Shown piece by piece: positions 1 through 64,000 of a stretch of DNA of 64,000 bases. Under the pieces are notes generated by a model that saw only the letters and a list, made by a program, of their open reading frames with translations, was not told where the DNA came from and did not search any database. The stretch covers positions 7,064-71,063 of the forward strand of contig CAWJNP010000025.1 of NCBI GenBank assembly GCA_963844255.1, given 5' to 3'. The stretch comes from an uncultured beta proteobacterium (GTDB lineage: Bacteria; Pseudomonadota; Gammaproteobacteria; Burkholderiales; SG8-39). Position numbers and translations under genes: made by a program. Within the stretch, counting starts at the first letter, position 1. Each line of letters opens with the position of its first letter.

Positions 1-288
1 GAAATGGCGCATTTCGGGGTGGACGAATCGCACCTGCGGGAGACGCGCTGCGACAGCGCGTGGCGCGACCTCCTCTCTTTCCAGGTCGACCGCGCGCGCT
101 CCATGATGGTTTCGGGTGCACCACTGGGGCGCATCCTGCCCGGACGCATGGGGCTGGAGATCCGCATCACGATGCAGGGGGGGCTCGCCATCCTCGACAA
201 GCTCGAGGCGGCGAACTGCGATATGTTCCGCCATCGGCCGGTGCTGAAGTGGCACGATTGGCCTGTCCTGTTGGCGCGTGCCCTATGA
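1..288 (+). CDS. hpnC: Squalene synthase HpnC, C-terminal part (5' end outside window)
   Basis: Phytoene/squalene synthase-type C-terminus (GLEIRITMQGGLAILDKLE...RPVL); TGA stop overlaps the hpnD ATG. Confidence 0.85.
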   Translation, partial: EMAHFGVDESHLRETRCDSAWRDLLSFQVDRARSMMVSGAPLGRILPGRMGLEIRITMQGGLAILDKLEAANCDMFRHRPVLKWHDWPVLLARAL

Positions 289-1118
289 GTCCAGACGAGT
301 ATTGCCGCAAGAAGGCCGCCTCCAGCGGATCCTCGTTCTACTACTCGTTCCTGTTCCTGCCGCCGGCGCGCCGCCGCGCGATCACCGCGCTGTACGCGTT
401 CTGCCGCGAAGTCGACGACGTCGTCGACGAGATCGAGGACCAGCAGCTCGCGCGCACCAAGCTCGCGTGGTGGCGGAACGAGATTGCCAATCTCTACGCC
501 GGCAATCCGCAGCATCCGGTGACGCGCGCACTCGCGCCCTGCCTGGAACCCTACGGCATCACTGCGGTACGGCTCAACGAGATCATCGACGGCATGCAGA
601 TGGACCTCGAGCAGTCGCGCTACCTCGACTTCAAGGGCCTGGAACACTACTGCTACCACGTCGCCGGCGTGGTCGGCCTGCTCGCCGCCGGCATCTTCGG
701 CTACCGCGACCCGCAGACGCTCGAGTACGCGAAGAATCTCGGGCTCGCCTTCCAGCTCACCAACATCATCCGCGATGTCGGCGACGATGCGCGCCGCAAT
801 CGCATCTACCTGCCGATGGACGAACTGAAACGGTTCGAGGTCCCAGCCTCCGACATCCTGAATGCCCGGTACAGCGACAACTTCAACCGACTCATGCAAT
901 TCCAGACCGAGCGCGCGCAGGCGTATTACGCCAAGGCGATGTCCGCCCTGCCGGCGCAGGATCGCCGGGACCAGCGCGCCGGCCTGATCATGGCGGCGAT
1001 CTATCGCACCGTGCTGGAGGAGGTCGAGGCAGACGGTTTCAAGGTGCTCACCCAGCGGACCTCGCTCACGCCGTTGCGAAAACTCTGGATCGCCGTACGC
1101 ACGTGGCTGAAAACCTAG
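285..1118 (+). CDS. hpnD: Presqualene diphosphate synthase HpnD
   Basis: MSPDEYC..SGSSFYYSFLFL, ALYAFCREVDDVVD and FQLTNIIRDVGDDA motifs; ATG at 285 coupled to the hpnC stop. Confidence 0.93.
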   Translation: MSPDEYCRKKAASSGSSFYYSFLFLPPARRRAITALYAFCREVDDVVDEIEDQQLARTKLAWWRNEIANLYAGNPQHPVTRALAPCLEPYGITAVRLNEIIDGMQMDLEQSRYLDFKGLEHYCYHVAGVVGLLAAGIFGYRDPQTLEYAKNLGLAFQLTNIIRDVGDDARRNRIYLPMDELKRFEVPASDILNARYSDNFNRLMQFQTERAQAYYAKAMSALPAQDRRDQRAGLIMAAIYRTVLEEVEADGFKVLTQRTSLTPLRKLWIAVRTWLKT

Positions 1119-2368
1119 CGGGATCGGACACTCGGCGGCGCGTGGCCGTGGTCGGCGCCGGTTACGCCGGCCTGTCGGCTGCCATCACGCTCGCGCAGCG
1201 CGGCGTGCGCACCACCGTGTTCGAATCGGGCCCGCTGCCCGGCGGGCGCGCGCGGCGCGTAACCACCGGCGGACGAACGCTCGACAACGGCCAGCACATC
1301 CTCGTTGGCGCCTACACGGCCCTGCTCGACATGATGCGCACGGTCGGCGCCGACCCGGACGAACTGCTGCTGCGCCTTCCGCTCGAGCTGCGTTACGCAA
1401 AGGATTTCCGGCTGCGCGCACCCGCGCTGCCCGCGCCGCTGCACCTCGCGGCGGCGCTCCTGACAGCGCAGGGGCTGGGCTGGCGCGAACGCCTCGGTGC
1501 GGTCATGTTCATGCAGGCGATGAAGCGCAAACGCTTTCGCGTGGACGATGCGCTGAGCGTGGCCGACCTCCTCCAGTCACACGGACAGGCCGGGACCATC
1601 GGCCGCTTTCTCTGGTTTCCGCTGTGCATCTCGGCGCTCAATACACTGCCGCCGTCTGCCTCGGCCAATGCCTTTCTTGCGGTGCTGCGCGACAGCCTCG
1701 GCGGGCCGCGCGCGGCAAGTGAACTGCTGATTCCGCGCGTCGATCTCACCGCGCTGTTCCCGGAACCGGCAGCAGCCTGGTTGGCGGCGCACGGCAGCGA
1801 AGTCCGCTGCGGGTCGCCGGTGCGCGACCTCGAGTCGCTGCGCAGCGAGTTCAGCCACGTGATCGTCGCGGTCGGCGCGCACCAGCTCGAGCCGCTGCTG
1901 CCGGGACTCGCCGGCGGCTATACCTACCAGCCCATTTACACCGTCTACCTGAAATACCCTGCCCAGGTGGGACTGGAGCTTGCGATGCTTGGTCTTGCCG
2001 ATGGCGTGGTGCAGTGGGTATTCGACCGCGGCACGATCGCGGGAAAACCCGGCGGCGGCGAAGCGGGCCTGCTCGCCTGCGTGATCAGCGCGCAAGGCGA
2101 CCACCAGCAGATGCAGCACGATGAACTCGCCGCCACCTGCCACGCCGAACTGTGCGCCGCGCTTGGCAACCTGCCGCGCCCGGAGTGGACCCAGGTGATC
2201 GCGGAAAAGCGCGCCACGATCACCTGCGCGCCGGGCACGCCGCGGATCGGCCCCGGCACGAAGGTGCCGAACGTGTTCCTGGCCGGCGACTACACCCACC
2301 CCGAGTACCCGCCGACGCTGGAAGCGGCGGTGCTCAGCGGCATCCGGGCGGCCCAGGCCATCGCCTAG
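1103..2368 (+). CDS. hpnE: Hydroxysqualene dehydroxylase HpnE (FAD-dependent)
   Basis: VAVVGAGYAGL FAD motif, LDNGQHILVGAY, LAGDY..YPPTLEAAVLSG; third gene of hpnCDE; GTG start inferred. Confidence 0.9.
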   Translation: MAENLAGSDTRRRVAVVGAGYAGLSAAITLAQRGVRTTVFESGPLPGGRARRVTTGGRTLDNGQHILVGAYTALLDMMRTVGADPDELLLRLPLELRYAKDFRLRAPALPAPLHLAAALLTAQGLGWRERLGAVMFMQAMKRKRFRVDDALSVADLLQSHGQAGTIGRFLWFPLCISALNTLPPSASANAFLAVLRDSLGGPRAASELLIPRVDLTALFPEPAAAWLAAHGSEVRCGSPVRDLESLRSEFSHVIVAVGAHQLEPLLPGLAGGYTYQPIYTVYLKYPAQVGLELAMLGLADGVVQWVFDRGTIAGKPGGGEAGLLACVISAQGDHQQMQHDELAATCHAELCAALGNLPRPEWTQVIAEKRATITCAPGTPRIGPGTKVPNVFLAGDYTHPEYPPTLEAAVLSGIRAAQAIA

Positions 2369-2384
2369 TCGGGGTCCCGGCGAA

Positions 2385-2437
2385 TGTATCGGTTCCGATA
2401 CAGATGTTAACCGGAAACCCGCACCCAGACTGGATTC
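2385..2437. repeat. Divergent copy of the intergenic TGTATCG-N4-CGATACA repeat
   Basis: Palindrome TGTATCGG-TT-CCGATACA at 2385-2402 with perfect 8-bp arms; the downstream CCGGA.a.CCGC.CC resembles the copies at 41467 and 51216. Confidence 0.5.
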
Positions 2438-2464
2438 TTCCGGATGAATCTTTCGAAATCAGGC

Positions 2465-3851
2465 CTACAACTCGCGCAGTTTGGCCACCGCCTGGTCCAC
2501 GCGCTCCACCGCGATCACCTCCAGCCCCGCGATCTTTCCCTTGGGCAGGTTCGCCTTCGGCACGATCGCCCGGGTGAAGCCGAGCTTGGCCGCCTCCTTC
2601 AAACGGTCCTGGCCGCGCGGGGCGGGGCGCACCTCGCCGGCCAGCCCCACTTCGCCGAACGCGATCACCTTGCCCGGAATCGGCCGGTCGGTGAGCGATG
2701 ACACGATCGCAAGCATCACCGCGAGGTCGGCGGCCGGCTCGCCGATGCGCACCCCGCCGACCGCGTTGACGAACACGTCCTGATCGAAGCACGCGATGCC
2801 GGCGTGCCGGTGCAGCACCGCCAGCAGCATGGCGAGCCGGTTCTGCTCCAGTCCCACCGACAGGCGCCGCGGATTGGGCGCGTGCGCGGCATCGACCAGC
2901 GCCTGGATCTCCACGAGCAGCGGTCGCGTGCCCTCCAGCGTGGCGAGCACGCAGGCGCCCGCCACATCCTTTTCATGGTGCGAAAGGAACAGCGCCGAGG
3001 GGTTCGACACCCCGCGCAGGCCCTTCTCGGTCATCGCGAACACGCCGAGTTCGTTGACCGCGCCGAAGCGGTTCTTGATCGCGCGCACGAGACGGAAGCT
3101 CGAGTGCGGATCTCCCTCGAAATACAGCACCGTGTCGACGATATGCTCGAGCACGCGCGGGCCGGCGATTGCGCCTTCCTTGGTCACGTGGCCGATGATG
3201 ATCAGCGCGGTGCCGGTCGATTTGGCATGGCGCGTGAGCTGCGCCGCGCATTCGCGCACCTGGGCCACCGACCCGGGCGCCGAGGTCAGCGCCTCGGAGT
3301 ACAGGGTCTGAATGGAATCGATGACCGCGACCTGGGGTTTTGCGGTGTCGAGCGTCGCGACGATGCGCTCGAGCTGGATCTCGGCGATCAGTTCGACTTC
3401 GTCGGCATCCAGCGCCAGGCGCGCCGCGCGCAGCGCAACCTGCTCGGCCGACTCCTCTCCCGATACATACAAGCGTCTTCTGCCGCGCGGCGATTCCCGC
3501 GAGCGCCTGCAGGAACAGCGTTGACTTGCCGATCCCCGGATCGCCGCCGATCAGCACCACCTGCCCGGACACGAGCCCGCCACCGAGCACGCGGTCGAGT
3601 TCGCTGATGCCGGTGGGCAGACGCTCGATCTCACGGGTCTCGATGCGGTTGAGGCGCACCGGCTTTGCACCCTGCGTACCGCCGCCCGCGGAGGCGTAGC
3701 GGTGCGTGGAGGGCTTTCCCTCAGCGGCCGTTTCGATCAGGGTGTTGCCGGCGCCGCAGGAGGGACAGATGCCGAACCACTGCAACGCGCTGGCACCGCA
3801 CTCCGAGCAGATATAGTGGGTTTTCCGACCCTGCGAACGCGCCTTCGCCAC
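2465..3851 (-). CDS. radA: DNA repair protein RadA/Sms (+1 frameshift near 3472, probably an artefact)
   Basis: Zn finger CSECG..W.G.CPSC and Walker A GGDPGIGKST in one frame; YVSGEES, KNRFG and a Lon-like C-terminus in the next frame. Confidence 0.93.
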
Positions 3852-4963
3852 TAGGGCACTTCCACCACCGGCACACGGGGCGCGAGTCCGCACAGCAGCT
3901 CATACGAGAGCGTCCCCGCCGAGGCGGCCACCTCATCGGCCGACAGGCCGTCGCCCCAGAGCGTCACGGGCGTGCCGATGTAGGCCTCGGGCAGCGCCGT
4001 GACATCCACGCAGATCATGTCCATTGACACGCGTCCCACCGTGCCGGTGCGCTGTCCGCCAACCAGCACCGGGGTGCCCGTCGGCGCCGCGCGGGGATAG
4101 CCGTCGGCGTAGCCGCAGGCGATCACCGCAATCGTCATCTCCTCGGTGGCTTCAAAGGCAAACCCGTAACCGACGCGTTCACCGGGCTGCAGGTTCTGCA
4201 GGGCGATGATTTCGGTCGTCAGGGTCATCGCAGGCTGCAGGCCGAGCCCGTCGGCGGTCTCGGTCGTGGCCGTAAAATCGCCTGAATCAAGTGCGCTCGC
4301 GTCGAACCCGAATGGCGAGCAGCCATACAGCATGATGCCCGGCCGCACCCAGTCGGCGTGGGTCTGCGGATGGCGCAGCACCGCCGCCGAATTGGCGAGG
4401 CACCGCGGCCCCTCCATCGGCTGGGTCATGCTGTTGAACCAATCGAGCTGCGCCTCGACCCCGGTCGGGCCGTCCGCGTCGGCAAAATGCGTCATCAGCG
4501 TGACCGCGTTCACCTGCGGGTGGTTGCACAGCGCGTTCCAGGCGATGCGCACGTTATCGACCGTGAAACCCAGCCGGTTCATGCCGCTGTTGATCTTCAG
4601 ATAGGCCTCGATCGGCTTGTCGAGCGCGGACTTTTCGAGGATCTCGATCTGCTCCATGTTGTGCACGACTGGCGTGAGGTTGTATTCGGCGAGCAGGACC
4701 ACGTCCTGTGGCTTGAAGAACCCCTCGAGCAGCAGGATGGGCTTGGTGACCCCCTGCAGGCGCAGCCGGATCGCCTCCTCGAAATCGAGCATCGCGTAAC
4801 CGTCGGCGTCGGCAAGCGCCCGGGCAGCAATCTGCAGTCCGTGGCCGTAGGCATTGGCCTTCACCACCGCCCAGACTTTCGCGTGCGGCGCGCGGCTGCG
4901 CACCTGCGCCAGGTTGTGGGCAAACGCCGAGGTCCGGATCGTGGCGCGTATCGGGCGCGGCAT
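3851..4963 (-). CDS. alr: Alanine racemase
   Basis: PLP-lysine motif AVVKANAYGHG, WVRPGIMLYG, GYADGYPR, GRVSMDM. Confidence 0.96.
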   Translation of the reverse strand: MPRPIRATIRTSAFAHNLAQVRSRAPHAKVWAVVKANAYGHGLQIAARALADADGYAMLDFEEAIRLRLQGVTKPILLLEGFFKPQDVVLLAEYNLTPVVHNMEQIEILEKSALDKPIEAYLKINSGMNRLGFTVDNVRIAWNALCNHPQVNAVTLMTHFADADGPTGVEAQLDWFNSMTQPMEGPRCLANSAAVLRHPQTHADWVRPGIMLYGCSPFGFDASALDSGDFTATTETADGLGLQPAMTLTTEIIALQNLQPGERVGYGFAFEATEEMTIAVIACGYADGYPRAAPTGTPVLVGGQRTGTVGRVSMDMICVDVTALPEAYIGTPVTLWGDGLSADEVAASAGTLSYELLCGLAPRVPVVEVP

Positions 4964-4965
4964 GC

Positions 4966-5871
4966 CTAGCGCTCCGCGGCCGTTCGCAGCCGCTCCCGTG
5001 CAAATTCGATGAACGTATCGGAAAGCCGCGAACGAAACCGTTCCTTCGGATAAACCACCGACAGCGTACGCATCAGGCGCGGCGCAAGCGGGATTGCGAC
5101 AAGCTGGCCGAGCTTCAGCTCCTTGGAAACCGAGGAGCGCGACATGATCGCGAACCCGAGTCCCGTGCTGACCAGCCCCTTGATCGCCTCCGGACTGCCC
5201 AGCTCCATCACGATGTCGAGGCTGTCCAGCCGGATGCCCGCCTTCTGGAAGTAATGATCGGTCACCTCGCGCGTTCCCGAACCGGATTCGCGGCTGATGA
5301 ATGCATGCGCGAGCAACTGCCCGGGCGTTGCGGTCTTCAGCGTCGCGAGCGGATGGGACGGGGCGCAGAGCACGAGCAGCTCGTCCTCCGCGCAGAAATC
5401 CGAGACCAGTGACGGAAGGTGCGACGGCGCCTCGATGAAGCCGATGTCGAGTGTGTGCTCCGCCACTCGGTTCTCGACCGTTTCCGAATTCGCCACGACC
5501 AGCCGCGGCAGAACCTTGGGATACAGCGAGCGGAACTCGCCCAGAACCCGCGGCAGCAGAAACTCCGCAAACGTCATGCTCGCGCCGATCAACAGCACGC
5601 CTGCGACCTCGCCGGTCAACTCCTTGATGCGTGTATCGAGCTCAGCCGAAAGGCCGAGGATGCGTTCCGCGTAACCAAGCACGATCTCGCCCGCGGGCGT
5701 GAGCGCGATGTGCCCGTGCCCGCGATCGAACAGGCGGGTGTTGAAATGCTCTTCGAGCTGCTTGATCTGGAAGGTGACCGCGGGCTGGGTCATGAAAAGC
5801 GCCTCGGCCGCCTTCGTGAACGAGAGCTGCTGCGCGACTGCGTGGAATACCTGTAGACGCCTGTCCGCCAT
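4966..5871 (-). CDS. LysR-family regulator (CysL/CbbR-like substrate-binding domain)
   Basis: HTH LSFTKAAEALFMTQPAVTFQIKQLE; RESGSGTR motif. Confidence 0.92.
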   Translation of the reverse strand: MADRRLQVFHAVAQQLSFTKAAEALFMTQPAVTFQIKQLEEHFNTRLFDRGHGHIALTPAGEIVLGYAERILGLSAELDTRIKELTGEVAGVLLIGASMTFAEFLLPRVLGEFRSLYPKVLPRLVVANSETVENRVAEHTLDIGFIEAPSHLPSLVSDFCAEDELLVLCAPSHPLATLKTATPGQLLAHAFISRESGSGTREVTDHYFQKAGIRLDSLDIVMELGSPEAIKGLVSTGLGFAIMSRSSVSKELKLGQLVAIPLAPRLMRTLSVVYPKERFRSRLSDTFIEFARERLRTAAER

Positions 5872-6100
5872 TGATGGGACCCGATCTCATTATGGTGCCG
5901 GCGCAGAACTGCCGGTGAATCGTGCAATTCAAGCACAATTCCAAAGTCGAAGCATATCCCAGGCACGAGCGGCCGCCGAAATGATGGGCCACAAATCCCG
6001 GAATCGCAGTCGCGACATGCTATAAAGCCGCCTGCTCGACCAAGGAGAACAACGAGAACGACCGGCAGCGCCCGCGGGCCGCCGGCACCCTGTTGGCAAG

Positions 6101-7378
6101 ATGAGCTTCGGCTTCTACATCATCATGGCGGCGCAGTTCTTTTCGTCGCTCGCGGACAACGCGCTGCTGGTGGCTGCTATCGCGCTGCTGATGCAGTCGC
6201 ATTCGCCCGCCTGGCTCACGCCCTATCTCAAGTTCTTCTTCGTCATCTCCTACGTCATCCTCGCGCCCTACGTGGGCGCGTTCGCCGACCGGCTGCCCAA
6301 GGGCCAGGTGATGCTGGTCAGCAACGGCATCAAGATCATCGGCTGCGCCATGATGCTGTTCAACGTGAACCCGCTGGTGGCCTACGCGATGGTGGGCCTG
6401 GGCGCCGCCGCCTACTCGCCGGCCAAGTACGGCATCCTGACCGAGTACCTGCCGCCGACCCGCCTGGTCATGGCCAACGGCTGGATCGAGGGCCTCACGG
6501 TCACCTCGATCATCCTCGGGACCGTGCTCGGCGGCGTGCTGATCAACGTGCGCGTCTCCGGCCTGCTGCTCAACTTCGACCTGCCACTCATCGAAACCGG
6601 CGTGGACACGCCCGCGGAGGCGGCGATCGCACTGATCGTATTCATCTACGTCCTCGCAGCAATATTCAACTGGTTTGTGCCGAACACCGGGGTCGCACTT
6701 AAAAAGCTGCCGGACAATCCACTCGACACATTGACCGATTTTTTCAAGTGCTTTCGCCGGCTCTGGGCCGATAAACTGGGTCAGATTTCGCTTGCGGTGA
6801 CCACGCTGTTCTGGGGTGCCGGCGCGACCCTGCAGTTCATCGTGATCGAATGGGCGCGCCACAACCTCGGGTTCGATCTATCGCGCGCCTCGATCCTGCA
6901 GGGCGTAGTGGCGATCGGCATCGCATTGGGGGCGGTCATTGCTTCGGCCCACGTCAAGCTGGATCAGGCGGTGCGCGTCATCCCGCTCGGCATCGTGATG
7001 GGCCTGCTGGTGCCGGTCATGGTGTTCGTGCATAACATCTGGGTCGCGATTCCCGTGCTGATCCTGATCGGCGGACTGGCCGGATTCTTCGTCGTGCCAA
7101 TGAACGCGCTGCTGCAGCACCGCGGGCACAACCTGATGGGTGCCGGACGTTCGATCGCGGTGCAGAACTTCAACGAGAATGCCTCGATCCTGGTGATGAT
7201 CGCCCTGTATGCCCTGTTGCTCGGCACCGGGGTTTCGATCACCTGGGTGATTGTCATGTTCGGTGGATTCGTCGCGGGAACCATGGCGCTGGTACAGCGC
7301 TGGTTCGTCCTCAACAAGGTGCGCCACGCGGTCGAGATCGACCGCCTGCTCGCAATCGCGCGCTCCGACAAACACTAG
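6101..7378 (+). CDS. lplT: Lysophospholipid transporter LplT (MFS)
   Basis: AQFFSSLADNALL, AAAYSPAKYGILTE, GAGRSIAVQNFNEN motifs; many TM helices. Confidence 0.9.
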   Translation: MSFGFYIIMAAQFFSSLADNALLVAAIALLMQSHSPAWLTPYLKFFFVISYVILAPYVGAFADRLPKGQVMLVSNGIKIIGCAMMLFNVNPLVAYAMVGLGAAAYSPAKYGILTEYLPPTRLVMANGWIEGLTVTSIILGTVLGGVLINVRVSGLLLNFDLPLIETGVDTPAEAAIALIVFIYVLAAIFNWFVPNTGVALKKLPDNPLDTLTDFFKCFRRLWADKLGQISLAVTTLFWGAGATLQFIVIEWARHNLGFDLSRASILQGVVAIGIALGAVIASAHVKLDQAVRVIPLGIVMGLLVPVMVFVHNIWVAIPVLILIGGLAGFFVVPMNALLQHRGHNLMGAGRSIAVQNFNENASILVMIALYALLLGTGVSITWVIVMFGGFVAGTMALVQRWFVLNKVRHAVEIDRLLAIARSDKH

Positions 7379-7393
7379 CCGGGAGCCGGACAC

Positions 7394-8356
7394 GTGGGGA
7401 CACAACAAGGCGCGGGACAACGTCTGCCGGGCACGCCCGACCCGATGCACATCTGGACGGGCGAAGGCGGCGTGCGCATCGCCGGCGACGCCTGGGGCGA
7501 CCCGGCCGGACCGCTCGTGATCCTGCAGCACGGCGGCGGACAGACCCGTCATGCATGGAAGGGCGCCGGCCAGAAACTCGGCGCAGCCGGCTACTACGCC
7601 GTCGCCTTCGATGCGCGCGGCCATGGCGATTCGGACTGGTCGCCTGACGGCGACTACGGCCAGGACCTCATGGTGAAAGACCTCCAGCATGTGATTGCCG
7701 GCCTTGGCCGCGAACGCGTCGTGCTGGTCGGGGCCTCGATGGGCGGCGGCACCAGCCTGGTCGCGGTCGGCGAAGAGCAGGTCGACGCGATGGCACTTGT
7801 CATGGTCGACATCGCGCACCGCATCGAACCGGCCGGCGTGGACCGGATCCAGGCCTTCATGCACCAGCGGCCCGACGGCTTCGATTCGCTCGAACAGGTC
7901 GCTGCCGCCATCGCTGCCTACCAGCCCCAGCGCACGGCGCCCACGTCTCTGGCGGGCCTTGCAAAGAACGTGCGCCTCGGGGCGAACGGCAAGTACCACT
8001 GGCACTGGGACCCGCGCTTCCGTCCGCGGCGGCACGACATGGAAAAGCGCCGGGCACGGCTCGAGGCCTGCGTGCGCAGCCTGCGCCTGCCCACCCTGCT
8101 CGTACGCGGCGGGCTGTCTGACGTACTCAGCGAAGAAGGCGCCGCCGAATTCTGCGCGCTCTGCCCGCACGCCGAATACGTCAACGTCACCAGCGCCGGT
8201 CACATGGTCGCCGGAGATCGTAACGACATCTTCGGCAACGCGGTGATCGGGTTCCTGAAGCGCGTCGTCCCGCCCGGCGGCGAGCCGGTGCAGCCGCCAC
8301 ACAAGTTGCATCCGCACCATGAGGGGCCGCCGGGGGATTTGACGGACGTGCCTTGA
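7394..8356 (+). CDS. Alpha/beta hydrolase
   Basis: HGGGQTRHAW, GASMGG nucleophile elbow, AGHMVAGDRND. Confidence 0.88.
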   Translation: MGTQQGAGQRLPGTPDPMHIWTGEGGVRIAGDAWGDPAGPLVILQHGGGQTRHAWKGAGQKLGAAGYYAVAFDARGHGDSDWSPDGDYGQDLMVKDLQHVIAGLGRERVVLVGASMGGGTSLVAVGEEQVDAMALVMVDIAHRIEPAGVDRIQAFMHQRPDGFDSLEQVAAAIAAYQPQRTAPTSLAGLAKNVRLGANGKYHWHWDPRFRPRRHDMEKRRARLEACVRSLRLPTLLVRGGLSDVLSEEGAAEFCALCPHAEYVNVTSAGHMVAGDRNDIFGNAVIGFLKRVVPPGGEPVQPPHKLHPHHEGPPGDLTDVP

Positions 8357-8426
8357 GGCGTAGTTCAGTCTGCTCGAATTCGAGTAGTGCCCGAGGCGAC
8401 CTCGCCGCCGGATTGCCTTTCTCAGG

Positions 8427-8485
8427 TCTCCTGAATTTGTGAGGGTTGCGCAAGATTCACGCGCAACCCTCACAAATTCAGGAGA
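8427..8485. repeat. Perfect 25-bp inverted repeat with a 9-nt loop between convergent genes
   Basis: TCTCCTGAATTTGTGAGGGTTGCGC-aagattcac-GCGCAACCCTCACAAATTCAGGAGA. Confidence 0.9.
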
Positions 8486-8516
8486 TTCATTTAAAAGCCT
8501 TCGGCACCGCGCCTGC

Positions 8517-9005
8517 TCAGAGAATCACCACCTGATCCGGCAACTCGTTCGGGTTCGCATCCCCCGGCGGAAAATGTTCCGCGAGCAGGTCACTGATAGC
8601 TTCGATGCCAAGGATCGCCCCGGCCTCGAAGCGTCCGTCCGCAAATGCACGCTGCATCTCCCCGCAGATCGCGTCCCACGCTGCGGCGCCGACCTTCGCG
8701 TGAACACCCCGGTCGGCAACAATCTCCACGCGCCTGTCGGCCAGCAGCAGATAGATCAATATGCCTGCATTGTCCTCGGTGTCCCAGATGCGCAGGCGAC
8801 TGAACACCTCGATGGCACGGTCCCTTGCACTGTGGCCGGCGAGCAACACATGGACCGGCAGCCCGCCCTCGACCACGAAGCGCAGCTCACCGCGGTGGCG
8901 CAACTCCTGCGTGGCGACCGCGCGTCCGATGGACTCGAGCGCGGTGCGTGGAAACGCGCGTCGCACGCTGAAGTCGTCAAGGAACAGATGCTTTATCCAG
9001 CGCAT
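8517..9005 (-). CDS. TPM-domain protein (LemA operon)
   Basis: HRGELRFVVEG, LRIWDTEDNAGILIYLLLADRRVEIVADRG, NPNELPD. Confidence 0.88.
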   Translation of the reverse strand: MRWIKHLFLDDFSVRRAFPRTALESIGRAVATQELRHRGELRFVVEGGLPVHVLLAGHSARDRAIEVFSRLRIWDTEDNAGILIYLLLADRRVEIVADRGVHAKVGAAAWDAICGEMQRAFADGRFEAGAILGIEAISDLLAEHFPPGDANPNELPDQVVIL

Positions 9006-9012
9006 GATCCGC

Positions 9013-9861
9013 TCACCAACTCCCCGAGGAGCCGCCTCCGCCAAAGCTTCCCCCGCCACCGCTGAAGCCCCCACCGCCGCTGTCTCCGCTGCTGAAACCG
9101 CCACCGCCCGAAGAGACTCCCCCAAAACCTGAACTCACGCCAGAATTCATCAGCGTCAACAGAAACGCGACGACGGCCGCCACCAGCGCAATACCCAGCC
9201 CGAACAGAAACCACGCAACGACACCGCCGACCGCACCCGTCGCCACCGCGCCGGGAAACCGCCCGAGCATCGCACGCAACACCCCTCCCGCAACGACGAC
9301 GAAAAAGAACGCGGGAATCAGCCAATCGACAAAATCTCCGAACCCGGAAGCAGTTTCGGACGCAGCCGATGGTGGCGGCAGCTTCTCCCCGTCGATCAGC
9401 CTGATCAGCTGGTCAACGCCCGCGGAAACGCCCCCGTAAAAGTCCCCCGCCTTGAAGCGCGGCGTGATGGTCTCGCTGATGATCCGTTTGGCGACCGCGT
9501 CGGGAATCGCGCCCTCGAGCCCGTAGCCGACTTCGATCCGCAGCCGCCGGTCGTTCTTGGCCACCACCAGGATCACACCATCGTCGGTGCCCTTGCGCCC
9601 GATCTTCCAGGCCTCCGCAACACGAATCGAATACTGCTCGATTTCCTCGGGCTGGGTGGAGGGCAGCATCAGGACTGCGATCTGGCTGCCTTTCTTCGCT
9701 TCGAACGCCGCGAGTTTCTGCTCCAGGGATGCTGCCTGATCCTGCGTCAGCGTGCCGGTCAGGTCGGTGACCCGGCTCGCGAGCGCCGGAACCGCAACTT
9801 CGGCGTGCGCGCAGAACGCAAGACCTGCGACGACCAGTGCCGCAAGCCAGCGTCTGAGCAT
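9013..9861 (-). CDS. TPM-domain (YgcG-like) membrane protein with Gly-rich tail
   Basis: Signal peptide; RVTDLTGTL, RIEVGYGLEG; C-terminal GGGGSFGGGGSSGSW. Confidence 0.9.
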   Translation of the reverse strand: MLRRWLAALVVAGLAFCAHAEVAVPALASRVTDLTGTLTQDQAASLEQKLAAFEAKKGSQIAVLMLPSTQPEEIEQYSIRVAEAWKIGRKGTDDGVILVVAKNDRRLRIEVGYGLEGAIPDAVAKRIISETITPRFKAGDFYGGVSAGVDQLIRLIDGEKLPPPSAASETASGFGDFVDWLIPAFFFVVVAGGVLRAMLGRFPGAVATGAVGGVVAWFLFGLGIALVAAVVAFLLTLMNSGVSSGFGGVSSGGGGFSSGDSGGGGFSGGGGSFGGGGSSGSW

Positions 9862-9877
9862 CGCGGCTCCCGCGCCC

Positions 9878-10480
9878 TTACTTCTTCGCTTCGGCGGGCT
9901 TGCCGAAATCAACCTTGGGCGCCACCGAGATCGCCTTCTCGTTCTCGACCGTGAAATTCTGCTTGGGCGAGTAGCTGAAGATCATTGCCGTGAGGTTGGT
10001 TGGGAACTGGCGCGCCAGCACGTTGTATTCCTGCACCGCCTTGATGTAGCGACCGCGTGCAACCGTGATCCGGTTCTCGGTGCCCTCGAGCTGCGCCGCG
10101 AGTTCGCTGAATTGCTGGGTCGCTTTCAGTTCAGGGTACTTCTCCACCACCACCAGCAGCCGCGACAGCGCGCTCGACAAGCCGGCCTGCGCGTTCTGGA
10201 AGTTGGAGAATGCCTGCGGGTCATTTAGAACCTCGGGCGTGACCTTGAGCTGGCCAACCGAGGCGCGCGCATTGACCACGGCCTCGAGCGTGGATTTTTC
10301 GAAATCCGTGGCGCCCTTGACGGTGGCGATCAGGTTGGGAATCAGGTCCGCGCGGCGTTGATAGTTGTTCACCACCTCCGACCAGGCAGCATTGACGGAT
10401 TCGTCCAGCCGCTGGAAATCGTTGTAACCGCAACCCGACAGAGTCAGCGCAGCAAGGGCTGCAAGGATGAATTTGCGCAA
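9878..10480 (-). CDS. lemA: LemA family lipoprotein
   Basis: Lipobox LSGC; YQRRADLIPNL, YPELKA, QLEGTENRI; TTG start preceded by GGAG. Confidence 0.93.
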   Translation of the reverse strand: MRKFILAALAALTLSGCGYNDFQRLDESVNAAWSEVVNNYQRRADLIPNLIATVKGATDFEKSTLEAVVNARASVGQLKVTPEVLNDPQAFSNFQNAQAGLSSALSRLLVVVEKYPELKATQQFSELAAQLEGTENRITVARGRYIKAVQEYNVLARQFPTNLTAMIFSYSPKQNFTVENEKAISVAPKVDFGKPAEAKK

Positions 10481-10516
10481 GGCGATCTCCCGTTAGAAGT
10501 AATAGGACGCTGGCCC

Positions 10517-11350
10517 CTATATTGCGGCCGTTGCGCTCGCTTGCAAGCCCGCCATGGTCGATTTTGCAAACAAAAGGTCCTGCCAGGCCTTGGCCTTGTC
10601 CGGCAGTGTGCGCAGCAGGTAGGCCGGATGGTAGGTGACGATCAGCGGCACGCCATGACAGGTGTGCAGCCGGCCACGCAGGCTGGCGATCGAGGCCTCG
10701 GTACCCAGCAGCGTCTGGACGGCAAAGCGTCCCATCGCGAGGATGAGCTTCGGCCGGATCAGCGCAACCTGGCGTGCAAGGTGCGGCGCGCACTGCGCCA
10801 CCTCGGCAGGCTCCGGATTCCGGTTACCCGGCGGCCGGCATTTGAGGACATTGGCGATATAGACATTCTGGCCGCGCCTGAGGTCGATGGATGCCAGCAT
10901 CGCGTCGAGCAGTTGCCCCGCCTGGCCCACAAAGGGCTCGCCCTGCCGGTCTTCCTCCTGGCCGGGTGCTTCCCCCACCAGCAGCCAGTCTGCGTTTTCG
11001 TCACCTACGCCGAACACGGTCTGCGTGCGGCCCTCATGCAGGGCGCAGGCCGTGCAGTCCGACACCGCCGCCTTGAGTGCCGGCCAGTCCATTTTGGAAA
11101 TCCGCGCCTCGCGCGCCACCGACGGCGTGCTCGGAACATCGATTTGTTCAGCATCGCCGCCGGGGGGTACGGGGGGGCCAGGCGGGTTTACTGGCCCCCC
11201 TGTTCCGATCGTTCCGGGGGGGCCAGGCGGGTTTGCTGGCCCCCCTGTTCCAATCGGTACAGGCGGTTTTACTGGCCCCCCCGTTCCTTTCGTTCTCCAG
11301 ATGGGCGTCAGCCCCATCTCCTTCAGCATCTCGTCGCGGCGCGCGCTCAT
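10517..11350 (-). CDS. Family 4 uracil-DNA glycosylase (Fe-S) with a Pro/Gly repeat linker
   Basis: CTAC.L, GEAPG.EED.QGEPFVG, NVLKCRPPGNRNP, TYHPAYLLR. Confidence 0.93.
   Translation of the reverse strand: MSARRDEMLKEMGLTPIWRTKGTGGPVKPPVPIGTGGPANPPGPPGTIGTGGPVNPPGPPVPPGGDAEQIDVPSTPSVAREARISKMDWPALKAAVSDCTACALHEGRTQTVFGVGDENADWLLVGEAPGQEEDRQGEPFVGQAGQLLDAMLASIDLRRGQNVYIANVLKCRPPGNRNPEPAEVAQCAPHLARQVALIRPKLILAMGRFAVQTLLGTEASIASLRGRLHTCHGVPLIVTYHPAYLLRTLPDKAKAWQDLLFAKSTMAGLQASATAAI
11171..11287. repeat. In-frame tandem hairpin repeat (45-nt period, about 2.5 copies) inside the UDG gene
   Basis: Unit GGGGGGCCAG-gcgggttt(a/g)-CTGGCCCCCC-tgttcc at 11171 and 11216 plus a partial third copy; encodes GTGGP(V/A)(K/N)PP repeats. 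Confidence 0.85.
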
Positions 11351-11808
11351 AGGTCGAGCGTCAGTACCAGGGCGTTTTCGCGGCCACCGTGCGCCGGGTA
11401 GTAGCCGGGCCGCTCGGCGATGCGTTTGAAATCGAAGCCTTCATACAGTGCAATCGCGGCCGCATTGCTCGGCCGTACCTCGAGAAACACGTGGCGCGCC
11501 TCGCCCTCGCGTCCAAGGCGCAACACTTCGCGCAGCAGCACACTGCCGATGCCCTGTCGATGGCGCGCGGCGGACACAGAAAGGTTCAGCAGATGCGCTT
11601 CTCCGACCGCGACAAGCAGCACGAAGTACCCCAGCAATTCCGCGCCCAGCGTCAGCGTCGCGCAGTGGTAACCGGCCTTCAGCGAATCGGCGAAATTTCC
11701 GCGTGTCCATGGATGTGTGTAGACGTCTTCCTCGATCGCGATCACCGCGTCGAGGTCTTCGACGCCCATGCGCCCGAAGCGTGGCTGGTCCTTGAGGACG
11801 GCACTCAT
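11347..11808 (-). CDS. rimI: Ribosomal protein S18 alanine N-acetyltransferase
   Basis: GNAT fold: PWTRGNF, EAHLLNL, FLEVRPSN.AAIALY, RPGYY; tsaB-rimI-udg synteny. Confidence 0.93.
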   Translation of the reverse strand: MSAVLKDQPRFGRMGVEDLDAVIAIEEDVYTHPWTRGNFADSLKAGYHCATLTLGAELLGYFVLLVAVGEAHLLNLSVSAARHRQGIGSVLLREVLRLGREGEARHVFLEVRPSNAAAIALYEGFDFKRIAERPGYYPAHGGRENALVLTLDL

Positions 11809-12503
11809 GGTTGCCCCGCCCGCGCGGCCTGCTCCGCCGAGGTCAATGCAATCTTGTCGCGCACGTAGTGCGGCGTGGCCAGCGCCGCATCGGCGCCCTC
11901 GCCGGCCGCAAGGCGCGGCGCCGCGAGGCGGGCCACCGCAACCGCGCTGGGGCGCACCTCGGGCGCAATGCCCACGAGTGCGCCGCGCAAACGGGGTTCA
12001 ATGCGCGCGGCATAGGCCGCAAATCCGCTGCCGCAGCCCAGCCAGCCGCCCCCCTCAGGCACCTCGACCGCATCCGGCGGCGCGCAGCGTGCGCGCAGGA
12101 TGGTCTGCCAACCGGCCTCGCCCGGGCGCTTATCGTAGGCCGCGCAGTACACCTCGCTCATGCGTGCATCGAGGGCCACGAAGACGCGCGACGCGCCGCT
12201 CTCCTCGGCCGTGGCCTCCAGCGTGGAAATGCCGATCACCGGCAGCCCGTGCGCAAAGGCGAGCCCCTGGGCGACGCCGCAGGCGATGCGCAGTCCCGTG
12301 AACGCGCCTGGCCCGGCCCCATAGGCGATCGCTTCGAGGTCGCTTGCCTCCAGACCGGTGCGTTTCAGCAGCGTGTCCAGCATCGGCAGGACGAACTCAC
12401 CCTGACGCGGTCCGGCGCGCCGTTCCAGCGAAACGATCTCCCCGTCGCGCCAGAGGGCGACGCAGCACCATTCGGTGGCAGTTTCGATCGCGGCAAAGTT
12501 CAT
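11805..12503 (-). CDS. tsaB: tRNA threonylcarbamoyladenosine biosynthesis protein TsaB
   Basis: AIETATE.C.VAL, GPGAFTGLRIACGVAQGLA, LDARM.EVY, P.YVRDK. Confidence 0.94.
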   Translation of the reverse strand: MNFAAIETATEWCCVALWRDGEIVSLERRAGPRQGEFVLPMLDTLLKRTGLEASDLEAIAYGAGPGAFTGLRIACGVAQGLAFAHGLPVIGISTLEATAEESGASRVFVALDARMSEVYCAAYDKRPGEAGWQTILRARCAPPDAVEVPEGGGWLGCGSGFAAYAARIEPRLRGALVGIAPEVRPSAVAVARLAAPRLAAGEGADAALATPHYVRDKIALTSAEQAARAGQP

Positions 12504-12576
12504 CCCATATTGTATCGGCTATCATTCGCCCCCTGCGCGAGGCGCCGATTCAGGCACCGGATTCAAGGAGAAAACC

Positions 12577-13663
12577 ATGGCAGATCACAAGATTGCAGTC
12601 ATTGCCGGCGACGGTATCGGCAAGGAAGTCATGCCCGAGGGCGTGCGCGTGCTGGAGGCGGTCGGCGCGAAATACGGCATCGGCTTCAAGTTCGAGGAGT
12701 TTCCCTGGAACTGCGACTGGTACAAGGAGCACGGCAAGATGTGCCCCGACGAGACGCCGGACATCCTGCAAGAAATTCGAGGCCGTGTACTTCGGTGCCG
12801 TGGGCAACCCGGCGATCGTGCCCGACCATATCTCGGCCTGGGGCCTGCTGATCAATTTCCGCCGCTGGTTCGACCTGTACGTGAACCTGCGCCCGGTGCG
12901 GCTGTTCGAGGGCCTGCCGTGTCCCCTGGCCGGCCGCAAGCCCGGCGACATCGACTACTACGTGGTGCGCGAGAACACCGAGGGCGAATATTCCACCGTG
13001 GGCGGGCGCCTGTTCGAGGGCACCGAGCGCGAAATCGTGCAGCAGACCACGACCCTGTCGCGCAAGGGCGTGGACCGGATCATGAAGTACGCCTTCGATC
13101 TCGCACAGACGCGCACGAAGAAGCACGTCACCTCGTGCACCAAGTCGAACGGCATCACCATCACCATGCCCTACTGGGACGAGCGCTTTGCGCTGATGAA
13201 GAAGCAGTACCCGGGAATCCGCGCCGACCAGTACCACGTCGACGGACTGTCGATCCAGCTGGTCCTGCACCCGGACAAGTTCGACGTGATCGTGGGCTCC
13301 AACCTGTTCGGCGACATCCTCTCCGACATCGGTCCGGCCACTGCGGGCACGATCGGCATCGCGCCCTCGGGCAACATCAACCCCGAGCGCCTCTACCCTT
13401 CCATTTTCGAACCGGTGCACGGATCGGCGCCCGACATCGCGGGCAGGAAGATCGCCAACCCGATCGGCCAGATCTGGGCGGGCTCGATGATGCTGGACCA
13501 CCTCGGCCACCACGACGCGGCCGCCGCCGTGATCCGCGCGATCGAAAAAGCCATCGTCGACGGCCCGCGCACCCCGGACATGGGCGGCAAGGCGAGCACA
13601 TCCGAAGTGGGTGCCGCGATTGCGGAAGCCGTGCGTGCCGATGCGGTGAAGAAGGCCGCTTGA
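12577..13663 (+). CDS. Tartrate/D-malate dehydrogenase (decarboxylating); +1 frameshift near 12769
   Basis: IAVIAGDGIGKEVMPEG in one frame, then VPDHIS.WGLLI.FRR.FD.YVNLRPVRL, TKSNG..ITMPYWD, NLFGDILSD and FEPVHGSAPDIAG in the next; AAGGAG RBS. Confidence 0.88.
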
Positions 13664-13752
13664 AGAACAACGCGATCCCATCTTTCTCCGGCCACAGGAT
13701 CGCGACGCTTGTCGCGTCGACCTAGGCAACGCGCGCAGGGTTTGAGCTTCAA

Positions 13753-13787
13753 AATCCCGGGGCGGACGCCGATGTCCGCCCCGGATT
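13753..13787. other. GC-rich hairpin immediately upstream of the hydrolase start
   Basis: CCGGGGCGGAC-gccgat-GTCCGCCCCGG 11-bp stem; no U-tract. Confidence 0.55.
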
Positions 13788-13796
13788 GACGACCCC

Positions 13797-14600
13797 ATGT
13801 CCAGACATCACCCACATCTGCGGGAAGCCGGCGCCGGTTCCGGCGTCGTCTGCCTGCATTCGAACGCCAGCAGTTCAGCCCAATGGCGAGATCTGATGGA
13901 TCGGCTTGCGCCGACGTACCGCGTCCTCGCTCCGGACCTGTACGGCGCAGGGAAAAGTCCGGAGTGGCATTCGGACGGCGTCATCGGCCTGCGCGATGAA
14001 GTCGCATTCATGGAACCGGTCCTCGCCAGTGCCGGATCGCCGATGGCGCTGGTCGGACATTCCTACGGTGCCGCGGTCGCATTGATTGCCGCACTCGAGA
14101 ATCCCGGGCGCGTGCGCGCATTGGCCCTCTATGAACCCACCCTGTTCGCACTGCTCGAAGCCGAGTCCCCACCGCCCAACCAGGCTGATGGAATCCGGGT
14201 GACCGCGCTGGCCGCGAACGCCGCACTGGATGCCGGTGACCTGCACGGTGCCGCCGAACACTTCATCGACTATTGGACCGGCAGCGGAAGCTGGGAGAAA
14301 ACCCCGCCGCAGCGCAAGACCGTGCTTGCGGCATCCATTTCCAAGGTACGGCGCTGGACGCATGCGCTGTTTACCGAACCCACGCCGCTGGCCGCGTTTC
14401 GTGCGCTCGACATCCCGGTGCTGTGCATGGTGGGCGGGCGTTCGACGCCTTCGGCTCACGGGGTCACGCGGCTTCTCGCGGACACGCTGCCACAGGTCGA
14501 GGTGGTGGAGTTCGACGAACTCGGGCACATGGGCCCGGTCACGCACCCGAAGACTGTAAATGCGGTGATCGAACGGTTTCTCGAGCGCACGCGGAAATGA
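13797..14600 (+). CDS. Alpha/beta hydrolase
   Basis: PDLYGAG.S, GHSYG elbow, GHMGPVTHP. Confidence 0.88.
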   Translation: MSRHHPHLREAGAGSGVVCLHSNASSSAQWRDLMDRLAPTYRVLAPDLYGAGKSPEWHSDGVIGLRDEVAFMEPVLASAGSPMALVGHSYGAAVALIAALENPGRVRALALYEPTLFALLEAESPPPNQADGIRVTALAANAALDAGDLHGAAEHFIDYWTGSGSWEKTPPQRKTVLAASISKVRRWTHALFTEPTPLAAFRALDIPVLCMVGGRSTPSAHGVTRLLADTLPQVEVVEFDELGHMGPVTHPKTVNAVIERFLERTRK

Positions 14601-14671
14601 CAACTTTGCCACTGGCGGTGCCGCTGCGCTGCTGCTAAGGTTCCTTTGTTTTCGATCAACTTCGGAGAACG

Positions 14672-14962
14672 ATGATGAAATCATTGCAATGGGCGATTGC
14701 GCTGGGAAGCATGGTTCTGCTCTCGACCGCCTCTGCATGGTCTGCAGAGTCCCGGGTGCCGCCACAATCGTCGGGCATCGTGCAGAAATCTGCGCAGACG
14801 GTCCCTGCCGAGCCCGGACTTTTCGCGCAAAACAACAGCAGAAAAGCCTGCGTCGATCCGATCAAGGCCTGCTGGAAAGTCTGCGGGTCGCAGCACAAGC
14901 CCGGCTCGGACGAATGGAAGGCGTGCAAGGTCAAGTGCGGCAATCCGGGCGGCTGCGACTAG
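14672..14962 (+). CDS. Small secreted protein with a 6-Cys C-terminal domain
   Basis: GGAG RBS; signal peptide ending ASAWSA; C-x6-C-x3-C-x13-C-x3-C-x5-C. Confidence 0.7.
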   Translation: MMKSLQWAIALGSMVLLSTASAWSAESRVPPQSSGIVQKSAQTVPAEPGLFAQNNSRKACVDPIKACWKVCGSQHKPGSDEWKACKVKCGNPGGCD

Positions 14963-15192
14963 GCTCCAACCCCGGCCCGCACGATCGCAGCCTCCACGGT
15001 TGCGCTTGCGCGGGCCTGTAGTGCAGTCCGCGATTTCCGCAATCACCACCTGATTCCTCCGGTTGTCGCAGCGCACGCGTACCCTGTAATCAAGCGTGCG
15101 GTTGAGGAACGACGCGCCGCAAACCAGAAAATCAGCCGCATAAGACGCGCTGCGACACGAGCGGCATCACACCCCACCGGGGCCGGCGCCTT

Positions 15193-16038
15193 TCAGTCCT
15201 CGAATTCGGCAAACACCGCCTGATGATCCGAATCGCGGCTCACTGAGTCCACTGTCATGGAACGCAGACGCGGCTCCAGCGTGTCTGTCACGACGATGAA
15301 ATCGCAGCAGAACGGTGTGCGACCCGGGTCCTCATCGTGCACACGCACGGTTGGTGCATGTGGCGAATTGCCGTGCGCCACCCGCCATGCATCCTGCCAG
15401 TCCGGCGCGGCACCGCCGAAAGGCGCAATCAGGCGGCCATACTGTCCAGACCCGGCTGCCAGGTTCAGGTCACCGGTGAGGATCTGATCTCGCGGGCGCG
15501 GCTTGGGCGTAAAAAGCACCGAACCGCCAGTGCCCGGCGCAACCATCGCGTGTCCGCTGGCCTCACGATGCAGGGCGCGCAGGTACTCGATCTGCGCTTC
15601 TCGCTGCTGCGGCGCGTAGAACTCAAGGTGCGTCGTGAGCAGGCGCAGCATGCCCCAGGGCGCTTCGACCTCGAGCTCGATGGCAGCCCGCGGAATGCTG
15701 ACGACGCCCGCCTCGGGCGGCCACGGCAGGGCGTAGCGAATCACGCGATGCACCGGCCGGCGCGACAGGATCAGATTGCCGAATTGGCGGGCAACCCCGC
15801 TCTCATGCGACTCGAATGATGCACCGTAGAACGCGCGGTGCTCAGGAAACGCCGCACCGAGCATTGCCACCTGATCCTCGCCACGACTGCCGGCGAGGAC
15901 GTCGCATTCGACGGCGATTTCCTGCAGGCAGATCAGGTCCGCGTCGCCCAGTTCCCTGATCCTGCTCGCAATTCGCAACGGGTCGACCACGCCATCCATG
16001 CCGCGGCACCATTGGACGTTCCAGCTGAGCACCTGCAT
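15193..16038 (-). CDS. Endonuclease/exonuclease/phosphatase family protein
   Basis: SWNVQW.RG.DG, DLICLQE, GDLN, SDHQ motifs. Confidence 0.9.
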   Translation of the reverse strand: MQVLSWNVQWCRGMDGVVDPLRIASRIRELGDADLICLQEIAVECDVLAGSRGEDQVAMLGAAFPEHRAFYGASFESHESGVARQFGNLILSRRPVHRVIRYALPWPPEAGVVSIPRAAIELEVEAPWGMLRLLTTHLEFYAPQQREAQIEYLRALHREASGHAMVAPGTGGSVLFTPKPRPRDQILTGDLNLAAGSGQYGRLIAPFGGAAPDWQDAWRVAHGNSPHAPTVRVHDEDPGRTPFCCDFIVVTDTLEPRLRSMTVDSVSRDSDHQAVFAEFED

Positions 16039-16273
16039 CGCGTTCTCCGTTTTTATTGTTCGTTCCGGGAGCCTCCACTGTACCGGTGAACGGGAAAATC
16101 TCGTGTATAAAAGCAGCCTTCCCCACCGCGGTTGCCCGCCCTCGGATGGCGTAGCGCTCTACGGAATCTGCGCTCTCATACTGGCACTGGCGCCGTCACG
16201 TGCCATGGAAGGGGCGTCAGTCCCGGGCGTGGCCGATGCTGCAACTTCCTGACGTCCGTTGCCAGTGCTTCGC

Positions 16274-17035
16274 TCAGGCCGGTCTGGCCATCGCCAGTCG
16301 ATCGAGGATGTCGGGTGGGATGAAGTTCACCAGTTCGGTCTTGTCGGCCTCCACCAGCTCAACGTAGCGCTTCACCACGTCGGTCGGATCGAGCTGACCG
16401 ATGGTGATGCGCTTCACGAGCGAGTCCATGACCTTGACGTCTTCCGGGTCTGCGGTCTCGCGATCGAACCACGCACCCGGGTTGTTCGCCATCCGGTCAT
16501 TGAATCCTGTGGCATACGGGCCGGGGTTTATCAGCGCGACGTCGACCCCGAAAACCGCCAGTTCGCTGCGCAGTGCAGTGCCGAAAGCCTGCAGCGCGTG
16601 CTTGCTCATTGCGTAAGGCCCCGAGCCGATCCCGGCGCGCACGCCCGCAATCGACGACACGATCAGAATCCGCCCGGAGCGCCGCTTCCGCATGGCCTGC
16701 GCGACGCGCTGCGTGATGGCGAAGGTGCCAAAGACATTGACCTCGAACACCGCGCGCAGCCGCTCCATCGGAAGCACGCTGAGCGGTCCTGTCTGGCCCA
16801 TCCCCGCGTTGGCGATGAAGCAGTCGATGCGCCACTGGTCGACCTTGGCGATATCGTCAGCTCTGGTGATGTCGATCTTCGTGACAGTGAGTTCCGGGTG
16901 GGCGGCCGAAAGCCCGGCGACCTGCGCGTCCTTCTCCACGGCGGCAATCACCTTGCGACCGCGCGCGGCCAGCTGTATTGCAGTGTCGAGCCCGAAGCCG
17001 CTGCCAGCGCCGGTGATCAGTACGGTCCTGGTCAT
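16274..17035 (-). CDS. Short-chain dehydrogenase/reductase
   Basis: TGAGSGFG, ANAG, YAMSK; AGGAG RBS before ATG 17035. Confidence 0.9.
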   Translation of the reverse strand: MTRTVLITGAGSGFGLDTAIQLAARGRKVIAAVEKDAQVAGLSAAHPELTVTKIDITRADDIAKVDQWRIDCFIANAGMGQTGPLSVLPMERLRAVFEVNVFGTFAITQRVAQAMRKRRSGRILIVSSIAGVRAGIGSGPYAMSKHALQAFGTALRSELAVFGVDVALINPGPYATGFNDRMANNPGAWFDRETADPEDVKVMDSLVKRITIGQLDPTDVVKRYVELVEADKTELVNFIPPDILDRLAMARPA

Positions 17036-17048
17036 GTCGTGTCTCCTT

Positions 17049-17978
17049 TTACAGCGCGTTTCGCGCGCGCTTCTCCATGGGGAGCAGCGCGTGATAAGTG
17101 AACGTATGGACCGGGGTGGCGACACCGGTCTGTTTCCCGAAACGCACCACTGCCCCGTTCCATGCGTCGAGCTCGGAGGGCTTGCCGGCCATGATGTCGC
17201 GCAGCATCGAGGCCGTTGCGGCCGCCGGCAATCCTTCATAAAACGACCAGAGCTCAGCCTTGAATCCGTCAGCGATTGCGTAGCCGAGCTTGCGTCCGAC
17301 GGCGATGCCTTCGTCCATCGCCTGGTCCACCAGCGCGTGGGTCTCGGGCAGTGTACGGATCACCCCCATCGGACTGCGCGCAAGCGCGCCCAGCCCGGCC
17401 CAGGAACTGACCGTGAGAAGCTTTTTCCACAGCGCAGTGCGGATGTCGGTGCTCGCCTTGGTGTCCACGCCGGCCTTGGCGAATGCTTCACGCAGCGCCT
17501 CGACCCGCTGCGACGTGCTGCCGTCGAGTTCACCGATCTCGATGTAGGCACCGGGATTCGCATGGCGGATCACGCCTGGCGCCTCGATCTGGCTGAACAC
17601 CTTGGACAGGCCGCCGATCACACGCGCGGCGCCAAGCTCCCTGGCCAGTTCGTCAGGTGCATCGACCCCGTTCAGGAACGGCACCACGAACGTGTCGGGC
17701 CCGAGCAGAGGGCGCATTGCGCGCGCGACTTCCGGCACCTGCCAGGTCTTGACCGCGACGATCACCACGTCGACCGGACCGATGTCGGCGGGGTCGCTGC
17801 TCGCTTTGGGTGACGGGAGATGGAAGTCCCCCAGCGGGCTGAGTACCTTCAGGCCGCTTTTGCGGATCGCCTCGAGATGTGCGCCGCGCGCGATGAAAGC
17901 CACGTCGTGCCCCGCCTGTGCGAGACGCGCGCCATAGTAGCCGCCCAGCCCGCCTGATCCATAGATTGCAAATCGCAT
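17049..17978 (-). CDS. panE: 2-dehydropantoate 2-reductase (PanE/ApbA family)
   Basis: GSGGLGGYYG, VAVKTW, NGV, LWKK, SMLRDI..GKPSELD. Confidence 0.85.
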   Translation of the reverse strand: MRFAIYGSGGLGGYYGARLAQAGHDVAFIARGAHLEAIRKSGLKVLSPLGDFHLPSPKASSDPADIGPVDVVIVAVKTWQVPEVARAMRPLLGPDTFVVPFLNGVDAPDELARELGAARVIGGLSKVFSQIEAPGVIRHANPGAYIEIGELDGSTSQRVEALREAFAKAGVDTKASTDIRTALWKKLLTVSSWAGLGALARSPMGVIRTLPETHALVDQAMDEGIAVGRKLGYAIADGFKAELWSFYEGLPAAATASMLRDIMAGKPSELDAWNGAVVRFGKQTGVATPVHTFTYHALLPMEKRARNAL

Positions 17979-18120
17979 CTTTTTCCCATTCGATTGTTCT
18001 GGCCGCTACACCGGCACAACCGTAGTGTGCCACGCGCGGCACTGCGCCCGCCGCTGCTTTCTTGACAGCCCACACCACCCTGTCTACCGTGACCATCCCA
18101 CAGCGTAGAGAATCCTCCCC

Positions 18121-18891
18121 ATGCCCTACTACGAGAAAGGCCCCGTCCGCATCTACTATGAGGACACCGGCAAAGGCTTTCCCCTCCTTCTGATTCCGGG
18201 CGGCGGGCTCAATTCGTCGTTTGCATCCTGGCAGAACTTCTCGCCCTTCAACGCGATCGACGCCTACAAAAACGACTTCCGCTGCATCTGCGCGGATCTG
18301 CGCAACGCGAATCCCGGAAAATCCACGGGCCCTGTGGAGGTCGACCGCCCCTGGGACAGCTATGCCGACGACCAGCTCGGGCTGATGGATCACCTCGGCA
18401 TCAAGGCGTTCTTCGTCATGGGCTTCTGCATCGGCGGGCCGATGATCCACAACCTGATCAAGCGCGCACCGGACAGGATTGTCGCGGCCGCGATGATGCA
18501 GCCCAGCGGCTTTCGTCCCGAGACGCCGGACCTCTTCTACCAGAACAACATCAAGGGCTGGGGGCCGCAGCTTTGCGAGAAGCGCCCGGAACTCACGCTG
18601 AAGATGATCGGCGACTTCCTCGACAACATGTACACGAAGCGTGCCGATTTCGTGTTCACAGTAACGCGCGATTTCGTTCGCACGATCAAGACACCGCTGC
18701 TGATCGCACCGGACGACGTGACCGCGCACCCGCGCAGGGTCGCGATGGAGGTTGCGAGCCTGGCGGAGAACGTGGAGACGACCCGCTTTCCCTGGAAGGA
18801 CACGCAGGAACACATCGATGAAGTGATCGAGCAGGCGCGGCAGTTCTTCAGGACACATGTTCCAGCCGGCGCTACGGCACGCGCGGCCTGA
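18121..18891 (+). CDS. Alpha/beta hydrolase-fold protein with Cys at the nucleophile position
   Basis: PLLLIPGGG, DLRNA..GKSTGP, elbow G-F-C-I-G. Confidence 0.8.
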   Translation: MPYYEKGPVRIYYEDTGKGFPLLLIPGGGLNSSFASWQNFSPFNAIDAYKNDFRCICADLRNANPGKSTGPVEVDRPWDSYADDQLGLMDHLGIKAFFVMGFCIGGPMIHNLIKRAPDRIVAAAMMQPSGFRPETPDLFYQNNIKGWGPQLCEKRPELTLKMIGDFLDNMYTKRADFVFTVTRDFVRTIKTPLLIAPDDVTAHPRRVAMEVASLAENVETTRFPWKDTQEHIDEVIEQARQFFRTHVPAGATARAA

Positions 18892-18895
18892 GCCC

Positions 18896-19750
18896 ATGGC
18901 AGTGTCCGATTTTCCCGACTCGCGCTTCCTGATCAGCGCAGACGATCTTGCCGCGCGGCTGAACGAGGTCACCCTGATCGACCTGCGGCCTGCCGAGGAT
19001 TTTGCGCTCGGCCGGATCGGCGGTGCGCGCCATCTCGATATCTACGGCGTGAGCCTGAACGACTCGTCGGACGCGCCGCTCAACGCCTTCCTTGCGATAT
19101 TCACCAACCTGTTCGGCGCACGCGGCGTCTCAGTCGAGCGTCCGGTGGTGATCTACGACCACGAATCAGGCGAGCGCGCGGCACGCGCGGTGTGGCTGCT
19201 CGCGGTGCTGGGCCACCCGGACGTGCGGATCCTGGATGGCGGCAGCAGCGCGTGGACCGCATCGGGCAGAAAACTGACGCCGCTTTCCGCCGCCCCCGCC
19301 CCGGTCGATCCGGCCAAGGCGCCCCCTTCCTCCCCGCCATTCAGGGGCACCCGAAATCCGGGCCTGCTCGCGACGAGGTTCGACGTGCATGCCGCGATCG
19401 ACGACCCCGGCACGGTGATCGTTGACGTGCGGCGCGAATCTGAATTCCGCGGCACCGAGAAGCGCGCGAAACGTGCCGGCGCGATTCCGAACGCGGTGCA
19501 CCTCTTCTGGCGCGAGCATATCGGCGCGGACGGGCGGTTCAAACCGGCCGCAGAGATTCGCGCGCTGTATGAAGCGAAGGGGGTCACGCCCGACAAGCGT
19601 GTGATCGCCTTCTGCCAGGGCGGCTATCGCTCGGCCAGCACCTTTCTCGCGCTGCGCTCGCTCGGTTATCCCGACGTGCGCAACTATGTCGGCTCGTGGG
19701 GAGAATGGGGCAACCGGGACGATTCGAAGATCGTCACGCCCGCGCCCTGA
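18896..19750 (+). CDS. Tandem rhodanese sulfurtransferase (SseA/TST-like, cytoplasmic)
   Basis: ILDGG..AW, GAIPNA, active loop CQGGYR, YVGSWGEW. Confidence 0.9.
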   Translation: MAVSDFPDSRFLISADDLAARLNEVTLIDLRPAEDFALGRIGGARHLDIYGVSLNDSSDAPLNAFLAIFTNLFGARGVSVERPVVIYDHESGERAARAVWLLAVLGHPDVRILDGGSSAWTASGRKLTPLSAAPAPVDPAKAPPSSPPFRGTRNPGLLATRFDVHAAIDDPGTVIVDVRRESEFRGTEKRAKRAGAIPNAVHLFWREHIGADGRFKPAAEIRALYEAKGVTPDKRVIAFCQGGYRSASTFLALRSLGYPDVRNYVGSWGEWGNRDDSKIVTPAP

Positions 19751-19777
19751 GAACACGCTCGCCGAGGTGACCTGCAG

Positions 19778-20392
19778 ATGACCCGCAGCACGCGTGGCTA
19801 CGCCGAGGAAGCTGCCGAACTCCTCCATCGCTACGAAACCATCACATTCGCCGACCGGCACGGGCCCGTCATGCACCTGCTCCCGGCCGCGCCCTGTACC
19901 GTGCTCGAACTCGGCGCGGGCACGGGATCTGACGCGGCCTACCTCGCCGCGCTGGGTCACCGGGTTCTGGCCGTCGAACCGGTCGCGGCATTGCGCATCC
20001 CCGCGATGGTGCTCCACCCCTCGCCAAACATCGAATGGCTGGACGACAGCCTGCCACTGCTCGACGCGACGCTGGGCCGCGGACAGCGATTTTCGCTGGT
20101 CATGCTCACTGCGGTCTGGATGCATCTCGAGAAAAACGAACGCGAAGCCGCGATGCCCCGGCTGGCCGCGCTGGTCACCGACAACGGGCGGCTGATGCTT
20201 TCGCTGCGCCACGGCCCGGTGCCGTCCGGCCGGCAGATGTTCGAGGTCTCGGCCGACGAAACCATGCGGCTGGCCGCGCAGAACGGACTGCGGACGCTTT
20301 TCTGCGCCGAAGCCGAATCCGCGCAGGAGGAGAACCGACGCGCCGGCATTACCTGGTCGCACCTCGTGTTCGAGCGAACCGCATTCGAGTGA
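19778..20392 (+). CDS. Class I SAM-dependent methyltransferase
   Basis: LELGAGTGSDA, AVEP, AVWMHL, SLRHGP. Confidence 0.87.
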   Translation: MTRSTRGYAEEAAELLHRYETITFADRHGPVMHLLPAAPCTVLELGAGTGSDAAYLAALGHRVLAVEPVAALRIPAMVLHPSPNIEWLDDSLPLLDATLGRGQRFSLVMLTAVWMHLEKNEREAAMPRLAALVTDNGRLMLSLRHGPVPSGRQMFEVSADETMRLAAQNGLRTLFCAEAESAQEENRRAGITWSHLVFERTAFE

Positions 20393-20434
20393 ACCTCCGG
20401 CCGCTGGCGCCCGGGCACACCGTACAATCCGGCC

Positions 20435-21502
20435 ATGAGCGCATTCTGGAGTGAAGGCATAGACAGCCTCGAGCCCTACCGCCCCGGCGAACAGCCGGCC
20501 GACGGCCGGTTCATCAAACTCAATACCAACGAGAATCCCTACCCGCCCTCGCCTGCAGTGATCGCGGCCCTGCAGGCAGCGGTCAATGCGGATCTGCGCC
20601 TCTACCCCGATCCGGGAGGCACCGCACTCAAGCAACGGATCGCGGCAATCCACGGCCTTGCGCCGCGAAACGTGTTTCTCGGCAACGGTTCGGACGAAGT
20701 TCTCGCGCATGCGTTCCGCGCGCTGCTCAGGCACACCGAGCCGATCCTCACGCCCGATATCAGCTACAGCTTCTACCCGGTGTACTGCGCGCTCTTCGGC
20801 ATCGCACAGACATCCATACCGCTGGACGAGGATTTCCAGGTACGGATCTCCGACTATGCGCAGCCCAACGGCGGCATCGTGCTGCCCAACCCGAACGCGC
20901 CGACCGGTCGCGCCCTGGATATCGGAAAAATCAGAGCGCTGCTGCTCCAGAATGCGAATTCGGTCGTGCTGATCGATGAAGCCTATGTCGACTTCGGTGC
21001 GGAGAGCTGCGTTCCGCTGGTCGCCGAGTTCCCGAACCTGCTGGTCGTTCAGACGCTCTCGAAATCGCGTGCGCTCGCGGGGCTGCGGGTCGGTTTTGCG
21101 CTGGGCCATGCCGACCTGATCGAGGGGCTCGAACGGGTCAAGGGCAGTTTCAATTCCTATCCCCTCGACCGGCTGGCACTTGCAGGAGCCGAGGCCGCGT
21201 TCGACGATACGGGGTATTTCGAAGCGATGCGCCGCAAGATTCTGCTGAGCCGCGCCTGGCTGACCGAAGCGCTCAAGACCATGGATTTCGATGTCCTGCC
21301 CTCCAGCGCGAACTTTGTCCTTGCGCGACACGCCAGACTGGCCGGCGGCGAACTGCAGCGCCGGCTGCGGGAGCGGCACATCCTGGTACGGCATTTTGCC
21401 CAGCCGCGAATCTCGGATTTCGTGCGTATTTCGATCGGCACCCAGGAAGAGTGCGTGCTGCTCGCCGCCGCACTTGGCGACATCCTTGGCGTACCGGCAT
21501 GA
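20435..21502 (+). CDS. hisC: Histidinol-phosphate aminotransferase
   Basis: PY.PGEQP, KLNTNENPYPPSP, GNGSDEVL, NPNAPTG, DEAYVDF, TLSKSRALAGLRVG. Confidence 0.92.
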   Translation: MSAFWSEGIDSLEPYRPGEQPADGRFIKLNTNENPYPPSPAVIAALQAAVNADLRLYPDPGGTALKQRIAAIHGLAPRNVFLGNGSDEVLAHAFRALLRHTEPILTPDISYSFYPVYCALFGIAQTSIPLDEDFQVRISDYAQPNGGIVLPNPNAPTGRALDIGKIRALLLQNANSVVLIDEAYVDFGAESCVPLVAEFPNLLVVQTLSKSRALAGLRVGFALGHADLIEGLERVKGSFNSYPLDRLALAGAEAAFDDTGYFEAMRRKILLSRAWLTEALKTMDFDVLPSSANFVLARHARLAGGELQRRLRERHILVRHFAQPRISDFVRISIGTQEECVLLAAALGDILGVPA

Positions 21503-21540
21503 TTCCCGACCCCGCGTCCGCATCCTGAACAGTGGAGACC

Positions 21541-21924
21541 ATGTTCCATCCCTTTGCCGAATTGCTCGACCTGCGCATTGACGACTGCCGCCCTGGTGCA
21601 AGCACGCTCAGCCTGATCGTCACCAACGATCACCTGAATCCGAACCGGGTCGTGCATGGCGCGGTTGTCTATGCGATGGCCGATACCGGCATGGGCTCGG
21701 CCCTGCACCCCACGCTCGCGGCAGGCGAAATCTGCGCCACCATCGAAATCAAGATGAACTATTTCAAGCCCATCACCGCAGGCCGCCTGACCTGCACGAC
21801 CGAAATCGTGAATCGCGGCAAGACGATCGCAAACCTGGAGTCGCGCGTATACCTTGAAGACCTGCTGGTCGCGCAGGCGAACGGCAATTACGCGATCTTC
21901 ACGCCGCGCAAGGTACCGGACTGA
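21541..21924 (+). CDS. PaaI-family hotdog thioesterase
   Basis: HLNP..VVHGAV.YAMADTGMG, ATIEIK.NYF; GGAG before ATG 21541. Confidence 0.88.
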   Translation: MFHPFAELLDLRIDDCRPGASTLSLIVTNDHLNPNRVVHGAVVYAMADTGMGSALHPTLAAGEICATIEIKMNYFKPITAGRLTCTTEIVNRGKTIANLESRVYLEDLLVAQANGNYAIFTPRKVPD

Positions 21925-21988
21925 TTCCGCGCTGATGAAATTTGGAAACCTGCCCTGGCTGGACAACCGGACGACAAAGGAGGACTGA

Positions 21989-22342
21989 ATGCCCGCCTGG
22001 CTGATACCCGCACTCAAGGCCGTGCTGCCGCATGTGGGGACGATCATCTCTGCCGCGAAGCCCGTGTTTACCAGCAAGGCGCCGGAAGCTGCCGCCAGCC
22101 AGGCATCGCTGTTGCAACAGCAGATCACCGAACTTCAGGCCGCGGCTTCGGGAAACGACACCCACATACGCGCGCTCGCGGCGCAGATCGAGACCACCGT
22201 CGAAGCCCTCGAAAAGGTCGCGACGATTGCGGATGCGCGCCATCGGCGGCTCCAGCTTTACGCCATCTGCGCGGTGCTGCTGTCCTTCGCCGCACTTGGC
22301 ATCTCGATGCTGCTTTTTCTGTCTGCCCGTGGCACTGCTTGA
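21989..22342 (+). CDS. Hypothetical coiled-coil protein with C-terminal TM anchor
   Basis: AGGAGG RBS; heptad-like QQQITELQ..LAAQIE; hydrophobic C-terminus. Confidence 0.7.
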   Translation: MPAWLIPALKAVLPHVGTIISAAKPVFTSKAPEAAASQASLLQQQITELQAAASGNDTHIRALAAQIETTVEALEKVATIADARHRRLQLYAICAVLLSFAALGISMLLFLSARGTA

Positions 22343-22610
22343 ACGGCTGCGCTGGGCCGTGGCGCCGGTGCAGCAGCGCGGCCTTGCGCTGCTCTGGGGC
22401 GGTTTCACGCTGTTCGCCGCTTCAGGCGCGGTCTCGATGCTCGGCGTGATGCCGGCGGCAGTGAATTATCTTCTTTACGCCGGCATGCTTGCCGGCTGGT
22501 CGATCGCCGCGGCTGGCATGATCGGCTACGTACGCTTCCTGTACGGACAGGCCAGCGCTGAAATGCGCAAGGTGCATGCCGAGCGCATGCAGGACGAGAA
22601 GAAGCAATAG
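22329..22610 (+). CDS. Small hypothetical membrane protein (2 TM)
   Basis: GTG start overlaps the previous gene; two hydrophobic helices; fills the gap in the operon. Confidence 0.55.
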   Translation: MALLERLRWAVAPVQQRGLALLWGGFTLFAASGAVSMLGVMPAAVNYLLYAGMLAGWSIAAAGMIGYVRFLYGQASAEMRKVHAERMQDEKKQ

Positions 22611-22630
22611 AGCAGTCACGGGGAAACGCA

Positions 22631-23497
22631 TTGGCGCTGGTCATCGCAGTACTCAGTTCGTTCTGTTTCGCCATTGGACTGGTGACGGCGCGCGTCGGCC
22701 TGCGCGTGCTCGATACGCGCTCCGGCGCCGCGATCAGCATCCCGACGGCGACCCTGGTGTTCGTGCTGGCCGCGCCGTTTGCGCTCGACACGCGCGGCTT
22801 CGACCTGAATGCCGTGCTGCTGTTCGCCGCGGTGGGCCTGTTCTTTCCGGTCAGCGTCACGCTGCTGACCTTCCGCTCCACCGAACTGCTCGGCCCGACC
22901 GTCACCAGCGCCGTCTCCGGCACCGCGCCGCTGTTTGCGCTCCTCACGGCGAGCCTGTTCCTCGGCGAGAAGGTGCCCGCCGAGGCCTCTGTCTCGGCCG
23001 TGGGAGTGGTCGCGGGCGTGGCCCTGCTTTCATGGAGGAAGGGCGCAGTCCATTCCGGTTTCATCGGCTGGGCCCTGCTCTGGCCGCTGGCGGGGGCGAT
23101 CGTTCGGGCGTTTGCGCAGACCGGCGCCAAGGCGGGCCTCCTGCTCTGGTCGAACGCGTTCGCCGCCGGGCTGATCGGGTATCTGGTGTCCTGCTCCGTC
23201 GTGCTGGCCTCCGACCGGATGCGCGGCGCGCGGCGTCCGAAGCCCACGCATCGGGGCCTGGCCTGGTTCGCCGGGACCGGCGTGCTCAACGGCGGTGGGG
23301 TGCTGCTCATGTACTACGCGCTCAGCATGGCGCCGGTGTGGGTGGTCGCGCCGATCATCGCCTCCTACCCGCTGATCACGGCGATCCTCGGGACTGCGCT
23401 GCTGCACGACGAAAAACTCTCGCTGACGATGGCACTCGGGGCCTGCACGACCATCGCCGCAATCGTCTACCTTCTCGTCTCTGCACATCCGGCCTGA
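22631..23497 (+). CDS. DMT/EamA-family transporter
   Basis: About 10 TM helices in two EamA repeats (LFLGEK; LLHDEKL). Confidence 0.85.
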   Translation: MALVIAVLSSFCFAIGLVTARVGLRVLDTRSGAAISIPTATLVFVLAAPFALDTRGFDLNAVLLFAAVGLFFPVSVTLLTFRSTELLGPTVTSAVSGTAPLFALLTASLFLGEKVPAEASVSAVGVVAGVALLSWRKGAVHSGFIGWALLWPLAGAIVRAFAQTGAKAGLLLWSNAFAAGLIGYLVSCSVVLASDRMRGARRPKPTHRGLAWFAGTGVLNGGGVLLMYYALSMAPVWVVAPIIASYPLITAILGTALLHDEKLSLTMALGACTTIAAIVYLLVSAHPA

Positions 23498-23503
23498 ATC
23501 GCC

Positions 23504-23854
23504 ATGGACCACCGTTGCCCCGTCTGCGGGAAGGACATCGACAGGAAGAAGTTCAGCCGCGCGATCGTCTCGACGATGGCGATCGACTGCCCGCACTGCC
23601 TGCGCAAGATCCACCTCAACATCCACCGTGCGGAGGCCGTCCTGGTGCTGGGAAATTTCATTTTTATCGTCGGCTTTGCGACCTTTGCGTGGTGGCTGCA
23701 AAGTCGCGGCCTGGTGCTGGCCATGTTCGGTGCGATCATGGCCGGCGCGCTCCTGCTGCCGCTTCTTGAGCGGGCCTGGCTGCGCGACTGGCCGCGCTAT
23801 GCCTTGCCCGCGGACGCCGCGGCGGAAGAACGTTCGAAGGATGGGAAAGTTTGA
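23504..23854 (+). CDS. Zn-ribbon membrane protein
   Basis: CPVCG...CPHC followed by two TM helices. Confidence 0.7.
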   Translation: MDHRCPVCGKDIDRKKFSRAIVSTMAIDCPHCLRKIHLNIHRAEAVLVLGNFIFIVGFATFAWWLQSRGLVLAMFGAIMAGALLLPLLERAWLRDWPRYALPADAAAEERSKDGKV

Positions 23855-23955
23855 GTTTTGTTACAAGACACCGTTGCCTGGTGCGGCGCTCAGGACAATC
23901 CTGTTGTGCAATCGCACAACAATTTCAGAACTTCCACAGGGAAGGAGAACGATAG

Positions 23956-26037
23956 ATGATCGATGCCGTACAGCCGGATGCGCCCGCGCGCGGTGCCCGC
24001 GAACCCGTGGGCGCCAAGCTGTTTTCGTTTGCGGTCGTCGCCGACACACATGTCAACGAGCACGAGGAACGCTCCGCCTCGCCGTTCGAAACCAACGCGC
24101 GCGCCAACGGCCGTGCCCGCCATGCGCTGGCCGAGATCGGTGCGCTCGATCCCGCGCCGGCATTCGTCGTCCACCTGGGCGACATCGTCCACCCGATGCC
24201 GGGCCTGCCCGTGTTCGGCGAGGCGGCGCGCCGCTTCAAGGAGATCGCCGCCGCGATCAAGGTGCCGCTGCATCTTGTGCCGGGCAACCACGACGTGGGC
24301 GACAAAGCCCTCGACTGGATGCCGGCCGACATCGTCACCTCCGGCTATGTTGCCAGTTACCGCGAGACCTTCGGCCGCGATTACTACGCGTTCGACTGCG
24401 ACGTGCTGCGCGGCATCGTGATCGACGCGCAGCTCATGAACTCCGGTCTGCCGGAAGAGACTGAGCAGCGCGCATGGCTGGAGGCCGAATTTTCCGCCAG
24501 CGCCGGCCGACGGGTGTTCGTCTTCCTCCACTACCCCCCCTTCGTGCTCACGGCCGACGAGCGCAGCACCTACGACAACATCGACCAGCCCGCGCGCGCC
24601 TGGCTGCTCGGCCTTTTCGAACGGCACGGAGTCGAGGCGATGTTCGCCGGCCACGTACACAACTTCTGGTACGACGTCCACGCCGGGATCGAGATGTACC
24701 TGCTGCCATCGACCGCGTTCCTCAGACACGATTACAGCGAGTTCTACCGCGTCGACCCGGGCTGCGAGTTCGGGCGCGGCGACACGGGAAAGTTCGGCTA
24801 CTGCGTGGTTGACGTGCACGAGCAGGGCCACGTGATGCGCCTGGTACGCACCGATGGACGTACCCTGCCGCCCGGGCAGGCCTACGCGCCGCGCCGCGTG
24901 CCTCCGCCCGCGAGCGTGAAGAACGCTCCTTTCACCGGCGTCGGCGTCGAACTGCGCCATCCCTGGGCGGAGGTCCTCGACATTCCCTCCACCGGCGGGG
25001 TGCAGGAGTTCGGCCGCAAGCCGGCGCGCAACGACTATCCGGTCATGGCGCTATGGGAAATGGGCGCACGCCTCGTCAAGGTCCCGGACAGCGACCTCAC
25101 CCAGGCGCCGGTATGCACGCGCATGCGGCTCATGCATGCAGCGGGCCACCGCTTCATCGTCACCACCCTGGGCGTGCCGCGAGAGGGCGTATCCGTGGCG
25201 CTCGAAGAGGCGCCGGGTCTCGTGGAAGCACTGGAAGTCAACCTGAGCGGGGCAGCGCTCGCGCGCAACGCCGCGCGCCTGGCCGCGTTCCGGGAGAAAT
25301 TCAGCATCCCGCTCTACTGGGCCAAGCTGCGGATGCACGAGGACGCGCGCTACGACGGCCAGCACGTCAGCCATTTCATCAAGACGGGACTGATGCCGCA
25401 GGAACTGGACGGCCTTGAGGTGGTAATGCAGAGCGCGGGGGTGCGAGGGCTGTTCGATGGCGTGGTCGTGCGCCTGGATCGCGATGCCGACCTGCTTGCC
25501 ACCGCGTGCCGGCTGGCGGCGTATGCCGCGCAAACGGGCCTGGCCTTGCTCGGCGCGATCAAGCTGACCGATTCGAACATTGCGAAGAGTCGCGATGACG
25601 ACACCGACACCGCGCGGCTGGTCGCCGAAGCCGTGCTCGCCGCGCGTCTCTCGCCGCGGGTACGCTACGTTTTCGATACTTTCATGGACATCGATCGCGG
25701 CTACTTCCCGCGACACGGGTTCATCGACCGGATGTTCAATCCGCGCCCCGCGCTGCGCGCCTACGCCGCTTTCTCGCACCTGCTCGGCAGCGGGGCCGTC
25801 GACGTCGGGTCCACCGAAACATACGGCCCCGCGCGCCGCACGGGTTTCGGCGTTGGCGAAGAGCGCCACGTCCTCGTGTCGGGTGCGGATCGCGCGACGG
25901 CCGCCGCCCTTGCGGGGCAAGCCCGCGCAAAGGGGCTGCTGGACCTGTGCGCCGGCGAGTACCTCGACCCCGCAGACAAACACGACGCGGCGAAACCGGG
26001 ACTCTGGGTCCTGACGAACGTCGCTACTTCTCCATGA
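23956..26037 (+). CDS. Calcineurin-like metallophosphoesterase with a large unassigned C-terminal domain
   Basis: D-T-H, GDIV, GNHD, H-YPP and GHVH metal motifs within the first ~250 aa. Confidence 0.8.
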   Translation: MIDAVQPDAPARGAREPVGAKLFSFAVVADTHVNEHEERSASPFETNARANGRARHALAEIGALDPAPAFVVHLGDIVHPMPGLPVFGEAARRFKEIAAAIKVPLHLVPGNHDVGDKALDWMPADIVTSGYVASYRETFGRDYYAFDCDVLRGIVIDAQLMNSGLPEETEQRAWLEAEFSASAGRRVFVFLHYPPFVLTADERSTYDNIDQPARAWLLGLFERHGVEAMFAGHVHNFWYDVHAGIEMYLLPSTAFLRHDYSEFYRVDPGCEFGRGDTGKFGYCVVDVHEQGHVMRLVRTDGRTLPPGQAYAPRRVPPPASVKNAPFTGVGVELRHPWAEVLDIPSTGGVQEFGRKPARNDYPVMALWEMGARLVKVPDSDLTQAPVCTRMRLMHAAGHRFIVTTLGVPREGVSVALEEAPGLVEALEVNLSGAALARNAARLAAFREKFSIPLYWAKLRMHEDARYDGQHVSHFIKTGLMPQELDGLEVVMQSAGVRGLFDGVVVRLDRDADLLATACRLAAYAAQTGLALLGAIKLTDSNIAKSRDDDTDTARLVAEAVLAARLSPRVRYVFDTFMDIDRGYFPRHGFIDRMFNPRPALRAYAAFSHLLGSGAVDVGSTETYGPARRTGFGVGEERHVLVSGADRATAAALAGQARAKGLLDLCAGEYLDPADKHDAAKPGLWVLTNVATSP

Positions 26038-26843
26038 GCCCGGATCCCCTGCGCGCAATCACGGCCGAAGAGTGCGTCACCTATGCGCGCGACGGCGTAG
26101 TCTGCCTCACCGGCGTGTTTTCGCGCGAATGGCTTGCGTTCCTAACAGAAGCCACCGAAGAGGCGATGGCGCATCCAGGCCCGCACGCCGAGGAGTACGA
26201 GGCGGCGGACGGCGGCGGGCGGTTCTACGGTGAGGTAGAGACCGCCGAACGCCTCGCGTCGTTCCGACGCTTTGCGCTCGAATCGCCGGCCGCGCAGATC
26301 GCGGGGCAGGTGATGGGCGCGACACGTGTGAACTTTTTCTACGACCAGCTGCTCGTCAAGGAACCCGGCACTTCGGCGCGCACCCCCTGGCACCAGGACC
26401 AGCCCTACTGGGCGGTGAGCGGGCGTCAGGTCTGCTCGCTGTGGCTGCCGCTCGATCCGGTACCGCGCGAGGTGGCGGTCGAATACGTTTGCGGCAGCCA
26501 TGCATGGCCGGAGTTCAGTCCCTATCACTTTGCCAACGGCAGTCCCTATGCCGGTACGGGCCTGCCGCCGCTCCCCGACATCGAGAGGACGCGCGACCGA
26601 CACAGGATCGTCGCCTTCGACATGCAGCCCGGCGACTGCATGGTGTTCCAGGCGATGGTCGTGCACGGGGCCCCGGGCAATGCGGGCACCGGACGTCGGC
26701 GCGCCCTGTCCACGCGCTGGACCGGGGACGATGCGCGTTACTGCGTGCGCAAAGGCGAGGTCGCGATTCCCACCGCGGATCCCGGCCTCGCGCACGGCGC
26801 ACGCATGGACTGCGCCCGCTTTCCGCTCGTTTGGCAGGCCTGA
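26034..26843 (+). CDS. PhyH-family Fe(II)/2-oxoglutarate dioxygenase
   Basis: KEPG..TPWHQD.PYW, W.PLD, GD..F...VHGA, RRA.S.RW; ATGA overlap with the previous gene. Confidence 0.9.
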   Translation: MSPDPLRAITAEECVTYARDGVVCLTGVFSREWLAFLTEATEEAMAHPGPHAEEYEAADGGGRFYGEVETAERLASFRRFALESPAAQIAGQVMGATRVNFFYDQLLVKEPGTSARTPWHQDQPYWAVSGRQVCSLWLPLDPVPREVAVEYVCGSHAWPEFSPYHFANGSPYAGTGLPPLPDIERTRDRHRIVAFDMQPGDCMVFQAMVVHGAPGNAGTGRRRALSTRWTGDDARYCVRKGEVAIPTADPGLAHGARMDCARFPLVWQA

Positions 26844-26890
26844 GCCCTTACGTCTATACAATCGAGCTTCGGCCTTTGAGGAAAAACACC

Positions 26891-27289
26891 ATGGCGCAGA
26901 CAGGCGATACCCATTCGAAGGTGGTCGGCTACATCCTCTGGCTGGTCGGTTTCACCGGCGCGCATCGCTTCTATTTCGGCAAGCCGGTGACCGGAACGAT
27001 CTGGTTCTTTACCCTGGGTCTGCTGGGCATCGGCTGGTTGATCGATCTGTTTCTGATTCCGTCGATGGACCGGCAGGCGGACCTTCGGTTTCGCGCGGGC
27101 GACATCGATTACTCGGTCGCCTGGATCCTGCTGACCTTCCTCGGCCTGCTCGGCATCCACCGGATGTACATGGGTAAATGGATCACCGGCATCCTGTATC
27201 TGCTCACGCTCGGCCTTCTGGGGTTCGGCTGGCTGTACGACTACTGGACGCTCAACGACCAGATCACCATCGCGAATTCCTCGAACTAG
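26891..27289 (+). CDS. Double TM2-domain membrane protein
   Basis: Two TM2 repeats: GFTGAHRFYFGK and LGIHRMYMGK. Confidence 0.88.
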   Translation: MAQTGDTHSKVVGYILWLVGFTGAHRFYFGKPVTGTIWFFTLGLLGIGWLIDLFLIPSMDRQADLRFRAGDIDYSVAWILLTFLGLLGIHRMYMGKWITGILYLLTLGLLGFGWLYDYWTLNDQITIANSSN

Positions 27290-27321
27290 CCCCCGCGCCC
27301 CGGCGCCCGGACGCAGGCGAT

Positions 27322-27349
27322 AAAAAACCCCGCCGCAGCGGGGTTTTTT
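27322..27349. terminator. Bidirectional intrinsic terminator
   Basis: AAAAAACCCCGC-cgca-GCGGGGTTTTTT between convergent genes. Confidence 0.9.
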
Positions 27350-27364
27350 GTTGCCATATAAAGC

Positions 27365-28333
27365 TCAGCAGCCGGCCACGCACTTCGCCTTGCCGTCGAA
27401 CTCCATGGTCTTGCCGGACAGCGGAATATGCACCGGCGCCTTGGTGCCCTTGATGAACGCGGCGGTCTTGGTGTTCGGCAGGAGCTTGCCCCCCTCGGTC
27501 GCCTTCTCATTCGCGTGCGAGACGATCACCGTCTTCGGCTTGACGAGGTTGTTCATCACATGTGAAGCCTCGGTCGGCCCGGTGGTGAAGACGTCGCCGA
27601 TGTTCATGACCGCGAGATTCGCCTTGTAGTAGCCATGCACCACGACGTCCTGCTCGGCGGTGATGCCGGTGTCACCCGACAGGTAGACCACAAGGCCGTT
27701 GGTAAAGCGCAACACGTAGCCCGTGGGCGGGCCGGCGTAGGCCGTGAGGCCGTTGTCGGCAAGTCCCTTGCCGAGGTCACCCTCGATGAAGCCCGGGGAG
27801 ATGCCGCTGCTGTGAACCGCCGGCACCGTGGTGATATTCACGCCGCCGACTTTTGCGTTGGCACCGAAGCGCACGAGCTGCACCTTGCTCGGATCGCCGC
27901 CCGCGGCCTTCATCTTGTGCGCGAAGAAGGAGCTGAATTCCGAACCGACCACGATCCTGGCCTTCTTGCCCACCGCGATGTTCACCGAGTTCGAGTTCGG
28001 CGTGGTCTTCACCGAGAAATCCGGCTTGCCGCACTCACCCGCGTTCGCCGAAGGCTGGATCAGGTCGCCGAGATGATCGCCATGCAGGTGGGTCACCAGC
28101 AGCGCGTCGATGTGACCGAGGCGAGGATCTTCGGGGCCACGCACCGTCCGACCGGCGTCGTACAGGATCCGCGTGCCGTCCGGGTCCTCGAAGATCATCG
28201 CGCGATCCAGCGGGCAGAACTCCCCGTCATGGCTGCCCAGCGGCGTGACTTTCACGTTGCCGCCTGCGGCCAGCGCCATGCCTGCCGTGCAGGCCAGCGC
28301 AAGCGCCGTCGAAATCAGTGTCGTCTTTCTCAT
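27365..28333 (-). CDS. Exported metallo-beta-lactamase-fold hydrolase
   Basis: Signal peptide; THLHGDHLGD, VPAVHS, YLSGDTG, SH motifs. Confidence 0.87.
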   Translation of the reverse strand: MRKTTLISTALALACTAGMALAAGGNVKVTPLGSHDGEFCPLDRAMIFEDPDGTRILYDAGRTVRGPEDPRLGHIDALLVTHLHGDHLGDLIQPSANAGECGKPDFSVKTTPNSNSVNIAVGKKARIVVGSEFSSFFAHKMKAAGGDPSKVQLVRFGANAKVGGVNITTVPAVHSSGISPGFIEGDLGKGLADNGLTAYAGPPTGYVLRFTNGLVVYLSGDTGITAEQDVVVHGYYKANLAVMNIGDVFTTGPTEASHVMNNLVKPKTVIVSHANEKATEGGKLLPNTKTAAFIKGTKAPVHIPLSGKTMEFDGKAKCVAGC

Positions 28334-28642
28334 GCCTCTCCCTCTGTATGTTTGGTTGCGCTCTCGCAGGTCTTGCGCCACCCGCAGCTCGCGGCCACCG
28401 GCGTGCGCTCGGCTCAGTGTCTCAGAAAAGTTTCCCTTACGCGATCTTCCGTATTGACTCCGCGGATTCAACCTGCCCCGTCAGCCAACCTTGCTGTGCT
28501 GCATCACAGCACAGCCGCTGCCATCACAGATCAATTCTGACATTCGCCTTGCATCAACCGGATCGCGAACGTGTTGTACGAAATTGAAAATTTCCAACTA
28601 GACTGCTCGCCAGATTCGCTGTGGAAAAAATGCATGGGCCGA

Positions 28643-29176
28643 ATGATACGCAGGTGCTTACGTGCTGCAACGGCAGCGCTCATTGCAGCGCCTCTCGCGG
28701 CACTGGCGCAACCCTCGATGAACCTGCGAAGCAATGGCCTGCAACTCTCCGTACGGACCCTGGGCTATGAGCAGGCAGCTTCTTTCTATCTTGCGCGAGG
28801 CGTGCCGGCGGCCCTGGTCGAGCGCTACGCGCGCTCCTGCGTGGTGAACGTTGCACTGCATAGCGATTCCTCCGCGAAGACAATCGCCACCCGGCTCGAA
28901 GACTGGCGCGTGGAACCGGAGCACGGTACGGCGCAGAAGATCCGCGGCCGCAGCGACTGGCTGCGCGAACTGGATCAAGCCGCAACGGGAACTGCCGCGC
29001 GAATGGCGTTTGAATGGGCTCAGCTCCCGGAGACTGCGGAATTGCATCCCGGTGATTCGATCCAGGGGATGTTATCCGTGCCCATCAATCGGAACAGCGC
29101 ATTCACCCTGTACGTACGCTGGGACTCAGGAGAAAAAGGCAATGAAGCACGGATCCAGAAAATTCGTTGCGACTGA
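28643..29176 (+). CDS. Hypothetical exported protein (first gene of the thiol/sulfur operon)
   Basis: Signal peptide ending ALAQ; two Cys in the mature part; overlaps the next gene; start uncertain. Confidence 0.6.
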   Translation: MIRRCLRAATAALIAAPLAALAQPSMNLRSNGLQLSVRTLGYEQAASFYLARGVPAALVERYARSCVVNVALHSDSSAKTIATRLEDWRVEPEHGTAQKIRGRSDWLRELDQAATGTAARMAFEWAQLPETAELHPGDSIQGMLSVPINRNSAFTLYVRWDSGEKGNEARIQKIRCD

Positions 29177-29702
29177 ACGTCGCGCCTTTTTGCTCGGCGC
29201 AATGGGGATCTCCCTGCTCGGCGCGCACAGGGCCCGCGCGGCACAGCCGGACGTATTTGCACGTGTTGGCACGCGCACACAAGCGCCCGACTTTTCGCTA
29301 GAGGACGCCGACCGCAAGTTGTGGCGCCTTTCAGCACTGCGAGACCGGGTGGTGGTGGTGAATTTCTGGGCGAGCTGGTGCCCACCCTGCAGAAAAGAGA
29401 TGGCATCGCTGGATAGCCTGTACCGCGCCGTCGCCCCGAAAGGCGCATTGGTGCTTGGGATCAATGCCGGTGAACCCTGGGAGGCGGTGGCCGCATTTTC
29501 CGCGGCGTTCGATCCTGCGCTCCGATTCCCGCTGCTGATCGACGAAAAAGGAAGCGTGATGCGCGACTGGCAAGTGAACGCGCTGCCATCGACTTACGTC
29601 ATCGATCGCAGCGGCCGGATTGTCCTGCGCGCCCTTGGCGGACGCGATTTCAGCCGCCCGGACGCAATAGAGGACATCACGAAACTTACGGCCGGCGGCT
29701 AG
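29142..29702 (+). CDS. TlpA-family thiol:disulfide oxidoreductase
   Basis: VNFWASWCPPCRKEM, APDFSL, LPSTYVID; Tat-like ERRAFLL leader. Confidence 0.9.
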   Translation: MKHGSRKFVATERRAFLLGAMGISLLGAHRARAAQPDVFARVGTRTQAPDFSLEDADRKLWRLSALRDRVVVVNFWASWCPPCRKEMASLDSLYRAVAPKGALVLGINAGEPWEAVAAFSAAFDPALRFPLLIDEKGSVMRDWQVNALPSTYVIDRSGRIVLRALGGRDFSRPDAIEDITKLTAGG

Positions 29703-29742
29703 AGCCCCGTTAAAACATTTTTCCACCGGAAAGGAGTCTGAA

Positions 29743-30252
29743 ATGAGAAAGCATTTGAATTTAATAGTCGCCACGGCTGCTACGGCAGTCATGGCCTTGT
29801 CAGGCGGAACTGCGGCGCTGGCTGCAGGCTACGACGACCGCGATGCGCTGCAGGGCGCCAAGGAGGTCAAGGTCGCCTTCGACATTACGGCCGGTGACGC
29901 GAAGGTGCTCTTGGCGCGGCTAAACATCATCGACGAAACGCGCCAATCGCTGATCAATCAGGGCGTGACGCCACACTTCATCATCTCGTTTCGTGGCGGT
30001 GCTACGAAGCTTGTGCAGACCGACATGTCGAAGGTAAAGGCCGAAGACCGGGAGATCGCGACAAAAATCGCCGCGAAGCTCGCCGAGATGCGCAGTTCGA
30101 AAGGCGTCGACAACGTCGAACAATGTGCGGTCGCGGTTCGCGAGCAGGGCACGCGCCCGGAAGACGTGGTGCCTTCGGTGAAGGTCGTCGGGAACGCATG
30201 GATATCCCTGATGGCTTACCAGAATCGCGGATATGCCTACATCTCGCCTTGA
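29743..30252 (+). CDS. Exported DsrE/DsrF-like protein
   Basis: AAGGAG RBS; signal peptide; KVAFD, EQC.VA, YQNRGYAYI C-terminus. Confidence 0.8.
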   Translation: MRKHLNLIVATAATAVMALSGGTAALAAGYDDRDALQGAKEVKVAFDITAGDAKVLLARLNIIDETRQSLINQGVTPHFIISFRGGATKLVQTDMSKVKAEDREIATKIAAKLAEMRSSKGVDNVEQCAVAVREQGTRPEDVVPSVKVVGNAWISLMAYQNRGYAYISP

Positions 30253-30279
30253 TATTCTGATTCCCTGCCGGAGACCATC

Positions 30280-31275
30280 TTGAGAACCTTGACGGCACTG
30301 CTGCTCTTCTCGCTTGCCGGCCTTGCCTGCGCCGAGGACCGGATCATCGTCGACCGTGGCTACGTACAGGAAGCGGCCAGGCGTGACGTCCCGATCCTCG
30401 ATGTGCGTAATGCCGTCGAATACCGGAAGGGGCATCTTCCCGGCGCGATCAACATCGGGGATGTCGCACAGGTCCTGCGCGACAGCAACGCCGAGGACTT
30501 CATCGCCATCGAGCGAATCGAAAAAATCCTCGGCGCCGCCGGCATCGATCCGGCGCACGAGATCATCGTCTACGGAAATCGTGGCGCGTGGAATCCCTAT
30601 TTCGGCCGGTACACGATGCAGTATTTCGGCGGCAGGCAGGCTCGCGTGTATCACGACGGGATCGAAGACTGGATCGCCGCCGGTCTCCCGGTTTCACGCG
30701 AAGAGACCAGGCGGCCACCGATTTCGCTTACGCTGAAACCCAACCCCGATGCAAGCGTATCCACGCGCGACGTCGTTGCACGGCTGAACCGGAGCGACGT
30801 GCAGATCGTCGATGCACGCACGCCGCGCGAGTTCTCGGGTGAAGACATTCGCGCCATCCGGGGCGGCCATATTCCGGGAGCAGTCAACATTCCGTACGAA
30901 CAGAACTGGGTCGATCCTTCCACACCGCAAAAACTCGCGAAGCGCGAAGTGGCCGATTCGTCGGGGATGTCGCTCAAACCGGTGGAGAAATTGAAGGCGC
31001 TTTATGCCGGTCTCGATCCAAGCAAGGAGACAATCGTCTACTGTCAGAGCGGCGCTCGCGCGGCCGAAACCGCCGGCGTATTGCAGCAACTGGGCTTTAC
31101 CAAGGTCAAGGTCTATGACTCGTCCTGGCTGGGCTACGGCAATACGCTCGATGCACCGGCCAACAAAGTGACCTTCTTCAACGTCGGACTCCTGAACGGC
31201 AAAATCGCCGCAATGCAAAACCGCATTGATCATCTTGAGCGCGAACTTGCCGGGACGAAGGCAGGCGGGAAATAG
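30280..31275 (+). CDS. Exported tandem-rhodanese sulfurtransferase with a coiled-coil tail
   Basis: Signal peptide; LDVR..EY.KGHLPGA, RGGHIPGA, active loop CQSGAR, YDSSW. Confidence 0.88.
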   Translation: MRTLTALLLFSLAGLACAEDRIIVDRGYVQEAARRDVPILDVRNAVEYRKGHLPGAINIGDVAQVLRDSNAEDFIAIERIEKILGAAGIDPAHEIIVYGNRGAWNPYFGRYTMQYFGGRQARVYHDGIEDWIAAGLPVSREETRRPPISLTLKPNPDASVSTRDVVARLNRSDVQIVDARTPREFSGEDIRAIRGGHIPGAVNIPYEQNWVDPSTPQKLAKREVADSSGMSLKPVEKLKALYAGLDPSKETIVYCQSGARAAETAGVLQQLGFTKVKVYDSSWLGYGNTLDAPANKVTFFNVGLLNGKIAAMQNRIDHLERELAGTKAGGK

Positions 31276-31321
31276 ACGCAATACCGCCCCGGACGGATTT
31301 GCAAATAAAATCTGGACCACC

Positions 31322-31349
31322 CCCAGTGCCGACATTGTGCGGCACTGGG
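31322..31349. terminator. Hairpin between convergent genes (possible terminator)
   Basis: CCCAGTGCCG-n8-CGGCACTGGG; lacks a clear U-tract. Confidence 0.45.
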
Positions 31350-31423
31350 TCAGGAAACATCACTACGCGGCAGAAGTCCTCAATGAACGGATTGAGGGTC
31401 AGGCCAGGCGCTGAATCCGACGG

Positions 31424-32293
31424 CTACGAGGATTTGAGCCGCAGCGCCGCCGCCTGCCGCAGACGGCGTTCCTCACCGATTGCACGCAGCCTTTCAAGCT
31501 CGACCGGATCGACCCGGCCGTAGCGCTCCCGCCAGCCCGGGTCTTCCTTCCACCTGAAGGGTGCCTCCAGGGTGGTGCGCGGCCCGGGCGCGGTTTCCAG
31601 CAACCCCAGTGCTGTCGCGACGACCTCGCGTTGCATGTCCGCGCGCCAGGGATAGCCGCAGGGATTGCCAAGCGGGAAGTCGGTAAAGACGAACCGTGCG
31701 ACGCCACAGTGTTCAACCACGTCGCGCGCCGATCCGATCATGACGGTCGGCAGGCCGTTGGCCTCGAGGTGCCGTGCAACCAGACTCACGGTCTGGTGGC
31801 ACACCGGTCACAAGGCGCTGAGCAGGACCGCGTCGACCCGGTCCTCGCGCAGTCGCGCAAGGATTTCGGGGACATCTTCCTCGATCGTCTTACGCTGACT
31901 GTATTCGGTCGGCACGCCGTGAAAGCGCGCCGCGATTGCGCGGATCATGCCTTCGCGTGCGAGGCCGGCTGCGGTCTTGATCGGCATGAAACTCTCGCGA
32001 TCCTCGGTATGGGTCGACTCGCGATCCCATGCGAGGTTGTCGGTATTGAGTTCGGGCAGTGGATCGGTCATGCCCGACCAGACATGCTTGACACCTTTTT
32101 CGTCTCGGTTCGAGCGGTCGGGAGGATTTGCGGTGGTGACCAGGCCGATGCGTGCTTCGGCCAGCGGCTTCGCCAGTCGCGCGAATGGAGTCTCGGCATG
32201 GGTCGCCCAGACATAGTCCTTCTCGTACCCGAGTGCCCGGTAGTAGTCGCGGGTACGTTCGATATAGCGGATCGGCTCTTCGTTGTCTGGCAT
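31424..32293 (-). CDS. GrdB/PrdB-like selenoprotein B family protein; UGA at 31810-31808 read as Sec (289 aa)
   Basis: ORFs 31808..32353 and 31424..31804 are in one frame, joined by one TGA: DAVLLSAL-U-PVCHQTVSLVARHLEANGLPTV; N-terminal PFARL.KPL.EARIGLVTT; C-terminal DFPLGNPCG. Confidence 0.88.
31772..31807 (-). promoter_or_regulatory. Candidate bacterial SECIS element
   Basis: Immediately 3' of the UGA: GUGC-C-ACCAGAC [CGUGA] GUCUGGU-U-GCAC; 17 nt between UGA and the loop, G at loop position 2. Confidence 0.75.
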
Positions 32294-32419
32294 GGCGGAA
32301 ATCCTGTTCTTGTGCTGTGCAGGAAATTCTACCCGTTCATGTCCGGGCCGCAAGCGCTTGCAGCCGGCCGCATGCTAGTCTGCCATTTCGGCAATTCGAC
32401 TTCCGGGAGCAGGCACGCC

Positions 32420-33520
32420 ATGTCGCATTCGCACCCCGAATATCCCGGCACCGCCGGCGTGCTCGGCGGGCTTCGGTTCGTCACCTGCAGCATGACCGAA
32501 TCAGGCCACGCCCACGCGCATTCGCGCCGCCGTGAAACCATCGTCTCGGGCAAGCGCGCCAGGGTCATCGACGTCCACGCCCACTGCGCCGTGCCCGAGG
32601 CCATGGCACTTGTGGGTCTCAAGCTCGGCGGGCCAGCCATGCGTCCCGACCTGCACATGGGCACGGCACTGGCGGAGCGGCTGGCCGCGATGGACGCGCA
32701 GGGCATCGACATGGAAGTGCTCAGCATCAATCCCTGGTGGTACAAGGCCGAGCGCGACCTGGCAGAGCAGATCATCCGGATCCAGAACGAAAAGCTCGCC
32801 GAAGCCTGTGCCGCCACGCCCGATCGCTTCCTCGGCTTTGCCTCAGTCGCACTCCAGCACCCGGAACTTGCGGCAAGGCAACTCGAGGAAGGCGTGAAGA
32901 AATACGGCCTGCGCGGCGCGGCGATCGGCGGAAGCGTGGCCGGATTCGAACTCAGCGACCCGAAGTTCCACCCGTTCTGGGCCAAGGCCGAAGAACTCGG
33001 TGTGCTGGTCTTCATCCACCCGCAGGCGGACGGCGCGACCACCGATATCGCCAAACGCCTCAAGGGCGCCGGCGGCCTCGAGAACGTGATCGGATTTCCG
33101 CTCGAGACCACGATCGCGCTCTCGCACCTGATCTTCGAGGGGACGCTGGATCGCTTTCCCGGTGTGAAGATCTGCGGCGCGCACGGCGGCGGCTACCTGC
33201 CCTCCTACATGGCACGCTCGGACCGCGGCTGCGTCGCGCGTCCCGACCTGTGCACCGGCGGCCCCGACGGCCCGTTGAAGAAGAACCCGACCGCGTACCT
33301 CAAGCAGCTCTACTACGACACGATGGTGTTTTCGCCCGAAGCGATCCGCCACCTTGCTGCCGAGGTCGGCGCGGGTCAGCTGATGCTTGGTACCGACTAT
33401 CCGTTTCCGTGGACTACGACCGCGGTGGATGAGGTCATGGACACGCCCGGGCTGTCGGACGCGCAGAAGATCGCGATTCTCGGCGGCACCGCCGCGCGTC
33501 TGCTCGGCATTGCGGCCTAG
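32420..33520 (+). CDS. Amidohydrolase-2 family protein (ACMSD/LigW-like decarboxylase/hydratase)
   Basis: IDVHAH, FIHP, AHGGG, YYDT, GTDYPF. Confidence 0.88.
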   Translation: MSHSHPEYPGTAGVLGGLRFVTCSMTESGHAHAHSRRRETIVSGKRARVIDVHAHCAVPEAMALVGLKLGGPAMRPDLHMGTALAERLAAMDAQGIDMEVLSINPWWYKAERDLAEQIIRIQNEKLAEACAATPDRFLGFASVALQHPELAARQLEEGVKKYGLRGAAIGGSVAGFELSDPKFHPFWAKAEELGVLVFIHPQADGATTDIAKRLKGAGGLENVIGFPLETTIALSHLIFEGTLDRFPGVKICGAHGGGYLPSYMARSDRGCVARPDLCTGGPDGPLKKNPTAYLKQLYYDTMVFSPEAIRHLAAEVGAGQLMLGTDYPFPWTTTAVDEVMDTPGLSDAQKIAILGGTAARLLGIAA

Positions 33521-33530
33521 CCACGGGAGC

Positions 33531-34208
33531 ATGGCCGTGATCACCGTTCACCACTTGAACAACTCCCGCTCGCAACGCGTGCTCTGGCTGCTGGAAGAAC
33601 TCGGCGTCGACTACGAGATCCGGCGCTACCAGCGAGATTCCCAGACCATGCTCGCGCCGCCGGAACTGCGTGCGGTGCATCCACTGGGCAAATCGCCCGT
33701 GATCACCGACGGCGAACTTACGATTGCCGAATCCGGCGCGATCGTGGAATACCTCGTCGAGCGCTACGGCAAGGGAAGGCTGATCCCGGCTGCAGGAACC
33801 CCCGAGCGCCTGCGCTATACCTACTGGTTGCATTTCGCCGAGGGCACCGCGATGCCGCCTCTCGTGATGAAACTCGTGTTCGGACGGATCGCCAACGGGC
33901 CTATGCCGTTCTTCGTCAAGCCAATTGCGCGTGGCATCGCGAACAAGGTGCTGACGAGCTTTATCGATCCGAACCTGAACGCCCAGTTTGATTTCATGGA
34001 GGCCGAACTCGGCAGGTCCGCCTGGTTTGCCGGCGGCGAATTCAGCGCGGCCGACATCCAGATGAGCTTCCCGCTCGAAGCAGCCGCCGCCCGTGGCGGG
34101 CTGGATGCTTCACGGCCGAGGATGATGGCATTTCTGGATCGGATTCATGCGATGCCGGCCTACCAGCGCGCCCTGGAGAAGGGTGGTCCGTTCGCACTGC
34201 TGCGTTAG
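33531..34208 (+). CDS. Glutathione S-transferase
   Basis: HHLNNSRSQRVLWLLEEL, HPLGKSPV, ESGAI, FSAADIQM. Confidence 0.92.
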   Translation: MAVITVHHLNNSRSQRVLWLLEELGVDYEIRRYQRDSQTMLAPPELRAVHPLGKSPVITDGELTIAESGAIVEYLVERYGKGRLIPAAGTPERLRYTYWLHFAEGTAMPPLVMKLVFGRIANGPMPFFVKPIARGIANKVLTSFIDPNLNAQFDFMEAELGRSAWFAGGEFSAADIQMSFPLEAAAARGGLDASRPRMMAFLDRIHAMPAYQRALEKGGPFALLR

Positions 34209-34369
34209 TCCGAATTTCGGTCAGATGCGCCGCAAGCCGGCTTTACATCATGTCGGCATTGGCGAATCCCTCAGGAAAGCGCAGAATTCTTTGATCGTTG
34301 TATAGCCGTATCAGAACCGCGGCGATTCAATCGATCTAATATTGCGCCGCAGTCTGCAGCAGGAGGGGT

Positions 34370-36898
34370 ATGCCCGGCACGATTCAGCGGCCCAAGCACC
34401 GCATCGAACAGCTGATCACACGCGCCACGCTGTGGTTGCTCGTGTTCTTCAGCTTCGTCGCATCAGCAGCGATTCTGTTGCTGCTCCCGCATGGTCCCGA
34501 GGCCGGAAACTCGGCACGCATCGCGGCGCCGATTGCGATCTTTATCGGCTGCCTCGCAGCGGTCGTCATTGCACGGTCGGGCCGCCCCAGGCTAGGCGCA
34601 AGCCTGGTCATCACGGTCGCTTATGTGGTGATCCTCAACTATGTCATCGCGGGCAGGCTGGGGTTGCACAGCTACGCCAATGCCCTGATAGCAATATTGA
34701 TCGTCGTCACCGCACTGCTGATCGGACATCGCGCTGGAGTGGCGGCGGCATTGATCGCAATTGTCACGGCAGTCGCGCTCAGCTTGCTCGAGCACTACGG
34801 CGGCCTGGTCGATCCGCACGCCGTCGCGGCGATCCCTGCGGCGAACATCCTGATCGTTTACTGCATCCTCTACGGCGCCATTGGTGCCGTGCTTTATGTA
34901 TTTTCGAGGACATTTCGCGAAACCCTGCAGTCCACCGAGGATCAGGAACTGCGTTTCCGCCAATTGTTCGATGTCGCGCCGCTCGGATACGTAATCCATC
35001 GGGAAGGTCGCATCCTGATGATCAATCAGGCCGCAGCCACGGCAAGCGGTTTCGACGTCCCGGACAAAATGATCGCAATGAACATCTTCGACTTGCTCCC
35101 TGAAGAGCAGCTTGAGCATGCGCGCAGGCACCTGGCATCGGCGATCGGGGTCGCGCCCGGCACCACCGTATCGACCGAATTTCGCATCAAGCTGCCGGAC
35201 GGCAGGCTGCGTCAATTCGAGACCACCAGCACCCCGATCATGCTCGCCGACGGTCCGGCCTTGTTCACCATGATGCGCGATGTCACCAGGGCACGCGAGG
35301 CAAGCATCGCGCTGGCCGCCGCCAAGGAGCAAGCGGAATCCTCGAGCCGGGCGAAATCGGAATTCCTGGCGAACATGAGCCACGAGATTCGCACACCGCT
35401 GAATGGCATTCTGGGGATGGCGGACCTGCTGCGCAGCACGCCACTGAACGCGGAGCAACGACGGTACGGGGAGGCGATCGCCACGTCCGGACGTTCGTTG
35501 CGCGACCTTCTTGGGAGCGTCCTCGATCTGGCGAAGATAGAGGCCGGCAGAATGATGCTGGAACAGAAGAATTTCGACCTTTCGCGCATGGTCGCCGAAC
35601 TCGAATCGATCTATTGGGAACTGGCCGGCGGACGCGCAAACACCTTCATGGCGCAGGTGGACCTGACAGAAAAGAGCCTTCTCCGAGGCGACCCGCTTCG
35701 GGTCCGCCAGGTTCTCGGAAACCTTCTGGACAATGCGGTCAAGTTCACCGAAGGCGGCCGCATTGATTTCGGGGTTCGGGTGGTCGATTCGCCGCCGGGC
35801 GACGCACGCAGGTGGATGCTCTTCACGGTGCAGGACACTGGCATCGGGATGAGCAAGGAGACGCTAGAAAAAGTATTTCAACCGTTCACCCAGGCCGATA
35901 CTTCGACGACGCGCCGATATGGCGGAACCGGTCTCGGGCTGTCAATCGCTCGCAGCCTGGTCGAACTCATGGACGGGACACTGGACGTGGAAAGTGCGCC
36001 GGGGATCGGTTCCAAATTCAGCGTGCGTCTGCCGTTCGAGGAGGCCCCGGAGACGTTCGAGGCGGTGGCGGCCTCGATGGACAGAATGGTTGGCATACCC
36101 GGGCCCGCCAGCGGCGTTGGCTCGCTCTCGGTACTTCTGGTGGAAGAAAATGACGTCAACCAGGAAGTGGCACGCACGATGCTGGAATTGGCCGGACACC
36201 AGGTGCAGGTGGCACGCGATGGTGCCGAGGGCGTGCGCCTGTGGACACGCGGGCGATTCGACTGCCTGCTCATGGACTGCCAGATGCCGGTCATGGACGG
36301 CTATGAAGCCACGCGACTGATCCGCTCCAGCGAAATGGCGCGGGGCACCCGGCGCGTCCGGATTGTGGCGCTCACTGCCAGCACCATGGCCGGAGACCGC
36401 GAGCGGTGCCTGGCGGCCGGCATGGACGATTTTCTCGCAAAGCCATTCGAGTCGGCCGAACTGCTCGCGGCGGTCCGCGGGGACGCATTTCACACTGAGC
36501 TCAGGCCTGTCTCTTCAGGCAACCTGGCCTCGTTCGACCCGGGCTCACTCGCAGGCATGCTGAAACTGGACCGGAATCAACCGGGATTCATCGGCAAACT
36601 ACTCGCCCTTTTTGTGCGTAGCACACCCGAGCAGATCGGTCAGGTTGCCGGCGTGACGGACGAAACAGCGACATCGGCGGAGCGTGCGGCGCATACGCTG
36701 AAGTCCACCGCTACGCGTTTTGGCCTGCATGCACTTGCCGGCCTGGCGGCCGAGGCGGAAACTGCCTTGCACGCAGGCCGGCAGGATCTGGCGCGCGAAC
36801 TGGCTGAAGCCATGCTCGATGAGTTTGCGCATGCCAGGCCGCTGCTGTTCGAGCACCTGGAAGGTATTGGACACGGCGCCGCCTCGCGTCTGAACTAA
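34370..36898 (+). CDS. Membrane hybrid sensor kinase (TM-PAS-HisKA-HATPase-REC-Hpt)
   Basis: [49 protein letters not shown]. Confidence 0.93.
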
Positions 36899-37004
36899 CG
36901 CATTCTGTGCCTGTACATGGCTTGCTTTCAGGTGCCGCCAGAGCCTGGACAGGGGCTTCGAAACTGCGCTCACTTCCGCTGTCTTGTTACGGCACAATAG
37001 CCCC

Positions 37005-39786
37005 ATGAGCTCCGAAACAAAGAAAGTCCCGATCTTCTGCTACCAGTGCGTGGCCGGCCCCGACCTCATGAAGGTGGAGGTCAAGGACGGCGTTGCCATG
37101 CGCATCGAGTCCAACTACGACATCAGTGGCCAGCATCCGGGCGGCGGGCGTGTCTGCGTGAAGGCCTACGGGCTGATCCAGAAAACCTACAACCCGAACC
37201 GCATCAAGTCGCCGATGAAGCGCACCAACCCGAAGAAGGGTCGCTTTGAGGACCCCGGGTTCGTGCCGATCTCATGGAAGGAAGCGCTGGATCTCGTCGG
37301 CGCAAAGATGCGCGAAGTGCGCGCCAAGGGGTTGAAGAACGAGGAAGGCTTTCCGCGCCTCGCCACCTCCACCGGCGGTGGCGGCACACCGGTGCAGTAC
37401 ATGGGCACCTTCCCCGCCTTCATGTCGGCGTGGGGCCCGATCGACCAGGGCTACGGCGCCGGACAGGGCATCAAGTGCTACCACTCAGAACACCTCTACG
37501 GCGAACTCTGGCACCGCGCCTTCATCGTCTCGCCCGACACCCCGTATGTGAACTACATCATCAACTGCGGCAACAACGTCGAGGCCTCGGGCGGCGTGGT
37601 GGGCATCTGGCGCGAAGCCGACGCACGGGTGCGCGGTGCCAAGCGGGTGCAGGTCGAACCGCATCTGTCGATCACCGGCGCAGTCTCGGCCGAATGGGTG
37701 CCGATCAAGCCCAAGACCGATGCGGCGTTCCTGTTCGGTCTGATCCACCGCATCGTGCATGAACGCGGCTGGCGCGAGTCCTGCGACATCCCCTATCTGA
37801 AGAACCGCACGAGTTCGCCCTACCTCGTCGGACCCAACGGCTGGTATCTGCGCGATGCGCAAAGCGGCAAGCCACTGATCTGGGATCTGGCGGATGGTTG
37901 TGCCAAGGCGCACGACGATCCCGGTCTCAAGGATCCTGCACTCGACGGCGAATACACCGTGGCGGGCGTTGAGCATGGGCCAGACGAGGAACGCATCGCG
38001 CACGAGGCGGCCACTGTCCGCCCGGCGTTCCAGAAGATGCTCGACCACATGCAGACCTATACCGCCGAGTGGGCCGCCGCAGAATGCGACATCCCGGCTG
38101 CGACCATCCGCCGTGTCGCCGACGAATACGTGGCGCACGCCTGCATCGGCCAGACCATCGAGATCGAAGGCAAGACACTGCCCTTCCGGCCGGTCGCGAT
38201 TACCCTTGGCAAGACGGTCAACAACGGCTTCGGCGGATTCCACTGCTGCTGGGCGCGCACACTGCTCGCCGTGCTGGTCGGCGCGCTCGAAGTTCCGGGT
38301 GGCACGCTGGGCACCACGGTCAAGCTCGTGCGGCCCGCCGCCTCGCGCACCGGATCGGTACAGCCGGGCCCCGACGGGCTCATGACCTTCCAGTTCAACG
38401 ACACTTCCAAGGAAGGCTGGATGCGCGACCCGCACATCCGCAGCGGCTACAAGACGCTGGTGCCGCTGGTCTCGGATTCGCCCTGGTCTCCCGCGCTCGG
38501 CCCGGCCCACCTGCCCTGGCTGTTTCAGAAGAAGGCACCGGACAACTGGCCGCGCACCCAGCCGCCGGACATCTGGATCTGCTACCGCACCAACCCGGCG
38601 ATCTCCTCGTGGAACGCGCCGCAGGTCGCCGAACGACTGGCCGAGTTCCCGTTCATCGTCGCGATGGCCTACACGGATGACGAGACCAACCACTTCGCGG
38701 ATGTACTGCTGCCCGAAGCGCTGGACCTCGAGAGCCTGCAACTGATCCGCATCGGCACCACCAAGTTCCAGGAGAACTTCTGGAAGCATGAAGGCTGGGC
38801 GATCCGCCAGCCGATGATCGACTCGCCCTGCGACACCAGGGACTTCACCGATATCGCCACTGCGCTCGCCGAACAGGCCGGGATTCTGCGACAAGTACGT
38901 CGCCGCGGTGAACCGTGGCGCCGCCGGAACCGCACTGCGCGACCGCAAGGGCCGTTACGACTTCTCGCTCGACGAGACCAAGGCACCGACCCGTGACGAA
39001 GTCTGGGATGCGTTCTGCAAGGCCGCGAGCAGCGAACTGTCCGACGGTGCGGAGGTGCATGACCTCGCCTGGTTCAAGGAAAAGGGCTACATGCTGAAGC
39101 CCTTTCCGCAGCTCGACTGGTACCTGTATCCGGCAATGGAAGAAAAGGGCCTGCGGTTCGAAATGCCCTACCAGGAGCGCGTCACGCGCCACGGGCGCGA
39201 GCTGGCCAACCGCCTCAAGGAATCCGGCATCACCTGGTGGGACGAGCAGCTGAAAGAATACGAGTTCATGCCGAGTTACCTGCAGTTCCCGGAAATGTGG
39301 ATCGAGTACGCGCGTGAATACGACCGCGACCCCGATGAATTCCCGTTCTGGGCCCTGACCGCGCGTTCGATGCAGTACAGCTGGGGCGCCAACGTCGGCC
39401 TGCCGCTGATCAACGAAGTGGCGAACAATATCTCGGGCCATCGCGGCGTGATCATCAACCGCTCAACCGCAAAACGGCTGGGCATCAAGGAGGGTGAGCG
39501 CCTCGTGATCGAGTCGGTCTCCGGCCATACGGAGGGCGAGGCCGTACTGCGCGAGGGCATCCGCCCCGACACGATCCTGATGATCGGCCAGTTCGATCAC
39601 TGGAAAACGCCTTACGCCAAGGACCTGAAACTGCCAAGCCTGAATTCGCTCACCGACCTGTCGCTCAAACTGACCGACAGCACCGGCAGCAGCTCGGATG
39701 TGATGCGGGTGCGGATCCGGCGTGCCGCAGGCGGAACCGCGGACAGCGACTATCTCGGATCGCCGGCGCGGAAGGCGAGCGCATGA
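37005..39786 (+). CDS. DMSO-reductase-family molybdoenzyme, PadB-like (phenylacetyl-CoA:acceptor oxidoreductase large subunit); +1 frameshift near 38890
   Basis: CYQCVAGPD..VCVKAYGL.QKTYNP.R..PMKRTNPKKGR.EDPGFVPISW, GIKCYHSEHLYGE, RSMQYSWGANV; no Tat signal. Confidence 0.82.
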
Positions 39787-41447
39787 GCGAGACGGTGACA
39801 ATCCATCCCGTGGACGCCCGCATTGATCCTTCGAAGCGCTGGGGCATGGTGATCGACCTCAACCGCTGCGTCGGCTGCCAGACCTGCACGATCGCCTGCA
39901 AGCACACCAACGACACCCCGCCCGGCGTGCAATGGCGGCGCGTGATCGACATCGAGCAGGGCACCTTCCCCGACGTCGAACGGCTGTTCCTCGTGACCGG
40001 CTGCCAGCACTGCGCCGAACCGCCCTGCGTCCCGGTCTGCCCGACCGGCGCGACACAGCAGCGCGCGGACGGCCTGGTGACAATGAACTACGACGTCTGC
40101 ATCGGTTGTGCCTACTGCGCCGTGTCCTGTCCCTACAACGCGCGCACCATCGTGCACGAGGCGAAGGGGTATTACAGCGACGACACGCTGACGCGCCAGG
40201 AGCAGGCGACCGCACACCCCGAGCGCATCGGTGTCGCGCAGAAATGCACCTTCTGCCAGGACCGCATCGAAACCGGCCTCGCGGCAGGGCTGATTCCCGG
40301 CGTGGACCCCCAGGCGACGCCGGCCTGCTCGGCCTCGTGCATCTCGCAGGCGATCCAGTTCGGCGACTTCAACGATCCGAAGAGCCACGTGTCGGAGTTG
40401 CTGGACTCGCAGCCCAGCCTGCAGCTCAACGCCGAGGTCGGTACCGATCCGCAGATCAAGTACCTCTACACCACCCCCGCCGTTCCCGGCCGCGCGACCG
40501 GCGTGGAAGAAGGCGAGGAAGAGCGCATGGCCGATCCGGTCAACCCGCTGGTGGGGAAGGTGCAGGCGTTCTGGGACTGGCGCGCGGCGATGAACTGGAT
40601 CTTCGGCGGCATCGGCACGGGCCTCGCGATCGCGACCACGCTGGCGCTTGCGTTCGGCGCACTCAAGGGCGGGCTTGCGCCGAAACTGTACTTCGCTTCT
40701 GCGGCGCTCGTGGGAGTGGGCCTCTTCTGCGTGTTCCTCAAGATCGGCCGGCAACTGCGCTTCTGGCGCGCAGCGGCGCGTCCGCACACCTCGTGGATGT
40801 CACGCGAACTGTATGCGGTGCTGGTGTTCTTCCCCTCGGTGCTGGGCTGCCTCGTCGCGCCCGGGAAAGTCGTATTTGCGCTCGCGGGCATCTCAGCCGC
40901 GGCCTTTCTCTTCTGCCAGGCAAAGATCCTGCACCGTGCGCGCGGCATCCCCGCCTGGCGCGCACCGCTGGTGCCCTGGATGATCTTTTCCAGCGGCCTG
41001 CTCGAAGGCTGCGGCGCACTGCTCATCCTGACGGTGGCGCTGGGCGGCATGCCGACGCGCGGCATGGCGATCGCGCTGGCGGTTCTCGCCTTCGTCAATG
41101 CGGTGCTGTGGCGCGTCTATGTCGACAGTGCGAAGCGCGAGGGCATCGCGCCGCTTGCGCGCCGGGCGCTGGCCGAATTCGACCTGCCCCTGCAGATCAT
41201 CGGCCATGCCCTGCCGGTGGCGCTGGGCGCGTTTGCCGTGGCGGCACCGGCCAACAGCGCCGTGCTGCTCGCCTTCGGTGGTGCGGCTGCCATCATCGGC
41301 GGCGCAGTGTGGAAGTTCTCGCTCATCGTGCGCGCCGGGTTCAACCAGGGCTTCAGGCTCTCGCACATGCCGCAGCGCGGCTCGGGCAACTACGCCGCCC
41401 CCACGCGCATGGATGCGTCAGGGATGCCGAGGCCGGCGAACAGCTAA
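39783..41447 (+). CDS. Fused 4x[4Fe-4S] subunit plus DmsC/NrfD-type membrane anchor (PadC-PadD-like)
   Basis: CVGCQTC, CQHC..PPC..VCP, CIGCAYC..SCP, KCTFC..PAC..SC, then Q.FWDWRAA.N and about 8 TM helices. Confidence 0.85.
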   Translation: MSETVTIHPVDARIDPSKRWGMVIDLNRCVGCQTCTIACKHTNDTPPGVQWRRVIDIEQGTFPDVERLFLVTGCQHCAEPPCVPVCPTGATQQRADGLVTMNYDVCIGCAYCAVSCPYNARTIVHEAKGYYSDDTLTRQEQATAHPERIGVAQKCTFCQDRIETGLAAGLIPGVDPQATPACSASCISQAIQFGDFNDPKSHVSELLDSQPSLQLNAEVGTDPQIKYLYTTPAVPGRATGVEEGEEERMADPVNPLVGKVQAFWDWRAAMNWIFGGIGTGLAIATTLALAFGALKGGLAPKLYFASAALVGVGLFCVFLKIGRQLRFWRAAARPHTSWMSRELYAVLVFFPSVLGCLVAPGKVVFALAGISAAAFLFCQAKILHRARGIPAWRAPLVPWMIFSSGLLEGCGALLILTVALGGMPTRGMAIALAVLAFVNAVLWRVYVDSAKREGIAPLARRALAEFDLPLQIIGHALPVALGAFAVAAPANSAVLLAFGGAAAIIGGAVWKFSLIVRAGFNQGFRLSHMPQRGSGNYAAPTRMDASGMPRPANS

Positions 41448-41466
41448 GTGGCCGGCGCGTCACAGG

Positions 41467-41519
41467 TGTATCGGTATCGAAACACAAACTGCCCGGAGAG
41501 CCGCTCCAGATCTTGAGAT
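41467..41519. repeat. 53-bp intergenic repeat, copy A
   Basis: 45/53 identical by hand alignment to 51216-51268, same orientation. Confidence 0.85.
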
Positions 41520-41595
41520 CGTGAATTAATTGTCAAAGATTCAAGCCGAAACACGAATGTGCAGTTTGATAACAAAATGCCCTCACGACGAATGT

Positions 41596-42114
41596 TCACG
41601 CCGGGCAAGCAAGCCTGCACCGGGCAATCTCCCATGAATTGCACCACTCGAGTCTGCGTTGCGGCGTTTCGTTGACCTTCATCATGATGTCCGTCAGGTC
41701 GCAATGATTCAGCCCGCCGCCGCAGCGGATATTGTGGCGGTAAAGGGCAACCAGATCGTTCAGAGACCCAAGGTCGCTGCGGCTGCGTGTCCTGGCGTAC
41801 ATCGCCGGGTCGCAGTTCATGAACGCTTTGTCGATCGACTTCGCGCTCAGGCCCCGAAATCGCAGGAGTTGCTCCAATCCGCCGAACAGCATGTCGATCA
41901 AACGGCGTTCTGTGACCGGCACCCTGCCCTGAAGAAGGATGAAAGACAGCAAAGTCGCCTGGCTCAAGAAGATGAACGCCTTCCTTCGGTCGACGGCAAA
42001 CCGGTTGATGTACCAGTTGCCAAGGGGCGCGTCGCTCGGTTCCGCGTCCGCCATGTTCTCCTTGCGCAGCCCCAGGACTTTTTGCACTTCGCCGGTGCAC
42101 AGCAGAAAAATCAT
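41596..42114 (-). CDS. Hypothetical protein (DUF6933-like)
   Basis: CT..VQK.L..LGNWY.N.F...RRK..IF....TLLSF pattern; ATGA-coupled to the citE-like gene. Confidence 0.6.
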   Translation of the reverse strand: MIFLLCTGEVQKVLGLRKENMADAEPSDAPLGNWYINRFAVDRRKAFIFLSQATLLSFILLQGRVPVTERRLIDMLFGGLEQLLRFRGLSAKSIDKAFMNCDPAMYARTRSRSDLGSLNDLVALYRHNIRCGGGLNHCDLTDIMMKVNETPQRRLEWCNSWEIARCRLACPA

Positions 42115-43019
42115 CGTCCCCGAATCGCCTCCAGCGTCGCCAGCACTCTCCGCGCCCGTTGCACCACCGGGTAATCCACGAACTGCCCATCGACCTGGAT
42201 CGAAGCCGAACCCGCTGCTTCCGCCGCGGCGAATGCATCGACAATCTTCTTTGCCCGCTCAGCCTCGGCCGATGTAGGCGTGAAGACTTCGTTCGCAACA
42301 AGCACCTGGTCCGGATGGATGCACAACCGTCCCTGGAAGCCGAGCCGGCGGCTCCGTTCCACAGAGGCGCGCAGACCGGCCACATCCTTCAGGTGGATCC
42401 AGACCGTATCGATCGGCGCATCCAGTCCGCTTGCGCGCGAGGTCACGACCATGCGCGAGCGCACCTCGGCCAACTCCTCCTCGCCCGGTGTCCAGGTCAT
42501 GCCGACATCGCCGGTGTAGTCGGCCGCGCCGAAGCACATGCGCTTCACGCGCCACGGGCCGGGATAGTCCTTGAGCGAACGTGCTCCCGGAATCCGGTCG
42601 AGGCGTGAGAACGCCGCGGCGGTCTCGATGATCGGCATCAGGTCGATCGCGCCGGGCACGAGGCCGCGATCGCGCTCCAGGCTCGTGATCAGCCAGTCGA
42701 TGGTGCGCAGGTCGGCGGCCGACTCGACCTTGGGCAGCACGATACCGTCGAGCCCCTCAACCACCACCGCGAGAAGGTCGCCGAGGCACCAAGGCGTTGC
42801 AAGGCCGTTGACCCGGACATACGCCTTGCCGTTGCGCGGCCGTGACAGCGCTGCCACCGCATCGGCGCGCGCCGCGATCTTTTCCGACACCGCGACCGCG
42901 TCCTCGAGGTCGAGGATCACGGCATCGGCGTCCAGCGACAAGGCCTTCTCGACCCGGCGCGGATGGTTGGCGGGCGTGAACAGGAAACTGCGCAGTACGG
43001 CGGGCGTTGCGGTATTCAT
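42111..43019 (-). CDS. CitE/HpcH-family CoA-ester lyase (citramalyl-CoA lyase-like)
   Basis: RS.LF.P, DAVILDLEDAV, LPKVES, IETA, GFQGRLCIHPDQV, VDYPV. Confidence 0.9.
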   Translation of the reverse strand: MNTATPAVLRSFLFTPANHPRRVEKALSLDADAVILDLEDAVAVSEKIAARADAVAALSRPRNGKAYVRVNGLATPWCLGDLLAVVVEGLDGIVLPKVESAADLRTIDWLITSLERDRGLVPGAIDLMPIIETAAAFSRLDRIPGARSLKDYPGPWRVKRMCFGAADYTGDVGMTWTPGEEELAEVRSRMVVTSRASGLDAPIDTVWIHLKDVAGLRASVERSRRLGFQGRLCIHPDQVLVANEVFTPTSAEAERAKKIVDAFAAAEAAGSASIQVDGQFVDYPVVQRARRVLATLEAIRGR

Positions 43020-43039
43020 GGTTTGGATAGCCTCAGGTA

Positions 43040-44473
43040 TCAGACGATACGCACTGAATCGAGCAAGGCCTGCAGAGAATCTGCCCGGTCCAGGCCGAGC
43101 ACCGCGTCGGCCACGCGCTCGGCGCGCGCTGCACCCATCACGCGCTCCGCGTTGCCAAGAAACTTTGCCACGATCTCCGCGGCCGACAGCGGCCGCGCGT
43201 CGGAGCCGCGGTTCTCCGCTTCGCGGTGGCGCAACTCGCGCCCATCCCGGAGGCGCACGACGACTTCCCCGGAGTAGTAGCGCGGGAACGCCGACTGCGG
43301 ATCGATCTCGTAGCCGGTTTTCGCCATCAGCGCATGGATGCGCGGATCGCCCAGCGCGTCGTCTTCGAGTTCCGCCAGGGTGAATTTTCCGCGCACCAGC
43401 GCGGCAGCGATCGTGTAATGCACCGAGAATTGCGCCTCATAGGCATTCTGCGGACGCTGCTTGGCAGCCTGTGGCTCGCACACCACCGCGGTCTGGCCTG
43501 CGGCGATGCGCGCCGTGATGGATTCGACGTCCTCGGGCGAAAACGCGTTTGCGCGACGCAGTTCGAGCGCCGCATCGGCGAATGCATGGTTGAAGTGGCA
43601 GGCCGGATACGGCTTCATCGCGACGTTGAGCATTTCCCAGGTCTCGCCCAGACCGGCGGTACAGGTTGCGAGATCGGCCGCATGTTGCACACCCAGATAG
43701 GCATTGAACAAGCCGAAGCGCCCTTCATAGGCGCGCTTCGGCCCTTCGAAGCCGCCGCGAGCCAGTGCGCAGGCGGTGACTGCGGACGAAGCCGCCCAGC
43801 CCGGATGCATGCGCTTGGTCCATGCCCCGTCCTCGAGAAATTCAAGGCTGCCCGCGGCCATCGACAGCGCGATGCCCTGCGCGTGCGCGATCTGCGCCAC
43901 GCTCATGCCTGACAGGCGACCGGACGCGAGCGTCGCGCCGAAGATGCCGACCAGCCCCGTGGGATGAAATCCACGCTGGTGAAAGCCGTTGTTCGCCGCC
44001 TGCCCGATGCGGCTGGCCGCCTCGACGCCGACGAGGTAAGCGGCGAGCGCTTCGCGGCCGCCCGCTTTTTCGCGCTGGCCCACACCGAGCAGCACCGGCA
44101 CTGCCGAGGCCGAGGCGTGGATCACGCCGCCCGAGTGGGTGTCGTCGAAATCCAACCCATGAATCAGCGTGCCGTTGGCGAGAATGGCGTCGCGCAGCGG
44201 CAGGCCGATGGCCGTGCCGAGCACGGGATACGGCCCCTCGCCCGCGAGGCCGACGAGCGCATTGATGGTGCGCTGGCCGAATTCGTAGCCGCTCGAGGCG
44301 AGGCCGATCCCCAGGCAGTCGAGCACATGGAATTTGGCTCGATCCACTACCTCGGCAGGGATGTCCTCGAAACGCAGACGCCCGGCAAACGCTGCCAGCG
44401 TCTGCGAAATCGTGTCCTCGCCCGCGGCGGCCGGGTCCGCGACGTGCAATCCGTTCATGGCGGGTGCATTCAT
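43040..44473 (-). CDS. MmgE/PrpD-family protein
   Basis: ANGTLIHGLDFDDTH, GFHPTG, WTKRMHPG, KPYPACHF, EAQFS. Confidence 0.9.
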   Translation of the reverse strand: MNAPAMNGLHVADPAAAGEDTISQTLAAFAGRLRFEDIPAEVVDRAKFHVLDCLGIGLASSGYEFGQRTINALVGLAGEGPYPVLGTAIGLPLRDAILANGTLIHGLDFDDTHSGGVIHASASAVPVLLGVGQREKAGGREALAAYLVGVEAASRIGQAANNGFHQRGFHPTGLVGIFGATLASGRLSGMSVAQIAHAQGIALSMAAGSLEFLEDGAWTKRMHPGWAASSAVTACALARGGFEGPKRAYEGRFGLFNAYLGVQHAADLATCTAGLGETWEMLNVAMKPYPACHFNHAFADAALELRRANAFSPEDVESITARIAAGQTAVVCEPQAAKQRPQNAYEAQFSVHYTIAAALVRGKFTLAELEDDALGDPRIHALMAKTGYEIDPQSAFPRYYSGEVVVRLRDGRELRHREAENRGSDARPLSAAEIVAKFLGNAERVMGAARAERVADAVLGLDRADSLQALLDSVRIV

Positions 44474-44501
44474 GCAGTCTCCATCGAAATTCGTTGAAAC
44501 A

Positions 44502-45287
44502 TCAGGTGCGCGCCTCTGCATCGCGCCACGAAAAACGCAGGGACATCGAATACGAAAAGCGCCCCGCCGGATACAGGCTGGTCGAGACCAGCAACATCTT
44601 GTCATCTTCCCCCAGATAGTGGCGCGTGATCGCGAGCCCCGGGGATCCGGCGCGAACCTTGAGCAGGCGCGCGCGCCTCGCCGGAACCGCACAGGCGCTG
44701 ATGACCTGCTGGACTTCGGCGATGCGCTGCCCGTAGCGCGTCTCGATCAGGGTATACATCGGCACGCGCAGGTTCTGCAGGTCGCGGCCGAGTGCGGCGT
44801 AGGCATGCGGGATGTAGATTTCGCTGACGACCATGGGCAGCGGATCCGCGTTCTGGTAGCGCACCACGTCGACCACGCGCCAGCGCTGGCCCGGCGCGCA
44901 GCGCAGGCGCTCGCACTCCCCCGTGGTCGCGGTCAGGTCGCGCTCGCCGACGATGGCCAGCCGCGTGTCCTTCACGTAGGTGAACAGATCCGAGATCGAG
45001 TCGATCGACTGCACATAGCGAGAGTCGCCGCGCTTGGCCTTGACGCGCGTACCGATGCCTTGGTGGCGTGACACCATGCCCATTTCGCGCAGGCGGCGCA
45101 GCGCCTCGCGCACCGTATGGCGCGACAGGCCGAACTGCGCGCAAAGCGCCATCTCGGTGGGCAGGAGCGAACCCACCGCATAGCGCCCTGCACTGATATC
45201 CGAGATCAGGGAGTCGGCCAGCAGTGAGGTTCGCGAGGCCGACCCCGTGGGGAGCGGCGCGGCAGCCCGGACCCGTACGCTACCCAT
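44502..45287 (-). CDS. GntR-family regulator, HutC subfamily (UTRA domain)
   Basis: LPTE.ALC.QFGLSR.TVREAL..L...G.V.R.QG.GT; UTRA-like C-terminus. Confidence 0.9.
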   Translation of the reverse strand: MGSVRVRAAAPLPTGSASRTSLLADSLISDISAGRYAVGSLLPTEMALCAQFGLSRHTVREALRRLREMGMVSRHQGIGTRVKAKRGDSRYVQSIDSISDLFTYVKDTRLAIVGERDLTATTGECERLRCAPGQRWRVVDVVRYQNADPLPMVVSEIYIPHAYAALGRDLQNLRVPMYTLIETRYGQRIAEVQQVISACAVPARRARLLKVRAGSPGLAITRHYLGEDDKMLLVSTSLYPAGRFSYSMSLRFSWRDAEART

Positions 45288-45293
45288 GCTCGC

Positions 45294-46481
45294 TCAGACC
45301 ACCCCGGCGGCGCGCAGCGCGGCAATCCGTGCGGCGTCGTAACCCAGCCCGGCGAGCAAGGCGTCGGTATGCTCACCCATGGCCGGCGCCGCCTGCACCG
45401 GATGTTCTTCGCCCATCCTGAGCGGCGAGGCCAGCAGCCTGACGCTGCGCCCATCCGGATAGGCGAAGTCGAGCACCCTCTTCTGTTCGGCGACAAAAGG
45501 ATTGTCGAGCGCCTGGGCGATGTCGTTCACCGGCGCCACAGGCACCTTGCCGCGCAGTTGTTCCAGCCACGCCGCGGTCGGCTTTTCCATGAGCGCCGCA
45601 TCGAGCATCTGGGTCACCTTGGTGCGGTTTTCCAGCCGCGCCTTGTAGGTCGAGAACGCGGGATCCTCGGCCCACTCCGGCCGGCCCAGCTCGCGCGCCA
45701 GCACGCCCCAGAATTTTTCCTTGTTGCACATCACGAACAGCCAGCCGTCCTCGGTGCGGCACAGCTGGCTCGGGGTGAGCGAAGGGTGCGCCGAACGCGG
45801 TTCCCTGCCCTGCACATGGCCTGCGTTCAGGTACCAGGCGCCCAGGTAGCACAGGTTGTGCAAAGCGACGTCGAACAGGCTCACATCGACGTCGCGCCCC
45901 ATCCCTGTCTCGCGCGCGGAGAGCACACCTGCGAGCAGTCCGTGGGCGCAGGCGAGCCCCGTCATCAGGTCGACGATCGAAAGACCGTAGCGTGCCGGCG
46001 GTCCGTCGGGCTCTCCGGTCACCGAGAGGTGCCCGGCTTCGGCCTGCATCAGGTAGTCGTAGCCAGGCCAGGCCGCGCGCGAGCCCTGCCGGCCGTAGGC
46101 CGAGAGGTGCGCGCAGACGAGCTTCGGGTTGATTTCCTTCAGTTCCGCGTAGGTGATGCCCAGCTTGGCAGGTGCATCGCCACGCAGGTTGTCGAGCGTC
46201 GCGTCGGCCGTGCGCACGAGGTCAAGAAACACCTTGCGGCCCTCCGGTTGCTTCAGGTCGAGGACCATGGATTTCTTGTTGCGATTGAAAGCCTGGAAGA
46301 ACTGGCTGTCACCCGGCCCCTGGAAGAAGGGCCCGACCCCGCGCCCGACGTCTCCGCCCTCCGAGGGATTCTCGATCTTGATCACTTCGGCGCCGAGGTC
46401 GGCGAGATAGGTGGTGCCGAAAGGGCCCGCGCCGTACTGCTCGACCGCGAGGACCCGCAGGCCGGTCAGGGGCAGGCTCAT
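45294..46481 (-). CDS. Family III (CaiB/BaiF) CoA-transferase
   Basis: LTGLRVL, AGPFGT..LADLGAEVIKIE, NRNKKS..LDLK, PGYD, GEHTD. Confidence 0.92.
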   Translation of the reverse strand: MSLPLTGLRVLAVEQYGAGPFGTTYLADLGAEVIKIENPSEGGDVGRGVGPFFQGPGDSQFFQAFNRNKKSMVLDLKQPEGRKVFLDLVRTADATLDNLRGDAPAKLGITYAELKEINPKLVCAHLSAYGRQGSRAAWPGYDYLMQAEAGHLSVTGEPDGPPARYGLSIVDLMTGLACAHGLLAGVLSARETGMGRDVDVSLFDVALHNLCYLGAWYLNAGHVQGREPRSAHPSLTPSQLCRTEDGWLFVMCNKEKFWGVLARELGRPEWAEDPAFSTYKARLENRTKVTQMLDAALMEKPTAAWLEQLRGKVPVAPVNDIAQALDNPFVAEQKRVLDFAYPDGRSVRLLASPLRMGEEHPVQAAPAMGEHTDALLAGLGYDAARIAALRAAGVV

Positions 46482-47632
46482 GCGGGGTTTCGTTCGATCA
46501 GCTGCTTGGCGATGATGATCCGCTGCAACTCGTTGGTGCCCTCGCCGATGCACATCAAGGGCGCGTCGCGGTAGTAGCGCTCGATGTTGAACTCCTTCGA
46601 GTAACCGTAGGCGCCGTGGATGCGCATCGCCTCGATCGAATTCTCAAGCGCCGATTCGGAGGCGAACAGTTTGGCCATGCCGGCCTCCATGTCGCAGCGC
46701 TCGCCGCGGTCGTAGGCGGCGGCCGCGCGCTCCACCAGCAGGCGCGAGGCCTCAACGCGGGTGGCCATGTCGGCGAGTTTCAGCTGGATCGCCTGGTGCT
46801 CGCAGATCGGCTTTCCGAAGGTCTTGCGCACCTGCGCATACGCCACCGAGTCTTTCAGCGCCGCGCTCGCGATGCCCACGCCACGCGCGGCGACGTTGAT
46901 CCGACCCAGTTCGAGTCCGCCCATCACCTGCTGCATGCCCTTGCCCTCGACGCCGCCGACGAGGTCGTCGGCCGAGACGCGATAGTTGTCGAACACGAGT
47001 TCGGCCGAATCGATGCCCTTGTAGCCGAGCTTCTCGAGTTTTCGGCTGTGCGCGAAGCCCGGGCCTTTCTCGCAGATGAATGCGCTCATGCCCTTGTGGC
47101 GCGGATCGGCCTTGGGGTCGGTCTTGACCAGCAGTGCCACGACGTGCCCGTGGATGCCGTTGGAGATCCAGGTCTTGGTGCCGTTGACGATGTAGGCATC
47201 GCCCTCGCGGCGCGCGGTCGTGCGCACCGCCTGCAGGTCGGTGCCGCAATCGGGCTCGGTCAGCGCAAGGCCGCCACGCAGCTCGCCCGAGGCAAAGCGC
47301 GGCAGCCAGCGCCGCTTCTGCTCCTCGGTGCCGGAGCGCTGGACCAGGGAGGCCATGATCAGGTGCGAATTGATGATCCCGGCGAGCGACATCCAGACTT
47401 CGGTGATCTTCTCGATCAGTTTGGCGTAGGTACTCGCCGACAGGCCCAGTCCGCCGTACTCCTCGCGGATGATGCAGCCGAACAGGCCCATGCCCTTCAT
47501 CTTCTCGACGATCTCGGCGGGCCAGATATCCCTGGCCTCGAGTTCGTGCACATGCGCGCGGACCTCGCGTTCGAGGAAGCGGTCCACGGCATCGAGTATT
47601 GCGCTTTCCTTGTCATCCACTGGCTGGCTCAT
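46478..47632 (-). CDS. Acyl-CoA dehydrogenase
   Basis: ALTEPD.GTD, GTKTWISN, KLGYKG, MAKLFASE, HGAYGY..E..IERYYRDA, GEGTNELQ. Confidence 0.93.
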   Translation of the reverse strand: MSQPVDDKESAILDAVDRFLEREVRAHVHELEARDIWPAEIVEKMKGMGLFGCIIREEYGGLGLSASTYAKLIEKITEVWMSLAGIINSHLIMASLVQRSGTEEQKRRWLPRFASGELRGGLALTEPDCGTDLQAVRTTARREGDAYIVNGTKTWISNGIHGHVVALLVKTDPKADPRHKGMSAFICEKGPGFAHSRKLEKLGYKGIDSAELVFDNYRVSADDLVGGVEGKGMQQVMGGLELGRINVAARGVGIASAALKDSVAYAQVRKTFGKPICEHQAIQLKLADMATRVEASRLLVERAAAAYDRGERCDMEAGMAKLFASESALENSIEAMRIHGAYGYSKEFNIERYYRDAPLMCIGEGTNELQRIIIAKQLIERNPA

Positions 47633-47659
47633 CGTGTCTCTCCTCTGGCGGCGTGGCGC

Positions 47660-48178
47660 CTAGTAATCCATCTTGTCTTCGGCGGCATGTCCTTCCATCG
47701 GCAGCAGGGCGCTGCGCTCGAAGGTCATGAATACGGTACCGTCGGATTTTTTCGCCGTGGTGCGCACGGTCACGATGCCGTGGTGGGCGCGCGATTTCGA
47801 CTCGCGTGTCTCCAGCACCTCGGATTCGGCGTAGAGCGTGTCGCCGACAAACACCGGCTTCATGAGCTTGATCTTGTCCCAGCCGAGGTTGGCCACCGCC
47901 TTGTGGCTGAAATCCGATACGGTCATGCCGGTGACGATCGCGAGCGTGAGGCAGGAATTGACCAGCGGCTTGCCGAATTCGGTGTTGGCGGCGTAGGCCA
48001 GATCGCTGTGCACCGGGTGCTGGTTCATGGTGAGGAGCGAAAACCAGATGTTGTCGGTCTCCGTGATCGTCCTGCCGGGACGGTGCTCGTAGATGTCGCC
48101 GACCTTGAAATCCCCGAAATAACGGCCGATCGATTCGCGCGTGCGGTTCGGTCCCACCTTCCTGCTGCGGCTGGCCAT
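47660..48178 (-). CDS. MaoC-family hydratase (RipB/itaconyl-CoA hydratase-like)
   Basis: GRYF.DF.VGDIYEHRPGRTITETDN.WF.LLTMN.HP.H; GAGGA RBS supports ATG 48178. Confidence 0.85.
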   Translation of the reverse strand: MASRSRKVGPNRTRESIGRYFGDFKVGDIYEHRPGRTITETDNIWFSLLTMNQHPVHSDLAYAANTEFGKPLVNSCLTLAIVTGMTVSDFSHKAVANLGWDKIKLMKPVFVGDTLYAESEVLETRESKSRAHHGIVTVRTTAKKSDGTVFMTFERSALLPMEGHAAEDKMDY

Positions 48179-48197
48179 GTTTTCCTCACTCATCCGG

Positions 48198-48209
48198 TTG
48201 TCCGGACAA
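48198..48209. promoter_or_regulatory. Candidate HutC-type GntR operator
   Basis: Perfect palindrome TTGTCCGGACAA in the divergent promoter region; the operon encodes its own HutC-type GntR. Confidence 0.6.
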
Positions 48210-48349
48210 AGTCTGACCGCCGGCCTGCATGCTTGTCAAGCAGCGGACCGCAATCCCGCGCCGGGATAGCGAAACGCCGGGACGGCACCGGGCGGCGGCC
48301 GGTGTAGCATCGGTGAAACTCTTTTCAGCCCGCCACTCTCCGGACGCCA

Positions 48350-49462
48350 ATGAACGCAGCTGCCAAACCGCCCGCCACCGAACAATTCCTGACCCTGCAG
48401 GAGATCGTCACGACTGCACGCCGCAACCTTGCCCCCGGCCCCTGGGCCTACCTGACCGGCGCCACGGAAACCGAAACCACCTTGCGGCGCAACCGCCAGG
48501 CGCTGGATTCGATTGCCTTCCGGCCGCGCGTGCTGAACGACGTCAGCAAGGTCGACACCCGCTCCACCTTCCTCGGCCAACCGGTGCGCCTGCCCGTGAT
48601 GCTGGCGCCCGTGGGCGGCATGGAATCCTTCTCGCCCGGTGCTGCCGCCGATGCAGCGCGGGGCGCGGCGCAGTTCGGCATCGCCCAGATGCTCTCCTCG
48701 GTCTGCCAGCCCGGACTCGAAGCGGTCGCCGCCGCCGCCGACAACCTGCGCGCGTTCCAGCTCTATGTGCGCGGCGACGACGACTGGGTCGATGCCTGGG
48801 TGCCGCGCGCCAAGGCCCATGGCTATCGCGCCTTCTGCCTCACGGTCGACAGCGCCTACTACAGCCGGCGCGAACGCGACCTTCTTGGCCGTTTTGCCAA
48901 GCCCTGGCGCCCGGTGGATACCTCGGGCATGGTGTTCCAGGCGGCGCTGTCCTGGCGCACCGTGAAACGCCTCAAGCAGATCTGCGACCTGCCCCTGGTG
49001 TTGAAGGGCATCGCCACGGTCGAAGACGCCGAGATCGCGGTCGAGCACGGCGTGGACGTGATCTACGTTTCCAACCACGGCGGCCGGCAGCTCGACCACG
49101 GCTTGGGCAGTGCAGCCGTACTGCCTCAGATCATTGCCGCCGTAAAGGGGCGCGCCGAAGTCTGGGTCGACGGCGGCTTCATGCGCGGCACCGACATCGT
49201 CAAGGCCATTGCCCTGGGCGCGAAGACCGTGGGCATCGGCCGCCTGATGTGCCTGGGCCTCGGCGCCGCGGGCGTCCCGGGCCTGGTGCGCACGCTGGAA
49301 CTGCTCGAGGAGGAGATTCGCCTGGTGCTCGGCCTGCTGGGCGTGACTTCGTTCGCCGAACTCACGCCCCGGCATGTGACCAGTGCAGCGCCGGTGTTCG
49401 AACCGCATGCCCTGAGCGCGTTTCCGCTGCTCAACGAATATCCGGGTACGACCGCGCCCTGA
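48350..49462 (+). CDS. FMN-dependent alpha-hydroxy-acid oxidase/dehydrogenase
   Basis: FRPRVL.DV, LTVD, LVLKGI, VSNHGGRQLDHG, DGG.MRGTDIVKA. Confidence 0.92.
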   Translation: MNAAAKPPATEQFLTLQEIVTTARRNLAPGPWAYLTGATETETTLRRNRQALDSIAFRPRVLNDVSKVDTRSTFLGQPVRLPVMLAPVGGMESFSPGAAADAARGAAQFGIAQMLSSVCQPGLEAVAAAADNLRAFQLYVRGDDDWVDAWVPRAKAHGYRAFCLTVDSAYYSRRERDLLGRFAKPWRPVDTSGMVFQAALSWRTVKRLKQICDLPLVLKGIATVEDAEIAVEHGVDVIYVSNHGGRQLDHGLGSAAVLPQIIAAVKGRAEVWVDGGFMRGTDIVKAIALGAKTVGIGRLMCLGLGAAGVPGLVRTLELLEEEIRLVLGLLGVTSFAELTPRHVTSAAPVFEPHALSAFPLLNEYPGTTAP

Positions 49463-49475
49463 ACAGGAGAAGACC

Positions 49476-50045
49476 ATGAAACTGCAGATCCGAAAGTGGT
49501 ACACCTTCGTCGACCAGACCGAGGTTGAGCCGGGCCAGTATCCGTTGCGGAAAGTCGCGGTGGTGGCGGTGATCGGCAATCCGTACGCGGGAAAATACGT
49601 CGAGGATTTGAAGCCGATGATCGACGCCAGCGCCGACATCGGCCGGCAGATGGCGGAACGCGCCGTGCAGCTGATGGAGCCGTTCAAGGCACATGGCCTG
49701 GGCAAGGGTGGCATTGCGGGCACCGCCGGCGAGCAGGAGCACGTGAACGCCCTGCTGACCACGGCCTTTGCCGAACCGCTGCGCGAAGCGATCGGTGGCG
49801 GCAAGGCCTGGATCTCCTCGATGACCAAACGCGGCCCGTCGGGCACGACGATCGACATCCCGTTCAACCACAAGGACGCGCTCTATGTGCGCTCGTTCTA
49901 CGACGGTATCACCCTGACCCTGCACGACGCGCCGAACGCGGACGAAATCGCGCTGATCGTGGGCCTGTCCAATCGCGGCCGAGTGGGTGCGCGGGTTGGC
50001 GGGCTGAAGCCCGAGGATGTGAAAGGCGAGAACGGGCTGGTTTAA
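49476..50045 (+). CDS. 'Amino acid synthesis' (DUF1185) family protein
   Basis: IRK, AV..NPYAG.YVEDL, GE.EH, IDIP..HKD..YVRS.YD, DAP..DEI, GGL. Confidence 0.8.
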   Translation: MKLQIRKWYTFVDQTEVEPGQYPLRKVAVVAVIGNPYAGKYVEDLKPMIDASADIGRQMAERAVQLMEPFKAHGLGKGGIAGTAGEQEHVNALLTTAFAEPLREAIGGGKAWISSMTKRGPSGTTIDIPFNHKDALYVRSFYDGITLTLHDAPNADEIALIVGLSNRGRVGARVGGLKPEDVKGENGLV

Positions 50046-50057
50046 GCCGGTCCCCGC

Positions 50058-51158
50058 CTACCCGGCGAGCTCGGCGACCAGCGCAGCGATGGTCTCGCCG
50101 GCGCGCCGCGTGCCGCCCTCCGGCTGGCCGTGCGCGCCCAGCGTGAGGCGCCCGGACTCGAGTGCCGCCGCGACCGCCCGGCGGATCAGGTCCGCTGCGG
50201 CCTGCTCGCCCAGGTGTTCGAGCATCAGCGCCGCAGTCAGCACCTGCGATACCGGGTTGGCGCGATCCTGCCCTGCAATGCCTGGCGCAGAGCCGTGGAT
50301 CGGCTCGAAATAGGCATACCGGTCACCAATGTTCCCCGAAGGGCACAGGCCGATTCCGCCGACCGTGGCCCCACCGAGATCCGAGAGGATATCGCCGAGG
50401 AAATTCTCCATGACCAGCACGTCGAAATGCCCGGGCTCCATGACCAGCGCCTGCGCCGCGGCGTCTGCATACAGGTGCTCGCGTCGGATATCCGGGTAGC
50501 CCTCGCCAACCTCGTCGAATACCTTGCGAAAGAACGCGTAGGAGGCCAGCACGTTGCTCTTGTCCACGCAGGTCACGCGCTTCACGCCGTCCTCCGGTGC
50601 GCCCTTGCGCCGGCGCGCGAGTTCGAACGCGTAGCGCACCACGCGCTCAGTCCCTTTCCTCGTGATCATCAGCGTATCGGCCATCGCGTCGTTCGTGCCG
50701 ATGCCCTTGCCGCGCGACAGATACAGGCCCTCGGTGTTTTCGCGCACCAGCGCATAGTCGATCCCGCAGGGCGCGGCACGCACCGGCGCGTTCACGCCCG
50801 GGAACAGGCGCACCGGGCGCAGGTTGACGAAGGTATCGAGCCCGCTCCTCAGCACGCCTCCCAGGGTTCCCGCCTCGGTGCCGTCGGGCAGGCGCACTTC
50901 CGGAATGCCCACCGGCCCTTTCATCGTTGCGTGCGCGGCCTTGATCGCCGCCATGGTCTCGGGCGTCAGGCTGACGCCGCTCTTGCGGTAGAACCCGGCG
51001 CCCGCCTCGTGCGTGTCCACCTGCAGATGAAAACTACCGAGCGCCTTCTGCGCGGCATCCACCACCTGCATGGCCGCGGCCACCAGTTCGGGGCCGATGC
51101 CGTCGCCGTTGATCACGACGATGCGGTAGGTGCGGCCGGCGGGAGTGTTGTTCGGCAT
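50058..51158 (-). CDS. Isocitrate/isopropylmalate dehydrogenase-family beta-decarboxylating dehydrogenase
   Basis: GDGIGPE, NLRPVRL, RENTEGLY, VDKSNVL, GDILSDL, FEPIHGSAP. Confidence 0.9.
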   Translation of the reverse strand: MPNNTPAGRTYRIVVINGDGIGPELVAAAMQVVDAAQKALGSFHLQVDTHEAGAGFYRKSGVSLTPETMAAIKAAHATMKGPVGIPEVRLPDGTEAGTLGGVLRSGLDTFVNLRPVRLFPGVNAPVRAAPCGIDYALVRENTEGLYLSRGKGIGTNDAMADTLMITRKGTERVVRYAFELARRRKGAPEDGVKRVTCVDKSNVLASYAFFRKVFDEVGEGYPDIRREHLYADAAAQALVMEPGHFDVLVMENFLGDILSDLGGATVGGIGLCPSGNIGDRYAYFEPIHGSAPGIAGQDRANPVSQVLTAALMLEHLGEQAAADLIRRAVAAALESGRLTLGAHGQPEGGTRRAGETIAALVAELAG

Positions 51159-51215
51159 GGCGTTGAATCCTGTCGTTCGTTGCGAGGGTTTGATCTATCG
51201 GCGCATGTCCTGAAT

Positions 51216-51268
51216 TGTATCGTTATCGATACACAAACTACCCTGAGCGCCGCTCCTGTGCTTGAGAT
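51216..51268. repeat. 53-bp intergenic repeat, copy B
   Basis: TGTATCGTTATCGATACACAAACTACCCTGAGCGCCGCTCCTGTGCTTGAGAT; matches 41467-41519. Confidence 0.85.
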
Positions 51269-51293
51269 TTAAGAATAAATCTTTAACAATTAC

Positions 51294-52176
51294 TCAACGA
51301 CCTCTGGCCAGAAGGTCGATAAAGGCGGAGGGCTCGCCCTCGCCCTTTCCTTCCTCGACGAGCATCTGAAATCGCGCGATCGCTGCACGCGCCATCGGCA
51401 GCGGCACGCCCGCGCCCTCGGCCACGGTCGCCGCGTTCAGAAGATCCTTCAGCATGACGTTGACCGTGCCCAGCGCCGGCTCCCAGGCGCGCGCGACCAT
51501 GCGCGGACCGAACACCTGCAAGCGGTTTCGAGTCGGCAAACCCGTCCTGCAACGCCTCGGGCAACCGCGCCGCGTCCACCCCCGCCGCTTCGGCCAGCCG
51601 CATGGCTTCGGCGATCACCGGGAACAGGCTGGCGACGATGATCTGGTTGGCGAGCTTGGTCACCTGCCCGGCGCCGGATTCGCCCATGCGCGTGAAACGG
51701 CTGGAGAGTTCGGCCATCAGCGGGCGCACGAATTCGATCTGCGCCGCCTTGCCGCCAGCCATGATCGCAAGCGTGCCCTGTTCGGCCCCCGGCGTACCGC
51801 CCGAGACCGGCGCATCGATATAGCCCATGCCGAGCGCCTCGAGCCGTGCGGCGTACTCGCGTGCCGACGCAGGCGCAATGCTGGAGAAGTCGATTACGAT
51901 CTTTCCCTCTACTGCACCTTCCGAGATACCGCCCGCACCGAACAGCACCTCCTGCACCGACTTCTGGTCGGTGACGCACATCATCACGATGTCGGCGTAA
52001 CGTGCGACCGCAGCCGGTGATTCCTTTGCAATGGCGCCCTTTGCCACGACAGGCGCCAGTTTCTCCGGGCTGCGATTCCACACCGCAACCTTGTAGCCGG
52101 CGGCGAGCAGGCGCAGCGTCATGGGCCGGCCCATCAGGCCGATGCCGATGTAGCCCAGCTTCGGGGAATCACTCAT
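51294..52176 (-). CDS. Beta-hydroxyacid dehydrogenase (3-hydroxyisobutyrate/tartronate-semialdehyde reductase family); +1 frameshift near 51520
   Basis: [32 protein letters not shown], then [13 protein letters not shown] in the next frame. Confidence 0.87.
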
Positions 52177-53898
52177 GGCCGCGCCCGCCTTTCTTTCCAC
52201 CGCTGTGGGTGACCGCACCGAGATTGGCGGGGCCGACAAGGGCCGCGTACTTCTCCAGCGCGCCCGAGAGCCGTGCGCGAGCAGGCAGGCTGCCAGGCCT
52301 TCCTGCGCCGCGCGAGTTCCGCCTCGGACACCTGGAGCGTGAGTTTTCCGGCCTTGGCATCGATCACGATCGCATCGCCGTCCTTCACCAGCGCGAGCGG
52401 GCCGCCGACGCCCGGCCTCGGGCGAGACATAGCCGATCATCATGCCGCGCGTGGCGCCCGAGAAGCGTCCGTCGGTCAGCAGCGCGACCTTCTCGCCCAT
52501 GCCCTGCCCGTAGATCAGCGCGGTGACGGCGAGCATCTCGCGCATGCCGGGCCCGCCTTTCGGGCCTTCGTAGCGGATCACCAGCACGTCGCCCGCCGCG
52601 TAGCTGCGTGCCGCAACCACGGCGGCGCAGTCCTCTTCGCAGTCGAACACCCGCGCGCGGCCGTTGAACTTGAGGTTCTTCATGCCGGCGACCTTGATCA
52701 GTGCGCCGTCCGGGCGCGAGGTTGCCCTTGAGCACCACGAGGCCGCCGGTGGCGAGGATCGGTTCCGTGCGCACGACCTCGCCGTCCGCGCCGGGATGGT
52801 CGGCGAGTTCCTCTTCCAGCGTGGTGCCGAAGATCGTCAGGCAGTCGCCGTGCAGCGCGCCGCGCTCGAGCAGCACACGCAGCACGTTGTACACGCCGCC
52901 GACCGCGTGCAGGTCCTTGGCGAGGAAGCGCCCGCCCGGCTTCATGTCGGCGATCAGCGGCGTCCTCTTCGAGATGCGCGCGAGATCGTCCAGCGAGAAC
53001 TTGATCCCGGCTTCGTGCGCGATGGCCGGGATGTGCAGCCCGGCATTGGTCGAGCCGCCGGTCGCGGCGACCGCGGCGCAGGCGTTCTCCAGGCTCTTTT
53101 GCGTCACCAGTTCGCGCGGCAGCGGGCCGCCGTTGCTTCAGGAGTTCCATCACCACGCGGCCGGCTTCGCGCGCGGTCGCGCCGCGTTCGCTGGCCATCG
53201 CCGGCATGGTGGCCGAGCCCGGTAGCGCGAGGCCCAGGGTCTCCGACACCATGGCCATGGTGTTGGCGGTGAACTGGCCCGGGCAGGATCCCAGTGTCGG
53301 CAGGCAGACGCGCTCGAGCTGGTCGAGCTCCGACTGCTGCATGTCGCCCGCCATCACGGCACCGACGCGCTTCGAAGGTGTCGAGCACGGTGACGTCCCG
53401 CCCCTTCCATCGGCCCGGCGAGGCCGACCCGCCGTACATGAACACCGAGGGCAGGTTGAGGCGCACCATGGCCATCATCATCCCGGGCAGCGTCTTGTCG
53501 CAGCCGGCGAACGCCACCAGCGCGTCGTAGGCGTGGCCGCGGCACACCGCCTCGATGCCATCGGCAATGATCTCGCGCGAGGGCAGAGAAAATTTCATCC
53601 CGGTGTGCCCCATCGACATCGAATCGGCCACCGAGATCGAGGCAAAATCGAACGGCGTCCCGCCCCATTCGCGCACCGCGACGCAGGCCTCCCGCGCGAG
53701 CTCGCCGAGTTTCGCATTGCAGGGCGTCACCCGGCCGTCGGTACTGGCGACCGCAACGAAGGGCTTGGCGATGTCGTCTTCGGTGAGACCGAGGCCGCGC
53801 AGGAAGGCGCGGTGCGGTGCGCGGTCCATGCCCTCGACCGTGATGCGCGAGGGCAACGGCGGAAACGGCTTGACGGTCTTGACGGGGCGGCGTGCCAC
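52169..53898 (-). CDS. IlvD/Edd-family [Fe-S] dehydratase, interrupted by five +1 frameshifts
   Basis: Colinear fragments: [80 protein letters not shown]. Confidence 0.87.
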
Positions 53899-53930
53899 CG
53901 CTCAGGCCTTGCGCAGGGAAGGATGGGACA

Positions 53931-54866
53931 TCATGCGGAACTCTCCTGTAGGTATTCGGCAACGATTTCCTCGATGCCTGCACTATGCCGGAAACCGAGC
54001 GCCGCGGCGCGCGCCGAAAACGTCGACCTCGGCACGCGGTCCATCACCGCCTGCGCGGCCGGATCGGGCACAAAGCGCACCCGTCCCAGCGGACGATCGC
54101 CCGCGGCGCGCTGCACGGCATCCAGCATGGCCTGCGCACTCACCGGCAGCCCGGTGAGCACGAGGCTGCGCTCCAGTCCGAAGTCGGCTGCCGGCAGATC
54201 CATCGCATGCAGCAGCGATTGCACCACCCGCCCGATCGAAATGCAGGCCATGGACGTCTCGGGCGCGACCGGGCAGACGTAGTCGCGCCGCGCGAGCGGC
54301 TCGCGGATGATCGCGCTGGCCCAGCCCGAGACCGCGGTGTTCGCCGCGCCGGGACGCACCATCACGGTGGGCAGGCGCAGGCTGCGGCCGTCGGCGTAGC
54401 CGCGCCGCGCGTATTCGTCGATCAGGATTTCGCACATCAGCTTCTGTGCGCCGTAGGACAGGCGCGGCGAGGGGCGCGTCGCATCGTCGACTTCGAGTTT
54501 CTCGCCGTGGTAGACCGCGATCGACGAGGTGAACACGAAGCGCGGATTCCTGCCGGCGAGGCGCGCGGCTTCGAGCAGGTCGCGCGTCGCGTCGAAGTTG
54601 ACCTTCATGCCCAGTTCGAAGTTCTGCTCCGCCCCGCCCGAGACCAGCGAGGCGAGGTGGAAGATCGCATCGACACTGGCATCCACCAGCGAGCGCGCCA
54701 TGGGCGCATAGGCCAGGTTGCCACCGAGCGACTCGACCTTCGCGTGCGTGAAATCAGGGGCCACCTGGTCGAACGCGAGAACCCGCGAGACATCCTCGCG
54801 CGCAGCCAGTGCCCGGACCAGGGCCTGCCCGATGAAGCCGGCTGCACCGGTCACCAGGACCTTCAA
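53931..54866 (-). CDS. NAD-dependent extended SDR, D-erythronate dehydrogenase (DenD)-like
   Basis: VTGAAGFIG, HLAS.VSG.AE..FELG.KVN, SYG.QK, RLPTV.VRPG..N.A.S...S.IIREPL. Confidence 0.8.
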   Translation of the reverse strand: MKVLVTGAAGFIGQALVRALAAREDVSRVLAFDQVAPDFTHAKVESLGGNLAYAPMARSLVDASVDAIFHLASLVSGGAEQNFELGMKVNFDATRDLLEAARLAGRNPRFVFTSSIAVYHGEKLEVDDATRPSPRLSYGAQKLMCEILIDEYARRGYADGRSLRLPTVMVRPGAANTAVSGWASAIIREPLARRDYVCPVAPETSMACISIGRVVQSLLHAMDLPAADFGLERSLVLTGLPVSAQAMLDAVQRAAGDRPLGRVRFVPDPAAQAVMDRVPRSTFSARAAALGFRHSAGIEEIVAEYLQESSA

Positions 54867-54998
54867 TTCACCACCGCCGGTCGCTGCTTGTCCAAGCGAT
54901 TCCCATCGTTTTTCGGTTGTTGACGGATGACATCGGCAATTATCCCAGACTGTGCTACAAGGCCGGTTCTCGAAGGGAAGACCAAGGGGGAGACAAGC

Positions 54999-55976
54999 AT
55001 GTACAAACCAACCGCAAGCCTGCTATCCGCGCTTTTCGTGGCTGCCGCGCTGGCCGCACCACTGCCCGCCGCTGCGCAGAACTATCCGGCCAAGCCGGTG
55101 CACATCATCGTGCCGTTCGCCGCCGGTGGTCCTGCCGACATCTATGCCCGCTTCGTCGGCCAGAAACTGCAGGAGACCATGGGCCAGTCGTTCGTGATCG
55201 AAGACCGGCCCGGCGGCGGCTCGCTGATCGGCACCGAGGCCGCGGCCAAATCGCCCGCCGACGGTTACACCCTGCTCATGATGTCGAACACCCACACGGT
55301 GAACGAATCGCTGATCCCGAAAAAGTCTTTTGAGCTGCTGCGCGACTTCGTGCCGGTCTCACCCGTGAACCAGTCGGATCTCGTGCTCGTCGTGCATCCT
55401 TCGGTGCCGGCCAACAACCTCAAGGAACTGCTCGCGCTGGTCAAGGCCAAACCGCACGCGCTCAACTACGCCTCCTCGGGCCCGGGCACGCCCTATCACA
55501 TGGCCGGCGAACTCTTCAAAGCCATGGGCGGGCTGGACATCGTCCACGTGCCGTACAAGGGCAGTTCGGGTGCACGCACCGACATCCTCGGCGGCCAGGT
55601 GCAGATGATGTTCGATGCGATCACGACCATGGCGCCGAACGTACGCGCCGGAAAGCTCAAGGCCATGGGCACCACCGGACGCACGCGCTCGCCGGTGCTG
55701 CCCGACGTGCCCACGATGTCGGAAGCCGGCGTTCCAGGCTACGAAGCGGTGATCTGGCTTGGCATCATGGCACCGACCGGGACGCCCAAGGCCATCGTCG
55801 AACGCCTGAACGCGGAGATCCGCAAGGTCGTGAACAGTGCCGAGGTCAAGGACGCCTGGGCAAAACAGGGCGCGGCGCCGATGAGCATGTCGACCGACGA
55901 GTTCGCGCAGTACCTGCGCGAAGACATCGCCAAGTGGGCGAAGGTCGTCAAGGTTTCGGGGGCGAAAGTCGACTGA
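54999..55976 (+). CDS. Tripartite tricarboxylate transporter substrate-binding protein (TctC/Bug)
   Basis: Signal peptide; YP.KPV.IIVPF.AGG..D, DGYTLL, HVPYKG, PDVPT..E.G. Confidence 0.93.
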   Translation: MYKPTASLLSALFVAAALAAPLPAAAQNYPAKPVHIIVPFAAGGPADIYARFVGQKLQETMGQSFVIEDRPGGGSLIGTEAAAKSPADGYTLLMMSNTHTVNESLIPKKSFELLRDFVPVSPVNQSDLVLVVHPSVPANNLKELLALVKAKPHALNYASSGPGTPYHMAGELFKAMGGLDIVHVPYKGSSGARTDILGGQVQMMFDAITTMAPNVRAGKLKAMGTTGRTRSPVLPDVPTMSEAGVPGYEAVIWLGIMAPTGTPKAIVERLNAEIRKVVNSAEVKDAWAKQGAAPMSMSTDEFAQYLREDIAKWAKVVKVSGAKVD

Positions 55977-56659
55977 TGCCGCTGAACTTGCTTTCCGCGG
56001 GTGCCGCGAAGGCGGTGGTTACGGCCGTCGCGGCGCAGACCGGGCTTGAACTCAAGGGCGCGTTCGGCGCGGTGGGCGCGATGCGCGACAAACTTCTCGC
56101 GGGCGAAGCCTGCGAGGTGATCGTGCTGACCCGCGCAATGATCGACGCGCTCGCTGCAGATGCGCGCGTCGATCCCACGACGATCGGCGACCTCGGCCGG
56201 GTGCGCACCGGCGTCGCGGTGAAGCAAGGCGCGACGCAGCCGGACGTTGCCTCTTCGGCAGGCTTGCGTGCCGCCCTGCTGGCGGCAGAGGCGATCTATG
56301 TGCCCGACACGATGAAGTCGACCGCGGGCAAGCACATCGCCAGCGTGCTCGAGGCGCTCGGCATTGCCGGCGAGGTGCGCGGGCGATTGCGGGAGTTTCC
56401 GAACGGCGCGACCGCCATGCGTGCGATGGGAGAGGCACCGGGTCATGCTTCGATCGGCTGCACCCAGGTGTCGGAAATACTCTATACGGAGGGGGTCACG
56501 CTGGTCGGCGCATTGCCAGCGGAGTTCGAACTCGCGACGGTGTATTCCGCAGCCGTGTGCAGTACCAACGGCGACCCATCAGCGGCGCAGCAGTTCGTCG
56601 CCCGGCTCGTGGGTGAAGCCTCCCGCGAACTGCGCGCAAACGCCGGCTTCGAAGCCTAG
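55976..56659 (+). CDS. ModA-like substrate-binding-fold protein without signal peptide
   Basis: LSAGA, FGAVG, STAG.H, TQVSEI, VG.LP..F...T.YSAA; TGATG coupling to tctC. Confidence 0.75.
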   Translation: MPLNLLSAGAAKAVVTAVAAQTGLELKGAFGAVGAMRDKLLAGEACEVIVLTRAMIDALAADARVDPTTIGDLGRVRTGVAVKQGATQPDVASSAGLRAALLAAEAIYVPDTMKSTAGKHIASVLEALGIAGEVRGRLREFPNGATAMRAMGEAPGHASIGCTQVSEILYTEGVTLVGALPAEFELATVYSAAVCSTNGDPSAAQQFVARLVGEASRELRANAGFEA

Positions 56660-56666
56660 ACGCCGT

Positions 56667-57422
56667 TCAGAACTCGTACTCGACCTGCAGGCGCAGATTG
56701 TTGCTGGGCGTCGCCTGCGTATGCCCCACCAGCCATGCCGCGTTGTAGCGGATCGCACGCCGGTTGCCGAGGTCGAATTTTCCGAACACGGCCGGCCCGA
56801 TGCGATTTCCTCGCGCGTCCGAGTCGTTCCAGTGGTTCCATTTTCCCAGTTCGCCAAATCCCTGGAATCCAAGTTCGAGGGCGGGCTGCCAGCGGTATTT
56901 CACCTGCCACTGATATCCCGCCTCCATCGGATGGGGTGCAGTGGCGGCATAGTGCCGCTCGAACAGCGCGTTCCCGTTGAACTGGAATTTCCCAAACTCG
57001 GTCTGGAACAGCGGGCCGAAGCGCACTTCATTGCCTTCGCTTCTGTCCTTCGGGCGCTCGAGCTCGAGTATGAAACCGACATCCACCGGATACTCGCCGT
57101 GCTCCGTAAGCTGGAACTTGTTTTCCCATTCGTAGGCGTCAAGCGCGACGGATCCACCGCCGGGTTGCTGGAATTTCGCATACACCTCCGTGAACCAGTG
57201 CTGCGTGACGCCGTAGCCATAGCCGATCGAGGCTGCACCCAGATGGGCCCCGCTGGGGTCCTTCCAGCGCCCGGCCTTGAAGTCTATTTCGTGTTCGCCA
57301 TAGGTCACGCCGGGTGTGAAGACGTAGTCGGCCGGTCCGGCCTGCGAAATCGACGGCAGCATGAGGGCGAGCGCAGGCAATGCCGCCGCAAGTGAACCGC
57401 GCAGAAACGCCCGGAGTTTCAT
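56667..57422 (-). CDS. Putative outer-membrane beta-barrel protein
   Basis: Signal peptide; alternating aromatic strands; C-terminal LRLQVEYEF with terminal Phe. Confidence 0.65.
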   Translation of the reverse strand: MKLRAFLRGSLAAALPALALMLPSISQAGPADYVFTPGVTYGEHEIDFKAGRWKDPSGAHLGAASIGYGYGVTQHWFTEVYAKFQQPGGGSVALDAYEWENKFQLTEHGEYPVDVGFILELERPKDRSEGNEVRFGPLFQTEFGKFQFNGNALFERHYAATAPHPMEAGYQWQVKYRWQPALELGFQGFGELGKWNHWNDSDARGNRIGPAVFGKFDLGNRRAIRYNAAWLVGHTQATPSNNLRLQVEYEF

Positions 57423-58243
57423 GCGCCGCTCCGCGCCTTGGAACTTCTTCCAACCAGCGCCATGCCGCAGAGAATGATCGCCATGACGGCCACATAGGAG
57501 ATCACCTGCATCGCCGCAGGCGCCGGCTCGTAGCCCGCCAGCGCGTGCATGAAGGTACCGGCTACCGAATCGAGCGGCAGCACGGAGGACGTATCCCACA
57601 GCGGGCTTTGCAGGCTGGGCAGCAGGTCGGCCTGAATCAGGAAGCCCGTCATCTTCGAGGCCATGCCGCCGGCAAGCAGCAGGATGAGGACGCTCGTCGC
57701 CGAGAAAAACCAGCGCAGCGGAATCTTCAACATGCCGGCATACATCCCGTAGCCGAGCGCGGCACCCGTGATCAGCCCCAACGCGCCACCGGCACCAATC
57801 GAGGCGCTCGTAACATCACCGCCCGACAGCATGCCGTACAGGAAGAGCGCGGTTTCGGCACCTTCGCGCAGCACGGCCAGGCCGATCACGATGAGGATCG
57901 CCGACATGTGGCGCCGGCCCTCGGTCAGGTCCTGCCCGACCTTGCGCGCGGAAGCGGCCAGTTCCCTGCCATGCGAAGACATCCACACCTGATGCCAGCC
58001 CAGAAGAATCACCGCGAGCCCGAGAATGGCCGCATTGAAGACGTCCTGCCCGACACCGTCGAACAGTGCAGCGATACGACCGGTCAGGCTCGCGACGACA
58101 AGCGCGCCCAGCAACCCAAGCGCGATTCCGCGTGTTACCCAGCGCTGGCTTCCGGGAATCGTGCGCGTTGCGGCTGCGACAATTCCGATCAGCAACGCGG
58201 CTTCGAGGGTTTCACGCAATACGATGATGGCGGCGCCGAACAT
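57419..58243 (-). CDS. FTR1-family iron permease
   Basis: Two RExxE motifs (LRETLEAA, LREGAET); about 7 TM. Confidence 0.92.
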   Translation of the reverse strand: MFGAAIIVLRETLEAALLIGIVAAATRTIPGSQRWVTRGIALGLLGALVVASLTGRIAALFDGVGQDVFNAAILGLAVILLGWHQVWMSSHGRELAASARKVGQDLTEGRRHMSAILIVIGLAVLREGAETALFLYGMLSGGDVTSASIGAGGALGLITGAALGYGMYAGMLKIPLRWFFSATSVLILLLAGGMASKMTGFLIQADLLPSLQSPLWDTSSVLPLDSVAGTFMHALAGYEPAPAAMQVISYVAVMAIILCGMALVGRSSKARSGA

Positions 58244-58250
58244 GATCTGC

Positions 58251-58568
58251 CTATTCCGCGACGATGACGCCGCGCGCCGTCTTCTCGTTGAACTCCCCGA
58301 CATACGAATAACGTCCGGGTTTCAACGGTCCGATGAACACCGGAAGCTTGGACTTTCCCGGGATCACTTTCTCGCGATTGAGTTCGTGGCTTTCGAACTC
58401 TTCCGGGGACGCATCCTGATTGTCGATGACCAAGCGTATTTTCCTGCCTGCCGGCACGCGCAGTTCGGCGGGGGTGAAGACATGGTCGCGTATCGTCAGC
58501 GTGTACTCCGAATCAGCTGCAAAACAGAGCGCTGGCAGCAGGAGGAAAATCGGCAGGTAGCGGCGCAT
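58251..58568 (-). CDS. Small periplasmic cupredoxin-domain protein (FtrB/EfeO-N-like)
   Basis: Signal peptide; F.P.EL.VPAG, EEFES.EL.REKV, PLKPG.Y...GEF. Confidence 0.87.
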   Translation of the reverse strand: MRRYLPIFLLLPALCFAADSEYTLTIRDHVFTPAELRVPAGRKIRLVIDNQDASPEEFESHELNREKVIPGKSKLPVFIGPLKPGRYSYVGEFNEKTARGVIVAE

Positions 58569-58599
58569 ACAGAGGGGTCCTGGTGGTTTTTAGTTTCTT

Positions 58600-58646
58600 A
58601 ATGATAATCGTTCTTATTTGAATTGACAATGATAATTGTTCTCATT
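58600..58646. promoter_or_regulatory. Two tandem Fur boxes
   Basis: AATGATAATCGTTCTTATT (58600-58618) and AATGATAATTGTTCTCATT (58628-58646) upstream of the iron permease operon. Confidence 0.88.
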
Positions 58647-58768
58647 GAACGCCTTCCCCTGAACCTAAACCCGCTATCCTCTGAAAACCCATGAATATCA
58701 ACGACACACAGCCCGGAGCCCTCTTTGGCAGGTCCGGGCGGAACCCCTCCCGTGGGCGCCCCTGAGCA

Positions 58769-60370
58769 ATGATCACGCGCGGTGCCATCATCAAGGCGCT
58801 TGCCGATGAGAAGTCCGCGGCGCATCCGGAAAGCAAGACCATGGGCCAGTCGGTCAAGCCCTTCGTGGCCGCCGCCGCGGTGGTCGCGACCGGAACGCTT
58901 CTGGTTGTTGCGATTTTCTTTACCCTGCTCGACCTGCAGTGGGTCGCCTTCCTGACCGGCGTGATGTTTGCTGCCATTCTCGCCATGGTCACCCAGGCCA
59001 CGCTCGCAGAGCGCAAGGCGGCGAGTCGCGGCGAGCGACTCGGGATGGTTGAATACCAACTCGAGAAGGAAACGGCCGAGCGCGAAAGGCTGGAGGCCAT
59101 GCTCGCGGCGGCGAATTCCAGACTGCAGTATTTCGATACCTCGTCGCCCGTGATGCTCGCGTTCGTGGACGCGACCACCCGCTACGCCTACCACAATCAC
59201 GCGTTGCGGCACTGGCTCGGCCTGGCGGCAGCAAACATCGACGGCCACCACATGCGCGACGTCCTGGGCCGGAAGGTATTCGCCGAAGTCGAGCCCTATG
59301 TGATGCAGGTGACGGACGGCCATATGGTGCGCTACGAAAGAACCCACAAGGCGCTGGACGGCAGCCTGTACCAGATGGCGGTGCAGTTTCTTCCAAGATA
59401 CAGCCACGATGGTGAGTACGCGGGCTTCTTTGTTGTGATGACCGGCGTTTCCGCGGTGGCTGACCCCGGCACGGCACCCGCGGGAGCGGACGAGCCGCCG
59501 CAAACCGGTGGCGCCCGCACGGCCTTGCCGGTCGCAGGCTCGGCAGCGGATACCGTGCTCTCGCGACAATCGGCTGCCGCGATTGCAAGCGCATGGGAAG
59601 AGGCCACGCGGCGCATCCTGGCCGCAATCAACGGCAACGAGTTCACGCTTTTCTGCCAGAGCATCAGGCCACTCGCGAACATCAACACCGTCGCGGATCA
59701 TTACGAGATCCTCATCCGCCTGCTCGAAGAGGAAAGCAGCATGATCCCCCCGGGCGCATTTTTCCCGCTCGCCGAGGAACACGGCCTGCTGCCCCAGTTG
59801 GATCGCTGGGTGTTCTCGCATGTGCTCGAATGGATCGCCACCCCGACGGGCGCGGAAACCGCACGCAGCGGCTCGATCTACTTCATCAAGGTCGAGGCCG
59901 CGACGATCAGCGATCCCGACTTCCCGGACTTCATCGCGCACGAACTGCAACGCACCGGCGTGCCCGCGGCTTCGGTCTGTTTCCAGATCGACGAACCCGT
60001 GCTGATGACGCACCAGGGCGATGCGGTACATTTTGCGCGGACGGTAAAGGAATCAGGCTGTCGCGTGGCGATCAGCGGCTTCGGCCGGGACCGCGGGTCG
60101 GTCGCTGCGCTGAAGCTGTTCCCGGTCGACTTCCTCAAGATCGACGGCAGCATCGTGCGTCAGATGGCGACCTATCCGGCATTGCACGCGAAAGCCGTCG
60201 CGCTCAGTCGCCTGGCCAATACGATCGGGGTACCGCTCGTCGCGGAAATGGTCGAAGACGACGCCACGCTTGCGATGTTGCGCGAAATGAAGGTCGATTT
60301 CGCGCAGGGGTTCGGCATTTCCCGGCCGAAGCAGCTGATCGAACTGCAGGGACGGGTAGGACCGCGCTAG
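58769..60370 (+). CDS. TM-PAS-EAL domain protein (c-di-GMP phosphodiesterase-like, partly degenerate)
   Basis: 2 TM, coiled coil, PAS; Q.I, YEILIRL, LDRWV, DFLKIDG, VAEMVE, AQGF. Confidence 0.85.
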   Translation: MITRGAIIKALADEKSAAHPESKTMGQSVKPFVAAAAVVATGTLLVVAIFFTLLDLQWVAFLTGVMFAAILAMVTQATLAERKAASRGERLGMVEYQLEKETAERERLEAMLAAANSRLQYFDTSSPVMLAFVDATTRYAYHNHALRHWLGLAAANIDGHHMRDVLGRKVFAEVEPYVMQVTDGHMVRYERTHKALDGSLYQMAVQFLPRYSHDGEYAGFFVVMTGVSAVADPGTAPAGADEPPQTGGARTALPVAGSAADTVLSRQSAAAIASAWEEATRRILAAINGNEFTLFCQSIRPLANINTVADHYEILIRLLEEESSMIPPGAFFPLAEEHGLLPQLDRWVFSHVLEWIATPTGAETARSGSIYFIKVEAATISDPDFPDFIAHELQRTGVPAASVCFQIDEPVLMTHQGDAVHFARTVKESGCRVAISGFGRDRGSVAALKLFPVDFLKIDGSIVRQMATYPALHAKAVALSRLANTIGVPLVAEMVEDDATLAMLREMKVDFAQGFGISRPKQLIELQGRVGPR

Positions 60371-60383
60371 CGCCCGGGCAACC

Positions 60384-62012
60384 TCAGATCTCCTCGGGCA
60401 CCATCTTGATCGCGCCGCAGGGACACTCCGCTGCACACAGGCCGCAACCCTTGCAGTAGTCGTAGTTGAACTCGAAGCGCTTGCCGGGCCCGAGCTTGAT
60501 CACTGCGTTGTCCGGACAGACGCCGTAGCAGTTGTCGCATTCGAAGCAGTTGCCGCACGACAGACACCGGCGCGCCTCGAACAGCGCGTTGTTTTCATCG
60601 AGCCCCCCCTGCACTTCATCGAAGGTCGACTGCCGGCGCAGGACGTCGAGCACCGGCTGGACGCTCTTGGGCGCGTCCGAGTAGTACCAGGGGTTGATCG
60701 CCTCGAAGCTCGCAGGCTCGGCTGCTGCCTGCCTTGATATACGGCGCCCGCCCTTCAGCCAGGCGTCGATATGCCGCGCGGCCTTCTTGCCGTGGCCGAC
60801 CGCCACCGTGACCGTGCGCTCCGAGGGCACCATGTCGCCGCCGGCGAACAGGCCCGGGTAGCCGGTCATCATGTTCGGCCCGACCTTCACCACGCCATCG
60901 GCGACTTCGAGTCCCGGCACACCTTCGAGCAGGCTGAGATCCACATCCTGGCCGAGCGCCAGCACCAGCGAATCGGCCTCGAGGGTTTCGAATTCGCCGG
61001 TCGGCTGCGGGAACCCCGTGTCGTCGAGTTGCATCTTCTCCACGGTGAGCGCGCCCTCGCCCGCCTCCTTGATGGTCGACAGCCATTTCACCAGCACGCC
61101 TTCCTGTAGCGCCTCCTCGAGTTCGGAATCGTGCGCCGGCATCCGGTCGCGGGTGCGGCGATAGACCACGATCGCCTCCTCGGCGCCGAGCCGCTTGGCG
61201 GTGCGTGCCACGTCGAACGCCGTATTGCCGCCGCCATACACCACCACGCGGCGGCCGAGCATCGGCTTTTCCTCACCCTCCATCGACCGCAGCACGGAGA
61301 CGGCATCCAGTATCCGCGTCGAGGAGCCGGCCGGTATGTGCGCGCGCTTGCCGATGTGTGCACCGACGGCCAGGAAGGCCGCATCGAAGCCGCCCACTTT
61401 CATCGTCGCGCGTATGTCGGCGATTTTCGTGTTCAGACGCAGTTCGACACCGAGTGCCAGGATGCGCGCGATCTCGGCGTCAAGCACATCGCGCGGCAGC
61501 CGGTACTTCGGGATTCCGAAGCGCATCATGCCCCCGGCGACCGGACCGGCTTCGTGGATTTCAACGCGATGACCGGTCCGCGCCAGGTGGTAGGCAGCCG
61601 AGAGCCCCGAGGGCCCCGCCCCGACGATCAGCACCTTCCTGCCGTCGAGCGCACGCGGTGCGAATTTCCATCCCTGCCGGATCGCCTCGTCCCCGAGGAA
61701 GCGCTCGACCGAATTGATTCCCACCGCAGTATCGAGTTGAGCGCGATTGCAGGACGTCTCGCAAGGGTGGTAGCACACACGGCCCATCACGGCCGGCAGC
61801 GGATTGTCTTCGACCAGGACCCGCCACGCGGCTTCGTAGTTTCCGGTCTCGGCCTGTGCGAGCCAGCCCTGGATGTTCTCCCCTGCGGGACAGGCATGGT
61901 TGCACGGCGGCAGGCGATCGACATAGACCGGCCGCTCGGTGCGCCAGGTACCGGTGTGGTTGGCAAGGCTGGAGCCGGGATCAAGCGTGATCGCGAAGGG
62001 CTTGCGCATCAT
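60384..62012 (-). CDS. GltD-like FAD/NAD(P)-binding Fe-S oxidoreductase with a C-terminal 2x[4Fe-4S] (Por-delta-like) domain
   Basis: PC.HACP, GRVCYHPCE..C, GAGPSG, GGGNTA.D, CFECDNCYGVCP, CKGCGLCAAECP. Confidence 0.9.
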   Translation of the reverse strand: MMRKPFAITLDPGSSLANHTGTWRTERPVYVDRLPPCNHACPAGENIQGWLAQAETGNYEAAWRVLVEDNPLPAVMGRVCYHPCETSCNRAQLDTAVGINSVERFLGDEAIRQGWKFAPRALDGRKVLIVGAGPSGLSAAYHLARTGHRVEIHEAGPVAGGMMRFGIPKYRLPRDVLDAEIARILALGVELRLNTKIADIRATMKVGGFDAAFLAVGAHIGKRAHIPAGSSTRILDAVSVLRSMEGEEKPMLGRRVVVYGGGNTAFDVARTAKRLGAEEAIVVYRRTRDRMPAHDSELEEALQEGVLVKWLSTIKEAGEGALTVEKMQLDDTGFPQPTGEFETLEADSLVLALGQDVDLSLLEGVPGLEVADGVVKVGPNMMTGYPGLFAGGDMVPSERTVTVAVGHGKKAARHIDAWLKGGRRISRQAAAEPASFEAINPWYYSDAPKSVQPVLDVLRRQSTFDEVQGGLDENNALFEARRCLSCGNCFECDNCYGVCPDNAVIKLGPGKRFEFNYDYCKGCGLCAAECPCGAIKMVPEEI

Positions 62013-63007
62013 GCGACTCCCGTCTCGAGACCGAACTTGCGGACATTGCGGTCGGCGATCGCCTGCAGCGCCGCGATGACCTCAACGCGCGGCTGCTTGC
62101 CGAACAGGTGCGCAAAGCGGCGTTGCGGGCGCAGATACTCCTCGACCGGCACCTTGCGGCGGATCGGTGACACGCGTGTCACTTCACCGTATTCCGCCTC
62201 GAACACCGGGAACAGCCCGGTTTCCTTGGCGAGGCGTGCCATGCGGATGGTGTCGTTGGAGGCATGCCCCCAGCCGAGCGGGCACGGCACGAGGATGTGC
62301 AGGTAACGCGCGCCACGAAATTCCATCGCGCGCCTTACCTTGGCCTCAAGATCATGCAGTTCAGCCACTGTCGCGGTCGCAACGTAGGGGATCCCGTGCG
62401 CCATTGCGATCGCCGGCATGTTCTTGCCCTGCCCGAAGGGGTTGCCGGGTGCGCTGCCGACCGCCATCGTGGTGGCCGTGCGCGCTGCGGGCGGCGTGGC
62501 CGAAGAGCGCTGCACACCGGTGTTCATGTAGGCCTCGTTGTCGTAGCAGATGTAGAGCACGTCGTCGTTGCGCTCGAACATGCCCGACAGGCATCCGAAA
62601 CCAATGTCGGTGGTCCCGCCGTCACCGCCCTGCGCGATGACGCGCACTTCGCTGCGGCCCTTGACCTTGAGCGCAGCGGCGATTCCGGTCGCAACCGCCG
62701 CTGCGTTTCCGAACAGCGAATGTATCCACGGCACCTGCCACGAGGTCTCCGGGTACGGCGTGGAAAACACCTCGAGACAGCCGGTCGCATTGGCCGCGAC
62801 CAGCTGGTTGTCGGTTGCGTTCATCGCAGCGTCGATCGCGTAGCGCGCACCCAGCGCTTCGCCGCAACCCTGGCAGGCGCGATGACCGGAGTTGAGCGAA
62901 TTGGTGCGACGGGTATTGGCCTGCACCGTCCGGACGTCCGCAGGCAGCAGGCGATTGCCCACCGTGAAGGTTCCGGTCTGGTAGAACTTGACGGGCTGGA
63001 ATGACAT
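62009..63007 (-). CDS. porB: 2-oxoacid:ferredoxin oxidoreductase beta subunit (TPP-binding)
   Basis: GHRACQGCG, ATGCLEV, GGDGG, YDNEAYMNTG.QRS, PCPLGW. Confidence 0.9.
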   Translation of the reverse strand: MSFQPVKFYQTGTFTVGNRLLPADVRTVQANTRRTNSLNSGHRACQGCGEALGARYAIDAAMNATDNQLVAANATGCLEVFSTPYPETSWQVPWIHSLFGNAAAVATGIAAALKVKGRSEVRVIAQGGDGGTTDIGFGCLSGMFERNDDVLYICYDNEAYMNTGVQRSSATPPAARTATTMAVGSAPGNPFGQGKNMPAIAMAHGIPYVATATVAELHDLEAKVRRAMEFRGARYLHILVPCPLGWGHASNDTIRMARLAKETGLFPVFEAEYGEVTRVSPIRRKVPVEEYLRPQRRFAHLFGKQPRVEVIAALQAIADRNVRKFGLETGVA

Positions 63008-63017
63008 GGCGCTCTCC

Positions 63018-64000
63018 TCAGCCTGGGCGCGAAGCGACGCTGCCGACTTCGCGCAATACGTTTTCGGCCAGCGGTCCGCTGCGCCGCGTTTCCTTTTCCC
63101 GTTCCAGCACCCGGGAGACCACGGCGTGGTCAAGGTCGAGGAACGTGGTGAGTTCCAGCCGGTCCTGCATCGCCTCGGTGAGCATGCGCGCGAGCGACAC
63201 CTTGGTGATCGCCCGCCCGCCAAGACCGGCAATGACGTCGTAAACCGGCACTGCGCGGCCGGTCAGTGTCGTGCGCACATTGGTGGAAACGATGCCACCC
63301 ACGCCGACCGCCAGACTTTTTTCGAGCACCACAACCCGTTTCGAACCGGCCAGGGCCGCACGAACGGCCTCCGTGGGCCAGGGCCGAAAACAGCTGACGC
63401 CGAGCACGCCGATCCGTGCGCCCGCTTCGCGCAGCTCGTCGATCGTGTCCTTCAGCGTGCCAAGCACCGAGCCCAGCGCAATCACCACGGTCTCGGCATC
63501 CTCGGTGCGGTAGGGCCGCACGAGCCCGCCCGCCTCGCGGCCGAATGCGGTGCGAAATTCCGCCGCCCATCCTGGAATGAGTTCCAGCGCCTGCATCTGC
63601 TTGTAGTGCGCCAGATAGCGCACTTCGGTAAACGCTTCCGGCCCGACCATTGCGCCGATGGACACCGGCTCACGCGGGTCGAGCACCTGGCGCGGCTCGA
63701 AGGCCGGCAGATAGGCATCGACCTGCGCCTGGGTCGGGATGTCGACCCGCTCGTAGGCGTGCGTGAGGATGAAACCATCCATGCAGACCATCACCGGCAG
63801 CGACAGGGTTTCGGCCAGCCGGAACGCCTGGATGTGCAGGTCCAGTGCCTCCTGGTTGGTTTCGGCGAACAGCTGTATCCATCCGCAGTCGCGCTGCGAC
63901 ATCGCGTCGGTATGGTCGTTCCAGATGTTGATCGGCGCACCGATCGCGCGGTTTGCCACCGTCATCACGATCGGCAGGCCCAGACCCGAGGCATTGAACA
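63018..64000 (-). CDS. porA: 2-oxoacid:ferredoxin oxidoreductase alpha subunit (5' end outside window)
   Basis: SGLGLPIVM..ANRA.GAPINIWNDH.D, DGFILTH, FRPWP, AGLGGR. Confidence 0.9.
   Translation of the reverse strand, partial: FNASGLGLPIVMTVANRAIGAPINIWNDHTDAMSQRDCGWIQLFAETNQEALDLHIQAFRLAETLSLPVMVCMDGFILTHAYERVDIPTQAQVDAYLPAFEPRQVLDPREPVSIGAMVGPEAFTEVRYLAHYKQMQALELIPGWAAEFRTAFGREAGGLVRPYRTEDAETVVIALGSVLGTLKDTIDELREAGARIGVLGVSCFRPWPTEAVRAALAGSKRVVVLEKSLAVGVGGIVSTNVRTTLTGRAVPVYDVIAGLGGRAITKVSLARMLTEAMQDRLELTTFLDLDHAVVSRVLEREKETRRSGPLAENVLREVGSVASRPG

What the first reader, a model, noticed from the sequence alone, without database searches (positions are those of the whole stretch)
31424..32293. 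Hidden stand-alone selenoprotein: GrdB/PrdB-like gene with in-frame UGA (U-P-V-C) and a SECIS hairpin
Seen in sequence: two annotated ORFs share one frame and are separated only by TGA (31810-31808). Read through, they give ...DAVLLSAL-U-PVCHQTVSLVARHLEANG..., with Sec at codon 162 of 289. Directly 3' of the UGA is a hairpin (7-bp perfect upper stem, 4-bp lower stem, CGUGA loop 17 nt after the UGA). Established knowledge: selenoprotein B subunits of glycine/betaine (GrdB/GrdH) and D-proline (PrdB) reductases carry a UxxC active site in this context, and bacterial SECIS elements sit just 3' of the UGA. Inference: no GrdA, GrdC/D, GrdE or PrdA gene is in the window, and the host looks like a betaproteobacterium rather than a Stickland fermenter. 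This may be an orphan Sec-dependent reductase with an unknown substrate and partners. Standard gene callers would split it or call it a pseudogene.
Basis: partly seen in the sequence, partly recalled or inferred. Interest (0 to 1): 0.85.

Follow-up and report, generated by a model that had tools for sequence, protein, structure and literature searches.

The report
Stand-alone PrdB-like selenoprotein gene
This is a genuine selenocysteine-encoding gene of a PrdB-like family that is common in soil and freshwater Proteobacteria and routinely split by gene callers; the family was already catalogued, but what it does without its usual partner proteins is still unknown.

Summary
Window 32293..31424 (-) is one 289-codon frame with a single in-frame TGA (31810-31808), giving U-P-V-C-H-Q. 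TGA sits at the same column in 13 of 13 orthologs of the genus and in 66 of 80 species-representative loci. The other 14 have TGC/TGT.

The hairpin 3' of the UGA is real. Six consecutive codons are invariant exactly over it. Its 7-bp stem is paired in 398 of 399 cells, with two fully compensatory pairs. Cys forms lose it.

selA, selB, selD and tRNA-Sec are present. selB scored over its cut-off in 14 of 14 genomes with the Sec form and 6 of 14 with the Cys form.

No PrdA/GrdE or GrdA homolog was found in this genome, and no PrdA/GrdE in five near-complete congeners. No neighbour is broadly conserved. A divergent GST is conserved within the genus only.

'Proline reductase PrdB' UxxC selenoproteins were catalogued in aerobic marine metagenomes and in non-Stickland bacteria in 2005-2008 (PMC1088965, PMC2398784, PMC1794560). 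This is a new member of a known kind, and its function is unresolved.

The parts
31424..32293 (-). PrdB-like selenoprotein gene, 289 codons plus TAG stop. ATG at 32293 is preceded by an AGGA Shine-Dalgarno-like motif.
   Evidence: Searches show the frame and start. NCBIfam TIGR04483 gives E 3.1e-20 over profile positions 20-232 of 238. Orthologs align from residues 1-3.
31808..31810 (-). UGA codon 162, read as selenocysteine (first residue of U-P-V-C)
   Evidence: TGA is in the same column in 13 of 13 orthologs and in 66 of 80 species loci, with TGC/TGT in the other 14. Two contigs bridge it with no other letter listed.
31774..31802 (-). SECIS hairpin inside the coding sequence. The conserved 7-bp upper stem is 31797-31791 / 31785-31779 and the apical loop CGUGA is 31790-31786. 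A C/U mismatch separates it from a lower stem 31802-31799 / 31777-31774, of which only the two inner pairs are conserved.
   Evidence: Fold. Six consecutive invariant codons, H166-L171. 398 of 399 upper-stem cells are paired, with pairs G-C/A-U 32:25 and C-G/U-A 53:4 and no unpaired intermediates. 0 of 500 shuffles reach the covariation score. Cys forms have 115 of 147 cells paired.
33531..34208 (+). Glutathione S-transferase gene, the only neighbour conserved with the Sec ortholog, and only within this genus. Its link to the selenoprotein is tentative.
   Evidence: Pfam GST_N/GST_C and no equivalog. It is a divergent neighbour in 11 of 12 ortholog loci; the 12th ends at its contig edge. Only 6 of 80 wider loci have a GST-like hit. 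Start.
32420..33520 (+). Amidohydrolase_2 gene lying between the selenoprotein gene and the GST. It is lineage-specific and probably not part of the unit.
   Evidence: Pfam PF04909 E 1.8e-39. Among ortholog loci it is present only in G007 (1 of 12) besides the window. Start.

Best explanation
The gene encodes a 289-residue cytosolic selenoprotein of the PrdB/GrdB superfamily.

Shown or strongly supported: UGA-162 is decoded as selenocysteine by the genome's SelA/SelB/SelD/tRNA-Sec system. Decoding is directed by an in-frame SECIS hairpin whose G-containing apical loop starts 17 nt after the UGA.

Inferred: Sec162 and Cys165 (U-P-V-C-H-Q) sit between a beta-strand (155-159) and the start of a helix (165-178). 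They form a selenol/thiol redox pair. Sec attacks a substrate, Cys165 resolves the adduct to a selenenylsulfide, and a thiol system (thioredoxin or glutathione) re-reduces it.

The protein does this without a pyruvoyl PrdA/GrdE subunit or GrdA. It is therefore not a D-proline or glycine reductase, and its substrate is unknown. In this genus the conserved divergent GST suggests glutathione-linked chemistry.

The confidence of 0.9 refers to 'genuine Sec-decoding PrdB-like gene that works without PrdA'. The redox-pair mechanism is about 0.6. The glutathione link is about 0.25.
For: Frame and motif.

Family: TIGR04483 E 3.1e-20 over nearly the whole profile, with weaker GrdH/GrdF/GrdB matches.

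Sec/Cys pairing: 120 of 120 best full-length homologs have Cys. The 80 loci have TGA 66, TGC 9 and TGT 5.

Conservation of the TGA: 13 of 13 orthologs at 71-84% protein identity.

SECIS:
- Of 120 columns with an invariant degenerate residue, only 15 have an invariant codon. Six of these are consecutive over the hairpin, and the next-longest run is 2.
- Two compensatory pairs with no broken intermediates. 85.5% of cells are paired, against 24-38% when the partner columns are slid.
- The Ser codon and the loop differ in Cys forms, and only 2 of 21 Cys forms keep 7 of 7 pairs.
- A 36%-identical Sec paralog on contig C84 has the same hairpin architecture.

Machinery: selA 565 bits, selB 431 bits, selD 297 bits, and tRNA-SeC (tca) next to selAB. 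selB is over its cut-off in 14 of 14 genomes with the Sec form and in 6 of 14 with the Cys form. No Sec-form gene was seen in a genome without selB in that set.

Orphan status: PF09338 has 0 matches in the own genome (84% complete) and 0 of 5 in congeners that are 97-99% complete. PF04723 has 0 matches in the own genome. No neighbour is shared by more than 23 of 80 loci within 8 kb, or by more than 11 of 80 as an adjacent same-strand ORF.

Geometry: strand-Sec-helix arrangement in the AlphaFold model.

GST: 11 of 12 ortholog loci.
Against: There is no direct evidence of selenium in the protein and no raw reads; only contigs were laid.

The hairpin's stability is unremarkable for this GC-rich sequence (z -1.42). 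Five of its seven upper-stem pairs never vary, so the covariation rests on two pairs. Related sequences can inflate shuffle tests.

One congener with the TGA ortholog, G009 (99% complete, 290 contigs), gave no selB match at E <= 1e-60.

All ten congeners tested otherwise have the machinery whether or not they carry the Sec ortholog, so within the genus the test gave no contrast.

The PF09338 and PF04723 searches had no positive control, because nothing rang in the 14 control genomes.

All curated family models score below their cut-offs.

The structure model is only moderate (pLDDT 67.6), and no solved fold matched at E <= 0.001. The catalytic geometry is therefore weakly supported.

The GST link fails outside the genus (6 of 80 loci).
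Confidence: 0.9

Rival explanations
1. The TGA is a true stop. The locus is a pseudogene, or a gene split into two polypeptides of 161 and about 126 residues.
For: Table 11 gives two ORFs. Databases hold many such fragments: 25 N-terminal and 28 C-terminal fragments among 149 aligned representatives.
Against: The same TGA is kept in 13 of 13 orthologs at 70-78% nucleotide identity and in 66 of 80 species loci, and no other stops appear. Synonymous sites are frozen exactly over a covarying hairpin. The Sec form co-occurs with selB in 14 of 14 genomes. The active-site motif straddles the break.
Confidence: 0.03
2. It is the B subunit of a conventional D-proline or glycine/betaine reductase whose PrdA/GrdE, GrdA and GrdC/D partners are encoded elsewhere or are missing from the assembly.
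For: The best family match is PrdB. The own genome is only 83.7% complete. The partner searches lacked a positive control.
Against: PF09338 gave no match in the own genome or in 5 congeners that are 97-99% complete. PF04723 gave none in the own genome. The PrdB equivalog score is 72.7 against a cut-off of 300. None of the neighbour clusters shared by 8 or more of the 80 loci that I scanned with Pfam (10 representatives) is a Prd or Grd component. The hosts are Burkholderiales, Reyranella and Hyphomicrobiaceae rather than amino-acid fermenters, judging from record titles.
Confidence: 0.03
3. The gene is a real selenoprotein, but it is only a general thiol-disulfide (antioxidant-type) oxidoreductase. 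It has no dedicated small-molecule substrate and does no C-X bond cleavage of the PrdB/GrdB kind.
For: It has a UxxC motif at a strand-helix junction like thioredoxin-type proteins. No partner or operon is conserved. The Sargasso Sea paper lists PrdB among thiol-dependent redox selenoproteins with a UxxC motif (PMC1088965, Table 3 passage).
Against: About 100 positions besides the motif are invariant across the 14 sequences of A1, including H166, Q167, C196, C212 and a DFPLGN block. This suggests a specific active site, but A1 is shallow at 63-68% identity. Several paralogs coexist in one genome, which fits substrate diversification. Paralogous forms are fused to adenylate-forming enzymes.
Confidence: 0.3
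4. UGA-162 is read through by a route other than Sec, such as near-cognate Trp or Cys insertion.
For: No selenium measurement exists. G009 carries the TGA ortholog but gave no selB match.
Against: A conserved SelB-type hairpin sits at the canonical distance. The complete selABCD set is present. Cys, not Trp, is the alternative residue in all 14 non-TGA loci. The selB co-occurrence is 14 of 14.
Confidence: 0.02

Closest known systems
'Proline reductase PrdB' selenoprotein family of the comparative-genomics catalogues (Zhang, Gladyshev and co-workers: Sargasso Sea 2005, PMC1088965; GOS 2008, PMC2398784; bacterial genomes 2006, PMC1794560)
   Same: It has the UxxC Sec motif, similarity to PrdB/pfam07355, and both Sec and Cys forms. 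It occurs in aerobic or non-Stickland settings. The papers report 42 Sec genes in the Sargasso Sea, 235 Sec and 110 Cys homologs in GOS, and members in Anaeromyxobacter dehalogenans and Geobacter uraniumreducens (passages read).
   Different: I could not check sequence identity between those catalogue entries and this ortholog group. The supplements are closed and no sequences appear in the passages I read. Those data are marine or deltaproteobacterial. This clade is Burkholderiales plus soil and freshwater Alphaproteobacteria. In the passages I read, the papers do not discuss the lack of PrdA.
D-proline reductase subunit PrdB of Clostridioides difficile / Clostridium sticklandii (TIGR04483)
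   Same: It is the best-scoring curated family, matched over profile positions 20-232 of 238. Sec is the first residue of UxxC. The role of Sec as the nucleophile that attacks the substrate is taken from PMC11229817 (passages).
   Different: The score of 72.7 bits is far below the equivalog cut-off of 300. No PrdA was found in the genome. The gene is monocistronic with variable neighbours. It therefore cannot use a PrdA pyruvoyl group to hold the substrate.
Glycine/sarcosine/betaine reductase selenoprotein B (GrdB/GrdF/GrdH; PF07355, TIGR01918)
   Same: There is weak homology over the C-terminal catalytic part (residues about 95-235 against profile positions 279-423) and a UxxC centre.
   Different: It scores below all cut-offs: PF07355 13.7 against 22, and TIGR01918 31.7 against 65.45. 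At about 290 aa it is shorter than these roughly 430-position profiles and lacks their N-terminal part. No GrdA (PF04723) or GrdE (PF09338) was found.
Cys-type orthologs annotated 'glycine reductase' or 'D-proline reductase (dithiol) PrdB' in Bradyrhizobium and relatives
   Same: They are 61-68% identical over the full length, about 291 aa, with the identical C-P-V-C-H-Q context.
   Different: They have Cys (TGC/TGT) instead of Sec, and the hairpin is degraded. All six Bradyrhizobium-labelled genomes tested lack selB. They form one clade of 13 in the quick tree.

Membership tests
Bacterial selenoprotein gene (SelB-dependent UGA decoding) | In-frame UGA conserved among orthologs, with Cys in the homologs that lack it | tested here: met
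   13 of 13 orthologs have TGA. The 80 loci have TGA 66, TGC 9 and TGT 5. 120 of 120 full-length database homologs have Cys.
Bacterial selenoprotein gene (SelB-dependent UGA decoding) | SECIS stem-loop just 3' of the UGA, with a small apical loop that contains a guanosine | tested here: met
   The 5-nt loop CGUGA starts 17 nt after the UGA above a 7-bp stem. Synonymous sites are frozen over it and two pairs are compensatory. [quoted passage not shown] Numeric spacing limits are recalled, not read. Rfam has no matching family.
Bacterial selenoprotein gene (SelB-dependent UGA decoding) | selA, selB, selD and tRNA-Sec in the genome | tested here: met
   All three proteins score over their curated cut-offs. 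tRNA-SeC, anticodon tca, is at C24:59402-59497. selB is present in 14 of 14 other genomes with the Sec form.
Bacterial selenoprotein gene (SelB-dependent UGA decoding) | Selenium physically present at the residue | not testable with these tools
   This needs 75Se labelling or mass spectrometry.
D-proline reductase PrdB (TIGR04483 equivalog) | Score over the equivalog cut-off of 300 bits | tested here: not met
   72.7 bits, E 3.1e-20.
D-proline reductase PrdB (TIGR04483 equivalog) | Pyruvoyl proprotein PrdA (PF09338) encoded with it | tested here: not met
   No PF09338 match in the own genome (84% complete) or in 5 congeners that are 97-99% complete. None is in the window neighbourhood. Caveat: the control genomes did not ring, so there is no positive control.
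D-proline reductase PrdB (TIGR04483 equivalog) | Sec in a UxxC motif | tested here: met
   U162-P-V-C165.
Glycine/sarcosine/betaine reductase protein B (PF07355 / TIGR01918) | Score over the Pfam gathering or NCBIfam subfamily cut-off | tested here: not met
   PF07355 13.7 bits against 22. TIGR01918 31.7 bits against 65.45.
Glycine/sarcosine/betaine reductase protein B (PF07355 / TIGR01918) | GrdA selenoprotein A (PF04723) and GrdE (PF09338) in the genome | tested here: not met
   No match for either in the own genome. The same control caveat applies.
'Proline reductase PrdB' family of the metagenome selenoproteome catalogues | Sequence membership in the catalogued cluster | not testable with these tools
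   Only the table rows (UxxC, pfam07355, counts) were readable. The supplementary sequence lists are closed. Assignment rests on the shared motif and PrdB similarity.

The most novel reading that the evidence does not exclude
This ortholog group is predominantly Sec-containing in Reyranella, Hyphomicrobiaceae, Rhodospirillales and a Burkholderiales clade. It may be a self-sufficient selenoenzyme that performs a PrdB/GrdB-type reductive C-N, C-S or C-X cleavage on an unidentified substrate, without any pyruvoyl subunit. That would be a new enzyme activity in aerobic soil and freshwater Proteobacteria. In the window's genus it may be coupled to glutathione through the conserved divergent GST.
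Probability: 0.3. Interest if true: 0.7.

Novelty: new member of a known kind. Interest (0 to 1): 0.4.

Why it matters
In practical terms, this is a correct rescue of a gene that standard callers split. Of 149 aligned database representatives of the family, 53 are halves cut at the UGA. As a result, protein searches return only Cys forms, even though 66 of 80 species-level loci carry TGA. Annotation pipelines and family models therefore under-represent the Sec form.

Biologically, the family is widespread in aerobic Alpha- and Betaproteobacteria, keeps an expensive Sec residue, and has none of the partners that define proline or glycine reductases. Its substrate is an open question.

Cultured carriers of the Sec form exist, so the question is directly testable. 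By record title these are Reyranella soli NBRC 108950, Reyranella aquatilis KCTC 52223 and Vineibacter terrae CC-CFT640.

The coding-sequence SECIS is also a clean example of RNA structure constraining protein evolution. A Val-to-Ile change co-occurs with a synonymous His change that keeps a base pair.

Tried and rejected

Rfam. No family matched within 31400-32400 at E <= 10.

Gene-neighbourhood route. I clustered 4324 ORFs from the 80 loci. The commonest neighbours were TctC receptors (23 of 80), family III CoA-transferases (19 of 80) and enoyl-CoA hydratases (10 of 80). They lie at scattered offsets and belong to families that, from my own knowledge, are greatly expanded in these taxa. No adjacent same-strand ORF is shared by more than 11 of 80 loci. 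I rejected them as partners.

Fusion route. Two representatives fuse an AMP-binding enzyme to a PrdB-like domain, and one fuses a protein kinase domain. All are of the Cys-type 'VPNCPVCHQ' subfamily. No AMP-binding gene lies within 14 kb of any paralog in this genome. I kept this only as a remark.

Within-genus co-occurrence test. I expected congeners that lack TGA copies (G003-G005) might lack selB. All five genomes tested have both selA and selB, so there was no contrast. The wider test did give a contrast.

Public runs. No run held half or more of the sampled words; the best share was 0.36. Only Logan contigs could be laid. RNA-run contigs (X17) lie on the gene at under 95% likeness, so they are from relatives and show nothing about transcription of this gene. 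Parts without cover mean nothing.

Paralog on contig C8. The TGA counted there lies in an out-of-frame stretch of a frameshifted copy whose active site is Cys. I did not count it as a selenoprotein.

Tree. The careful tree search did not finish, so only the quick tree (SH-aLRT) was used. The direction of Sec/Cys change was not resolved, because the basal node of the ortholog group is an open polytomy.
Full report
OBSERVATION. On the minus strand, ATG 32293 opens a frame that runs to TAG 31426-31424 and is interrupted only by TGA at 31810-31808. Table 11 splits it into two same-frame ORFs, 31808..32353 and 31424..31804. It has a 7-bp stem, a CGUGA loop starting 17 nt after the UGA, a 1x1 mismatch and a 4-bp lower stem. 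The free energy alone is not remarkable (z -1.42; 18 of 200 shuffles fold as well), so the case has to rest on comparison.

FAMILY. The best curated match is PrdB (TIGR04483, E 3.1e-20, 72.7 bits, profile positions 20-232 of 238), followed by GrdH, GrdF and GrdB models over the C-terminal part. All are far below their cut-offs (300 bits; 65.45 for the 'various selenoprotein B' subfamily). Pfam GRDB scores 13.7 against 22. The protein is therefore a remote relative of the B subunits and not a member of any curated family model. No solved structure is related by sequence.

IS THE UGA A SEC CODON? The word-indexed protein search found 3860 relatives at E <= 1e-3 among the 8000 candidates scored. 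The 120 best are all about 291 aa and 62-68% identical, and all carry Cys at the UGA column within C-P-V-C-H-Q. That all-Cys picture is a gene-calling artefact. In whole genomes, 12 other species of the same genus carry an ortholog (71-84% identity) with exactly one in-frame stop, a TGA. It sits in the same column in 13 of 13, the window's genome included, and seven Cys paralog loci have TGC or TGT. Among the best 80 loci from one-genome-per-species contigs, the codon is TGA in 66, TGC in 9 and TGT in 5. In the 50%-identity representative library, 25 of 149 aligned hits are fragments that end at query residues 155-161 at their own C-terminus. Another 28 start at residues 163-172 at their own N-terminus. 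That is the signature of callers cutting at the UGA.

THE SECIS. Across the 13 orthologs (70-78% nucleotide identity to the window's gene), 120 alignment columns have an invariant degenerate amino acid, and only 15 of those have an invariant codon. Six of the 15 are consecutive, H166 to L171, which is exactly the hairpin. The next-longest run is 2. Across 57 distinct sequences from 79 Sec loci, the 7-bp upper stem is paired in 398 of 399 cells. One pair is G-C in 32 and A-U in 25. Another is C-G in 53 and U-A in 4; the four U-A sequences read CAT for His and ATC/ATT (Ile) in place of Val. Neither pair has any unpaired or wobble intermediate. No shuffle of 500 reaches the covariation score. Sliding the partner columns drops pairing from 85.5% to 24-38%. 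Of the lower stem, only the two inner pairs are conserved.

In 21 Cys-type sequences the same columns pair in 115 of 147 cells. Only 2 of 21 keep all seven pairs, the Ser codon is mostly AGC instead of AGT, and the loop varies. A second Sec paralog in this genome (contig C84, about 36% identical, *PVCHQTVC) has the same hairpin with loop CGUGU. [quoted passage not shown] Rfam holds no matching family.

MACHINERY. selA (565 bits), selB (431 bits) and selD (297 bits) all pass their curated cut-offs. ARAGORN finds tRNA-SeC (tca) about 1 kb beyond selB on contig C24. Within the genus, the machinery is present in nearly all genomes tested, whatever their PrdB-like complement: selB in 4 of 5 and 5 of 5, and selA in 5 of 5. 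The miss is G009, which does carry the TGA ortholog. That test gave no contrast.

Across the wider family it does give one. selB passes its cut-off in 14 of 14 genomes whose copy is TGA, and in 6 of 14 whose copy is Cys; one of the six, G071, is marginal and partial. All six Bradyrhizobium-labelled genomes lack it. These genomes are kin, so I give counts only.

Two contigs from two public studies bridge the codon, with 1 and 0 other letters over their laid parts. No other letter is listed at 31808-31810. These are contigs, not raw reads.

CONTEXT AND PARTNERS. The gene is monocistronic. On one side it is convergent with a cluster encoding a signal-peptide TlpA/ResA-like thiol-disulfide oxidoreductase, a DsrE-like protein and a double-rhodanese sulfurtransferase. 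On the other side it is divergent from an amidohydrolase_2 gene (ATG 32420) followed by a GST (ATG 33531) and a hybrid histidine kinase. In 11 of 12 ortholog loci of the genus the GST is the divergent neighbour, often about 40 nt away. The 12th locus ends at its contig edge. The amidohydrolase is present only in the window and in G007.

Outside the genus the GST link disappears (6 of 80 loci, 4 of them strong hits in loci with the closest orthologs), and nothing replaces it. PF09338 (PrdA/GrdE) and PF04723 (GrdA) give no match in this genome. PF09338 gives none in five congeners that are 97-99% complete. The caveat is that no control genome rang for these families.

MECHANISM. Shown or strongly supported: Sec insertion at residue 162, directed by the in-frame hairpin. 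Inferred: the AlphaFold model (pLDDT 67.6) places U162 between strand 155-159 and helix 165-178, the usual place for a redox-active CxxC/UxxC pair. By analogy with PrdB, Sec attacks the substrate and a partner system regenerates the enzyme (PMC11229817, passages). I propose that Sec162 is the nucleophile, Cys165 resolves the adduct into a selenenylsulfide, and a thiol system re-reduces it. Without a pyruvoyl subunit, the protein must bind its substrate itself or act on a thiol-linked or disulfide substrate. The genus-specific GST makes a glutathione conjugate or glutathione as reductant a reasonable guess (about 0.25). The plain 'general thiol oxidoreductase' reading remains a serious rival (about 0.3).

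EVOLUTION. In a quick maximum-likelihood tree of 95 distinct sequences, the ortholog group holds 74 Sec and 14 Cys rows (5 of the 100 extracted rows were dropped as identical duplicates, and the careful search was unfinished). The Cys rows are one clade of 13 (Bradyrhizobium, Beijerinckiaceae, Stellaceae and unclassified Alphaproteobacteria; SH-aLRT 98) plus Dankookia rubra. The 19 betaproteobacterial rows, all Sec, form one clade (SH-aLRT 100) among alphaproteobacterial Sec forms. The base of the group is unresolved, so the direction of Sec/Cys change is not shown.

COMPARISON WITH WHAT IS KNOWN. 'Proline reductase PrdB' with a UxxC motif is listed with 42 Sec genes in the Sargasso Sea, where the text ranks it third most abundant (PMC1088965, passages and tables). 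It is listed with 235 Sec and 110 Cys homologs in GOS (PMC2398784). It is also listed in Anaeromyxobacter dehalogenans and Geobacter uraniumreducens (PMC1794560, table). Recent reviews list D-proline reductase (TIGR04483) among the most widespread bacterial selenoprotein families (PMC9312934; PMC13188914).

A search for 'PrdB-like', 'GrdB-like', 'selenoprotein B-like' or 'PrdB homolog' found two papers, both on Synergistota fluoroacetate metabolism. The four-term search found none. In the passages I read, none of the papers addresses the absence of PrdA in such organisms or proposes a function. I could not verify that the catalogued sequences are this ortholog group, because the supplements are closed.

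VERDICT. This is a true, stand-alone, PrdB-like selenoprotein gene with a well-supported SECIS. It is a new member of an already catalogued kind rather than a hidden new class. The open and testable part is its function.

Noticed in passing
G000 contig C84:43796-44605 (-), outside the window (locus L033): A second Sec-containing PrdB-like paralog, about 36% identical, with *PVCHQTVC. It carries the same hairpin architecture with loop CGUGU and scores higher against the PrdB model (131.7 bits). TGA-bearing counterparts occur in at least 10 congeners.
   Followed up: partly
G000 contigs C8:3489-4223 and C21:621-1454, outside the window (L037, L035): These are two near-identical Cys-type paralogs (VPNCPVCHQTASL). 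The C8 copy is frameshifted in its N-terminal half, and its 'TGA' lies in the out-of-frame stretch. It may be a pseudogene, a strain variant or bin contamination (4.7% contamination).
   Followed up: partly
window 28851-31275 (+): This cluster encodes a Tat/Sec-signal TlpA/ResA-like thiol-disulfide oxidoreductase (WCPPC), a signal-peptide DsrE-like protein and a double-rhodanese sulfurtransferase. It looks like a periplasmic sulfur-transfer module and is convergent with the selenoprotein gene. It is not conserved next to the orthologs.
   Followed up: partly
proteins P0123, P0126, P0158 (metagenome representatives): A Cys-type PrdB-like domain is fused to the C-terminus of an AMP-binding (adenylate-forming) enzyme in two representatives and to a Ser/Thr protein kinase domain in one. 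The AMP-binding fusions hint at carboxylate or acyl substrates for a paralogous subfamily.
   Followed up: partly
G000 contig C24:55081-59497, outside the window: selA, selB and tRNA-Sec are clustered, with the tRNA about 1 kb downstream of selB. selD is elsewhere (C3:181527-182450).
   Followed up: no
window 31631-33520 (+): A 629-codon plus-strand ORF overlaps the whole selenoprotein gene in antisense. Only its last part, about 366 codons from ATG 32420, is a real gene (amidohydrolase_2). The rest is a GC-rich shadow frame that could mislead gene callers.
   Followed up: yes
loci L095, L109, L117, L123: In four Sec sequences a Val-to-Ile replacement (GTC to ATC/ATT) co-occurs with a synonymous His CAC-to-CAT change, and together they keep a SECIS base pair. 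Here the RNA structure shapes the protein sequence.
   Followed up: yes
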